A DNA stretch of 52,256 bases from positions 1-52,256 of the forward strand of contig SYMW01000008.1 in NCBI GenBank assembly GCA_005805305.1. Direction: 5' to 3'. Origin of the DNA: Verrucomicrobiales bacterium (GTDB lineage: Bacteria; Verrucomicrobiota; Verrucomicrobiia; Limisphaerales; F1-80-MAGS106). Position 1 is the stretch's first letter; the number at the start of each line of letters is the position of its first letter. Under the pieces are notes generated by a model, which saw nothing but the letters and a program-made list of their open reading frames with translations, made no database searches and had not been told where the DNA came from. Positions 1-52,256 of this stretch are shown here, one piece after another. The position numbers and the translations under genes were made by a program.

Positions 1-648
1 AGCGCCGAGAAGGCGCGGCGCTACTTCCGCCTCGCGCTGCGATACACTGTCGCCGGTTCGCAGCCGATGGTGCTTGCCGTGACAGGCCGCATCGCCTCCG
101 GCAAGAGCACTCTCGCGCAAGCACTCGGCACGGGGCTGGGCTGGGAAGTTTATTCCTCCGACTACCTGCGGAAAAAGATGGCCGGCTTCCCGCTCTACGA
201 ACGCAGCAGCGCCGCCGCGCGGAAGCAGCTCTACTCGGCGGCGATGACTGAGAGCACTTATGACCGCCTGCTTGCCGCTGCCGAGGTGGAGTTGCAGAGG
301 GGGCACAGTGTGATTCTCGACGCGACGTTCGCACGCCCCGAGCATCGCGCGCTGCTGGCCGAGCGCTTTGGAAAACATGGCTTCGCCTGGCGGGTCCTCG
401 AAGCCCGGGCCAGCAACGCCGCCGTGAAAGAGCGGCTCCGCGCGCGCGAAGCCAAACCCGACGAAGTCTCCGATGCGCGGCTTGAAGACTTCGACCAACT
501 CAACCAACTATACAAACCGCCGGAGGAGCTGTCCGCTACGCAGCGCATTACCGTCCGAACGGATGGCCCGCTCAACCGGACAGTGACCAAAGCGATTCAG
601 ACTCTGGCGAGAATCCAAGTGGACGCCGTTTCGGCAAAGGGGACCTGA
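1..648 (+). CDS. 5'-truncated P-loop kinase (AAA_33-like), probably the C-terminal half of a bifunctional aminoglycoside-phosphotransferase-like/AAA protein
   Basis: Frame is open from base 1 (SAEKARRYFRLALRY...). Contains Walker A GRIASGKST, SSDYLRK, VILDATF and SDA motifs. Confidence 0.75.
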   Translation, partial: SAEKARRYFRLALRYTVAGSQPMVLAVTGRIASGKSTLAQALGTGLGWEVYSSDYLRKKMAGFPLYERSSAAARKQLYSAAMTESTYDRLLAAAEVELQRGHSVILDATFARPEHRALLAERFGKHGFAWRVLEARASNAAVKERLRAREAKPDEVSDARLEDFDQLNQLYKPPEELSATQRITVRTDGPLNRTVTKAIQTLARIQVDAVSAKGT

Positions 649-661
649 GCAAGGAACTGAA

Positions 662-692
662 ACTTAAAACGGCCGTTGCCCAAGGCGAAACT
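662..692. repeat. Truncated end of the 162-bp MITE-like repeat
   Basis: acttaaaacggccgttgcccaaggcgaaact matches the family terminus (compare 9541 ccttggaatggcagctgcccaaggcgaatct). Confidence 0.65.
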
Positions 693-701
693 ACCAGGCA
701 C

Positions 702-2159
702 TCATGCCAAAACGCCCTTGATCAGTTCTCCGCCGATGTCAGTCAACCGGTAATCGCGGCCTTGGAAACGATACGTAAAATCCGTGTGCCGGATGCCGAG
801 AAGATGCATCACCGTTGCTTGAAAATCGTTGGCATGAATCGGATCCTCCACGACGTTGTAGCCAAACTCGTCCGTCGCCCCGATTGAGACGCCTTTTTTG
901 ATGCCCGCGCCGGCCATCCAAATTGAAAACGCCTTCATGTGATGGTCGCGCCCATAGTTGCCGTTGGTCGAATCGCCTTGATTCATGGGCGTGCGCCCAA
1001 ATTCCCCGCCCCAGATCACCAAGGTATCCTCCAACAACCCGCGTTGTTTGAGGTCCTTGAACAGCGCGGCAGTTGGGCGATCGACCAGCCTCGAGGTGTT
1101 CGTTATGTCCGCTGGAAGGTTGTTGTGGTGATCCCAGCCGCGGTGATAAAGTTGGATGAACCGAACCCCCCGCTCCGCCAGGCGGCGCGCCAGAAGGCAA
1201 TTGTTCGCATAAGAGGACTTTCCGGGCTCGGCTCCATAGGCGTCGATGATCTGCTTGGGCTCCTTCGCGATATCCATCAATTCGGGAACGCTCGTCTGCA
1301 TGCGATAAGCCATTTCGTAAGATTCGATGCGCGTCGCGATTTCAGGGTCGCCCACGTCGCCGAGCTTGATCTGATTCAAATCCCGGACGCCATCGAGGAG
1401 TCGGCGGCGCACTTTGGAGCTGATGCCGGACGGGTTGTTCACGAACAGGACGGGCTCTCCCCCCGACCTGAACTCCACTCCCTGGTGGCCCGTAGGGAGG
1501 AAGCCGCTGCCCCAGTAGCGGGAGAGCAGCGGCTGATCGTTTCCAAACCCCGACGCGAGGACCACAAATGCGGGCAATTGTTCGTTCTCGCTGCCGAGGC
1601 CGTAAGATATCCAAGCGCCCATCGCGGGCCTGCCAGCTTGCTGATGGCCAGTCTGCATCAGCGTGACTCCGGGATCATGGTTGATGGCTTCGGTGTGCAT
1701 CGATTTGATGATTGCGATGTCGTCCGAAATGGAGGCGATGTTGGGCAGCAGCTCCGAAATCTCGGCCCCTGATCCGCCGTGTTTGGTGAATTTGAACTTG
1801 GACCCAACGCAATTGAGGGGCTGTCCCATGAGCTGGGCAATGCGCTGGCCCTTGGTCAAGCTTTCGGGCATGGGTTTGCCGTTCATCTCGGTGAGCTTAG
1901 GTTTGTAGTCGAACAAATCCAGCTGCGAGGGCGCTCCGGACTGAAACAAATAAATGACGCGCTTGGCTTTCGGCTCGAAATGAAGAGAGGTCAAGGCGCG
2001 GGCCGAATTGGCAGACGCCGCCGGCGTGAGGCCGATGGCGCTTGAACGCATCAATGAGGTGAGCGCGGCCACTCCGATGCCCCGGGCGGCGCGATTGAAG
2101 AAATGACGGCGCGTCATCCGGGCGCAAGCGGCGTCGAAGGAGATCAAATGAGAGTTCAT
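702..2159 (-). CDS. DUF1501 family sulfatase-like protein with Tat signal
   Basis: TRRHFF twin-arginine, AKRVIYLFQSGAPSQLDLFDYKP, WGGEFGRTP, GRDHH and RLTD motifs. Follows a DUF1553 gene as is typical. Confidence 0.9.
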   Translation of the reverse strand: MNSHLISFDAACARMTRRHFFNRAARGIGVAALTSLMRSSAIGLTPAASANSARALTSLHFEPKAKRVIYLFQSGAPSQLDLFDYKPKLTEMNGKPMPESLTKGQRIAQLMGQPLNCVGSKFKFTKHGGSGAEISELLPNIASISDDIAIIKSMHTEAINHDPGVTLMQTGHQQAGRPAMGAWISYGLGSENEQLPAFVVLASGFGNDQPLLSRYWGSGFLPTGHQGVEFRSGGEPVLFVNNPSGISSKVRRRLLDGVRDLNQIKLGDVGDPEIATRIESYEMAYRMQTSVPELMDIAKEPKQIIDAYGAEPGKSSYANNCLLARRLAERGVRFIQLYHRGWDHHNNLPADITNTSRLVDRPTAALFKDLKQRGLLEDTLVIWGGEFGRTPMNQGDSTNGNYGRDHHMKAFSIWMAGAGIKKGVSIGATDEFGYNVVEDPIHANDFQATVMHLLGIRHTDFTYRFQGRDYRLTDIGGELIKGVLA

Positions 2160-2169
2160 GGTTTATTGG

Positions 2170-5100
2170 CTATTCTCGAGTCACCGTTTCATCCAGGTTC
2201 AAGATCACATTCGCGACGCCCGTCCACGCCGCCAATTCGCCCCGGTCGAACTGGCCCGAGACGCTGGCCCGGCCCAGTTTCAAGATATCCCCCGCCGCAG
2301 TCTCATCCGCCGCATAACTCCTTCGCACATCACTCAAGACCCCCTCCAGAATCTTTTCCTCGTGAGGTCCGGGAGGCCTGCCCAAGGCGGCTCTGAGAGC
2401 AAATTTGAGCCGCGAAGCGGTGTCCGATCCGCCTTCGCGGAAGATTCTCTGGGCGAACACGCGAGCGGCTTCCACGAAGGTCACGTCGTTCATCGTGACC
2501 AATGCCTGCAGGGGCGTGCAAGTGGTGGGCCGGCTCACAGAGCAAATCGCGCGATCCGGGGCGTCGAAAGTTTGCATGGTGGGATTCAGGATCGAACGTT
2601 TCCACAGCGTGTAAAGGCTGCGGCGATAGAGTTCATCGCCACTGCCCAGTTCGTATTTGTTCCCGGCGAACATTTTTTCTTCCCATAAACCGGGAGGCTG
2701 GTAGGGACGCACGCTGGGGCCGCCTATTTTCTCGACCAACAGACCGCTGATCGCCAGCGCGTTGTCGCGCACCATCTCGGCGGGCAACCGGAACCGCGCA
2801 CCCCGCGCCATGAGACGGTTCTCGGGATCTTTGGTGATGTGGTCGGGGCGGACCTTTGAAGACTGCCTGTAGGTGGCGCTCATCAGCACTTCCTTGATGA
2901 ACCCTTTCACGTTCCAGCCGCTGTCGACAAACTCGCGCGCCAGATAATCGAGAAGCTCGGGGTGCGACGGCGGCTCGCCCTGCGTGCCGAACTCGTTAGC
3001 CGTGTTCACGATCGGGCGCTGAAAAAAGAGCGCCCAAAACCGGTTCACCGCCACTCTGGACGTCAAGGGATGGTTGCGTTGCACCAGCCACTCGGCAAGC
3101 GCGAGGCGGTTGGTGCGTCCGACCGCTTGCATCGGGGGCAGAGCGCTCGTGGGCACTCCGGCGGAAACCACTTCGCCTTTGGTCCGATAATCACCCCGCA
3201 CCCGAATATAGCTCTCTCTCGGCTTCGGCATGTCCTCCATCACTCGGATCGTGGCGATCGATTTGTCGATGTCCGACTCCTGCTTCCTCAACGCCGCTAA
3301 TTCCTCCGCGAGTTTCTTGATTTCCGGGATCTCGCGTTCGCGATAGGCCTGCTTCAACTCGGCCAGTTGCTCCGGCTTTCTCTTTTCCTGGGAGATCTTG
3401 GCCAATTCCCGAAGCTTGATGATTTTCTCATCCCCGGCCTCCTTGTCTGTGGAGAAGTAATAAGCATACGCGCCGCCGTAGTTCACCACTTTCAGCAACA
3501 GCCGATTGTGCCCCGCCTCCAGGGTCACTTCCACGGTGTCCTGATTCGCGGCCACCCCTCGATTGATATCCTTTGAGATTACTTCCTTCCCATTCAGCCA
3601 GACGCGGAGGGCGTCGTCGCTACCCAGATAAAGAACGAGTGGCTTCTGGCTCTCGGCCGTGATCGTTCTAAAAAGGTAGGTCGCGGCGTTGGATCCATTC
3701 AATTCCTGCGGCTTTCCGTCCTTCCATTTCGGCTGCTTTTTCCACTTGAGCTTCCCATCCGCGTAAGTCCGCGACGCGTCTGCGTCCGTCTCCGGCCCGA
3801 ATTCGGTCTTGAACGCTTCTCCTCCAGAGCCGGCTTCGAACGGGCCCACGCTGCTCCATTCGCCCAGCTTGAACCCTTCTGTGGCGGCCGCGGCATTCCT
3901 GAGCCTTTCCTCCCACAAAATCTGCGCCTGATCCCACTCAGGGCGGGCTAAATCGATTTGCGTTTTGTGCTCAGCTGCTTTGGCCGAAGCCTCATGTCTT
4001 GCTTTCTCCAACATCGCCGCCTGCCGCCCCACGGGGACTTTCACAAACGGGGGCGCGGGATCGGCGTCGAGCCCCTTCTCGGGAACTCGATTGAAGAAAT
4101 CGTAGAGCTCGTAATATTCACGCTGAGTGAAGGGGTCATATTTATGGTTGTGACACTCGGCGCACTGAATCGTGGAACCGAGGAAGACCGTCCCGAACGT
4201 GTTCACCCGATCCGTGACATACTTGTTCATGTATTCATCGGGATCGGCGCCGCCTTCGGTGCTCGACATGCCGTTGCGATTGAAAGCCGTTGCAATGCGC
4301 TGCTCAAGGGTGGGCTTCTCCAACAAATCCCCGGCGAGTTGCTCGACCACGAAACGATCGAAGGGCAGGTTCTTGTTGAACGCCCCAATCACATAATCCC
4401 GATACTGCCACATGGATCGTTGGATGTCGGCGTGATAACCATCGGAATCTGCAAATCGAGCTAAATCGAGCCATTGGATCGCCATGCGCTCCCCGAACTG
4501 TTCCGAGGCCAGGAGTTTGTCCAAAAGCTTTTCGTAAGCCTCCGGGCTCTTGTCCGACAGAAACCGATCCACCTCTTCAGCCGTGGGCGGCAACCCCGTC
4601 AAATCGAATGAAAGCCGCCGCGCCAAAGTGTGGCGATCAGCCTCCGGGGAAGGCGGAAGCTTTTCCTGCTCGAGCCTCGCGAGAACGAATCGGTCGATCT
4701 GCTTCCTCGGCCACGCCTCGTTTTTCACTGCAGGAACCGGCGGACGCTCGGGTGGCACATAAGCCCAGTGAGCCTCCCACTCGGCGCCTTCCTGAATCCA
4801 CCGGGTCAAGGTGTCGATTTGGGTCTTGTTCAACCGCCTCCCGGTTTTGGCGGGAGGCATCCGGTCGTCCGAATCCTCGGTCGCGGTCAAATGCAAGAGC
4901 CGGCTCTTGGCCGGATCCCCGGGCACAATCGCGAAATGACCTGACTCCAACTTGCTTGTTGCCCCGGCGCGTTCATCTAGCCGAAGCCCGGCCTTCCTCT
5001 TGGCTGTGTCCGGCCCATGACAATTGTAGCAATTATCGGCAAAGATGGGGCGGACATCCCGGTTGTAACTCACCTTGCCATGGGAACCGGCCCCCTGCCC

Positions 5101-5241
5101 CGCGGACGCTGACACCATCAAGATAGCCAGAGGAATCAACCCACCGAGAGTCGCGGCCACATTGAACCCTGGCCGGCGTCGCCACAACAGGCACTCGCGG
5201 CCAAGGGAGCCATCGCAAAAATTTTCCGATTCGGGAAGCAT
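2170..5241 (-). CDS. Planctomycete cytochrome c / DUF1549 / DUF1553 protein with an inserted PA14-like domain
   Basis: CYNCH and CAECH heme motifs, HWAY, RRLSFDLTGLPP, WLDLARFADS, PSHPELLD, TPLQAL. Insert contains LGSDDALRVWLNG. Exact start uncertain. Confidence 0.9.
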   Translation of the reverse strand: MLPESENFCDGSLGRECLLWRRRPGFNVAATLGGLIPLAILMVSASAGQGAGSHGKVSYNRDVRPIFADNCYNCHGPDTAKRKAGLRLDERAGATSKLESGHFAIVPGDPAKSRLLHLTATEDSDDRMPPAKTGRRLNKTQIDTLTRWIQEGAEWEAHWAYVPPERPPVPAVKNEAWPRKQIDRFVLARLEQEKLPPSPEADRHTLARRLSFDLTGLPPTAEEVDRFLSDKSPEAYEKLLDKLLASEQFGERMAIQWLDLARFADSDGYHADIQRSMWQYRDYVIGAFNKNLPFDRFVVEQLAGDLLEKPTLEQRIATAFNRNGMSSTEGGADPDEYMNKYVTDRVNTFGTVFLGSTIQCAECHNHKYDPFTQREYYELYDFFNRVPEKGLDADPAPPFVKVPVGRQAAMLEKARHEASAKAAEHKTQIDLARPEWDQAQILWEERLRNAAAATEGFKLGEWSSVGPFEAGSGGEAFKTEFGPETDADASRTYADGKLKWKKQPKWKDGKPQELNGSNAATYLFRTITAESQKPLVLYLGSDDALRVWLNGKEVISKDINRGVAANQDTVEVTLEAGHNRLLLKVVNYGGAYAYYFSTDKEAGDEKIIKLRELAKISQEKRKPEQLAELKQAYREREIPEIKKLAEELAALRKQESDIDKSIATIRVMEDMPKPRESYIRVRGDYRTKGEVVSAGVPTSALPPMQAVGRTNRLALAEWLVQRNHPLTSRVAVNRFWALFFQRPIVNTANEFGTQGEPPSHPELLDYLAREFVDSGWNVKGFIKEVLMSATYRQSSKVRPDHITKDPENRLMARGARFRLPAEMVRDNALAISGLLVEKIGGPSVRPYQPPGLWEEKMFAGNKYELGSGDELYRRSLYTLWKRSILNPTMQTFDAPDRAICSVSRPTTCTPLQALVTMNDVTFVEAARVFAQRIFREGGSDTASRLKFALRAALGRPPGPHEEKILEGVLSDVRRSYAADETAAGDILKLGRASVSGQFDRGELAAWTGVANVILNLDETVTRE

Positions 5242-5289
5242 GTTGTACTTTTTACCGGTCAGTCAGAACTGTCAATCGCGCAAACCCCA

Positions 5290-6510
5290 TCAAACCCCGT
5301 AGTAAGTCTCGTAAACGTGGGCGGATCGGCGCCGCGCGTCGTCCCAGTCGAAGCTGGCCTCGGTGAACCTATCCGGGCTGAGGCTTCGGACGTACTCGGA
5401 TGGATTTGGATCGAGCATCGACTCCACCAGGAGCTTCCCAATGCCGCCGGAACCGGAGATGCCATGCGCGTTGCAACCGCCGGCCATGACGAAGCCTTTC
5501 ACTCGGGAGCTTTCTCCGATGATAAACCGGCCATCAGGAGTGAATGTTGGCCAACCCTTTCCCACCCAGCTTTTCTCCGCGGCGCGAGCCGAGGGGAACA
5601 ACGACGCGAAACTATCTTCAAAGGAAGACAGCACCGGCCAGTCCGTCACCACGGGCGGCGCCTCCGAGCTCAGATCAAACGCCCCGGGATCCAAATGACA
5701 CGACTGGGGTTCCCATCCACCGAGCAGAAGCCCCCCGTCGCGAACTCGACCGTACAGTGTCAGCTCAGGGACGCGGAAACAGGGCAACTCCGGGGTCAGA
5801 CCGTCCATGGGCACGGTGACAAAATATTCGTGGCGCACCGGAAAGATAGGCAACACCAAACCTGCCAATTTCGCGATATGGTGCGCGTGAGCCCCGGCGG
5901 CGTTGACCAACCAGCCGCACTCGGCGGCGCCTCGATCGGTCTTGACGCCTCGCACGCGCCCTTCTTTGACCAGGACATCCTCCAGGGCCGTCCCCGTGCT
6001 GAATCGGACACCGAGCTTTTCCGCGTTATGCCGGTAGGAAGCGGCGACGGCCCGTGGCGTCATATAGCCATCCGTGGGGCACCAGAGAATCGCGGAAGCC
6101 TTCTGAAAATCCATTTGCGGGAATCGCCGCTTGGCCTCGGCGGAGTTGATCAAATCGGCTTCCAATCCCGCCTCGACGGCGACCGCCCGCAATCGTCGGA
6201 ACTCTTCAGCTCGCCGAGCGCCAAGCGCGACGCGAAGGGATCCCGTTTCGTGCCAGTCAGGCTTTACCGAGCTGGCCTGGAGCTCACGGAAAGTTCGCAC
6301 GGAATGCATCGCGAGTTTCGTGCGTTCAACGGAATCACGCACTTGGCCGCAAAGTCCGGCCCCTTGAGCGGTCGTGACGGCCCCCACGTCACCGCATCGC
6401 TCCACGACGAGGATGTCCGTGCGGCCCGCTTTGGCGAGGGCATAAGCGCATCCGACCCCTACGGCGCCTCCGCCGACAACGATGATTTCAGAGCTCGGAA
6501 TCGAGCTCAA
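5290..6510 (-). CDS. FAD-dependent oxidoreductase, DAO family (sarcosine oxidase beta / dimethylglycine dehydrogenase N-terminal-like)
   Basis: GGGAVG Rossmann motif, VNAAG, PVRHEY, TFTPDG, HGISGSGG. TTG start at 6510 overlaps the upstream stop (TTGA). Confidence 0.85.
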   Translation of the reverse strand: MSSIPSSEIIVVGGGAVGVGCAYALAKAGRTDILVVERCGDVGAVTTAQGAGLCGQVRDSVERTKLAMHSVRTFRELQASSVKPDWHETGSLRVALGARRAEEFRRLRAVAVEAGLEADLINSAEAKRRFPQMDFQKASAILWCPTDGYMTPRAVAASYRHNAEKLGVRFSTGTALEDVLVKEGRVRGVKTDRGAAECGWLVNAAGAHAHHIAKLAGLVLPIFPVRHEYFVTVPMDGLTPELPCFRVPELTLYGRVRDGGLLLGGWEPQSCHLDPGAFDLSSEAPPVVTDWPVLSSFEDSFASLFPSARAAEKSWVGKGWPTFTPDGRFIIGESSRVKGFVMAGGCNAHGISGSGGIGKLLVESMLDPNPSEYVRSLSPDRFTEASFDWDDARRRSAHVYETYYGV

Positions 6511-7781
6511 GGCCTCTGGAGCATTCGAAGATACCATTTTACAAAGCCTTCCACATTGTATTCTTTGAAAGTTGAGTAGGGTCCTGGGGCATAGGCGGTG
6601 GAATTGATCCCTTTTTGCTGGCGTTCGCAGATCACCCAGTCCTGTTCGCTTGTCAGCTGCCAAAACGGCATGATGTCGGCAAGCTCGTAATCACGTCCCT
6701 CGACCGCGTTTTCATCCACCAGCCACGAAACACGAATCCTGGTCAGCCGAGGTCCCCCCGGCAGCAGCCGCGTGCTGACGCCGTGGTCGCAGCTTGAGTG
6801 GTTCCAAAAGTTGGGGAGCGCGCGTACGCGAACGGTGCCAACGTCCGGGTCACGATAGTCGCCCATCAGTGGCGCGACTTGTTTTCCGGTCATGCTCTCG
6901 CTCAGCCAGCCGTCCACGAGCGGGGTGCGGTTCGCGCTGAACCAAATCCCATTTTCGGCATCGGGAAAGGTCGTCATGCCCGGATCCCGATGAGTGCTTG
7001 CCAGCCCTTCGGAGGCCCACTTGTCCTCCCCGCGTCGAACCGCAGCCGCGATCTCGCTTCGGATGCGGGGCGTCGTGTCGTCCGCGTTATAATGGTCGAA
7101 ATTCGCCTTGATGTACTGGGGATGGTTCGCGTTGCAATGGAAACATTCCCGGTTGTTCTCCCACACGATCTTCCAGTTGGCTTGAACGAGGTAATCCACT
7201 GACTTGGCTACTTTAGCCCTCGCGAGTCCCTGAGGCCGCAGGATGGGTGAAAGACATTCCCGAGCCGGGTCGAAAGGAATCGGGTTAGAGGCCAGGTTGA
7301 TGAAGATAAGCCCTTCAACCTCGCGCACATGAACTGTTCGCAACGCAAAGTCGGCCTTGTTCAGTTCCGGTTGCATGCCGCGCCAACTGGAAAGGCGTCC
7401 GTCCAGAGCATACGACCACTGATGATAGGGACAGACGAGTTTTGAAACATGTCCGCAGGGTTCATCGCATATCAGAGAACCGCGGTGTCGGCAGACATTG
7501 TAAAGGCCGTGGATGACGCCCTCTTCCCCGCGGATGATCAATATGGAATCGGCATCCATTTCCACTAAAAAGTAATCGCCAGGACGTCGAATTTCACAAG
7601 TGTGCCCGGCAAACAGCCAGCCTTGCCTCCAAATACGGTCGAGATCGGCCTGGTAGACCGCAGCATCTCCATAGAATTGCTGTGGCATTGTCCATCCGTC
7701 ACGGCGGGAATCGATGAGAGGCGCCCATGGGTCTATTCCCCGTTTCGGCTCGATTGAAGGGCTGTGCAAATCTGATGGCAT
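6507..7781 (-). CDS. Rieske non-heme iron oxygenase alpha subunit, GbcA/Stc2-like (quaternary amine N-demethylase type)
   Basis: Rieske motif CRH-x17-CPYH, NWKIVWENNRECFHCNANH, and W..TSEQD..ICE typical of betaine/stachydrine demethylases. Confidence 0.85.
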   Translation of the reverse strand: MPSDLHSPSIEPKRGIDPWAPLIDSRRDGWTMPQQFYGDAAVYQADLDRIWRQGWLFAGHTCEIRRPGDYFLVEMDADSILIIRGEEGVIHGLYNVCRHRGSLICDEPCGHVSKLVCPYHQWSYALDGRLSSWRGMQPELNKADFALRTVHVREVEGLIFINLASNPIPFDPARECLSPILRPQGLARAKVAKSVDYLVQANWKIVWENNRECFHCNANHPQYIKANFDHYNADDTTPRIRSEIAAAVRRGEDKWASEGLASTHRDPGMTTFPDAENGIWFSANRTPLVDGWLSESMTGKQVAPLMGDYRDPDVGTVRVRALPNFWNHSSCDHGVSTRLLPGGPRLTRIRVSWLVDENAVEGRDYELADIMPFWQLTSEQDWVICERQQKGINSTAYAPGPYSTFKEYNVEGFVKWYLRMLQRP

Positions 7782-7892
7782 GCGATTCAGGGCTGGATAA
7801 AAGGCCAGCCATGCGAGGAAACTATCCAGGCAAGAACTCAGTGGCCAGTGATTTCAGAGAGCCGCCGGTTCGGACTCTCTTTTTCAACTCAT

Positions 7893-8054
7893 CCTTAAAA
7901 CGGCAGTTGCTCATCGTACAGACTTGCAAAAGCCAGGATGAGAAAGGTTTGACGAAGAGCGAGGCATATTTTTTATGCATCTGGCGAGTGATTTGGAAAA
8001 ATTTTACCCCCAGTATCTTGCGAAGATAAAACAGGGACAACTGACGTTCTCAGG
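7893..8054 (+). mobile_element. 162-bp MITE-like palindromic repeat, copy 1
   Basis: Ends ccttaaaacggcagttg ... caactgacgttctcagg. Colinear with copies at 9541, 30960 and 51731. Confidence 0.85.
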
Positions 8055-8162
8055 ATCATCCTTCTACGGCCGCAAATCCGCCACACGCGGCGATCTCCGA
8101 CCGAAGACCGCTCTCCGCTTTTCAGGCTTGCGCAAGGCCCAGCCCAGGCACAAATTCAAGGC

Positions 8163-9539
8163 ATGATCTCCCGCGCTCCGATTTGCTCCGCCCCGTCTCG
8201 CGTGATCCTGGCGCTACTTGTTCTTGCCGCCGGCGCCGGCGCCGAGGAAACAGGTTTCAGACAGATCTTTGACGGCTCAACTCTCGGGGGCTGGCATGTG
8301 AGCGCGAAAACCGGGCACAGCCGTGCCAGCGGCAACAAGACCGGAGGAAAATGGGAGGTCAAAGAAGGCGCGTTGACAGGCGCCCAGGACATCGTCGGGA
8401 ATGGAGGCATCATCCTCACGGACGAATTGTTCGATGATTTTGAGGTGGCCCTTGAGATGAACAACGACTACGGGCCGGACAGCGGGCTCTTTCTTCGAAG
8501 CACCGAGGATGGAACCGCATTTCAAGCGATGATTGACTATCATTCCAATGGGAATTTGATGGGGCTCTACGGGGAGGGAAAACTCGGGGCGCGACCCAGC
8601 GTCCGAAATTTTTCTTTCCTGGGCCCAGTCACCGAGATCGCCGCAGAACCCGCTCCGTTTGCGCTCCCTGTGAAAGCGGAGTCTTGGGCTCATTTCTGGC
8701 GGCATGGACAATGGAACGAGTTGCGGGCTCGCATAGTGGGTAATCCTCCCACGATTGCCACGTGGATCAATGGAGTTCAGTTCATGCAATGGACCGAGAC
8801 CGAACGCCGCCACCCCGACTCCGGCGCCATTGGATTGCAAGTGCATGGGGGAGGCGATTTCACCAAACAATTCGTTCGCTACAGAAATATCCGGGTCAAG
8901 AGGATCCCCAGGGACAATTCCCTTTCGGATGAAGAGCGGAAAGCGGGCTGGCATCTCCTCTTTGACGGAAAAACGCTTGAGGGATGGATGACCAGCTCCA
9001 AGCAGCCCAGCAAAACTCCAGTGGAAGAATCCAGCCTCAATCCGCACAAGAGTGGCCATTACATGCTGGTGCATGAGAGACCCTGGACCAATTTCGTCCT
9101 CGCGTTGGATTTCAAAATCAGCAAGGGGTGCAACAGCGGCATTTTTATCCGCACCTCCTCGCTCACCCCGCGGCCAGGAAAAGATGTGGGCTTCAATGGA
9201 ATCGAAATAGCGATTGACGACACCCTCGGAGCGGGATTCCACGATACGGGCGCGGTTTATGACTTGGCCAAGCCTTCCCGAAATGCCATGAAACCCGCGG
9301 GGCAATGGAATCATATCGAGATCACGAGCCAAACCAACTCAATCAGCGTGCGCGTGAACGACGAACTCGTCACCAAAATGAACGGCAACCTCTTCAAAAA
9401 AGCGAACCGCCGGCCGGACGGCAGCGAACACAAATTCGACATCGCCTTCGCGGATCATCCGCAGTCGGGCTTCATCGGACTCCAAGATCACGGAAGCCCT
9501 TGTTGGTACAAGAACATCAAGTTGCGTCCGCTGCCTTGA
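8163..9539 (+). CDS. Secreted tandem DUF1080 (3-keto-disaccharide hydrolase-like) protein
   Basis: Signal peptide followed by two domains, each with FDG.TL.GW, DSG/NSG.F.R, GQWN and G.IGLQ.HG motifs. Confidence 0.9.
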   Translation: MISRAPICSAPSRVILALLVLAAGAGAEETGFRQIFDGSTLGGWHVSAKTGHSRASGNKTGGKWEVKEGALTGAQDIVGNGGIILTDELFDDFEVALEMNNDYGPDSGLFLRSTEDGTAFQAMIDYHSNGNLMGLYGEGKLGARPSVRNFSFLGPVTEIAAEPAPFALPVKAESWAHFWRHGQWNELRARIVGNPPTIATWINGVQFMQWTETERRHPDSGAIGLQVHGGGDFTKQFVRYRNIRVKRIPRDNSLSDEERKAGWHLLFDGKTLEGWMTSSKQPSKTPVEESSLNPHKSGHYMLVHERPWTNFVLALDFKISKGCNSGIFIRTSSLTPRPGKDVGFNGIEIAIDDTLGAGFHDTGAVYDLAKPSRNAMKPAGQWNHIEITSQTNSISVRVNDELVTKMNGNLFKKANRRPDGSEHKFDIAFADHPQSGFIGLQDHGSPCWYKNIKLRPLP

Positions 9540-9540
9540 A

Positions 9541-9703
9541 CCTTGGAATGGCAGCTGCCCAAGGCGAATCTCGGCAAGATCCGGGCGGTATAGTTTTTCC
9601 GAATCACTCACCGGATCCACGGGAGATAGGCCTCCCTCTTCGTCACGCTTTTCTCGTCCGGCGTAGTTGCAGATCTCCACGAGGTTCAACTGCCGTTTTA
9701 AGG
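9541..9703 (-). mobile_element. 163-bp MITE-like palindromic repeat, copy 2 (inverted)
   Basis: Reverse complement begins ccttaaaacggcagttgaacctcgtggagat, near-identical to the start of copy 3. Confidence 0.85.
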
Positions 9704-9800
9704 TTCAAAGAACACGACTGATCAGACCTCAGAAAAGAAGGGAGGGGATTCGTTGCCAACCAATCGTTTTCCATTTGCTTGAAACCCTCATTGCAACCAG

Positions 9801-9830
9801 CTCCCTCGCCCCATCCGATGGGGAGAGAGG
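9801..9830. repeat. Short REP-like hairpin
   Basis: ctccctcgccccat-ccg-atggggagagagg forms an imperfect intergenic stem-loop. Confidence 0.35.
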
Positions 9831-9899
9831 CGTGTTTCGAGGGAAATGAACACCCAATTCTTTTACACAAATGGCCTCGGAAATACTGAGGTCTGACTC

Positions 9900-10868
9900 A
9901 TGATTCCTGATATTACTTCGCCTCCCGCGGTTGGCACGGTGGTCCGTCCGGTGACTTTCGTGGAGGCACCGCGTTTGGGCCGGCGTTTGGGAGTGGAACT
10001 CACGATCGCGAGCGAGACGTTTCAGCACACGGGAAGCTTCAAATTCCGCGCGGCTTATCATCTCGCGTCTCAGGTCCCCCAGCGACTCTTCATCACTGCT
10101 TCGTCGGGAAACTTTGGCCAGGGATTGGCTCGCGCCTGCCAAATGTTAGGGAAGAATTGTATCGTCGTCATGCCTGACACATCGGCCGATATCAAGATCG
10201 ATGCAGTCCGGGAGTTCGGCGGCCAGGTGGAGTTGATCGACGTGACGCAAACTTCACGCGCGGCTCGAGTGAGTGAATTGGCGACGATCCACAGCGGCGC
10301 CTACGTCGCCAGCCCGTATGACGACGCCCTGGTTATCGAAGGAAATGCCACCCTGGGTTTGGAACTGGCGGCTTCGGGCAGATCCTTCGACGCCGTCCTC
10401 GCGCCCATTGGAGGCGGCGGCTTGGCATCGGGCATCATACAAGGTCTCCGCGCCGGCGGCAGCCAGGCACAAGTTCATGGAGCCGAACCGGCGTCGGCCA
10501 ACGACGCCGCGCGCTCTCTACGTTCCGGCCGCCTTGAATCGAATGAAACGGAACCGGCCACCATCGCCGATGGTGTCCGGACACTGAGCCTCGGCCGGCT
10601 GAACTGGATGATTCTCAGGGATAGCCTGAGGGGCATCGTTGAAGTCACCGAGGATCAGATCAAGGAATCAGTGCGCCTCTTGTTTTCGCTGGCCAACCTG
10701 AAAGTGGAGCCTACCGGCGCCCTGAGCTTGGCCGCCATTCTCGCCTCCCCGGATGCTTTTCGTGGGCAATCCGTTTGCTGCATTGCCAGCGGCGGCAATG
10801 TAGACCAGGCAGTCTTTCGCGACGTGCTCGCTGGCAAGATTCAGGATTCGAAATCCGCTCCGTCCTAG
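9900..10868 (+). CDS. PLP-dependent threonine/serine dehydratase (serine racemase-like)
   Basis: TGSFKFR PLP lysine, SSGN, PIGGGGL, TIADG, EPTGA and SGGN motifs. Confidence 0.9.
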   Translation: MIPDITSPPAVGTVVRPVTFVEAPRLGRRLGVELTIASETFQHTGSFKFRAAYHLASQVPQRLFITASSGNFGQGLARACQMLGKNCIVVMPDTSADIKIDAVREFGGQVELIDVTQTSRAARVSELATIHSGAYVASPYDDALVIEGNATLGLELAASGRSFDAVLAPIGGGGLASGIIQGLRAGGSQAQVHGAEPASANDAARSLRSGRLESNETEPATIADGVRTLSLGRLNWMILRDSLRGIVEVTEDQIKESVRLLFSLANLKVEPTGALSLAAILASPDAFRGQSVCCIASGGNVDQAVFRDVLAGKIQDSKSAPS

Positions 10869-10964
10869 GGTCCTTGGTAATTCTAGAAGAAGACTGCAAC
10901 AAATGCTATGAGAACTGGCTTCTTTGCTGGATGGACCAATGTAAACCTGGCAAACCCCCAACCT

Positions 10965-11900
10965 ATGAAAACGCGCTTCCGACTCCTCCCCACACTCTCC
11001 ATGATCGCCCTCCTGGTCTTCATCACCGGAGGTCGAACACAAGCCGCCAATGCCGAAAGGCGCGAGCACAAAGAACTCCCCGTCGCCAAAGCAGGCACCC
11101 TGACATTCAAGGCCATGGTCGGTTCGATCGAAATCAGAACCGCCAATCAGGAGCAAGTAACCTTCGACTCGGTTATCAAACGTGGAGGATGGGGGCTCAG
11201 CCTTCCGAGCGATTTGATCGAGTTGGTTGAGTTCCATTACGAAACCTCCGGAGCGGATGCAAAAATCGAGGTGAAGTGGAAAGCCAACCGAGGTCCTCGA
11301 TTCTCAAACTTGAACGTCCGGCACACACTGATCGTCCCGACCCATTACAATGTTGATGTCAGCACCGCGGGAGGCAGCATCCAATCGGACAACATCGGCG
11401 GCAACGTCGTAGCGGCCACATCGGGTGGGCGAATTCAACTGTCGAAAGTCGGCGGCCAAGTGAAAGCTCGGACCAGCGGTGGCAGCATCGCCTTGGAGAA
11501 GGCTCTCGGGGACGCCGACTTGAGAACCTCAGGTGGCAGCATCAAAGTGGGACTGGTCGATGGCCGCGTGAATGCTTCAACTTCTGGCGGCAGCATCTCC
11601 GTGGAAGGCGCCAAGGGGAATCTGCGCGCAAGAACTTCTGGAGGCTCCGTCAGCGCGTCGGTTGCCAGTCAAATCAATTCCCCTCTCGAACTCAGCACGT
11701 CAGGGGGAAGCATCCGCCTGACGGTGCCCTCGGATTTCCGAGCTGATTTGGACGCCAGCACTTCCGGAGGCGGCGTGTCCTGCGACCTGCCGGTCGATGG
11801 CTCTGTGAAACGAAACTTCATTCGCGGCAAGCTCAACGGCGGCGGGCCCCAAGTCACGCTCAGAACATCGGGAGGGAGTGTCCGGGTTTCGACACACTGA
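10965..11900 (+). CDS. DUF4097 / adhesin-like beta-strand repeat protein, secreted
   Basis: Signal peptide, many TSGGS(I/V) repeats, C-terminal GKLNGGGP. Confidence 0.85.
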   Translation: MKTRFRLLPTLSMIALLVFITGGRTQAANAERREHKELPVAKAGTLTFKAMVGSIEIRTANQEQVTFDSVIKRGGWGLSLPSDLIELVEFHYETSGADAKIEVKWKANRGPRFSNLNVRHTLIVPTHYNVDVSTAGGSIQSDNIGGNVVAATSGGRIQLSKVGGQVKARTSGGSIALEKALGDADLRTSGGSIKVGLVDGRVNASTSGGSISVEGAKGNLRARTSGGSVSASVASQINSPLELSTSGGSIRLTVPSDFRADLDASTSGGGVSCDLPVDGSVKRNFIRGKLNGGGPQVTLRTSGGSVRVSTH

Positions 11901-12315
11901 AGGATGCTTGCTTCGGGCGTTGCTTCCATCCGCCAGGGAACTTCATCGGTCCGCCAGACTCTTCGATTTCTCGCTATTTCAGCGGAGTGAAGTTATTGCC
12001 GAGAGCCAATGGCGGACGCCTGGCTGCCGTGCTCGCTGCTGCATTGTCCCGATTCTAATCCAGAACTTCGAAACTCCGAAAACCTTCGAACGATGAACCT
12101 TCCCATTGTTGTCCTTCAGAGTTAGCATTGATCAACTTACAGACAATGAACGGGAACGAGCGTTTTTTGGTTTACTTGACGGCGAAAGTCTTACCCCATC
12201 CGAATCGGGTGCCATCCGGCTCCGGGCGCCGCGCAACCAACCGCCGTTGCCCGCCCATTCTCAGGTTTTGCTTCTGTTTGTTCAGGCATCTGCGCACTCC
12301 AGTATCAATACTCCT

Positions 12316-14076
12316 ATGCATTGGCTCTCACTTCTTTGTGTCTTGCTTCTTGTGGCGGCCTGCCCACAGGCCGTGAACGCCGCTCTGTCCGAAGGGCTTG
12401 TGGGCCACTGGAAGCTGCAAGGCGATTGCCGCGATCACTCCGGCAACGGAAACCACGGCGTCAATCATGGCGTCGGCTTGGGTAATGGCCAGCACGGGGT
12501 GTTCGATGGTCAGAGAGCGTTTATTGAAGTGCCCGCGAGCAACTCTCTGCAACTCGGAACCGGCAACTTCTCCTTCAGCGTGTGGATTCATACGGAGGCT
12601 CAAGTAGACGATGCCATCGGGGATGTGCTCGACTGTTACGACCCTTCCATCCGCAGGGGAATCACCCTCTCCGTCAACTCAAGCGCCAGTGGCTATCAAT
12701 CCCAGGGAACCGATCGACATGTCTACTTTGGCATCGACAATGCGAAGTTGGGCGAATGGGAGGACTGCGGTCGCCCGAGTCCCACGAGCCCCTATGTGTT
12801 CAACTCGATGGTGGTCTTCAAAGGGCGCCTTTATGCCGCCACGAGCGAAGGAGCCACGGAGGCCGACTGGCGCCATGTCTACCGCTATGAAGGTGGAAAA
12901 AGGTGGATGGACTGCGGACGCGTCGGCGACCGACGCAACACGGGAGTCGGGCCACTCGTCGTCCACCAGGGCGCGTTGCACGCGGTGACCACCACGTATG
13001 ACTGGACTCGAGTGCGGGAGGACGGTTTCGACCCAGGCCGGGTGTATCGTTATGCAGGCGGGACGAATTGGGTCGACCTAGGCGCACCCAGCGCCGCCAA
13101 CCGGACCCTCAACTGCGCCGCGAGTTTTATGGGCAAACTCTACGTTGGTGGCGGTCCAAAATCGTGGGGCGTCTCGGCGATTCAGGACGACGGCTCATGG
13201 AAGGAATCCATTCAGTTTCCCATGAAAGGCTCCAGAAAATGTTTTCCGCACACGATGTCCCGGCACAACGGCCGGCTCTTCGTCGGTTGGCCGAGCGTGT
13301 ATTCATTCGATGGCAGGGAGTGGCGTTATGCCGGGGTGCCCAGCGAGCCCGAGAGCACCTTGCAGACTCATAGTTTGGCGATTTTCCAAGGCCACCTCAT
13401 CGCGGGCACGTGGCCGCTCGCAAAAGTAGCGAGGCACCTCGGAGAAGAAAAATGGGAGGAGCTGGGGCGTGTCGGAGAAGACGGCACGGAGGTCAATTCG
13501 TTGCTGGTCTACAACGGAGCCCTTTACGGCGGCTCCATCCCGCGCGCGGAAATCTGCCGCTACGATGGAAAAACTCAATGGACATCGTTGCGCCGGTTCC
13601 ATTCCCCCGCGGGCTGGACCCCTGTGCCGCCCACAGAAAATGGCGGCAATCCAACGAGGGAACAGGTTGCGGAATGGAGCCGGGTGACCAGCTTGACCGT
13701 GCATCGCGGACGCCTCTTCGCCAGCATCGGCAATTGCACCAGCTCCAGCAAGGATTCCCCCGCCGACATCCGAGGCACAGTCCACAGCCTGGAGGCAGGC
13801 AAATGTGTTTCCTACGACGAGGAATTGGCGCCGGGCTGGCGTCACCTGACCGCCGTGCGCCACGCGAATCGCCTGCGACTGTACGTGGACGGCCAACTCG
13901 CCGCCGAGTCCTCCGCCTTCAATCCTGCTGAATTCGACCTAACCACGCGGCGCCCCTTGCGGCTCGGGTTTGGCCAGACAGATTATTTCAACGGGAAGAT
14001 GAGTGACATGCGCGCCTACAACCGGGCGCTCACCAATGAAGAAATCCGCTCCCTGGCGGACGCCAAACCCCTGTGA
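12316..14076 (+). CDS. Secreted LamG-like jelly-roll protein with an inserted beta-propeller
   Basis: Signal peptide. LamG N-half (GLVGHWKL..DHSGNGNHG..FDG) and C-half (WRHLTAVR..LYVDG..YNRAL) flank repeats of the GRLY/RYEGG type. Confidence 0.75.
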   Translation: MHWLSLLCVLLLVAACPQAVNAALSEGLVGHWKLQGDCRDHSGNGNHGVNHGVGLGNGQHGVFDGQRAFIEVPASNSLQLGTGNFSFSVWIHTEAQVDDAIGDVLDCYDPSIRRGITLSVNSSASGYQSQGTDRHVYFGIDNAKLGEWEDCGRPSPTSPYVFNSMVVFKGRLYAATSEGATEADWRHVYRYEGGKRWMDCGRVGDRRNTGVGPLVVHQGALHAVTTTYDWTRVREDGFDPGRVYRYAGGTNWVDLGAPSAANRTLNCAASFMGKLYVGGGPKSWGVSAIQDDGSWKESIQFPMKGSRKCFPHTMSRHNGRLFVGWPSVYSFDGREWRYAGVPSEPESTLQTHSLAIFQGHLIAGTWPLAKVARHLGEEKWEELGRVGEDGTEVNSLLVYNGALYGGSIPRAEICRYDGKTQWTSLRRFHSPAGWTPVPPTENGGNPTREQVAEWSRVTSLTVHRGRLFASIGNCTSSSKDSPADIRGTVHSLEAGKCVSYDEELAPGWRHLTAVRHANRLRLYVDGQLAAESSAFNPAEFDLTTRRPLRLGFGQTDYFNGKMSDMRAYNRALTNEEIRSLADAKPL

Positions 14077-15146
14077 ACCACCCAGTCGAACCACCCAACC
14101 GTCGCCAATTACATCCACTCTGCACCAGGCTGTGCGCCGTGGCGTTTCTGATGGCGGCCTGGTTCCCGGAGCCGCTCCCGCTCCGCGCGGCGGATCCCCT
14201 GCCATCCGGTCCGGGACTCGCCGCGAAATATCCCGGAGACGCGGGGATCGAGAAGGATCCTCGCGTGCTGCTGGTGGAGAGGTTTGAACAACCGGACATC
14301 GCGACCCTGGCCGCGCAGTGGGAGACCGTAAGCGCCAGGGGCGACATGCGATTCGATCGTGACGTGCCCCCCGGCAGTTCGGGAAAACAATCCCTGATCA
14401 TGCATCGGCAATCCGGGCCGGGCGGCTCTCTTTATCGCCGATTGAAGAACGTGAAAGGCGGCTATGGCCACGACCGCGTGTTTGCCCGCTACCACGTGAA
14501 GTTCTCTGAAGAAAGCGGCGAGTTGCATCATTTCGGAACCTGCCTCGGCGGAAACTTCCCGGCAACTCCTTGGCCGAGCGTCAAGGCGGGCATCCGCAAC
14601 GACGGCGGAAAATCGTTTTGGTCGGGCATCGAGCCGTTCGGCAAGTCGTGGACCTGGGATTTCTACACCTACTGGTGCGAGATGCGTGGAAGCCCGCCGC
14701 GAGGCCAAACGTGGGGCAACAGTTTTATTCGTGACCCGGATCTCTCGGTGGCGCGCGGGCGCTGGATTTGCATCGAACACATGATCCGCATGAACGACCT
14801 CGGGGATTCGAACGGAGAGCAGGCTTTGTGGCTCGATGGCAAGCTCATCACACATCTCGGCAAGGGCTTCCCCAGAGGGCGCTGGACTTTTGATAAATTC
14901 GAGCCAGGCAAGAGCGGCGATGGAGTCCGCTGGAACGACGCGAAAAACGATCGCGAGCATTTCAAAGTGCCTGAGGGTGGCGCGCCGTTCGAGGGCTACC
15001 GATGGCGCACGGTCCCCGAGCTGAATGTGAACTTTGTTTGGCTGTACGTGTACACCCAAAAGGAACCGGGCCACCGCATCCAGGTCGGGTATGATGACGT
15101 CGTCATCGCCACCGATTACATTGGGCCGCTCGCGGCCAAACCTTGA
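14073..15146 (+). CDS. Secreted hypothetical protein, possibly a polysaccharide-lyase-like beta-sandwich
   Basis: GTGA overlap with the upstream gene, signal peptide, RGRWICIE and WLDG motifs, C-terminal DDVVIATDYIGP. Confidence 0.6.
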   Translation: MNHPVEPPNRRQLHPLCTRLCAVAFLMAAWFPEPLPLRAADPLPSGPGLAAKYPGDAGIEKDPRVLLVERFEQPDIATLAAQWETVSARGDMRFDRDVPPGSSGKQSLIMHRQSGPGGSLYRRLKNVKGGYGHDRVFARYHVKFSEESGELHHFGTCLGGNFPATPWPSVKAGIRNDGGKSFWSGIEPFGKSWTWDFYTYWCEMRGSPPRGQTWGNSFIRDPDLSVARGRWICIEHMIRMNDLGDSNGEQALWLDGKLITHLGKGFPRGRWTFDKFEPGKSGDGVRWNDAKNDREHFKVPEGGAPFEGYRWRTVPELNVNFVWLYVYTQKEPGHRIQVGYDDVVIATDYIGPLAAKP

Positions 15147-15166
15147 ACCTCGTCGACATCCACTCC

Positions 15167-16444
15167 ATGAACCGCCGCGCTTTTCTTTCAACGGCCACCC
15201 TTGGTTCCGCAGCCGCGCTGCCACTCGCCTCGCAGAACTACTCGGACTACACCAACGATCCGCGGCCCGATGTCGCGGAGGGAACTTATACGGCGGGCGC
15301 GACCCAGGGGCCGGTCTTCGCCGGCAATCCGGTCGTGGCGGGGCCATCGCCGGATGCCACCTCAGTTCTGCAACCGCTCCAGCGCGATGCGACGGGCTGG
15401 CTTGAATTCGCCGTGGAAGACGATCCTTGGAGGCGCGTGGACGCGGGGGAGGCCGGCTTGCTGCCTTTCAACAAGCATGTGCTGAAATTTCAACTGCCGC
15501 CACTGCCTCGTGGAAAGATCGTGCGCTACCGATTGACCGCGCGAACCGCAGGCTGGATCAAAGTGAAGCAATTCTATCATGGCGAACTGAAAGTAGGCGA
15601 GCCGCAGGCGAGTCCCGAATACTCCTTCCGCACTCTGGACCCCGCCGCCTCTTCGACGACTTTCGTTGTTTGGAATGACACCCACGAAAACCCGGAGACG
15701 CTTCGGGCCCTGAACGAGCAGACGGCCGCGGTGAAGCCGGATTTCCTGCTTTGGAACGGAGACCAATCAAACGATGCCCACTTCGAGAAAGACATGGCCG
15801 GCCAGTTCCTCATGCCCGCGGGACTGGCCATTGCGGATCGCTGGCCCTTGGCGTACGTGCGGGGAAACCACGATGTGCGGGGCCCTGCGGCTCGCAGCCT
15901 CCCCGAGTTCACCGGCACGCCGGGCAATCGATTTTACTACGGATTTCGCAGCGGTCCCCTCGCCGCGCTGGTCATGGACACGGGCGAGGACAAGCCCGAT
16001 GATAGCCCCTACTTTGGAGGAATGGCCGCGTTTCAGCAAATGCAGCGGATTCAGTCAGAATGGCTGAAGCAGATCGTGAAGGAGTCATGGTTTCGGGACG
16101 CGCCTCACAAGGTGCTGTTCTGCCACATCCCGCTTTGGTTTACCCGGGACATTTTTCCAACCCAAAGGAGGTGGGAATGCCACTCCTATTGCCGGGATCT
16201 CTGGCTTGAAACGCTCGTCAATGCCGGAGTGAAACTGGTGGTCTCCGGCCACACTCACACGCACCGATGGATGCCTGCGAAGGATGGCCAACCCATCGCC
16301 CAGCTCATCGGCGGCGGGCCTGAACCGGATGCTGCAACGATTATTCAAGGCACCGCCACAGCCCAAGAACTCAAGTTCAAGATGGGCAAACTGAACGGCA
16401 TCGTGCTGGCCGAAACGACACTCAAATCAAACCGCGCGCTCTGA
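15167..16444 (+). CDS. Tat-exported metallophosphoesterase (purple acid phosphatase-like)
   Basis: NRRAFL Tat motif, plus DTH, GD, GNHD and GHTH metal motifs. Confidence 0.85.
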   Translation: MNRRAFLSTATLGSAAALPLASQNYSDYTNDPRPDVAEGTYTAGATQGPVFAGNPVVAGPSPDATSVLQPLQRDATGWLEFAVEDDPWRRVDAGEAGLLPFNKHVLKFQLPPLPRGKIVRYRLTARTAGWIKVKQFYHGELKVGEPQASPEYSFRTLDPAASSTTFVVWNDTHENPETLRALNEQTAAVKPDFLLWNGDQSNDAHFEKDMAGQFLMPAGLAIADRWPLAYVRGNHDVRGPAARSLPEFTGTPGNRFYYGFRSGPLAALVMDTGEDKPDDSPYFGGMAAFQQMQRIQSEWLKQIVKESWFRDAPHKVLFCHIPLWFTRDIFPTQRRWECHSYCRDLWLETLVNAGVKLVVSGHTHTHRWMPAKDGQPIAQLIGGGPEPDAATIIQGTATAQELKFKMGKLNGIVLAETTLKSNRAL

Positions 16445-16498
16445 CTGTGCTGTCCGTGGCCGGGAGGGCCTTGCACCGCCCGCAACCGAGCGGACATC

Positions 16499-17233
16499 TC
16501 ACGGGGAGAGGAGGTAATACCAATCGATCCTGTTGTTCACCCCCGCCGCCATGACTTTCCAGGGCGTCATCGTAACGTGCCCGTCCGCCCATGAGTAGTT
16601 CCCGCCTTTTCCGTGGCGCACATAAGGTCCAATGGGCACTGAAGGAGGGTAAAGGTAACCGTACTGCCACCACGAACGCCCCGTCGCAGGATCGAGGCCA
16701 TCGCCATTCATGCACGTGTCCACGGGTTTTCCCACCGCGCTCAACTTCTTGCGATCCGCCGCGGTGTATCCCATGTAAGCATAGTTGTGGCCGTAGCCGC
16801 CATAGCCCTGATAGCCAGGAACGGAGGCGGGAATCACGTTTGTGCCAATTTTGGCGGAGGGACAGACAACCACCTTCTCCTTGGCCACGAGATTCGTGAA
16901 ATCGGTGCTCACAGTGGCGATATAAGGAGTGATTTCCAGAAACCAGCGGCTCGGCGCCACCCAACCCGAGCCCACAGGGACTTCCGTTCCCGCGACGGGC
17001 AGAAAGTCCGTCTGATCTCCCGCGTAGAGGAAATAACACATCGCTATCTGCTTCTCGTTGCTGGCGCATCGGATCGCCTTGGCCTTTCCTTTTGCCTTGG
17101 CCAGCGACGGCAATAACATGCCGGCAAGTATCGCGATAATCGCGACCACCACGAGCAGCTCGATCAGCGTGAACCCAAGCCCCGGAGGCTTCCCCGGCAT
17201 GTGGAATTCTGGACGAAGCAACCCGGATCTCAT
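16499..17233 (-). CDS. Prepilin-type N-terminal cleavage/methylation protein with C-terminal H-X9-DG motif (DUF1559-like)
   Basis: G|[24 protein letters not shown] and RHGKGGNYSWADGH. Start may be 17200. Confidence 0.9.
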   Translation of the reverse strand: MRSGLLRPEFHMPGKPPGLGFTLIELLVVVAIIAILAGMLLPSLAKAKGKAKAIRCASNEKQIAMCYFLYAGDQTDFLPVAGTEVPVGSGWVAPSRWFLEITPYIATVSTDFTNLVAKEKVVVCPSAKIGTNVIPASVPGYQGYGGYGHNYAYMGYTAADRKKLSAVGKPVDTCMNGDGLDPATGRSWWQYGYLYPPSVPIGPYVRHGKGGNYSWADGHVTMTPWKVMAAGVNNRIDWYYLLSP

Positions 17234-17330
17234 TGGACCTGCTTATCAAAAGGATCTCCATGAGTCAAATCCCGTGGCGCTCTTCGAACGAAACCCACTG
17301 CGTCGTCGGAGCGACAACGCGAAAGCCCAG

Positions 17331-19043
17331 CTATGGTTTCTCCCGGATCAGCCGAAGAGCGCTTGCGTCAAACCAGAGATCGGCGGAATCAACGTTGATC
17401 GAACAAACAATCTCAATCTCTTCCGGCGCCCTAGACTCCAAAACTCGAAACGAATGAGCGATGGGCCCGCCGTGGAATGTTTGCCGCACCAAGCCGAATC
17501 GATCGCTGGAATATCGCAACAAAGCCGCGGGAACGAATTGAATGGCTTCTCCCGCATCCGTGGTCCTGATGGAACCTGTCAAGCGGTAGGCGCCGCGCGG
17601 CAATGCGATCTTGGCGCGTATCGAGACCCGCATCGGCCTCTCGGACGCTCGCAAATGAAGCACTTTCTTTCCACCCCGATCCGCTTCCTCGAACGAGAAT
17701 CGGGGCTCCAGGACGTTCGAATTCGCTTTCCAGCCGTTGATACGAGCGGTGCCGCTTTCGTCGAAATCAGGGCACGGAACCACAGCGGTCACTTCCTCCA
17801 ACTTCGCAAATTGGGCGGAAAGATGGGCCGCTCGATCTGAAATCCGGCCGCAGAGGTTTTCGGCGTCTCGCGACCGCGGGCCGAACCCGGCAGTAAGGCT
17901 CGATGCGGGGCGGGCCGCAGCTACGTTTCCTTTCACGCGGGAAATCCTGGCGTCGATTTCACGGACTCTAAGGCAAAGAGCGTCCGGCAGGAAAAAATTC
18001 GTGAATAATGTGCCGACTCGCTCGATGTGCCGGCGGCGCCCTTCGCCGGTGGAGAGCACTGCCCGAGCCACCAGCCCGAGCAGTGGAGGCAGAATGGACA
18101 GATCCATCCCGCTGCGGTGGGCCCCGAGCACGCGATCCATTCCGTGGGGGATGAACACGATCTTGTCGCTGCCTGGATCGTGGTAAAGGCGGTAATTATT
18201 CCGATTCATCGAATAGCTGTCCGAGTGACAAAGAATCGTCTCCATCGCGACCATGGAAAGGAACCTGTCCATATCCAGTGAAGCTTCGAGTGCCCGCCAT
18301 CGTTCCTCAGCATCGGGCTCGCGCGAGGCTTGGAGCAACCGCTGCACGGCGGACTTGTTCGCCGGGTCCTTTCCTGTGGTCGCTTTGAGCGGACCTTCGA
18401 TGTCTTGCAGGATGCCGCCTTCGAACAGATTCCCATCCGCGTTCTTGAAATGTCGCTTGAGGAACGTCCTGTCGAAACCTTCCACGAGCACATAAAGCCC
18501 CAAATCACGACCATTCAAAGTGACCAACGCGTAATCCGCTCGCGGCACCGGCACGCCAGCCGCGGCAAACAGCTCACGCGAGAATTTCTCGTTGAGCCTC
18601 GTGGGGTCTTGGGCGGAATTGTTGAGCGACAGCTTGGACAATCCTCGAAATCTTTGCCCCGGCGCGGACTTATCGAAATTCAATGTCAAACTCGGCGACC
18701 GATCCACGGACTGAAACGATGTGAAACCCTTCAACTGCACCGTGACATTGGTGTAGAGGAGCCCGTTCTCGGTCACTTGGGCAAGAGCTGTGGGCTTCGC
18801 CTCGATGTTCCTCCGGGGAACCGACCACCGAAGAGACTGCATCCCCCGCTCGGATATTTGAATCGCGATCCTGGGAAGTTCGCCACTGCGAAACAGGTCG
18901 GCGTCCAGGGCCTCCACGCGATTCGAGGCAAGCGTCTCGGCTCCCAAGCATCGCATCAAAAAATCGCCCGCCACGGCGGCGGTCGCGAGTGATAGCCGGA
19001 CAAACCGCAGCCGCCTCTCCAGGTGGGCCCACTCAGACCGCAT
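17331..19043 (-). CDS. CotH kinase family protein
   Basis: QLKG, LSLNNSAQDP, GVPVPRA, LGLYVLVE, DSY..NRNNYRLY and IPHGMD motifs. ATG at 19043 overlaps the upstream gene end. Confidence 0.8.
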   Translation of the reverse strand: MRSEWAHLERRLRFVRLSLATAAVAGDFLMRCLGAETLASNRVEALDADLFRSGELPRIAIQISERGMQSLRWSVPRRNIEAKPTALAQVTENGLLYTNVTVQLKGFTSFQSVDRSPSLTLNFDKSAPGQRFRGLSKLSLNNSAQDPTRLNEKFSRELFAAAGVPVPRADYALVTLNGRDLGLYVLVEGFDRTFLKRHFKNADGNLFEGGILQDIEGPLKATTGKDPANKSAVQRLLQASREPDAEERWRALEASLDMDRFLSMVAMETILCHSDSYSMNRNNYRLYHDPGSDKIVFIPHGMDRVLGAHRSGMDLSILPPLLGLVARAVLSTGEGRRRHIERVGTLFTNFFLPDALCLRVREIDARISRVKGNVAAARPASSLTAGFGPRSRDAENLCGRISDRAAHLSAQFAKLEEVTAVVPCPDFDESGTARINGWKANSNVLEPRFSFEEADRGGKKVLHLRASERPMRVSIRAKIALPRGAYRLTGSIRTTDAGEAIQFVPAALLRYSSDRFGLVRQTFHGGPIAHSFRVLESRAPEEIEIVCSINVDSADLWFDASALRLIREKP

Positions 19044-20385
19044 AATGACGGTGTACTTTGCGGATCGCCCGGACCACGCCCCCGATGTATTCCTCGGACA
19101 TGCCCTCATGAACCGTGATCCGCACGCCCGTGGCGAGGATCGCCTCCGCCTCGGGAGTTTCCCATTTCGAATAATCCATGGTCGTGAGGCCAAGATCCTT
19201 GACAGGCCACCGGCCCGCGAAGAATCCGTGCTTTTGAAATACTGGATTGCGATGAAGGGTCGCCGCGATGTAGCCCGCGCCAGCTTCGACACCTTCCGCG
19301 GCCAGCGCCTTGGCGAACTCCGCCCGATCACACCTGAAAGCCTCGGGCCGTAATCGGAAGAAGTAAAACCAAAAACCACATCGATCCTCGGGATGCGTCT
19401 GGGGAGGCAGAATTCCCGCCAAGCCAGCGATGCCCTCGGTCAGCAGAGCGCCCAGCCGCGACCGCTTGACGACGATTCCCTCCAGCCGATCCAACTGGGC
19501 TCCCGCAATGGCCGCCTGCTCTTCCGTCATGCGGTAATTGGTGGCGAATGCTTCGAGCAATCCGCCCTTGACGCGGTCATAGCCCTTGTCTCCGAACCTC
19601 TGAAGCAGAGGCCCATAACGCTCGTCATTGGACGCCACCACGCCTCCGTCACCGCACGTGATGTGCTTCGCTTGCTGCAAGGACCAGCAAGCGATGTGGC
19701 CGAACACTCCAACGGGCTGGCCACGATGCCTCGATCCCCATGCCTGGGCAGCGTCCTCGATCAAGACGAGGCGATGCTTGTCGGCGATGGCTTTCAATGC
19801 TGTCAAGTCGCACGGGTTGCCGCAGAGATGAACCGCGATGATGGCCTTGGTTCGCGACGTGATGCGCCGTTCCACCTGGCCCGGGTCAAGATTGTAAGTG
19901 CTGCCTCCAAGATCCGCAAAAACCGGAACGCCTTGCTGGAACAAGACGCCTATCACGGTTCCGATGTCAGTGATGGGCGACGTGATGACTTCGTCCCCGG
20001 GACCGACGCCCGCCGCGGCCACGGCAATATGCAGTGCGGCGGTTCCCGAGGAGCAAGTCATCACATGTTTCAACGGAGTTGTCATCTGGAAGCGCTCGAT
20101 AAAGCGGGCCGTCTGAGGGCCTTTCCAATAGAAAAGGGAATCCTGCCCCAACAAAGCTTCCAAACGCTGCCGCTCGGGCTCGCCCCATCGCGGGCCCAGC
20201 TTCGCGGGTGGCTTGACGGACTTCTCCCCTCCGTGCAACGCAAGCTTGGACGACGACGCCTCCGCTGGCGCTGCTTCCCCGCGCGCCGCGAGCGCGGCGC
20301 TCGCCAGCGTGGAGGACGAAGCCACGATGAATTCCCGGCGCGACACAGTCTGCCCGGTTGCCGGTTGCCAAGGTTTCTTTTGCAT
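19033..20385 (-). CDS. DegT/DnrJ/EryC1/StrS family PLP aminotransferase with Tat signal
   Basis: SRREFI Tat motif, SSGTAALH, IEDAAQA, SLQQAKHITCGDGG (PLP Lys) and NYRM. Confidence 0.9.
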   Translation of the reverse strand: MQKKPWQPATGQTVSRREFIVASSSTLASAALAARGEAAPAEASSSKLALHGGEKSVKPPAKLGPRWGEPERQRLEALLGQDSLFYWKGPQTARFIERFQMTTPLKHVMTCSSGTAALHIAVAAAGVGPGDEVITSPITDIGTVIGVLFQQGVPVFADLGGSTYNLDPGQVERRITSRTKAIIAVHLCGNPCDLTALKAIADKHRLVLIEDAAQAWGSRHRGQPVGVFGHIACWSLQQAKHITCGDGGVVASNDERYGPLLQRFGDKGYDRVKGGLLEAFATNYRMTEEQAAIAGAQLDRLEGIVVKRSRLGALLTEGIAGLAGILPPQTHPEDRCGFWFYFFRLRPEAFRCDRAEFAKALAAEGVEAGAGYIAATLHRNPVFQKHGFFAGRWPVKDLGLTTMDYSKWETPEAEAILATGVRITVHEGMSEEYIGGVVRAIRKVHRHYAV

Positions 20386-20413
20386 CAGCGAAATGGTGTT
20401 TAGGCAAATGCCA

Positions 20414-21328
20414 TCAAAACTCCTGGAGGCGGCGCGCATTCCCGCGCCCGATAGCCCGCATCTGGGCTGTCGTCAGCGCGGATTCCTTAAGTTTGAGCAA
20501 AGCGGACTCAAAATAATACATAGGCGCGTGCGATCCAAAAAGTAATCGATTGACCGGCGCTTGAGCAAGCAGCGCCGCAACGCCTCCAACACCTTCCAGA
20601 GTGGCGATCTCCACCGAAACGTCTCCTGCCGCCATCACATCCAGCAACGGCTTCGCCCTTAGTGTTCGGAGGGCGTTCAGAAGTATTAACCGCAATCCAG
20701 GCACTTGCCGAACCACCCCCGCCAAGGGCGAGGCATCCACCGGCGCTACCCGCATCAACGGGTGCATCATGCGCTCGTCCTCCATCACCAGCGCCAGCTG
20801 CACGATCAACCGCTGCCGCGAGGCTCGCTCGAGCAAACGCGCGAAAACCGGATCTTCTAGCCCGTAACCGTGATAGTTCGGGTGGAGCCGAATCCCTCGC
20901 ATCCGATGCCGTCGAGCACACCGATCCAACTCCTCTTCCCAGTCCGGCAGATTGGGATTGATGGTCCCAAAAGGGATCAACAGTCCACGGCCAAATTCAC
21001 GGCACTGGTCCGCCAGTCTCGCGTTCGCGGCCCCCACATCCTTGTGCAGCACCCCCTCCAACGTCCCGGCCCAAGCCTCCAACACGCCGTTGCGGCGAAG
21101 ACAGTTCGCGAGCTCCTTCGGATCATCGCAACGGACCCGCCGCATGGGCCAATGCCCGAGGCTCACGTTGACATCGATCAAACCCTCCCCGCCCCAGCGC
21201 AGACCATGTACGGGAGCGCCAGGCGCAGCCGACTTCGAGATCGGCACGCCTGCCGCGCCGATCGCTCCTTGCAAAAACCTCCGGCGCGACGTCGACGCCG
21301 ATGGCCACCCGGTGCCGCATGGATTCAT
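20414..21328 (-). CDS. Amidohydrolase_2-like protein with Tat signal and degenerate metal site
   Basis: SRRRFL Tat motif, IDVNVSLG in place of HxH, RLHPNYHG, LLFGSHAP, C-terminal GRGNA. Confidence 0.8.
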   Translation of the reverse strand: MNPCGTGWPSASTSRRRFLQGAIGAAGVPISKSAAPGAPVHGLRWGGEGLIDVNVSLGHWPMRRVRCDDPKELANCLRRNGVLEAWAGTLEGVLHKDVGAANARLADQCREFGRGLLIPFGTINPNLPDWEEELDRCARRHRMRGIRLHPNYHGYGLEDPVFARLLERASRQRLIVQLALVMEDERMMHPLMRVAPVDASPLAGVVRQVPGLRLILLNALRTLRAKPLLDVMAAGDVSVEIATLEGVGGVAALLAQAPVNRLLFGSHAPMYYFESALLKLKESALTTAQMRAIGRGNARRLQEF

Positions 21329-22110
21329 GCCGCGCGGCCTTTCTTCGCAAGTATGGGCTCCAGCAGTCGGCGAAGATTGCCGCCCAAAAGCAGTTCGCGG
21401 TCACGGTCACGAATGTCCGCGCCGAAGACTTTCCCGAGCTGCGAGGCAAAACTGCGCCCTCCCGCATCGCTCCCGTACAAAACTCGCCTCGCTCCCAGTT
21501 CTCGGACCGCCATCTCAGTCAATCCCGCCACGGGATCGCCCCCGGCGAGATCCGCGTAAATGTTCGAATGAGGGCGAATGGCACGCAAACCCACCTCCCA
21601 GTCGCCCCCAGAATGTCCGCAGATGAGAGTCGCCGCCGGATGCCGGCTCGCCAGCGCCGCAAGCTCCGCGGGGGTTGATTCTCCCGGCAAGTTTCCTGTG
21701 ACCTTGATCCACGTGTATTGGAACACAACTGCCCGCAGCTCGGTGGCACGCGCGATGATAGGATCCAACGCGCTCGAGGAACAACGCTCCGCCACCCACA
21801 GCTTGACCCCTACCATCGGACCATCACGAACACAGCGGTCGAGCTCGTCCAAACTGGCCTGAAGATGTTTGGGGTTCAGGTAAACAAATCCAAGCAGCCG
21901 GCCGGGATTCGCGCGGACAGCGCGCAAAACCTCGTTGTTGTCTTCCCGCAAGCGCTCGGGTGACGGATCATAAGCGAACTCCATCCCCATGAACACGCAG
22001 AGTCGGGCGATTCCGAGCCGGTCCGCGAATTCCAGCAACCGGCCGGCGCGCGCCTCCGGTGTGTTCCCCGGAACTCCGTTCAAATGGCAATGAAGATCCC
22101 AAATTTCCAT
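21325..22110 (-). CDS. Amidohydrolase_2 family metal-dependent hydrolase
   Basis: DLHCH, GVKLW, GHSGG and VLYGSD motifs. ATGA overlap with the downstream gene. Confidence 0.85.
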   Translation of the reverse strand: MEIWDLHCHLNGVPGNTPEARAGRLLEFADRLGIARLCVFMGMEFAYDPSPERLREDNNEVLRAVRANPGRLLGFVYLNPKHLQASLDELDRCVRDGPMVGVKLWVAERCSSSALDPIIARATELRAVVFQYTWIKVTGNLPGESTPAELAALASRHPAATLICGHSGGDWEVGLRAIRPHSNIYADLAGGDPVAGLTEMAVRELGARRVLYGSDAGGRSFASQLGKVFGADIRDRDRELLLGGNLRRLLEPILAKKGRAA

Positions 22111-22163
22111 ATGTCCGCCGCGTGCTCAAACTGACGATGCGAGCCAGCAAAACCCCACTCCAT

Positions 22164-23639
22164 TCAGTCGGCTTTGCGCGGGGGCTGAGGGTTTTGCTCA
22201 CCCGGCCAAACGGGGCGATGCCTCGGGATTTCCGAGCGAAAGTCCCCAAGACTGGACCAGTAAAGCCGCTGGCCCAAATCGACCTCGGCGACAGCAACGG
22301 TTCCCCACTCGCGGGCCTGCGCCACCACGCGGCCTTCTTGATCGTATATCGCCGAGATCATCCAATTCAGCGATGCATCGCTGTAAGTGCTGCTGGCGAT
22401 GAACACGTGATTTTCGCAGGCGCGCGCGGCGGCAAGAAGCGGGTTGCACCCAGCCACCGGAAAAGCGATCACCTCGGCGCCCCGCATGCTCAACTGGCGG
22501 GCAGGCTCGGGAAAAAAACCATCGTAACAAACCATCATTCCTATCCTGCCCAAGGAGGTTTCGAAGACCGGATAATCAACGCCCGGCGTGATCCCGGCCT
22601 CGATCTCGGTGCGGGGCAACGTCACCTTGCGGTATTTTCCGATGAGCCCGCCGTGGGGGCCTATCAGTACCGCCACGTTATAGATCAAATGATTGTCGCG
22701 CTCCACCAATCCCACAACGAGATGAAAGCCATGCTTTCGGGCCAATTCGCCAAAATAAGCCGTCGAAGGCCCCGGAATCGGCTCCGATGCCTGCGCGTAG
22801 CTCAATCCGTTCCCCGTGGCCGTCAGCGTCTCCGGCAAGACGACCAGATCGGCTCTTTTCAGCGCCGCTTCCTCAAGCAAAGGGGCAAACTGCCGGCAGC
22901 TGTCCATGGCCGTATTGCCGTTGCGAGGAATGTAATGAACGGTCGCAAGCCGGACCTTGCGCGCCGGCGGCGGGTGGATCTCCACCAGGGCCACGTCCTG
23001 CCATTCCACGCTCGCATTCGCGGCCCAGCGAAAATGCAACTCGATGATCGCTTTGGCCGCTTTCGCAGGCGCGCGATACACGCCACCCACTTCAGTCCAA
23101 CCCGCCCCGTCCGCCGCTCCATCCGCCGGGTACTCAGGCTCTGCGGCAGGCGCCACGCCGGGCGCGTAACTGATAGCTCCAGGAGCGTCGTGCCGCACCG
23201 GGCGCCCCGCGGCGTCGCGCCAAAGGAGGCGAGCGAGAACGGAGCGCCGGGGCGAAGAAACATTGTCCGCCCGCCGGCGAGCTCGAAATTGGAAGTGCTT
23301 TCCTCCCTCCACAATAAAAGTTCTCTCCCAATGGCCCGCGAGGCCCTCGCGGGAGTCGGATCGAATCACAAGCCCGCCATTGGATGAGGTTTCGAAAAAT
23401 GGCCGTATTTCTTCCCTTGCCGCCACGCCGTGCCAGGCGTTGCTCGCAATGGCCGGTGCCGAGGCGCCACGGCACAGCCCGGAAACCAAAAGCGCCGCCC
23501 AGACGGCCGCCAAAGCCCCCAACGGCATGGCGCTCCGGGATGCCAAAACAACCCTCCGCCTCCCCGGGCAGCCGGGTCCCCGGAGATCCTGCTCGCGAGA
23601 CTTCCCATGATTCAGTGAGTCCTTTGATGACAAATTCAT
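22164..23639 (-). CDS. Carbon-nitrogen hydrolase (nitrilase superfamily) with N-terminal beta-sandwich/CBM-like domain
   Basis: E-K-C triad in LPET, YRKVTL and VCYD. Hydrophobic N-terminal segment. ATGA overlap with the upstream gene. Confidence 0.85.
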
Positions 23640-25456
23640 AAGGTCAACCTCCATAACTCCGCCCCAGACCCAAAGTAAACCGCCCCAGACTCAACGGCGA
23701 ATCCACAGTCGATCCGCTTGGGCGCCACGCCTTGCTCAGTCACTTTCCCATCACGAATATCCACCGTATAAACGGCGCGAGTCGTCAAGCCAACGAGCTG
23801 GTCACCGTGCTGGCCTAGGGAGATTTCAACCTGCGTTCCAGGGAGGGGGTGGGTGGACGCCACCTTCATGCTGCGCGGGTCAAACACGTAAAGCTTGTCT
23901 CCGGCCGTCGTGAAGACTTTTCCACCCGCGGCGACGGTGGCCGCGTAGCTTCGCGCGCCCGTGGCGAGCGGCGCCTCGAAAACATTGCGCCTGACACGGG
24001 GATCGAAAGCGAAAAACACCGCCTCCTTTTCTGTTGATTTTGTTCCACCGCCCCCAAAGTTGCCGCTGCCGCCAAAGATCAAGCCGCTTTCCCTCTCCCA
24101 GGCCAGTGAGACGATGCTTTGATTCGTGATCAAATGTCGATAGTTCTCGACGGTCTTGTTCGATTTTGGATCCCACACTCCCATCGCCCCGCCGAGTTCA
24201 CCATAAGGCGGCTCGCTGCCGATGTAGAGCATCTCATTTGGCCCTCGAATCATGGCGCGAGGCCGCAGATGGCCGTCGCCCACGCCGCCGTGTGAAATTG
24301 GATTGGAATCAGGCCCGGAACCAAACTTCCAAAACGCCTTGGCCGGATCGTACAAGTTCATGATCGCTCCCCCGTAGTAACAGAGGTAAAGTTTCTCCTC
24401 GTGCACTGACATGGAGTAGACCTCCCCTCCCGGCATGCCACCCAAATGCTCGCTCCTCCCCGCGCGCGGATCGAATCGGAACACCTCCAGCGGCATCGCC
24501 GTGCTGCCATAAACACAGCCGCCAGGCCCATTCCCCACCACGAAAATTCGATCTCCAGCACCCGCATATTTGAACCGTCGCTCAACCACCTCCCCCGTGC
24601 GTGGATCTTTCAGCGAAAATCTTCCCCGATCGAAGAACACGACTTCCCGGCCATCTTTGAGTGTTTTCAAGGGCCGTGACGGCGCGGTTTGCACTCGGGC
24701 CACCCTTTCGTCATCCAAACGCATCAAGTTTGTCCCAAACTCGGCATAAACGAGGCCGTCGGCCCGCTTGGAAACGCCAACGGTGCCCCAGCCTGGGGCG
24801 CCCCGCATGCCTTCCGGAAGCACGCTGCGATGAGTTTTCGACGAGGGATCAAACACCACCAAGTCACCCTTCTGAGTCCCGATTCCCACATAGACTTTCC
24901 CATTCGGTCCCACGGCCAAGCTGCGCGCATACATTTCCGTGGGATGCATCCGCCCAAGATCTTCCATCGCTCCGGACCTGGGATCGTAGCGCACCAACTT
25001 GGCTTGCGGATACGTGCAGGCGTAAAGCCATCCATCCGCTCCGACATCATACTGCCACAGGTAGTCCTCCGTCTTGGATGGTTTTCCCACGACCTCGATT
25101 CCTCGGCTCGGCCGTGCCGGATCGAAACGCAGAATCAGGGCTCCATCCCACGTTCCCAGATAAATCCGCTGGTCCGGCCCAACCTCAAACGCCCAAGCGC
25201 CGGGCCCTTCGGGCGCGTCAAACTGCCGGGCTTCTCCGGTGTCAGGATCGACTTGAACGAGAAACAGTGTCCCGCTCAATTGATTGAAATTAAAGTAAAG
25301 CGCCTCCCCCCCGCTTCCATTCGGTCCCACGATGCCACCCATCAATCCTCCCATCCTCACTGGTATGCCCAGAGACTCGAATCGAGGAGCGCTGATCACG
25401 CTGTTCAGGGTGATCAGCCAGGCGGCGAAGAAGCCAACGATGCCAGGGAAGTTCAT
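23636..25456 (-). CDS. Secreted beta-propeller repeat protein
   Basis: Signal peptide and repeated GPD/NG.(I/V)Y.G and RYDP..G.. blades. Confidence 0.75.
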
Positions 25457-25948
25457 TTACGGCGCGCACACCACAGGGGTCACCCCATTCGGCCCCGGGA
25501 CGGCCCATTCATTGACGATCTGACCCGCCTCCGCGGAGTTCATGGGGTGCCAATCCTTGTCTTTCACCCGCCGCACGAACCGATGGGTCATTCCCTCGGA
25601 GCGGCCGATTTGAGGAGTCCCGCCCGTGGCCTGAGCGGTCTCCATTTGCTTTTTGAATTCTGGCGAGTAAATCTCCAAGTAAGCCACCTTGTGGGATGAG
25701 GCGTCGTCACAATTGCCCGTCATAGAAATCACCACGGCCCGAACCCCATCGAGTTCCTCTCCATGAGGGCCTTTGATCGGCGGAATCAAGGTGCGAGGCG
25801 CGGTGAAAAGCTTGCCAGCGCTGACGTCGTAGAAATAGGACTTGTCCGAGACGCCGTCGCCTTCTCGCCAAAAACGCAGGAAGAAAAACCCCGACAACCC
25901 CAGCATCGCCAGAGCCAGCAACAACTTGATCAGAGTCGGCCGCTGCAC
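25457..25948 (-). CDS. Small single-TM hypothetical protein downstream of a prepilin-like gene
   Basis: N-terminal TM helix, YFYD..GKLF....PPI and GVRAVV motifs. Its stop abuts the next start codon. Confidence 0.7.
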   Translation of the reverse strand: MQRPTLIKLLLALAMLGLSGFFFLRFWREGDGVSDKSYFYDVSAGKLFTAPRTLIPPIKGPHGEELDGVRAVVISMTGNCDDASSHKVAYLEIYSPEFKKQMETAQATGGTPQIGRSEGMTHRFVRRVKDKDWHPMNSAEAGQIVNEWAVPGPNGVTPVVCAP

Positions 25949-25966
25949 AATCCGGTGGCTGGAATT

Positions 25967-26752
25967 TTAGTGCGGGTCGGCCTTGGCCGACCACCAACAC
26001 TCCTCCTTGTTGCAGGGGATGCGCGCTGGATCCAGGAGTGTGGCGCTGCCGTCCGCCAATCCATAATTCGCCTTGCGGTTGTGGCGAACCGCGCCTTTGT
26101 CTCCCTGCGCCAACCGGTTGAAACCCGGCCCATTGACATCGCCCACCTCCTTCCAAATCCACCACCGATCACGCGGGTAAACCCCGAAAACATCGCTATG
26201 CCCATCCCCGAACATCAGGAGCTTGGACGCGGACTCAACGGCCGGCCATCGGCACAGGTTGTCCTCGTAACCCTTGCCCCGCCCAAAAGGGGGAGGCGCC
26301 CCACCCGAGGTCCAATGCACGTTGACCGCCCCAAGGCCGCTCGGAACATCGATTTCTCCAGCCATCAACTGCCCCAGAACCGCCGTGTTGCCCACTTTCG
26401 CCTTCGGCAGCCTGCCGCTCGCATAAACCTCTTCCTTCTCCGTCGGGCAATCGTATAACCGCGGATTCTTCCCCACGTAAGTATAGAGGTGCGCCCGCCA
26501 ACTCGACTCGGCCCCGCCTGGCAGGGAGTCTTGTATGGGTGGAAACCACTCGTTGTTGTCGTCCGCGTAGAGGTGCACTGCCAATCCCAGTTGCTTCTGG
26601 TTGCTGAGGCAAAAGGTTTGCTGCGCCTTCCCCTTGGCCTTGCTCAAGGCTGGCAACAGCATCGAGGCCAGCAACGCGATGATCGCGATCACCACCAGCA
26701 GTTCTATCAGAGTGAACCCTCGAGGCTTCGTGAATCGATTGTTGACGATCAT
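25967..26752 (-). CDS. Prepilin-type N-terminal cleavage/methylation protein with H-X9-DG motif (DUF1559-like)
   Basis: RG|[35 protein letters not shown] and [13 protein letters not shown]. Confidence 0.9.
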
Positions 26753-26887
26753 GATGTCGCTCTTTCGGTTGCAGTTTTTCAACCCTCGCGCCACGCCATG
26801 GACGATGTGCCCCATCATAAGCTCCGCCCGCGCTTGGCGCAACAGATCGTTTGAGGGTCCCCCTCTCGTTTTCCTCACGTCCAGTGG

Positions 26888-26916
26888 GAATTGAAAACTG
26901 GGTCAATCTTCAATTC
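26888..26916. promoter_or_regulatory. Candidate operator in a divergent intergenic region
   Basis: Perfect 8-bp inverted repeat gaattgaa-N13-ttcaattc in an AT-richer patch. Confidence 0.3.
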
Positions 26917-27028
26917 GAATCAACACAACCTTGGCTGCGCGGCAAGGCAGCCCTTCCAGGCATTGCATAGTCACGGCTAAAGATCTTGATCGGATGGCCA
27001 AGCGGGTGCCAAATGAGCCAAGACTTGC

Positions 27029-30000
27029 GTGACTCACAACCTTTGGCTCGTGCGCAGCTTCCTTCCATGGCTCCTCTGCCTTTCGTGGCTCGAATCCACC
27101 GCGGCGGAGTGGCCGGCCGCGCGCGGCGAAGGCGGACGAACCGCAACGTCCTCCTTCGGGCCTCCAGACGCCTTAACCCTCTTGTGGACGCACCCGACCG
27201 GGCCACCCATGCCGGCTTGGCCAATGGAAGCGCGAGGAAGTCTTTGGCAGCGCATCGAGGATCCGATGACTCCCCGGGCATCCGACGATGTGGCCCCGGT
27301 GCCCATCCTGGCGGCGGGTTTGGCGATCTTCGCCACCACTCATGACGAAGTGCGCGCCCTGGATCTCACCACGGGCAGGACACGCTGGCGCTATTTCTGC
27401 GGCGGACCGGTTCGTTTCGCCCCCGCGGCGCAGGACGGCGCTCTCTTCGTGGGATCGGACGATGGTTTCGTCCACGGGTTGGACTTGGCCAGCGGAACGT
27501 TCCGCTGGAAAACCCGCATCGGTCCAGCCTCTCGCCTCGTCGTGGGCAATGGACGTCTGATTAGCCCTTGTCCAATCCGGGCAGGGCTGCTCGTCCACCA
27601 AGGGGTGATCTACATCGCGGCAGGGCTCTTTCCGATCGAAGGCGCTTATTTGGCGGCTCTAGAAACTGTCACCGGCCGAATCCTGTGGCGGCGGCACCTG
27701 GGCAAATCCTCGCCCCAGGGCTATCTCGTGGACGCAGGCTCGGAGATCATCGTGCCTTTTGGCCGCGCCTCGCCCCGGGCTTACACCAAGCGCGACGGCA
27801 GCCCCACGCGCGACATCCCGTCCACGACCGGCACTCTGGCGGTGGTCTCGCAGGATGAAACGCTTTCCGGTCCCGGACCCCGGGGAAACATCCAAAGCGG
27901 CAACCTTCAATCGTCGGGAGCCAAGCTCGTCACCTATCCCGGCCGGCAAATGGCTGTCACTTCCAGGGTGGCGTATCTGGCGAGCGGAAAGGAATTGACG
28001 GCGCTGGACCGCCAGATCCTCCGGGAAAGCCGGGGCGATTTCGAACAGGCGGTGCTTTGGAGAGCGCCCTCCACGGCGTCGGCGTCACTGATCGTGGCTG
28101 GCAACCGAGTCTACGCCGGCGGAGCGGGAAGAATCGAAGTGTTCGAAGCCACCACCGGTCAATCGCTTGATACGTTGAAAGTGTCGGGCATCGCGCACGC
28201 GCTGGCGGCAAACGAAGCGAGCCTCGTCGCCGGCACCAGCGATGGCAGCATCCAAGCATTCCTGGAGCGCCCTCGTCCACCAGTGGCAGAAACGCCAAAA
28301 CCACTCGTGAAACCCGCCGAGAATAGGCGCCGACAAACGCCCCATTGGATCGCGGACCTGCCTTTGCTACGAGGTCTCGCCCTCTGGGCCGGATCCGGAG
28401 ATCCCCTGCCCGACGTGCGCGCCCTGGCGGAGTCCACGGAGCTGCACATCGTGGTCAGGGCAGACCACAGCAACGCCGCAAGCATGCGCCTCCGCCTTGC
28501 CGAGGAGGGCCTGCTGGGAGCTCGCGCCGCGATCGTTGAACTCGACGCCAATGGCGCTTTCCCCGTCGTGGATCATGTGTTCAACCTTGTGGTCGCCGAT
28601 GGTCTCAAGGACGACGAAGCGCTCCGATTATCGTGTCCTGCCCCCTCGGGTATCGTGCTCCGAAACGGTCAAGCGACCCGCCCTCCGACCGAAGCTAAAC
28701 CCGGAACCTGGACTCATCTTTATGGCACTGCAGCGAACCTCTGCGCCTCCGCGCAACGAATGGACGGGTCGCCACGGCTGCAATGGTTTGGGGGGCATGG
28801 ACCGGAGAGGATGCCGGATCGACACACCCGGGGGCACGCTCCCCTCGCTGCGGGCGGTTTGCTGCTCTCCATGGCGGAGAACGCCCTCATCGCCACGGAT
28901 GCCAGAAATGGGACGGTGCGATGGGAATTAGACCTGCCCCATTCCATGCGCTACGCGATGCCCTACGACGCCGGTTACGCCGTTCTCCAGGAGGATGGCG
29001 CCCAAGCCTGCGTGGCCGTGAACGAAGCCCTCTGGATCATCGACACCCGAGCCGGCCGCGTTCGTGACAAAATCCCCTGCCCGCTCCCGGACCAACACTG
29101 GGGCTGGGTTGCCATGGAAGGAACCGCCCTTTACGGCAGCACGTTGCGACCGTCCGCGCCTCGGACCAAGAAAGAGTATGATTTGGTGGATTTAGAATAC
29201 CGGTCTGGCCGCCCCATGGTTTGTTCCAAGAGTGTTTTTAGAACTGGTCTGGAGAACACTCCGCCTCTATGGATTTATGAGGTTCCCGGAGCCCTCGTGA
29301 ACCCAACCCTGAGCGTCTCTCAAGGCCGGATCTATGCCATCGAATCCCGCGGCTCCAAGGCCGCCACAGACCACGCCGGGAGGCTGACGTGCACGGAAAT
29401 CATGGAAGGCGCGTTCGTGATCTGCCTGGACGGAAGGAGCGGGAAAAAGCTTTGGGAACGAGCCCTGCGATGGCCCGAGGCCAAGGACATCCTGGGCCTG
29501 GCGGTCACCGGCGATAAACTGTTGATCTCCTGCGCGCAAAGTGTGGGAACGCAAGCATCCTATCACCTCAAGTGTTGGCGAACCGCGGACGGAGGAGAAC
29601 TATGGCAAGCCAGCTCATTGAATCCCATCCAAGATCTGTTCCACGGACAACAGGTCAAACGGCCAGTCGTGCTGCGAAACCGCGTGGCTTTTGAAAGCGG
29701 CCTTTTCGACCTTGAGACAGGAGCCCGGTGGTCCCCTCCTGGTGCCCCGAAGGATTGGATTCTCTCCCGTCCTGGTCACGCTTGCGGGGGCATGACCGGG
29801 GCAGATGACGGACTCCTTTTCCGGGCCGATAACCCCACTTTCTTTCGATTCACGGATGGAAAATTCACGGCTTTAGCCCCCACACGCCCTGGCTGCTGGC
29901 TCAACATTCTTCCAGTTCAAGGCGGCGTCCTGATCCCCGAGGGCAGCGCGTCGTGCATTTGCGCCTACCCAATCCAGGCTTCCATGGGCTTCGCTTTTTC

Positions 30001-30055
30001 CCCCGAACCGGCGCCCCAACTCCCTGATATTCTTCCTTCCGCCGGGAGGAAGTAG
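27029..30055 (+). CDS. Large secreted PQQ-like beta-propeller protein with two propeller regions and a central degenerate methyltransferase-like segment
   Basis: Signal peptide, GSDDG.V..LD...G..RW repeats, SPQGYL, WTHLYG, and Cys-rich C-terminus (HACG, RPGCW, CICAYP). Confidence 0.8.
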   Translation: MTHNLWLVRSFLPWLLCLSWLESTAAEWPAARGEGGRTATSSFGPPDALTLLWTHPTGPPMPAWPMEARGSLWQRIEDPMTPRASDDVAPVPILAAGLAIFATTHDEVRALDLTTGRTRWRYFCGGPVRFAPAAQDGALFVGSDDGFVHGLDLASGTFRWKTRIGPASRLVVGNGRLISPCPIRAGLLVHQGVIYIAAGLFPIEGAYLAALETVTGRILWRRHLGKSSPQGYLVDAGSEIIVPFGRASPRAYTKRDGSPTRDIPSTTGTLAVVSQDETLSGPGPRGNIQSGNLQSSGAKLVTYPGRQMAVTSRVAYLASGKELTALDRQILRESRGDFEQAVLWRAPSTASASLIVAGNRVYAGGAGRIEVFEATTGQSLDTLKVSGIAHALAANEASLVAGTSDGSIQAFLERPRPPVAETPKPLVKPAENRRRQTPHWIADLPLLRGLALWAGSGDPLPDVRALAESTELHIVVRADHSNAASMRLRLAEEGLLGARAAIVELDANGAFPVVDHVFNLVVADGLKDDEALRLSCPAPSGIVLRNGQATRPPTEAKPGTWTHLYGTAANLCASAQRMDGSPRLQWFGGHGPERMPDRHTRGHAPLAAGGLLLSMAENALIATDARNGTVRWELDLPHSMRYAMPYDAGYAVLQEDGAQACVAVNEALWIIDTRAGRVRDKIPCPLPDQHWGWVAMEGTALYGSTLRPSAPRTKKEYDLVDLEYRSGRPMVCSKSVFRTGLENTPPLWIYEVPGALVNPTLSVSQGRIYAIESRGSKAATDHAGRLTCTEIMEGAFVICLDGRSGKKLWERALRWPEAKDILGLAVTGDKLLISCAQSVGTQASYHLKCWRTADGGELWQASSLNPIQDLFHGQQVKRPVVLRNRVAFESGLFDLETGARWSPPGAPKDWILSRPGHACGGMTGADDGLLFRADNPTFFRFTDGKFTALAPTRPGCWLNILPVQGGVLIPEGSASCICAYPIQASMGFAFSPEPAPQLPDILPSAGRK

Positions 30056-30061
30056 CCGTTG

Positions 30062-30117
30062 CCTGAAAACAGCGATCAACGGAATGGCGACGATCACCGC
30101 CCCGCGCTGTTTTAAGG
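30062..30117. repeat. Short element with MITE-family-like ends between convergent genes; possible terminator
   Basis: cctgaaaacagcg ... cgctgttttaagg is a 13-bp inverted repeat with 1 mismatch. Confidence 0.5.
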
Positions 30118-30165
30118 TTTAAGGATGATTCCGAGCGGCTCATCGGCGGTTGATGCCCTGGATCC

Positions 30166-30741
30166 CTATCCATGATTTTTCTTGGCCACCCATGCGCCGG
30201 CGATGGCTCCGCTCAAATGCCCTTCCCATGAAATCGGTCCAGTTTGCGGAAGGACGCCTAGATACATGCCCCCGAAAACGAGCAACACCAGGATGGCGAC
30301 CAGCGCTTGACGCCAGCTTTTGATGAAGATTCCCGCGGCGATGAAATAAGTCACCAGGCCAAACACGAGGCCGCTGGCCCCGATGTGCACAATCTCCACC
30401 CCCCGCCACAAGCCGCCGCGGCCGATGATCCAAGTGCCCAACCCGCTCGCGATCCAGATCAAAAGCAAGGTCGTCTTAGGGCGATAACGCCGATCGCAAA
30501 ACAAAAGAGTCAACAGAATGAAGAGAGGCCCGGCGTTGGCGAGGAGATGCGCGAAATTGGCATGCAACAACGGCATGAACATCACGCCTGGAAGCCCAGA
30601 GAGAGTCCGGGGTCGAACCCCATAAGTCTCCAATGGGTAAGGCGCAAACCGGCCCGCAAGGAAGACAAGGAACAGGAGCAAAATCCACGCGCCTCCGATT
30701 CGGGATGCTTGCTGGAGATTGCCGCCGCTCGTGTTTTCCAT
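30166..30741 (-). CDS. Rhomboid family intramembrane serine protease
   Basis: H....HL..N, HIGASG (catalytic Ser), SWEGHLSGA (catalytic His), multiple TM segments. Confidence 0.9.
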   Translation of the reverse strand: MENTSGGNLQQASRIGGAWILLLFLVFLAGRFAPYPLETYGVRPRTLSGLPGVMFMPLLHANFAHLLANAGPLFILLTLLFCDRRYRPKTTLLLIWIASGLGTWIIGRGGLWRGVEIVHIGASGLVFGLVTYFIAAGIFIKSWRQALVAILVLLVFGGMYLGVLPQTGPISWEGHLSGAIAGAWVAKKNHG

Positions 30742-30959
30742 GCCTTTTTGCAACCTCACGTTGCCGTGGCCTGGGACGATCGGCAATCGTGAAATGGGGT
30801 GTGAGTGGGTGAAGAGATTTTAGACGGACGTTCATCGCCGAGCCATGAAGCAGCATCGCGGGGGGGGGTGGTCTGAGTCAGGACCGTTGTCTGTCACGAC
30901 GGACGGGACGACGGGTAGGTTGGGCCATTTTCACGTTCCATTCCCGCGCAATCTGTTAT

Positions 30960-31121
30960 TCTCAAAACGGCAGTTGAACCTCGTGGAGATTTGCAAAAGC
31001 CTGGATGAGAAAGGTTTGACGAAGAACGAGGCATATCCCTTGTGGATCTGGTGAGTGATTCGGAAAATCTTTATCCCCAGGATCTTGCGAAGATTCGCCA
31101 GGGGCAACTGCCGTTTTAAGG
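30960..31121 (+). mobile_element. 162-bp MITE-like palindromic repeat, copy 3
   Basis: tctcaaaacggcagttg ... caactgccgttttaagg. Confidence 0.85.
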
Positions 31122-31342
31122 GTTATCGCCCCGTTCCGAAGGGCGTCCTTTGGGATGCCCGATGACCGTTGACTGGATTCCCACCCACATTTCTTGGAAG
31201 CATGAAAACAGCCAGTGTTTCACCAACCGAACGACTGCAGGCACACCGGCCACATTCATGCTGTCTTTCGAACGGAACCTCTGCGAATTTTAAAACTCGA
31301 AGGCAGCGCGCCTGAAACACCAACTCGATCAGACATTTGTTT

Positions 31343-32164
31343 ATGCACAATCCTTCCGCGCTGGTTACCGGAGCGTCGCGCGGCATTGGGCGGGAGATTG
31401 CCTTGAGCCTCGCGCGATACGGCTTCGATATCCTTATCAATTATTCCGGCAACAAAGCCGCGGCCATGAGCGCCGCGTCGGAGTGTGTCCAAGCCGCGTC
31501 CCTGTCAGGGAGAACCATCCGAACGGTGGCCATTCAGGCGGACATCGGCGATTCCGCGTCCCGAAACCGTCTGATGATGGAAGCGCGCCGGTGGTCCCCT
31601 GCCCTGCACTTGTTGGTCAACAACGCGGGCATCGCACCGGCCGAGCGGGCCGATATTCTCGAGGGAAGCGAGGCCAGTTTCGACCGCGTGCTCGCTGTGA
31701 ATTTGAAAGCTCCTTATTTCCTCAGCCAACTCGCGGCGAAATGGATGCTGGAAGGGACACCGGCGGATTCGACTCCGCCGCCGGACCGGAGAGCCGACGC
31801 CCGCTGGCAACCTAAAATCATCAACATCTCGTCTGTGAGCGCCTACGCCGCCTCGATCAACCGAGGTGAATACTGCGTCTCCAAGGCCGGGCTATCCATG
31901 GTCACCGCTCTTTTCTCGCAACGGCTGGCGGCTCACGGGATTAACGTCTTTGAGATCCGCCCCGGAGTCATCACAACGGACATGACCGAAGCCGTCAAAG
32001 AAAAGTATGACACTCTCATCGCCGAAGGGCTAACCCCCATCCCCCGCTGGGGATCGCCCAGTGATGTCGCCCGAGCTGTGATCGCCATCGCCGAAGGAGC
32101 GTTCCCTTTCAGCACGGGCGAGGTCCTCAACGTGGACGGCGGCTTTCACCTTCGGAAACTTTGA
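31343..32164 (+). CDS. Short-chain dehydrogenase/reductase (3-ketoacyl-ACP reductase-like)
   Basis: [17 protein letters not shown] and VDGG motifs. Confidence 0.9.
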
Positions 32165-32194
32165 CCGGTCTCGCGCCTCAACCCAGACACATCC

Positions 32195-33574
32195 ATGCCA
32201 CTCAAGATCGACCTCGCGCTCAACGCAAAAGATTTGATGCCGCGCATCCAGCGGCTCTGGGACCTATCCGCCGACAAAATTCTCGACATCGAGCGCTCCT
32301 GGCCGGAAAAGAGAGGAACTCCGGTGTTCACGGCCAACGGGACTTACACGACGCGTGGATGGACGGAGTGGACGCAAGGCTTTCAATACGGCGCGGCGCT
32401 GCTGCAGTTCGACGCGACAGGAGATCGTCGATTTATTGAGCTCGGGAGGAGCAAGACGATTCAGAGAATGGCCCCTCACGTGTCCCATGTGGGAGTGCAC
32501 GATCACGGCTTCAACAACATCTCGACCTATGGCAACCTTCATCGCTTGATGCGCGAGGGCCGAATTGAGGCGAACGACGAGGAACGTCATTTTTACGAGC
32601 TCGCCCTGAAGGTTTCAGGAGCGGTGCAAGCCGCGAGATGGACCGCGATCGAAGGCGGTCTGGGCTTCATTTACTCATTCAACGGACCCCACTCGCTGTT
32701 CATCGACACCATGCGATCGCTGAGATCGTTGATCGTGGCCTGGCAGCTCGGCCACGTGCTCATGGGGGAACGGGACACCGCCGTCTGCTTGCTCGAACGC
32801 GCCGTCATGCACGCGGAAGTGACGTCTCGCTTTAACGTGTACTTCGGCAAGGGTCGTGACCATTACGATGTCGCGGGACGCGTCGCTCACGAAAGCCTCT
32901 TCAATGTGAAAGACGGCGGTTATCGCTGCCCCAGCTCGCAGCAAGGATTCTCGCCATTCACGACCTGGACGCGGGGACTTGCCTGGGCCGTGTGCGGCTT
33001 CTCGGAGCTGCTCGAGTTTTTGCTCGAGCTGAACGACGGCACGCGAATCGGGAGCCGTTCCCTCTCACAAGTGATCGAGGGGTTTCTCGGCGCCGCGCGG
33101 GCGACCGCCCGGTTTTACGTGGAGAACACGTGCACCGACGGGGTTCCGTATTGGGACACAGGCGCCCCGTTATTGTGGCGGATCCAGGACGCCCTCGAAA
33201 AGCCCGCCCAGCCATTCAACGAATGGGAGCCCGTCGACAGCTCAGCCGCCGCGATCGCCGCCCAGGGACTGATCCGGCTCTCGAATGTGGAGCTCGCTCT
33301 TGGGAAACGCGCGGCATCCCGCCAATTGCAAAAGGCTGGTTTGACGATCGCCCGCACCTTGTTCTCGGATCCGTATCTCTCCCAATCCACAGCGCATCAA
33401 GGGCTGCTGCTCCACTCGGTTTATCACCGCCCCAACGGCTGGGATCACGTGGCCCGCAAACAGCGTGTGCCGAACGGGGAAAGCTCCATGTGGGGCGACT
33501 ACCATTTGAGGGAACTGGCCCTCTTGATCCAACGCCAGGCCACCCAGCAAAGGCCGTTGAAATTCTACATCTAG
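32195..33574 (+). CDS. Glycoside hydrolase family 88-like (unsaturated glucuronyl hydrolase) protein
   Basis: WTQGF, HDHGF, IDTM, WTRGLAW, DSSAAAI and WGDY motifs. Confidence 0.85.
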   Translation: MPLKIDLALNAKDLMPRIQRLWDLSADKILDIERSWPEKRGTPVFTANGTYTTRGWTEWTQGFQYGAALLQFDATGDRRFIELGRSKTIQRMAPHVSHVGVHDHGFNNISTYGNLHRLMREGRIEANDEERHFYELALKVSGAVQAARWTAIEGGLGFIYSFNGPHSLFIDTMRSLRSLIVAWQLGHVLMGERDTAVCLLERAVMHAEVTSRFNVYFGKGRDHYDVAGRVAHESLFNVKDGGYRCPSSQQGFSPFTTWTRGLAWAVCGFSELLEFLLELNDGTRIGSRSLSQVIEGFLGAARATARFYVENTCTDGVPYWDTGAPLLWRIQDALEKPAQPFNEWEPVDSSAAAIAAQGLIRLSNVELALGKRAASRQLQKAGLTIARTLFSDPYLSQSTAHQGLLLHSVYHRPNGWDHVARKQRVPNGESSMWGDYHLRELALLIQRQATQQRPLKFYI

Positions 33575-33641
33575 AATCCTGGCGGAACTAATTCCAAGGA
33601 ATGGTGTTCGAGGAACTGGTGTTCATCTTCAATCTTATTCG

Positions 33642-35357
33642 GTGAAACCCCACCGCATCGCCTGCTCGATCGTGATCTGGATGGCCGTCAATGGCTGCTC
33701 GACGAAGCACTATCGGCACTCGGCGGACAAGGAAGTGGCATCGGCGATCGCCCGGAAGACTCCCTCGGTCCCCAACATGGACCCGCGTTTCACCATCGAA
33801 CAAACCAATGCGCTGTCCTTGGAGAATCTCACGCTTTCGACAAATATCCCCAGCTTTCTTGGGACTGAAGGCGAAGTGGAGAAAACGGCGCGAGTGCTCT
33901 CCTTGGACAAAGCTATCGGGCTGGCGGTTCGCCACAGCCGCCTCTACCAAAACCGAAAGGAGCAGGTATTTCTCGAGGCCCTCGACCTGACTTTGGCACG
34001 GCACCAATTCACCCCCATTTTCGCCGCCGGCGCCGACGCCACCCACGAGGTCGGGACGGTTGAAGCCCTCGAGGCTCGTTTGGATCCCGTGACCGGCAGA
34101 CTTGTTCCTTTGCTGAGTGACAACCTTGTTGAACGTCATAGCGTCCGCGGCAATGGCAACGTCAACACGGGATGGATGATTCGGGATGTTGGCCGTATCA
34201 GCACGGCTTTCACCACTGATTTCTTCCGGTTCCTGACAGGCGGCCCGGAAACAATCGCCTCCTCGCGCGTGGGCGCGACGCTGATTCGCCCGCTGTGGCG
34301 GAATGCGGGATTCAAAGCGGAAATGGAGAATCTGACCCTGGCCGAAAGAGGCCTGCTGTATTCGCTGCGGGAGTTCACTCGGTTCAGGAAACAGTTCTCG
34401 GTGGATATCGCCGCTTTTTATTATCGGGTGTTGCAGAGCCGGGACGCGGCGCGGAACACCTATCTGGGCTATCAGAACTTCAAGCGAAGTGCTGAGCGCA
34501 CGCGCGCGCTGGTCAAAGAAAACCGCGTGAAGCTGGCCGAACTGGGCCGCTTGGAACAACAAGAACTGTCCCAGGAAACGCTCTGGATCTCCGCCATTCG
34601 AAATTACAAACTGGCTCTGGATAATTTCAAGATGCAGCTCGGGCTCTCCACGGAATCCAACATCGTGCTGGACGACCACGATTTGGAGCGCCTGTCGATC
34701 GTCCATCCAAACATGACCATGGAAAGCGCGATGGAGGTCGCGATGGCCTCGAGGCTCGACCTTCAGAACCTCAGGCAGCAGCACGAAGACACGGGCCGGG
34801 AAATCAAACTCGCGTCAAGCCGATTGAAACCCCAGGTGGATCTGATCGCCTCGGCCGGGTTTGAAAGCAAGCAGCAATCAGCCGCCAAACTCGCCGTGCC
34901 GGATATTGACCGTTATCGCTGGAGCGCCGGACTCAACCTGGATCCCGGCTTGGATCGGAAAGGAGAGCGGAATCTGTACCGAAGCGCTCTCATCCGGCAT
35001 GAGCGGTCGGCCCGGGCGATCGCCGAAGCCGAGGACAGCGTCAGACTCCAGGTTCGCGAAGATTTGAGAGCCCTCGACCAAGGAAAGCGCAGCCACGAGA
35101 ACAGTGAGCTGGGCGTGAAGCTCGCGGCCCGCCGCCTGGAGGAGCAAGATCTCCTGGCTGAACTGGGCCGTGGCCGCGCCCAGGACCAGGTGGACGCGCA
35201 AAACGATCTCACAGCGGCGAAGAATCAGCGCACCCAAGCCCTCGTCGAGCACACGGTCGCCCGGCTGCGGTTCTGGGAGCACTTGGGCATTCTCTTCATC
35301 AAAGAAGGCGGTCAGTGGCGGGAATTATCTGAAAATGGCGAAAGCCAACAACCCTGA
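33642..35357 (+). CDS. TolC family outer-membrane lipoprotein
   Basis: Lipobox VNGC, PLWRNAG, SRLDL and LKPQVDL motifs, helical repeats. Lies upstream of adaptor and permease genes. Confidence 0.8.
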   Translation: MKPHRIACSIVIWMAVNGCSTKHYRHSADKEVASAIARKTPSVPNMDPRFTIEQTNALSLENLTLSTNIPSFLGTEGEVEKTARVLSLDKAIGLAVRHSRLYQNRKEQVFLEALDLTLARHQFTPIFAAGADATHEVGTVEALEARLDPVTGRLVPLLSDNLVERHSVRGNGNVNTGWMIRDVGRISTAFTTDFFRFLTGGPETIASSRVGATLIRPLWRNAGFKAEMENLTLAERGLLYSLREFTRFRKQFSVDIAAFYYRVLQSRDAARNTYLGYQNFKRSAERTRALVKENRVKLAELGRLEQQELSQETLWISAIRNYKLALDNFKMQLGLSTESNIVLDDHDLERLSIVHPNMTMESAMEVAMASRLDLQNLRQQHEDTGREIKLASSRLKPQVDLIASAGFESKQQSAAKLAVPDIDRYRWSAGLNLDPGLDRKGERNLYRSALIRHERSARAIAEAEDSVRLQVREDLRALDQGKRSHENSELGVKLAARRLEEQDLLAELGRGRAQDQVDAQNDLTAAKNQRTQALVEHTVARLRFWEHLGILFIKEGGQWRELSENGESQQP

Positions 35358-37140
35358 ACCCATGTCAATACGAAGCGTTTGGAAAATAGGGGCTCTTCTC
35401 GGGGTTATACTCCTTGGGGGGGCGTTCCTGAAAACACGCACCAAGCCCGCCGATATCGGGAGCACTTTCGCCGCACGCCGCGGTCCGCTCGATATCACGG
35501 TGCTCGAAGGGGGAGGCATCGAATCGGAGGAAAAGGGCGAGATCAAATGCGAAGTCAAAGGAGGTCAAGGCATCAAAATCCTGAAGATCGTGGAGGAAGG
35601 ATATCAGGTCACCGAGCAGGATGTGAAAACCAACAAAGTCCTCGTCCTGCTCGATTCGGCGGATCTGCGCACCAAGATCTTGCAGCAGGAAATCGCTTTC
35701 GGTTCGACCGCGGCATCTCTCGTCGACGCGCAGCAGGCTTACGACATCCAATTGAACCAAAACCTCAGCGATGTGAAAGCCGCCGAGCAAAAATCGGCGT
35801 TCGCGCGGATGGACTTTGACAAATACCTCGGTGATCGAGCTTCGCAGGATATTCTCGAAGAGCTGGATCTCGAACCCAGCCTGGCCGTTCCAACACTCGG
35901 TCAGACCAACTCCGTTCTAAAGGTTGCCGCCGGATCGCCCGCCTCCGCCGACGCATCGGCGGTCAAAGCACCCGCGGCGCCAGGGGCCCGCTCATCGGGA
36001 AGCATCGACTTCTCGAAATACGCGGACATCAACCTGCTCGGCGACGGCGAGGCCAAGCAGAAACTGCGCGAGCTGCAAGACGCGGTTCAAATCGCCCAAA
36101 AAGAGCTGCAGCAAGCCCAGTCGAAACTCGACGGGACGAAGCGCCTTTTTGAGAAGGATTTTGTGACCAAGATCGAGCTGGAGGGAGACCAGTTGGCTTA
36201 CGAAAACTCGGTGTTGAAAGTCAAAAAGGCGGAGACCGCTCTCAACCTCTTCGCCAAGTACGAGTTCAAAAAGGCGGCCCAAGAGTTTCTTTCAAAATAC
36301 GCCGAATCTCTCAGAGAGCTTGATCGCACGCGGAAGGGCGCCGTATCAAAACTCGCCCAGGCCGATGCCAAGCTTAAGTCGGCCCAGGCGCGTTCGTCGG
36401 TGGAGGAAACGCAGCTTTCCGAACTGAAGGAGCAACTCGAGAAGTGCGTCATCAAGGCGCCGCGGCCGGGCCTCGTGGTTTATGGATCGGGCGGAGAAAC
36501 GCGGTATTGGCGCGATGAAGAGCAAATCCGCGAGGGCGCCAGCGTGCGCGAAGGGCAAACAGTGCTGACCATCCCGGACATGAGGAAGATGTGCATCAAG
36601 GTAAAGATCCACGAATCCTACATCAAAAAGATCCTGAAAGGGCAATCGGTGCGCATCACGCCCGACTCGTTCCCGGAGCGGAAACTGGAGGGCCTCGTCA
36701 GCCAGGTCGGCGTGCTTCCGGACTCCGAAAACTCCTGGCTGAATCCGGACATGAAAGTTTACCGATGCACTATTTCGATCGTCGGGCATCATGACTGGAT
36801 AAGGCCCGGCATGAGCACCAAAGTGCAAATCGTGGTCAACCAATTGAGCGATGTCGTGCATGTGCCGCTCCAAGCCGTAAGCCCGATGGACAACAGGCGA
36901 GTTTGTTACGTGGTGCGGGGAGATCAACTGGAGCGGCGCGAGGTCGAAGTGGGTGAATTCAATGATGAATTCATCGAGATCAAAAGCGGGCTCCAGGCAA
37001 CCGAACGAGTCGCCTTGCGCCCACCCGCCGGCAGTGAGGACAAGGACAGCGCCAAAGAGGGCAAGAAATCCTCCGAACCCGCGGAGACTCCCAAGCCTGG
37101 GGCGCCCGGCGTTTCCACGGCCCTCAAAGGGGGCAAATGA
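35335..37140 (+). CDS. Efflux periplasmic adaptor (HlyD/MacA-like) with very long coiled coil
   Basis: N-terminal TM, VEEG lipoyl half, IKAPRPGLV, IRPGMS, VPLQAV and SGL..ERV motifs. Confidence 0.85.
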   Translation: MAKANNPEPMSIRSVWKIGALLGVILLGGAFLKTRTKPADIGSTFAARRGPLDITVLEGGGIESEEKGEIKCEVKGGQGIKILKIVEEGYQVTEQDVKTNKVLVLLDSADLRTKILQQEIAFGSTAASLVDAQQAYDIQLNQNLSDVKAAEQKSAFARMDFDKYLGDRASQDILEELDLEPSLAVPTLGQTNSVLKVAAGSPASADASAVKAPAAPGARSSGSIDFSKYADINLLGDGEAKQKLRELQDAVQIAQKELQQAQSKLDGTKRLFEKDFVTKIELEGDQLAYENSVLKVKKAETALNLFAKYEFKKAAQEFLSKYAESLRELDRTRKGAVSKLAQADAKLKSAQARSSVEETQLSELKEQLEKCVIKAPRPGLVVYGSGGETRYWRDEEQIREGASVREGQTVLTIPDMRKMCIKVKIHESYIKKILKGQSVRITPDSFPERKLEGLVSQVGVLPDSENSWLNPDMKVYRCTISIVGHHDWIRPGMSTKVQIVVNQLSDVVHVPLQAVSPMDNRRVCYVVRGDQLERREVEVGEFNDEFIEIKSGLQATERVALRPPAGSEDKDSAKEGKKSSEPAETPKPGAPGVSTALKGGK

Positions 37141-37176
37141 CGCTCGGGAAACGGGCGCACTTCCGGGGCCGCATCC

Positions 37177-38538
37177 ATGGCTGACCTTTCCACCCCATCA
37201 GCCATCGAAGAAACGCGGGATGGGTCGAAGCCAGCCTTCGATCGCCGGGCTCTTTTTCTGGCCCGGTTGTGGCGGGTGATGCGACTCGGTCTTCGCAGTC
37301 TTTGGCTGCATCGGCTGCGCTCGTTGTTGACGGTCTTGGGCATCGTTTTCGGCGTCTGTTCGGTGATCGCGATGCTGGCCATCGGCGAGGGCGCCAGCTT
37401 CGCCGCCCAGGAGCAGATAAAAAGTCTTGGCAGTCAGAACATCATCCTGCGCAGCGTGAAACCACAGCAAGAGCAGAAAGTCACCCAACAGAGCGGCCAG
37501 TTCCTGCTAAACTACGGGCTGACCTACGACGATATTCGAGCGATCCAGGCGACGATCCCCGGCGTGGTGGTCGTGGTGCCGGGACGCATTCTTCAGGACT
37601 TCGTCTGGAACATCAGCCGCAGGGTCGACTCAGAAATCGTCGGCACCGTCCCGTGGTATCCGGAAATGAGAAACCATCCGGTGGCGCGAGGACGATTTTT
37701 TACCGATCTCGAGATGGAAGCGAAGGCCAAGGTCTGTGTGCTCAGCGCTGAAGCGGCCGAAAAGCTGTTTCCACTGGACCTGCCCCTGGGGCATTCGGTG
37801 CGAGTCGGCGCCCGATACTACCAGGTGATCGGCGTGATGGAGCGCGACGCGGGTCATACAGGTGACAACGAGATCAATCAAAACGGCGCGCCCGCGGTGG
37901 AAAGCCGCATTTATCTGCCCTTGGAAACGCTGAAGACACATTACGGCGATGTCATCTTCAAGCGGCGAGTCGGCAGCCGCGAGATGGAGAAGGTGGTGCT
38001 GCACGAAATCACCGTCAAAGTCGAGGACCGAGAGCAAGTGATCAATGTGTCACTGGCGATCCAGGATTTGTTGAAGAGGAAACACAAGAAAACCGACTAT
38101 CGAATGATCGTGCCGCTCGAATTGCTCAAACGAGCTGCTGAGACGAAGCGCATTTTCAGCATCGTCCTCGGCTCGATCGCGGCCATTTCCCTGCTGGTTG
38201 GCGGCATTGGCATCATGAACATCATGCTCGCCAGTGTGACGGAACGAACACGGGAGATCGGCATTCGCCGCGCCATGGGCGCCAAAAGGCGCGACGTGGT
38301 GCTGCAGTTCCTGGCGGAAACGGTAATCCTCTCGGGCGCGGGCGGCATCCTCGGCGTGGTTCTTGGCGTGGCCATCCCGAATCTCGTGACGCTATTCTCC
38401 GGCCTGCCAACGATAGTGACCTTGTGGGCTCCACCTCTGGCATTTTCGATTTCCGCCTTCGTGGGGGTCGTTTTCGGCATCTACCCCGCTCTCCGGGCCG
38501 CTCGGATGGACCCCGTGGAGGCGCTGCGCCATGGGTGA
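37177..38538 (+). CDS. MacB-like ABC transporter permease (FtsX domain)
   Basis: RSLLTVLGIVFGV, GGIGIMNIMLASVTERTREIGIRRAMGA and DPVEALR. Confidence 0.92.
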   Translation: MADLSTPSAIEETRDGSKPAFDRRALFLARLWRVMRLGLRSLWLHRLRSLLTVLGIVFGVCSVIAMLAIGEGASFAAQEQIKSLGSQNIILRSVKPQQEQKVTQQSGQFLLNYGLTYDDIRAIQATIPGVVVVVPGRILQDFVWNISRRVDSEIVGTVPWYPEMRNHPVARGRFFTDLEMEAKAKVCVLSAEAAEKLFPLDLPLGHSVRVGARYYQVIGVMERDAGHTGDNEINQNGAPAVESRIYLPLETLKTHYGDVIFKRRVGSREMEKVVLHEITVKVEDREQVINVSLAIQDLLKRKHKKTDYRMIVPLELLKRAAETKRIFSIVLGSIAAISLLVGGIGIMNIMLASVTERTREIGIRRAMGAKRRDVVLQFLAETVILSGAGGILGVVLGVAIPNLVTLFSGLPTIVTLWAPPLAFSISAFVGVVFGIYPALRAARMDPVEALRHG

Positions 38539-38621
38539 ATTCCAAGGCGCTGCGGCTCGTGCCGTTGGAAACCGCCGGTCATTTCTGGCACCAGCCGCGC
38601 GAGGTCGCGCTCGTCATCCTA

Positions 38622-39701
38622 TCAGGGCTGGCTTGGGGTGTTCTCCGATACCGAGCCCTGGTCACTGAACGCGGGCTGGGTGCCCTCGCTTTTCTTGCGT
38701 CCGAGCAATTCCTTCTCCAATTCCGCAACGCGCCGCAAGAGTTCAGGAAGTTGTTGAGCCGCGAGCATCTGCCGCTTCATTTGTCGGTCAGGCGCCGCCG
38801 GGGAGCCGAACCATTTCTCGCCATCCGGGACATGGCTCATCACGCCTGACTGAGCTGAGATGATGACCCGATTGCCAATCTTCAAGTGGCCCGCAATGCC
38901 TGCTTGCCCGGCAACCGTGACATAGCTGCCTAGTTTTGTGCTTCCTGCAACACCCACTTGGGACACCAAAATGCAATGATCCCCCGTGACCACGTTGTGC
39001 CCCAGCTGCACCAGGTTGTCGATCTTCGTGCCGCGCCCGATCACCGTAGGCCCCAAAGCTCCACGATCCACCGTCGTGTTGGCCCCGATTTCCACATCAT
39101 CGTGGACCAGGACGTGCCCCACCTGAGGGACCTTCCTGTGGGCTCCTCCATCCAGCACATACCCAAAACCGTCCGAGCCAAGGACGGCTCCAGCGTGGAT
39201 TCGGACCCGATTGCCCACCAGAGTTCCGGGGTAAAGGGTGACCCGGGGAAACAAGTGAGTGTGGGCGCCCAAGGAACAATGGTCTCCGACATAACAACCC
39301 GTCTCCACAATCGAGTTGGGACCGATCTTAACTTCCTCTCCGATCGTGCAGAATGGGCCGATGAAAGCGCTGGCGTCGATCGACGCGCTGGGGGCGACGA
39401 CCACCGTGGCGTGGATGCCCGGCTTGAATTCGGGCTCTGGAAAAAACAAGGGCAAGATCTTGGCGAACGCTATCCTTGAATTGGGGACGTGAATCAGGGT
39501 TTTGACGCCCCCGGAATACAGGGTATCCACGAGGATCGCCGACGCGGCGGTTTGCTCGGCCAGACGAAAGTAGGTCTCGTTTTCGGCGAACGTCAGATCC
39601 CCTTTCTTGGCGGCGTAGGCGGGTGAGAATCCCAGCAAATCAAGATTCGAATCGCCGACAACCCGGCCTCCGACTTGCCGTGCAATCTCGCAGACCTTCA
39701 T
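38622..39701 (-). CDS. lpxD: UDP-3-O-(3-hydroxyacyl)glucosamine N-acyltransferase
   Basis: Hexapeptide repeats, GSDGFGY, EIGANTTVDRG and KIDNLVQLGHN. Confidence 0.93.
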   Translation of the reverse strand: MKVCEIARQVGGRVVGDSNLDLLGFSPAYAAKKGDLTFAENETYFRLAEQTAASAILVDTLYSGGVKTLIHVPNSRIAFAKILPLFFPEPEFKPGIHATVVVAPSASIDASAFIGPFCTIGEEVKIGPNSIVETGCYVGDHCSLGAHTHLFPRVTLYPGTLVGNRVRIHAGAVLGSDGFGYVLDGGAHRKVPQVGHVLVHDDVEIGANTTVDRGALGPTVIGRGTKIDNLVQLGHNVVTGDHCILVSQVGVAGSTKLGSYVTVAGQAGIAGHLKIGNRVIISAQSGVMSHVPDGEKWFGSPAAPDRQMKRQMLAAQQLPELLRRVAELEKELLGRKKSEGTQPAFSDQGSVSENTPSQP

Positions 39702-40063
39702 TGTCCCTTTTGTTGGTTCACGATGCGGTTGTTTTCTCCCAAAACGATGACGCTCGGACTCCAGGAGGCGGCGGCCGTTGGATCGGCCCACGTGTAGCTC
39801 ATGATCGTCAGCCTGTCGCCCGCCTTTCCGAGATGCGCGACGGCGCCGTTCAAGATGACATCGCCAGAACCCCGGCGGCCCTTGATGGCGTAAGTTTCAA
39901 AGCGGTTGCCATTCGCCAAATTGCCACAAAGAATCCGCTCGTAGGGCAGCATTCCCACCGTCTCCATCAAGCTCTCGTCTATGGTCAAGCTACCCTCGTA
40001 ATCGAGGCAAGATTCGGTCACTTGCGCCCGATGAATTTTGGTTCGTAAAACCTGTATCTGCAT
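39698..40063 (-). CDS. panD: Aspartate 1-decarboxylase
   Basis: KIHRA, YEG|SLTID pyruvoyl cleavage site, RFETY and LNGA. Confidence 0.95.
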   Translation of the reverse strand: MQIQVLRTKIHRAQVTESCLDYEGSLTIDESLMETVGMLPYERILCGNLANGNRFETYAIKGRRGSGDVILNGAVAHLGKAGDRLTIMSYTWADPTAAASWSPSVIVLGENNRIVNQQKGQ

Positions 40064-40072
40064 AGCAATTCG

Positions 40073-40101
40073 TTGACTTGACAAATGGCGATCACTATAA
40101 A
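40073..40101 (+). promoter_or_regulatory. Sigma70-type promoter for the Gfo/Idh/MocA pair
   Basis: TTGACT-N17-TATAAA, about 35 nt before ATG 40136. Confidence 0.55.
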
Positions 40102-40135
40102 GACCGGCCGGGCCAATTCAACATCTCTTTATAGC

Positions 40136-41299
40136 ATGTCCAAGACACTGCGAGTCGGCATGATAGGTTATCGTTTCATGGGGAAAGCCCACTCAAACGC
40201 CTGGCGTCAAGCCCCCCATTTTTTTCCGCTCGCGGCGGGTGTCTCCATGCACACCATATGCGGGCGGGACGCCGGCGCCGTTGAAACAGCTCGAGCCCAA
40301 CTCGGATGGGAGAACGCCTCCACGGACTGGAAAGCGGTCGTCCGGTCGCCGGACATCGATATCGTGGACATCAACACGCCCAATGATTCCCACGCGGAAA
40401 TCGCGATCGAGGCCGCCAGGGCGGGCAAGCATGTGCTCTGCGAAAAGCCCCTCGGGATGAACGTCGCGCAGTGCCAGGAAATGGTGGATGCGGTGAAGAA
40501 GGCGAAAGTGGTCGCGATGGTTTGCCATAACTACCGGCGGATACCCGCCATCGCCCAAGCCAAAAAAATGATCGAGGAAGGGGCGATCGGGAACATCTTT
40601 CATTACCACGCGCGCTACGCCCAGGACTGGATCGTGGATCCCGAGTTTCCACTCGTGTGGCGATTGCAGAAAGGAGTCAGCGGAAGCGGCGCCCACGGCG
40701 ATATCAACGCGCACATCATCGATCTGGGACGGTATTTGGTGGGCGAGTTCAAGGAGGTCTGCGGGCTCATGAACACATTCATCAAAGAACGACCGCTGAT
40801 GGATCAGGGAGGAAAAGGCGATGGACTGGGCGCCAAGGCCACCAGGAAGATGGGCAAAGTCACCGTGGACGACGCCGCGCTGTTTATTGGGCGTTTCAAG
40901 AATGGCGCCTTGGCGAACCTCGAAGCCACGCGGTTCGCGCTGGGCAGAAAAAACCACATCGCGATCGAGATCAACGGCTCGAAAGGCTCGCTGCAGTTCG
41001 ACTTCGAAGATATGAACCGCTTGAAATTCTTCGACAATACCCAACCTCCGGATCGCCAGGGATTCAACGACATCTTGATCACGCAGCCAGGAGGCGTGCA
41101 CCCCCATGTCGGCCAGTGGTGGCCTCCAGGTCATATCATCGGCTACGAGCACACTTTCGTGCATACCATCGCCGACTTCGTGAACGCGGTGGTCAATGGA
41201 CAATCCGTTCAACCCACGTTTGAGGACGGCATGAGGAATCAGCGAGTGCTGGAAGCCGTCGAAGAATCCGCGAAAACCGGGCATTGGGTGAAAGTCTAA
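40136..41299 (+). CDS. Gfo/Idh/MocA family oxidoreductase
   Basis: IGYRFMGKAH, GKHVLCEKP and GDINAHIID. Confidence 0.92.
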   Translation: MSKTLRVGMIGYRFMGKAHSNAWRQAPHFFPLAAGVSMHTICGRDAGAVETARAQLGWENASTDWKAVVRSPDIDIVDINTPNDSHAEIAIEAARAGKHVLCEKPLGMNVAQCQEMVDAVKKAKVVAMVCHNYRRIPAIAQAKKMIEEGAIGNIFHYHARYAQDWIVDPEFPLVWRLQKGVSGSGAHGDINAHIIDLGRYLVGEFKEVCGLMNTFIKERPLMDQGGKGDGLGAKATRKMGKVTVDDAALFIGRFKNGALANLEATRFALGRKNHIAIEINGSKGSLQFDFEDMNRLKFFDNTQPPDRQGFNDILITQPGGVHPHVGQWWPPGHIIGYEHTFVHTIADFVNAVVNGQSVQPTFEDGMRNQRVLEAVEESAKTGHWVKV

Positions 41300-42384
41300 T
41301 GAAAAGCAAGATTGGAATTGGCCTGATCGGCTGCGGCGGGATCGCCCTCGCGAATCATGTTCCGGGGATTGCTCTCAGCCCCGTGGCCAGAATTACCGCG
41401 CTTTGTGACGCCGACGGCGCCGTTCTAAATCGCGCGTCGGAACAAACCGGCGTAAGTTCCAAAACGAGCCGCTACGAGGAATTGCTGGCGATGGACAGCG
41501 TCGATGCGGTCATCATCGCGACGCCCAATTTGTTCCACGCCCCGATCGCATTAGCCGCCATCAAGGCTGGAAAACACGTTCTCTGCGAGAAACCGATCGC
41601 CATGAATGCGCCGGAAGCCGCGGCCATGTGCGACGAGGCGCGAAAGGCCGGGGTCCGCCACATGACGGCGTTCACCTACCGTTTCGTGCCCGCCATGCGC
41701 TATATGGCGCATCTTCTGTCCACGGGAGCGATCGGGGTCCCGTACCATTTCCGGGCCCAACGCTTTCAAGATTGGGGCATGCGCTCCATTGGGTGGCGTC
41801 AAGTCGCCCGCATGGCTGGAAGCGGGGAACTGGGGGACATGCTCTCCCATCGCATCGATTTCGCTCATCTTCTCTTTGGCGGCTTCACAGAAATCGTGGC
41901 GTCGCTGCGGAAGTACATCGATGTGCGAGAAGGCCAAGCTTCCGACCTCGACGATTGGGTCTCGATACTTGGCTCGTTCGAGAACGGCGCGACCGGTGTG
42001 CTCGAAAGTTCGAAGCTCGTCACGGGAGGCGGCGAAGGGGGGCGAAGCCGGGATCTCTGCGAGGTCAATGGGAGCGAAGGCAGCTTGGTTTACGAATTGG
42101 GAATGCCTTTCCATATCCGCGTCGGTAAAAAAGGCGGGTCCGGTTTCGAAACCGTTTCTCTTCCGAAAGAGTTTCTAACCCTCCCCGGCTCCAATCGGGA
42201 TCCCCATGCCACGGATCCGCTGGTCGGATTCCGTTACGATCAAGACGTGGAATTCATTCAGGCCATCCTTGAACAACGGGATTGCAGACCCTCTTTCGTC
42301 GACGGCCTCAGGGCCCAAATCGTCATGGACGCCGCGATGGAGTCTGATCGCACAAAACAATGGGTCAAGATTCGGCCTTGTTGA
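41299..42384 (+). CDS. Gfo/Idh/MocA family oxidoreductase
   Basis: IGCGGIA, GKHVLCEKP and GDMLSHRID. TAATG stop/start overlap. Confidence 0.92.
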   Translation: MKSKIGIGLIGCGGIALANHVPGIALSPVARITALCDADGAVLNRASEQTGVSSKTSRYEELLAMDSVDAVIIATPNLFHAPIALAAIKAGKHVLCEKPIAMNAPEAAAMCDEARKAGVRHMTAFTYRFVPAMRYMAHLLSTGAIGVPYHFRAQRFQDWGMRSIGWRQVARMAGSGELGDMLSHRIDFAHLLFGGFTEIVASLRKYIDVREGQASDLDDWVSILGSFENGATGVLESSKLVTGGGEGGRSRDLCEVNGSEGSLVYELGMPFHIRVGKKGGSGFETVSLPKEFLTLPGSNRDPHATDPLVGFRYDQDVEFIQAILEQRDCRPSFVDGLRAQIVMDAAMESDRTKQWVKIRPC

Positions 42385-42418
42385 GTGCCTGGTCTTTTAA
42401 TTAGTGAGTTCCTCTGAT

Positions 42419-42447
42419 TTGACAGCATCCTCGGGATAACTTATACC
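42419..42447 (+). promoter_or_regulatory. Candidate sigma70 promoter for the peroxiredoxin
   Basis: TTGACA-N17-TATACC. Confidence 0.4.
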
Positions 42448-42494
42448 CGACCGTGGTTTCCGTGCAGCGCACAAAACGTTAAATTCTATCTATT

Positions 42495-42974
42495 ATGGCA
42501 ATATCTGTAGGCTCCAAAGCTCCTGATTTCAGTCTCAAATCGAAAACCGCGTCGGGGCTTTCCGACGTGACCCTGAGCAAGAACGCGGGTGTCAAGAACA
42601 CGGTCATTCTCTTTTTCCCGCTGGCGTTCACCGGAGTTTGCACCACGGAGATGTGCGACATCAGCGGGGGCATTCAAGCGTATTCAGACCTGAACGCTGA
42701 AGTTATCGGGATCAGCGTCGACAGCCCTTTCGCTCAAGAAGCGTGGGCGCAGAAAGAAAAGATTTCCATCACCCTCGCCAGCGACCTCAACAAAAAGACC
42801 GCAGAAGCCTATGGCGTGCTGCTCCCCGACCTTGTCGGCCTGGGATCAGTCAGCGCCCGAGCCGCGTTCGTGGTCGATAAAGGCGGCGTTGTGCGTTACG
42901 CCGAGGTCACCCCCACTGTTAAAGACTTGCCGAACTTCAGTGCGGTGAAGCAAGCCTTGGCCAGTTTGACCTGA
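42495..42974 (+). CDS. Peroxiredoxin (AhpC/TSA; AhpE/Bcp-like)
   Basis: APDF, FPLAFTGVCTTEMC, GISVDS, SD and RA.FVVD motifs. Confidence 0.92.
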   Translation: MAISVGSKAPDFSLKSKTASGLSDVTLSKNAGVKNTVILFFPLAFTGVCTTEMCDISGGIQAYSDLNAEVIGISVDSPFAQEAWAQKEKISITLASDLNKKTAEAYGVLLPDLVGLGSVSARAAFVVDKGGVVRYAEVTPTVKDLPNFSAVKQALASLT

Positions 42975-43025
42975 GTTTCAGATCTCTTGTTCGGCCACCG
43001 GCCGGCGCCTGAATTCTAAAAGGAT

Positions 43026-44282
43026 TCACGCCGGCAGGTGCGCCGCCAAAAAGTCGGCGATGTGCATGACTTGAGTCGCACGGTTTTTAGCCGACTCAAG
43101 TCCGGCTTTCATCTGCAGCAAGCAGCCCGGATTTGATGTGACAACGATATCCGCCCGGGATTCGAGGATGTGCCCGATCTTCCGGCGACGGAGCCGTCCG
43201 GCCATTTCGGGTTGGGTGAGATTGTAACTCCCCGCGCTGCCGCAGCACACGTCCGATTCCGACATCTCCACGTAGCCGCCGCGGGCCACATGCCGCACGA
43301 GTCTTCTCGGAGCTTCCGTGATTCGTTGGGCATGGGCCAAGTGGCAGGCATCTTGATAAGTGACTCTTCCAAATCGAGGAGGCAGCCAGTCGATGCACTC
43401 CGGCTCAATCATTTCGGACAAATCTCGAGCTTTGGCGGAAAAAGCCATCGCTGACGGCGCCCATCGAGGATCGTTCGAGAGCAATTGGCCGTATTCCTTC
43501 AAAGTGGATCCACACCCGGCCGCATTGATGACCACGGCCTTCAAGTCAGGCGCGTTGAACGAGCCCAGATTATGGGCGGCGCACCGTCTTGCTTCCGCCA
43601 TGTTCCCGCCATGGGCAAAAAGCGCGCCGCAGCAGCCCTGAGCCTCCGGGACGACGACGTCAAAGCCCGCCCTCTGCAACAATCGTATCGTGGACCTGTG
43701 GGTTTCCCTGAACATCACGTCCATGACACATCCAACAACCAACGCGACCGTGCCTCGCGAAGGGTCTCTGGCAGTCTGCGAAAAAGGAGGAAGACTCTCT
43801 TGTGCAGGGCGATGCGGATCGACAAATGCCAGGGGCTCCCGCAAGCCAGCGGGTAGGAATCGATCCATTGCCGCGGCCTTGATCCAACGGGCGGGCGTCA
43901 GGGCAATTTCCATGCGCTCGGGATGCGGCAGAATCCCTTCGATGAACACTTTGGTGAGGAGGGTCTCCATCCACCCCCGCGGAACTGAACGGTTGATGTG
44001 CTCGCGTGTCTCCTCAAGCAGTTCTCCGTAACGCACGCCGCTTGGGCACGCGGCTTCGCAGGCCCGGCATCCCAGGCATGTGTCAATCGCACTCGCGCTG
44101 GCCTCTGTGACCGGCACGGCGCCCTTGTCCATGGCGCGCATCAAGTAAATGCGCCCGCGGGGCGACAGATTTTCATTACCGGTTTCCAAATAAGTCGGGC
44201 ACGACGCCAAGCACAAGCCGCAATGAATGCAGGCGGAAGCTTTGCGGTTGTCGAGAAAACCGCCTGGCCGGTCAGTGTTCAT
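43026..44282 (-). CDS. glcF: Glycolate oxidase iron-sulfur subunit
   Basis: CIHCGLCLASCP and CLGCRACEAACP 4Fe-4S motifs, two CCG domains, DACHL.HAQ. Confidence 0.85.
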   Translation of the reverse strand: MNTDRPGGFLDNRKASACIHCGLCLASCPTYLETGNENLSPRGRIYLMRAMDKGAVPVTEASASAIDTCLGCRACEAACPSGVRYGELLEETREHINRSVPRGWMETLLTKVFIEGILPHPERMEIALTPARWIKAAAMDRFLPAGLREPLAFVDPHRPAQESLPPFSQTARDPSRGTVALVVGCVMDVMFRETHRSTIRLLQRAGFDVVVPEAQGCCGALFAHGGNMAEARRCAAHNLGSFNAPDLKAVVINAAGCGSTLKEYGQLLSNDPRWAPSAMAFSAKARDLSEMIEPECIDWLPPRFGRVTYQDACHLAHAQRITEAPRRLVRHVARGGYVEMSESDVCCGSAGSYNLTQPEMAGRLRRRKIGHILESRADIVVTSNPGCLLQMKAGLESAKNRATQVMHIADFLAAHLPA

Positions 44283-45238
44283 AGCAGCGGAGGCAGCGAT
44301 GGTAAAATGTGGTTCGGATCAAACGCCATCTTGGCTCGTGTTTCCAGTCGTGTGCTGGGCGGCTCGTGCCCAGGGTCTCTGATTTCCGCGGTGTAGAGAA
44401 CGCCGTTTCCCGCCCTGGCCAAAAAGGGCATCGAAGCGAGGCCGGCAATCGCTGCCGCCAGGCCCGTGGGAACTACAGACACCCGCCGCGTCATGAGGCG
44501 TGAGCGCGAGATCCAGAAATCGCGGTCGTAAGAAAGGTCCGAAGGCTTCGAAAACCCAAGCGCAGCCGCGTGATGCGCTTGCCACGCCACCTCCGCCTCT
44601 GTTCCGGAGAAGCCCAAGACCACCATCATCCCATTCCCGGACGTCAGGGATGGTCCGCCACGCCAACAATCGATGATGGACGGGCGAAGGCTCGAGCTCC
44701 TAAGGCTGGCGAGGACCGAACTCAGTTCATCGACTGAAGCGCAGTTCTTTCCGAAGAACAGCTCCGCTCGTGGCCGGGGAAGGAGCTTGAAAGTCGCTTC
44801 AACAATGATTCCGAGAGCGCCGCCCGCTCCAATGAAGAGTTTGCCCAAATCGTAGCCGGCCACGTTCTTGACCACTTTTCCCCCGGTACGAATCAAGGAT
44901 CCGTCCGCCAGCGCCACTCGAAGCCCAAGCACATAGTCGCGAGCTTTGCCAAACCCGAACCGCCGCGGTCCATTGAGATCATGATTCAACACGTCGAGCA
45001 CAGTCAGTGTTTCGGGAAGCGCGGGATCCAGGGGAACCCACTGGCCTCGTTCCCCCAATGCGTGTTGCAGAGTGTCCAACCGCATGCCCGATTGAACCGT
45101 GGCGGTGAGATCCTCCGGACAGTGCTCGACGATTCGGTTAAAATGGGACAAGTCCACGCACTCGACCGGGGTCCGCTCGCGCGAAGCCTTGGCGAGTTGA
45201 GTGCCCAGCTCGATCTCGGTCAGGGGTTCGAGTCGCAT
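44279..45238 (-). CDS. glcE: Glycolate oxidase FAD-binding subunit
   Basis: PEDLT, GGKVVKNVAGYDLGKL and FDP..IL. Lies between glcD and glcF. Confidence 0.8.
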   Translation of the reverse strand: MRLEPLTEIELGTQLAKASRERTPVECVDLSHFNRIVEHCPEDLTATVQSGMRLDTLQHALGERGQWVPLDPALPETLTVLDVLNHDLNGPRRFGFGKARDYVLGLRVALADGSLIRTGGKVVKNVAGYDLGKLFIGAGGALGIIVEATFKLLPRPRAELFFGKNCASVDELSSVLASLRSSSLRPSIIDCWRGGPSLTSGNGMMVVLGFSGTEAEVAWQAHHAAALGFSKPSDLSYDRDFWISRSRLMTRRVSVVPTGLAAAIAGLASMPFLARAGNGVLYTAEIRDPGHEPPSTRLETRAKMAFDPNHILPSLPPLL

Positions 45239-45242
45239 GGGA

Positions 45243-46703
45243 TCAAACGGAAATCTGACGGCGAGGCGCGAAATCCATGCAACGTTTGCCATTCGGAAAC
45301 ATTTTGTGAGGATTGCAGCGATGAAGGGGATCGAACATCCGGCGCAACGAGCGCATGGCGTCGAGATCGGGCTGGGAAAATTGTTTCTCCATGAAATCCG
45401 CTTTTTCCACACCGATGCCATGCTCTCCTGACACACTGCCCCCGAGTTCGAGGCAGCGCTCGAGAATCCGGTTCCCCGCCTGGACTGCGCGTTTGACTTC
45501 ATCGGGGTTGGATTCATCGTAGAGAATCAGGGGATGAATGTTGCCATCTCCCGCGTGAAACACGTTGGGAATCCTCAATCCAAATTCCGCGCTGGTGTGC
45601 TGGATGAACCGCATGATCTCGGGCAGTTTCGAGCGCGGCACGACTCCATCCTGAGTCAGAAAATTGGGGCTCAATCGGCCGATGGCGCCAAATGCCCGCT
45701 TGCGGCATTTCCAAAGATCGGCCCTCTCCTTGTCCGTGCGGGCGCGGCGCACTTCGGTGGCGCGATTGGCCTTGCAGAGCCGCTCCACTTCCATCGCCTG
45801 TTGCTCCAATCCCTCCTCGAGCCCGTCAAGTTCCACGATCAGCAACGCTCCCGCATCCAGGGGGAACCCGAAATGGTAGGCGGCTTCAACCGCCTGGGTG
45901 ATGAGCTGATCCATCATTTCAAGTGCCGCCGGCACAATCCCCGAAGCGATGATGTCGCTGACGGCTTGGCTGGCATCATCGACGGAAGCAAACACGCCCA
46001 GGAGGGTTCGCCAAGACTGGGGAATTTGGCTCAAATTCACAACGACGCGGGTGACGATGCCAAACATGCCTTCGGAGCCGATCACGGCGCCGCGAAGATC
46101 AAGACCGCCTGTCTCCTCCCCTCCTTCCAGAGTCGTTCCCAGCCACACGATCTCACCGTCTGGGAGGACCATCTCCAAACCAAGCACATGATTGGTCGTG
46201 ACCCCGTATTTCAGCGTGTGCGGCCCGCCGGAATTTGTGGCGACATTCCCTCCGATCGTGCAAGCCGTTTGGCTCGATGGATCGGGAGCGTAAAGGAGGC
46301 CTGCCGAACGTACCGCGTTGGTGATCCAAATGTTGACGCAGCCGGCTTCCACGAGCGCTCTTCGATTTTCCAAATCAACCTGCTGCACCTGGTTCATCCG
46401 CGTCAAAGAGATGACCACCGCGTTTTCTATCGGGAGGATGGCGCCGCTCAAATTCGTGCCCGCGCCCCGGGGGATGAAGGGGGCCTGGTGCTTGTTGCAG
46501 CAGCGAACGATCTCCGCCACTTCAAACGGGGAATTTGGCAAGACCACGATCGATGGAATTTTCTTCTCAAGAGTGTAGGCATCGCATTCATACACAAGCA
46601 ATTCCAAGGGATCGGAGAGGATTTGAGGGCTCCCGAGGATCAGCCGCAAATCCGCCAACAGAGCCGATTCATCCTGTGTTGCGCGGTGCATGCCCAGCTT
46701 CAT
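45243..46703 (-). CDS. glcD: Glycolate oxidase subunit (FAD-linked oxidase)
   Basis: RGAGT.LSG, APDPSSQ, GGPHTLKYGVT, FHAGDGN.HP and GEHGIG.EK. Confidence 0.88.
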   Translation of the reverse strand: MKLGMHRATQDESALLADLRLILGSPQILSDPLELLVYECDAYTLEKKIPSIVVLPNSPFEVAEIVRCCNKHQAPFIPRGAGTNLSGAILPIENAVVISLTRMNQVQQVDLENRRALVEAGCVNIWITNAVRSAGLLYAPDPSSQTACTIGGNVATNSGGPHTLKYGVTTNHVLGLEMVLPDGEIVWLGTTLEGGEETGGLDLRGAVIGSEGMFGIVTRVVVNLSQIPQSWRTLLGVFASVDDASQAVSDIIASGIVPAALEMMDQLITQAVEAAYHFGFPLDAGALLIVELDGLEEGLEQQAMEVERLCKANRATEVRRARTDKERADLWKCRKRAFGAIGRLSPNFLTQDGVVPRSKLPEIMRFIQHTSAEFGLRIPNVFHAGDGNIHPLILYDESNPDEVKRAVQAGNRILERCLELGGSVSGEHGIGVEKADFMEKQFSQPDLDAMRSLRRMFDPLHRCNPHKMFPNGKRCMDFAPRRQISV

Positions 46704-46793
46704 AAAGCCCCGCGAATTATTTGGCCACACCTTTATTCCGGGCCTTGGGACTTTCTATTGCCGCACGCCGCGAGGTTGGTCTAAGTTTTCAGA

Positions 46794-47954
46794 ATGATAT
46801 CGATCAACCCTTTCAATCCACCGTCGCGCTTGCTGATGGGCCCCGGCCCGAGCGACGTGCCTCCTTCGGTTTTATTATCGATGGCTCGCCCCGTTTTGGG
46901 CCACCTCGACCCCGTCTTTGTCGGGATGATGGAGGAACTGAAAGGGATGCTGCGCGAGGTCTATCAAACGGCCAACGACATGACATTCCCGGTCAGCGGC
47001 ACCGGCAGCGCCGGGATGGAGTTTTGCCTGGTGAATCTGATCGAACCGGGCGATGAAGTGATCATTGGTGTCAATGGAGTCTTCGGAACTCGCATGGCGG
47101 ACGTGGCGAGCCGCTGCGGAGCGAAAGTGATCAAAGTCGAATCGCCCTGGGGCACGATCATCACGCCGGAACAGATCGCCCAAGCCCTGGTTGGGCGAAA
47201 CCCCAAACTGGTGGCCGTGGTGCACGCTGAAACCTCCACCGGCGCGCTGACACCCGTGGAAGAAATCTCGCGGCTGTCGCGCGAGGCGGGAGCGCTCTTC
47301 GTTCTGGATGCCGTCACTTCGCTCGCGGGCTGCCCCGTGCGGATCGACGCCTGGGGAGTGGACGCGGTCTATAGCGGCACGCAAAAATGCTTGAGCTGCC
47401 CCCCCGGGCTGTCGCCGGTATCCATGAGTGCCCGCGCCGTGGAAACCGCGGCTCGTCGCAAATCCAAAGTCCAGAGCTGGTATCTGGACGTGAACCTGCT
47501 GGCGGCTTATTGGGGCCAAGACAGGGTCTACCATCACACGGCTCCCATCTCCATGAATTACGCCCTGCACGAAGCGCTCCGGCTCGTCCTGGCGGAGGGC
47601 CTCGAATCGAGATGGCGCAGACATGAGCAAAACCACGGCATGCTCAAGCGCGCTCTGGAAGCCATGGGCCTCTCGTTCGCCGCGCAACCAGGTCATCAAC
47701 TGTGGCAACTGAACGCCATCAGCGTGCCCGAAGGGATTGAAGAATCCGTCGTCCGCCGCCGCTTGCTCCTTGAGGACGGCATAGAGATTGGCGCTGGCTT
47801 GGGGCCGTTGAAAGGCAAGATCTGGCGCGTCGGCCTGATGGGCGCCACGTCCACGGGAGCAAACGTGCGCCGGTTTGTGGCGGCTTTCGGCCGGATTTTG
47901 AAAGACTGCGGAAACCGCTGCGACGTGGCGGCCGCCCTCAAAGAGTGCGCTTGA
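46794..47954 (+). CDS. Alanine/serine-glyoxylate aminotransferase (class V)
   Basis: LLMGPGPS, VHAETSTG, SGTQKCL..PPG, YHHTAP and WRVGLMG. Confidence 0.9.
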   Translation: MISINPFNPPSRLLMGPGPSDVPPSVLLSMARPVLGHLDPVFVGMMEELKGMLREVYQTANDMTFPVSGTGSAGMEFCLVNLIEPGDEVIIGVNGVFGTRMADVASRCGAKVIKVESPWGTIITPEQIAQALVGRNPKLVAVVHAETSTGALTPVEEISRLSREAGALFVLDAVTSLAGCPVRIDAWGVDAVYSGTQKCLSCPPGLSPVSMSARAVETAARRKSKVQSWYLDVNLLAAYWGQDRVYHHTAPISMNYALHEALRLVLAEGLESRWRRHEQNHGMLKRALEAMGLSFAAQPGHQLWQLNAISVPEGIEESVVRRRLLLEDGIEIGAGLGPLKGKIWRVGLMGATSTGANVRRFVAAFGRILKDCGNRCDVAAALKECA

Positions 47955-48014
47955 TCCTCAGGGCAATCCCGTCGGCGCCCCTGAAAATTGGAGGCGTCAG
48001 TGGGTACGACCCTC

Positions 48015-48881
48015 TTATTTTGAGGAAACACCGCGGAGATAAGAAAGGATCAATTCGGGCAATTGGGTGCTGTAACCCCCTTCCAAAACGCTCAGCATGG
48101 GAATGCCGAGTTTTGCCAGGGATTTGCCGATCCACTCGAAGTCCTCGGCCTCAAGGGTTTCCTGGGCCAGCGGATCGCGTGCGTAGGCATCGAACCCGGC
48201 GGAGACAAGAATGAGCGCGGGTTTGGCGGCGGACATGCCCGCGATGGCTTTTCCAATGATCTTGCGATAATCCTCGCGAGGGGTGCGGGGAGGGACGGGA
48301 AAATTAAAGCAGTTCTTGCCCACGTCGGAAGTGCCCGTTCCAGGATAGCACGGGTGTTGGTGGATGGAGTAAAACGAGGTGTTGGGGTGGTTCAGCAAGA
48401 TGGCCTCCGTTCCGTTTCCGTGGTGCACGTCGAAATCGAACACGGCCACGCTTTTCGAGCCGGTTTCAAGCGCCTCGAGAGCCGCCACGGCGATGGAGTT
48501 GAAGTAGCAAAAGCCCATTGCGTGATTCCGCGTGGCATGATGGCCGGGGGGGCGCAGAAGGCTCAACGAAGGCTCCCCGGCGCGCGCGCAATTCAAGGCC
48601 CGCAATGCGCCCCCCACGCTGCGTTTGGCGTGGATAAAGATGTCCGGATGATTCGGAGTGTCATTATCGAATGGATCACGGGCGGCTTTCACCTGAGCCA
48701 CATGCTCCGCCGTGTGAGCCCGCAAGATGGTTTTCTCGGGCGCCTCGCTCGGCTCCAGCCACTCCAGCGCGAGTTCGGTCTGGGTCTTTAGGTGATCGAC
48801 GGTCCTCGAAATCCTCGCCGGCCTTTCGGGATGTCCCGGCGATTGATAAGTCGTGCAGTCTTTGTGCGTGATGATTTTCAT
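48015..48881 (-). CDS. Histone deacetylase family zinc-dependent amidohydrolase
   Basis: HPE...R, RPPGHHA, GFC, DVHHGNGT, SAGFD and EGGY. Confidence 0.93.
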   Translation of the reverse strand: MKIITHKDCTTYQSPGHPERPARISRTVDHLKTQTELALEWLEPSEAPEKTILRAHTAEHVAQVKAARDPFDNDTPNHPDIFIHAKRSVGGALRALNCARAGEPSLSLLRPPGHHATRNHAMGFCYFNSIAVAALEALETGSKSVAVFDFDVHHGNGTEAILLNHPNTSFYSIHQHPCYPGTGTSDVGKNCFNFPVPPRTPREDYRKIIGKAIAGMSAAKPALILVSAGFDAYARDPLAQETLEAEDFEWIGKSLAKLGIPMLSVLEGGYSTQLPELILSYLRGVSSK

Positions 48882-48902
48882 CGAGAACTCCGTCGGTGGC
48901 CG

Positions 48903-49880
48903 CTATCGCGCGATCTCGCCACGAATTCTTTCAAGCAATCTCCGCGTGGCCCAAACACCCTCGAGCTCGCTGAGATTCCGGCCTTCGTATTCTATCCCCA
49001 CGTACCCATGATAACCGGCCTTGAGCACGATCTTCAACATCCGTCGATAATCCGTGTGGATCTCGTTGCCGTTGAAGTCAAAATCATGCGACTTGGCGCT
49101 CACGGCCTTGGCAAAGGGCATCATTTCCTCCACCCCCTTATAGCGGTCGTAAACCTTGCCGTTCCCGAGGTCGAAATTGCCAAAGTCAGGAAGCGTGCCG
49201 CAGTTCGGCAAGTTCACGAGCTTCATGACGCCGGCAAGCCAGCTCCCGTTTGACGAGAGGCGTCCATGGTTCTCCACGAGGCAGTTCAAACCGAGCGTCG
49301 AACAGTATTGGGAAAGCTGGGTCAGGCCGTCGGCGGCTCGCTTTTGCTGGTCCTCGAAACTGCCGACTCCTCGAGTTTCCGCGTTGACTCGGATGGAATG
49401 GCATCCAAGAAACTTCGCGGCGTCGGCCCATTTGCGATGGTTCTCCACCGCTCGCGCGATTCTCTTGGCATCCGTATCGCCCAGATAGCCTTCGTCATCG
49501 CACATGATGAGCAGTATTCTGACCCCCTCGCCATCAGCTCGGCTCTTGAACTCGGCGAGATAGCGTCGATCCCGGGCCCGGTTCTTGAAGAACTGATTGA
49601 CGAGCTCGATGGCGTCCACGCCGCACATGAGCTTCGCCGTTTGTGGGAACTGCATGTGGGTCGTGCGGTTCGCAAGGAGAGACCGGTGAAACGACCATTC
49701 GGCGAGGGATATCTGAAAAGGCTCCTGGCGTTGAGCCATTAAAGACGTTCGCCAACCAACGGCGGTGGAGGCCAGAGCGACTGTCGAATGGGCCAAAAAC
49801 GAGCGCCGATCCAGTGTGCCCCCAACGCCGACTCGCGTCCTCGGGCGAGTCTTCGGGTTCAATTGCGGTTGCGTGTTCAA
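48903..49880 (-). CDS. Tat-exported sugar phosphate isomerase/epimerase (AP_endonuc_2 TIM barrel)
   Basis: DRRSFL Tat motif, ISLAEWS, ENHG, LPDFGNF and GIEYEG. Confidence 0.88.
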   Translation of the reverse strand: MNTQPQLNPKTRPRTRVGVGGTLDRRSFLAHSTVALASTAVGWRTSLMAQRQEPFQISLAEWSFHRSLLANRTTHMQFPQTAKLMCGVDAIELVNQFFKNRARDRRYLAEFKSRADGEGVRILLIMCDDEGYLGDTDAKRIARAVENHRKWADAAKFLGCHSIRVNAETRGVGSFEDQQKRAADGLTQLSQYCSTLGLNCLVENHGRLSSNGSWLAGVMKLVNLPNCGTLPDFGNFDLGNGKVYDRYKGVEEMMPFAKAVSAKSHDFDFNGNEIHTDYRRMLKIVLKAGYHGYVGIEYEGRNLSELEGVWATRRLLERIRGEIAR

Positions 49881-49901
49881 CAGGCGCGGTGGTTTCGCCG
49901 A

Positions 49902-51221
49902 TCAATGCGCGGGCGCCGAACCTCCTCCGGCGGCTTGGGGCGCCTTCTTGGAAGGCGGATGGAAAAACAGCGCCAGCGCGATCGCCGCGATGAGAGCCGT
50001 CGCACAGGGCAGGAGGAACAATCCCTTAAAATCCGTGACGCCGTTTGTGGTGAACATATTTTGCAGCAACCACGGACAAATGGAATTAGCCACCAGCGCC
50101 CCGACCCCCAAAATCATGACGTTAAACAGCCCCTGCGCGCTCGAACGCACGTCCTTGGGAAAGTGTTCGTCCACGAAGATGTACACCGTGGCAAAGAAGA
50201 AGGCGTAACAAATTCCGTGAAGGACGTTCACCAGGACGATGAGCGCTTTGTGCTCGGGGAGAAACGCGAACACGGCAAACCTGCCCGCATGCCCCAGGAT
50301 CCCAATGACCATCGTCTTCTTCCAACCAAGCGCCTTCAGGCAGGCGCCCAGGACGAACATGGTCGCAATTTCAGCCAGTTGTCCGATGCTCATGACGGGC
50401 ATGATCCAGTTGCCGGGAATCCCCACTTGCGCACTCCCCAGAAAAGTGCCAGTCCAGTTAAAATAGCAGTTGTGGACGAAGGCATCCACGAACGTAATGA
50501 TCCATAGAATGAGGACGAAGGGATGCTTCAACAGCCGCGTCGCCTCAAGCCAAGCCAGGCTTTCCGACCCCTTCGAAGCCGGCTTCGGCGGAGTGTGCGG
50601 CAGGATCAAACTGAAGAGCGCCAGCAGAATGGAGGCAACTCCCGCGACGATGAACGTCCATTTCGTTGCCTGTTGCAATGCGGGCCCGGTCAATCCGGAA
50701 GCCAGCACGGTTCCAAGCCATTCGACGAACCCATTCGGATTCGCGGCATTCACTTTTCCCCAGTCAACGAGAATAAAAGTGAACGGCCAGGCAGCCAATA
50801 TCCATCCGATCGTGCCTCCCATGCGGATAATCCCGAATTCGTTCTGGGGATCCTTCATGTTCGCGAACGCAATCGAATTAGTGATGGAAATCGTGGGCAC
50901 GTAAAGGAGGCAGTGGACAAGCATGAGCAGGAAGAATGGCCAAAATGTATTGACGAAGCCCAATCCGAGCATTGCCACGCCTCCCACCAAATGGCTGAAA
51001 GCGAGGAACTTCTCAGCCGCGAAATTTCGATCCGCGAACTGGTTGCTGAAAAACATGCCCACGATGGCGGCGACGGGAAAAGCGTTCAAAATGAATGCCT
51101 GTTCCGTCGGCGAGAACCCCAAGCTCGGCAAGTAGCCGAAAATAAGGGGCAGCCAAGCGCCCCAAATAAAAAACTCCAGGACCATCATGAGGAAAAGCTT
51201 CAGTCGAATAGTTTGATTCAT
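49902..51221 (-). CDS. MFS transporter, nucleoside:H+ symporter (NupG-like)
   Basis: LEFFIWGAW, ADRNF, RMGGTIGW, GQLAE, LHGICYAF and SAQGL motifs. Confidence 0.88.
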   Translation of the reverse strand: MNQTIRLKLFLMMVLEFFIWGAWLPLIFGYLPSLGFSPTEQAFILNAFPVAAIVGMFFSNQFADRNFAAEKFLAFSHLVGGVAMLGLGFVNTFWPFFLLMLVHCLLYVPTISITNSIAFANMKDPQNEFGIIRMGGTIGWILAAWPFTFILVDWGKVNAANPNGFVEWLGTVLASGLTGPALQQATKWTFIVAGVASILLALFSLILPHTPPKPASKGSESLAWLEATRLLKHPFVLILWIITFVDAFVHNCYFNWTGTFLGSAQVGIPGNWIMPVMSIGQLAEIATMFVLGACLKALGWKKTMVIGILGHAGRFAVFAFLPEHKALIVLVNVLHGICYAFFFATVYIFVDEHFPKDVRSSAQGLFNVMILGVGALVANSICPWLLQNMFTTNGVTDFKGLFLLPCATALIAAIALALFFHPPSKKAPQAAGGGSAPAH

Positions 51222-51293
51222 AGGCTGTGGGCGCATGCTAGTGGACTTCGCCCCAGGGAGGCAAGACAGGAACTCACGACGCTGCGCGGGGCA

Positions 51294-51450
51294 GTGCATC
51301 CGCAGGTTGACGGTGAATTTGGCTGGCAGCCCGGAGCGCGGTTGTGTGCGAGGCACCAGCCGCAGCAGGTTTGGCGTGATAGCGAGCCTGAGATGCTGCT
51401 GCGACTGGCTTTCAGCACAGTCGCGCTCCACCGACAACTCGCGGATGCAC
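51294..51450. repeat. Nested palindromic element: 22-bp outer inverted repeats enclosing a REP/REPIN-like doublet
   Basis: Outer gtgcatccgcaggttgacggtg / caccgacaactcgcggatgcac. Inner ggagcgcggttgtg / cacagtcgcgctcc and cagccgcagcag / ctgctgcgactg. Confidence 0.8.
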
Positions 51451-51730
51451 CATGCGCGGGGTTCCGCTCGTGAAAGCACCGGCGAACCATCCCCGAAGGC
51501 TCAAGGCTGGCTCTTTGGGAAACAACCGCCTGGTGTTGCGTATCGCGGAGAATCCGGGGAAGTTTATACAGAAATCTGCGGAGATTGAGTATGGGTCGAA
51601 GGGAGTGGCGTTGGATTTTTCGCGCTGAACAGCTCCGTCAGAAGCGTTGGCCGCGCGACAGTGGGGCCGCCCCAATTTCTTTGCTGCTAAGGAGGGCTCA
51701 AAGTTCTCCGACCGCCCGTTCAACCTTGGA

Positions 51731-51892
51731 CCTTAAAACGGCAGCTGAACCCATTGAAGATGCGCAACAGCCTGGATGACAAAGGCTTGAGGAAGAGGGA
51801 GGCATATCCCTTGTGGATCTGGCGAGTGATTCGGAAAGATTTTATCGCCAGGATCTTGCGAAGATTCACCATGGGCAACTGCCGTTTTATGG
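51731..51892 (+). mobile_element. 162-bp MITE-like palindromic repeat, copy 4
   Basis: ccttaaaacggcagctg ... caactgccgttttatgg. Ungapped alignment to copy 3, about 86% identical by hand count. Confidence 0.85.
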
Positions 51893-52116
51893 TTGGAGGC
51901 TCTGCCTCCTTGTGCTGCCGGTTGGGATGTTGCCAGCCCCAACCAGAGTTCTCCCAGCTTACCTTCGTTTCCCGTCCCGTCGTGTCACCCTCGCTAACCC
52001 CGCCGGAATCAACAGCGCCAAGGCGACGATTTGATGACGATGCGTGGCTGCCTTCGCCGTCTAGGTGGCGGCTTGGCTTACCGGATCTAGCCATTTCGAG
52101 TTTGAAATGGTGATGT

Positions 52117-52137
52117 TGCATCCGCGAGTTGTCGGTG
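52117..52137 (-). repeat. Third copy of the 21-bp repeat arm, forming the 3' exon of the intron
   Basis: tgcatccgcgagttgtcggtg is the exact reverse complement of 51429-51449. Confidence 0.9.
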
Positions 52138-52256
52138 ATCGGGTCGGGTGCCGGGGATTGCGCCCCGGCACCCTCCCACACCACCGTACGTGCGGTTTTC
52201 CGCATACGGCGGTTGAACGATGCAGCCCTGTTTACATGGTGGCTGCTAGGTCTGAC
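52138..52256 (-). mobile_element. 3' end (domains V and VI) of a group II intron, class C-like; continues beyond the window
   Basis: Minus strand reads aaccgccgtatgcggaaaaccgcacgtacggtggtgtgggagg (DV, CGC triad), then gtgccgggg-cgcaat-ccccggcac-ccgacccgAT (DVI and 3' AY end). A possible ORF end ...SDLAATM* lies just upstream. Confidence 0.88.

Follow-up and report, generated by a model that had tools for sequence, protein, structure and literature searches.

Reviews of bacterial group II introns describe three target specificities, namely homing sites, terminators and attC sites, and for class C (IIC) introns name terminators and attC, at least in the sections cited here (PMC4424553). According to the same sections, class C RTs lack an endonuclease domain, and the traits listed for the class by Toor 2006, in the portion of that paper drawn on here (PMC1702495), include a domain V CGC in place of AGC and an 11-nt AGGAA bulge. 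In Pseudomonas putida KT2440, a group II intron lies at REP sequences in two of nine copies, with no mechanism given in the table cited (Tobes and Pareja 2006, PMC1525189). No description of a IIC intron homing into a MITE was found in the open-access literature searched. Here we describe a locus at which, with a probability that we put at roughly 0.88, a IIC intron retrohomes into a hairpin-GCTC-C motif carried by a 161-bp MITE.

The window, that is, the whole stretch of 52,256 nt analyzed, is an entire contig (C297), one of the 319 contigs of genome bin G000. The bin is a fragmented assembly, 82% complete and with no contigs shorter than 2.5 kb, and counts reported below are drawn from such data. 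The window contains one empty MITE and one occupied MITE, the latter extending outward from 52137 (Table 1). The first-pass annotation had placed the end of an intron, ...cccgAT, at 52138 on the minus strand, followed by a 21-mer identical to one at a second site, and both statements were borne out. Rfam RF00029 (domains V-VI) matched 52138-52214 (minus strand) with 47.4 bits (gathering score 40), and the 21-mer CACCGACAACTCGCGGATGCA was exact at 51429-51449 (plus) and 52117-52137 (minus), with no match in any of 100 shuffles. A further copy with three mismatches at 51295-51315 (minus) is the opposite arm of the repeat, and the sequence upstream of the 21-mer, at 51420-51428, reads ...GTCGCGCTC. 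In the occupied copy, the arm is followed by ACA (the usual trinucleotide is CCA). The stop codon of the intron RT frame is at 52234-52232 (minus), and the intron end in the window was 99-100% identical to approximately 19 further intron ends in the bin.

Table 1. Coordinates of the features in the window (positions of the 52,256-nt stretch).
Feature	Position	Strand	Remarks
Target-site duplication TGCGCGGGG of the empty MITE, left copy	51283..51291		right copy 51453-51461; read directly from the sequence
Empty MITE copy ('rep'), 161 bp, intron-free	51292..51452	+	G000: 45 full-length copies; target duplications of 8-9 bp around most
MITE left terminal inverted repeat	51292..51316	+	3-mismatch inverted match to the 21-mer, 51295-51315
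Second potential target, opposite strand	51333..51363	-	hairpin A 51338-51363, GCTC 51337-51334, insertion point, C 51333
Hairpin B	51401..51424	+	GCGACTG-N10-CAGTCGC; directly upstream of the intron in 14/20 5' junctions
IBS1 GCTC	51425..51428	+	complementary to EBS1 loop GAGC; empty insertion point between 51428 and 51429
MITE right terminal inverted repeat	51429..51452	+	3' exon in occupied copies; putative IBS3 at its first base, C (51429)
Relic fragment of a different group II intron	51893..52098, continuing 51665-51730	-	88% and 82% identity to nt ~171-438 of the C286 intron of G000; context only
Second MITE-like repeat, unrelated, splitting the relic intron	51731..51892		~245 BLAST matches in G000; context only
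Target-site duplication TCACCATT of the occupied MITE	52106..52113	-	same 8-mer before the MITE left end in L042
Right arm of the occupied MITE, 3' exon of the intron	52114..52137	-	21-mer + ACA
IIC intron, 3'-terminal 119 nt	52138..52256	-	RT frame end, domain V, domain VI, ...CCCGAT

Between the two MITEs lie the relic intron and the second repeat. A weak Rfam RF02005 match in the window is due to the relic intron fragment. The second repeat, whose ends contain AAAACGGCAG(C/T)TG, is far commoner in the genome than the host repeat of the intron. Contig C286 (1-1859, minus strand; L001/L021) carries another, complete intron whose RT frame is open; it begins directly after the final 22 nt of an end of this second repeat, within the start of a BlaR1-like gene and downstream of a BlaI-like repressor gene; its RT scored 190 bits against a IIC RT and 157 bits against a IIB RT. 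This GIIM-bearing element was considered as the body of the window's intron and rejected as a different intron.

The host repeat was found in 45 full-length copies (87-100% identity) and, at contig ends, as 27 left and 13 right parts; roughly 75 or more copies are scattered through the genome, each a potential landing site. Contig ends each hold approximately 140 nt of the MITE, a length that would fit a 141-mer graph assembly. The arms (~24 bp) had 152 matches in the bin, mostly paired approximately 150-160 bp apart, and 8-9-bp direct repeats surround most of the listed full copies, as judged by eye with no full tally. Because of these terminal inverted repeats and target duplications, the element is classed as MITE-like rather than as a classical REP. 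This refines the earlier 'REP-like' label.

As single-stranded DNA, the whole MITE folds at -48 kcal/mol (z = -4.4), and one long hairpin is possible. The pairing ggagcgcg...cgcgctcc, previously taken for the hairpin at whose base the target lies, does exist, but it forms the outer stem that closes the palindromic element as a whole; hairpin B is the one that lies nearest to the site. The interior carries two related hairpins in inverted orientation, A and B, an inner pair that looks REPIN-like. Hairpin B folds at -11.3 kcal/mol (z = -3.4), with an extended stem ending 2 nt before the insertion site, and hairpin A folds more weakly (-9.3 kcal/mol, z = -0.8). No Rfam family matched the repeat. 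Nine PF01797 (Y1 transposase) matches in the bin might have indicated a RAYT link, but within 1.5 kb of them there was no motif of hairpin A, of hairpin B or of the arms. As for an autonomous partner, arms paired at a distance above 200 bp were found on no contig of the bin, which is 82% complete and in which multicopy elements are poorly assembled.

Two empty, diverged MITEs (C270, reverse strand 7214-7377; C284, reverse strand 5-168) have three additional bases, GAT, precisely where the intron inserts. Since GAT forms the last three bases of the intron, it may be the footprint of past occupation and imprecise intron loss.

The intron body is absent from the bin, and exact-overlap walking outward from the contig end of the window found nothing in this set without contigs under 2.5 kb. 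The full copy was taken from a contig that belongs to the same metagenome but to no bin, together with a public-run contig. An exact-pattern scan of the metagenome contigs for the intron yielded 13 contigs. One of them, L049, carries a copy of the intron that starts at 11780 and extends to the end of the locus (13645), its last 23 nt missing, with the MITE as 5' exon and an open frame for a 416-aa RT. A 2067-nt contig from run X3 joins window positions 52117-52256 to 51428-51368 (opposite strand), with 1889 nt of intron between. The intron runs from GTGTG to GAT, which agrees with the 5' GUGYG start and the 3' AY end of class C. The depth of intron contigs relative to unique flank in public runs was approximately 29-43 fold, which is a rough copy-number hint, as depths sum over organisms.

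The window itself shows only 119 nt of the intron, and it might accordingly hold a dead domain V-VI piece lying by chance beside a repeat arm. This is hardly conceivable given that the window is a whole contig ending inside a repeat and that L042, L049 and the X3 contig, the last spanning arm, intron and hairpin B, provide the remaining intron and the 5' exon. The short length is due to the assembly breaking inside a multicopy element and not to fragmentation of the intron; intron and MITE multicopy sites explain assembly breaks at such places in genomes of this kind.

The best solved relatives of the intron RT were all IIC: 6AR1, the GsI-IIC RT, with 504 bits (E 2e-150), followed by 7UIM (352), 5HHL (300) and 5HHJ (296), the E. 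rectale and R. intestinalis IIC RTs scoring 296-352 bits. The IIB (6ME0) and IIA (LtrA) RTs scored approximately 128 bits. The RT also matched TIGR04416 at 414 bits. The GsI-IIC RT is not known to have an endonuclease domain. The 416-aa RT aligns through residues 5-398 to the 428-aa GsI-IIC RT, and because this alignment leaves no space for an extra domain, the intron RT is predicted to lack the endonuclease as well. In domain V, AACCGCCGUAU aligns to the consensus gaGAGCCGUAU, with CGC instead of the AGC triad, and AGGAAUACGAA aligns to the unpaired 11-nt stretch of RF02001 (79.3 bits), that is, to the AGGAA bulge. With the best RT match to GsI-IIC, the domain V CGC, the bulge and a 4-nt EBS1 (see below), sequence comparison confirmed the earlier assignment to the bacterial class C (IIC) group II introns. 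Among RTs of named genomes, those of Verrucomicrobiota MAGs were closest (72-75% identity).

There were 20 distinct 3' junctions in the bin. Sixteen ran into the MITE arm, which carried the exact 21-mer in 13 cases and was an older variant in three, and four ran into other sequence; at least 16 MITE copies are occupied by the intron. The first base of the 3' exon, the candidate IBS3, was C in all 20 junctions, and beyond the MITE arm the flanks differed at every junction. The 20 distinct 5' junctions came from the bin and the metagenome contigs combined. Most of them (14) were located at hairpin B, and one (metagenome contig L040) at the hairpin-A site of another MITE copy, on the opposite strand; this single use of hairpin A is consistent with its weaker fold. 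In three others the hairpin was a related one, belonging to another palindromic repeat, and in the remaining two it was unrelated. By inspection, a hairpin was present 2-4 nt before the site in 20 of 20 contexts. The 5' exon ended in GCTC in 17 junctions and in GCTG, a mismatch to EBS1 at position -1, in the other three. The intron also uses unrelated hairpins that precede GCTC and C.

The junction ...CAGTCGCGCTC followed directly by GTGTGCTTGGCAGG was read in six contigs of the bin (C193, C170, C285, C282, C156 and C54) and in seven metagenome contigs (L037, L041, L042, L045, L046, L048 and L049). Insertion is exact, because empty copies read uninterrupted from ...CAGTCGCGCTC into CACCGAC.... 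Occupied MITEs were rebuilt across contigs by pairing the 8-9 nt that precede the left end with those that follow the right end; among 13 left flanks and 19 right ones this recovered eight copies, with approximately 0.01 chance matches expected by our own estimate. The window's occupied copy is one of the eight: its left flank is the metagenome contig L042, which reads 8-mer, MITE left end and then intron 5' end, the 8-bp duplication TCACCATT being common to both. In public-run contigs over 51200-52256 there was no intron-free allele at the occupied site, although contigs of this kind cannot show absence. The first-pass proposals that 51294-51450 is an unoccupied site and 52117 onward an occupied one, and that the intron homes into the repeat at the junction of hairpin and arm, were supported: the repeat hairpin was recovered as 5' exon in the 6 + 7 contigs above, the flanks of the other intron copies show the same repeat in 16/20 3' and 14/20 5' junctions, and the intron piece in the window is not a captured fragment.

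For the EBS1 search, domain I of the intron was aligned to that of 37 relatives in other genomes. A gap removed one of the 38 rows, and the poorly aligned L133 and L135 were retained, scoring 2 and 1. An 8-nt terminal loop in domain I holds four bases complementary to the final four bases of each intron's own 5' exon. Among the 37 related introns, all four positions paired in 23 and three of four in 12. Over 24 distinct EBS1/IBS1 pairs, 84 of 96 cells were paired (shuffle mean 51), a value reached by none of 10,000 shuffles. In the intron studied here the loop reads GAGC (L049, 11959-11962), complementary to IBS1 GCUC, and the resulting 4-bp pairing is within the short 3-4-bp range of class C. 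Another GAGC, within GUAGAGCAC, was rejected as EBS1; it is invariant in relatives with differing IBS1, and the covarying loop lies 40 nt upstream of it. Empty, occupied and off-family sites form a natural series that defines the target rule: a 7-bp hairpin stem, GCTC, the insertion point and then C.

These data suggest the following mechanism. A mobile 1889-nt IIC intron with an endonuclease-less 416-aa RT/maturase would retrohome into the MITE motif, where internal hairpin B meets the right terminal inverted repeat, with a weaker motif available at hairpin A on the other strand. EBS1 GAGC would pair with IBS1 GCTC, and C would serve as IBS3. If established IIC behavior applies, reverse splicing would take place into transiently single-stranded DNA, and cDNA synthesis would be primed by replication. 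Each dispersed MITE copy would then be a ready-made landing site.

The left parts of 13 occupied MITEs had pairwise identities of 90.5-100% (mean 95.4%, 78 pairs), and the 75 nt of intron adjoining them were 100% identical in 36 of 36 comparable pairs. Because the hosts differ by up to 9.5% and the adjoining intron ends are identical, the intron copies are younger than their host MITEs; members of old subfamilies, among them C170/C214, are occupied too. The relative youth of the intron, together with the off-MITE and opposite-strand insertions, points to separate, repeated retrohoming events.

The same comparison bears on composite transposition, in which a single intron entry would have been followed by multiplication of a 2.05-kb MITE+intron unit by the MITE's transposase, the junctions being inherited. 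Each of the rebuilt occupied copies is flanked by a target duplication of its own (8-9 bp), and 13 of 16 occupied arms are the exact arm of the young subfamily, as this explanation would have it; within that subfamily (~99% identical), homing is indistinguishable from transposition of an intron-bearing MITE. However, diverged subfamilies are also occupied, C170/C214 sharing approximately 90% identity with the master copy, and the intron, with identical ends, is also present at the variant arms of C214, C223 and C25. In addition, the intron lies outside the MITE at 4/20 3' and 5/20 5' junctions, one MITE insertion is on the opposite strand, all sites follow a hairpin and GCT(C/G), and no autonomous element with the MITE terminal repeats was found in the genome. 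Composite transposition is, in our judgment, improbable.

Slightly less probable still is spread by homologous recombination or gene conversion among MITE copies, in which the repeat would supply the homology arms and no reverse splicing would take place. The left part of the MITE, 137 nt long, does offer homology, and all MITE copies compared agree over the 30 nt that adjoin the junction, but the right arm supplies just 24 nt, and the insertions at non-MITE hairpins have only the GCTC-C motif in common. An open RT frame and an EBS1 that matches the site also argue against recombination.

Related introns and repeats were found in other genomes. A genome of a different family of the same order (G041) has a related intron, with 84% identity over the 3' 144 nt, and four of its five 3' exons end in a terminal repeat homologous to that of the MITE in our bin; this 3'-exon repeat occurs at least 37 further times without intron. 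In G041 a single 5' junction was found, located after a different hairpin of its MITE. The EBS1 of the G041 intron is UGGC, which would pair with the GCCA present in some empty copies; the occupied copy reads GCCC, giving three of four pairs. It is possible, if on balance doubtful, that a IIC lineage is dedicated to one MITE superfamily, with EBS1 retuned (GAGC vs. UGGC) to each MITE, the partnership being old and the MITE perhaps a vehicle to new loci and genomes. The basis for this suggestion is that the introns of both genomes are in MITEs with homologous terminal repeats. If it were true, the GAT remnants in two empty MITEs would be traces of past occupation.

In another family of the order (G007), the full MITE was present in at least 13 copies (88-91% identity); all 10 copies inspected had intact insertion sites, most had visible target duplications, and no intron match was found in this genome. 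Many genomes of the order carry the A/B module by itself, and altogether some match was present in 26 of the 61 genomes searched. The paired hairpin module GGAGCGCGGCTGTG...CACAGTCGCGCTCC shows 92-100% conservation over its many copies in different families of the order (G041, G008, G038, G042 and G051; L060-L065), where it sits inside different longer repeats.

A full relative of the intron was found in G049 behind a plain hairpin followed by GCTC and C. This complete genome of the same order also has intron relatives of approximately 620 nt without ORF (L034, ~3033-3652, contig C1, and three further copies). Bryobacterales MAGs (L113-L115 and L121; L116-L119) contain related IIC introns whose 5' exons are nearly alike between copies, and 3' exons partly so. 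Sequence evidence suggests that repeat-borne hairpin targets may occur in the Acidobacteriota too.

Approximately three quarters of at least 20 intron copies are in one repeat family. The case illustrates how a selfish element can find a renewable niche in another, and how introns can multiply by exploiting dispersed repeats. The terminator-type IIC introns (B.h.I1, GsI-IIC; PMC1702495; Robart 2007 and Mohr 2018 as cited in PMC7306698), as far as the cited sections describe them, are alike in the endonuclease-less RT, the domain V CGC and the AGGAA bulge, and share the 4-bp EBS1-IBS1 pairing, a 5'-exon stem-loop a few bases before the site, a one-base IBS3 (putative here) and many loci (PMC1702495, same sections). 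In contrast to their targets, the stem-loop here has no T run and so is not an intrinsic terminator; it is the internal hairpin of a transposon-like repeat. Terminator-type introns lie behind diverse genes, whereas 70-80% of the copies here are in one repeat family.

The IIC-attC introns (S.ma.I2; Zimmerly and Semper 2015, PMC4424553) are similar in that a IIC lineage inserts at a recurring, structured, non-terminator motif of another element; going by the cited part of that review, they differ in that the target here is a MITE hairpin, with no integron context seen. The P. putida KT2440 intron is likewise a group II intron at repeated extragenic palindromes, but, compared with what the cited part of that report gives (PMC1525189), 16 of 20 copies here share a single exact position, and this is accompanied by empty sites, target duplications and EBS1 pairing. 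In the nested introns of Methanosarcina acetivorans, with their 'perpetual homing site', a multicopy selfish element also supplies homing sites for an intron; there, in the description drawn on (PMC4424553), the host is another intron and homing is sequence-specific, whereas here the host is a DNA transposon derivative and the target a hairpin plus 4 nt. The system described here is known structure-based IIC targeting applied to a dispersed repeat, and as such a variant of known behavior and not a new kind of element.
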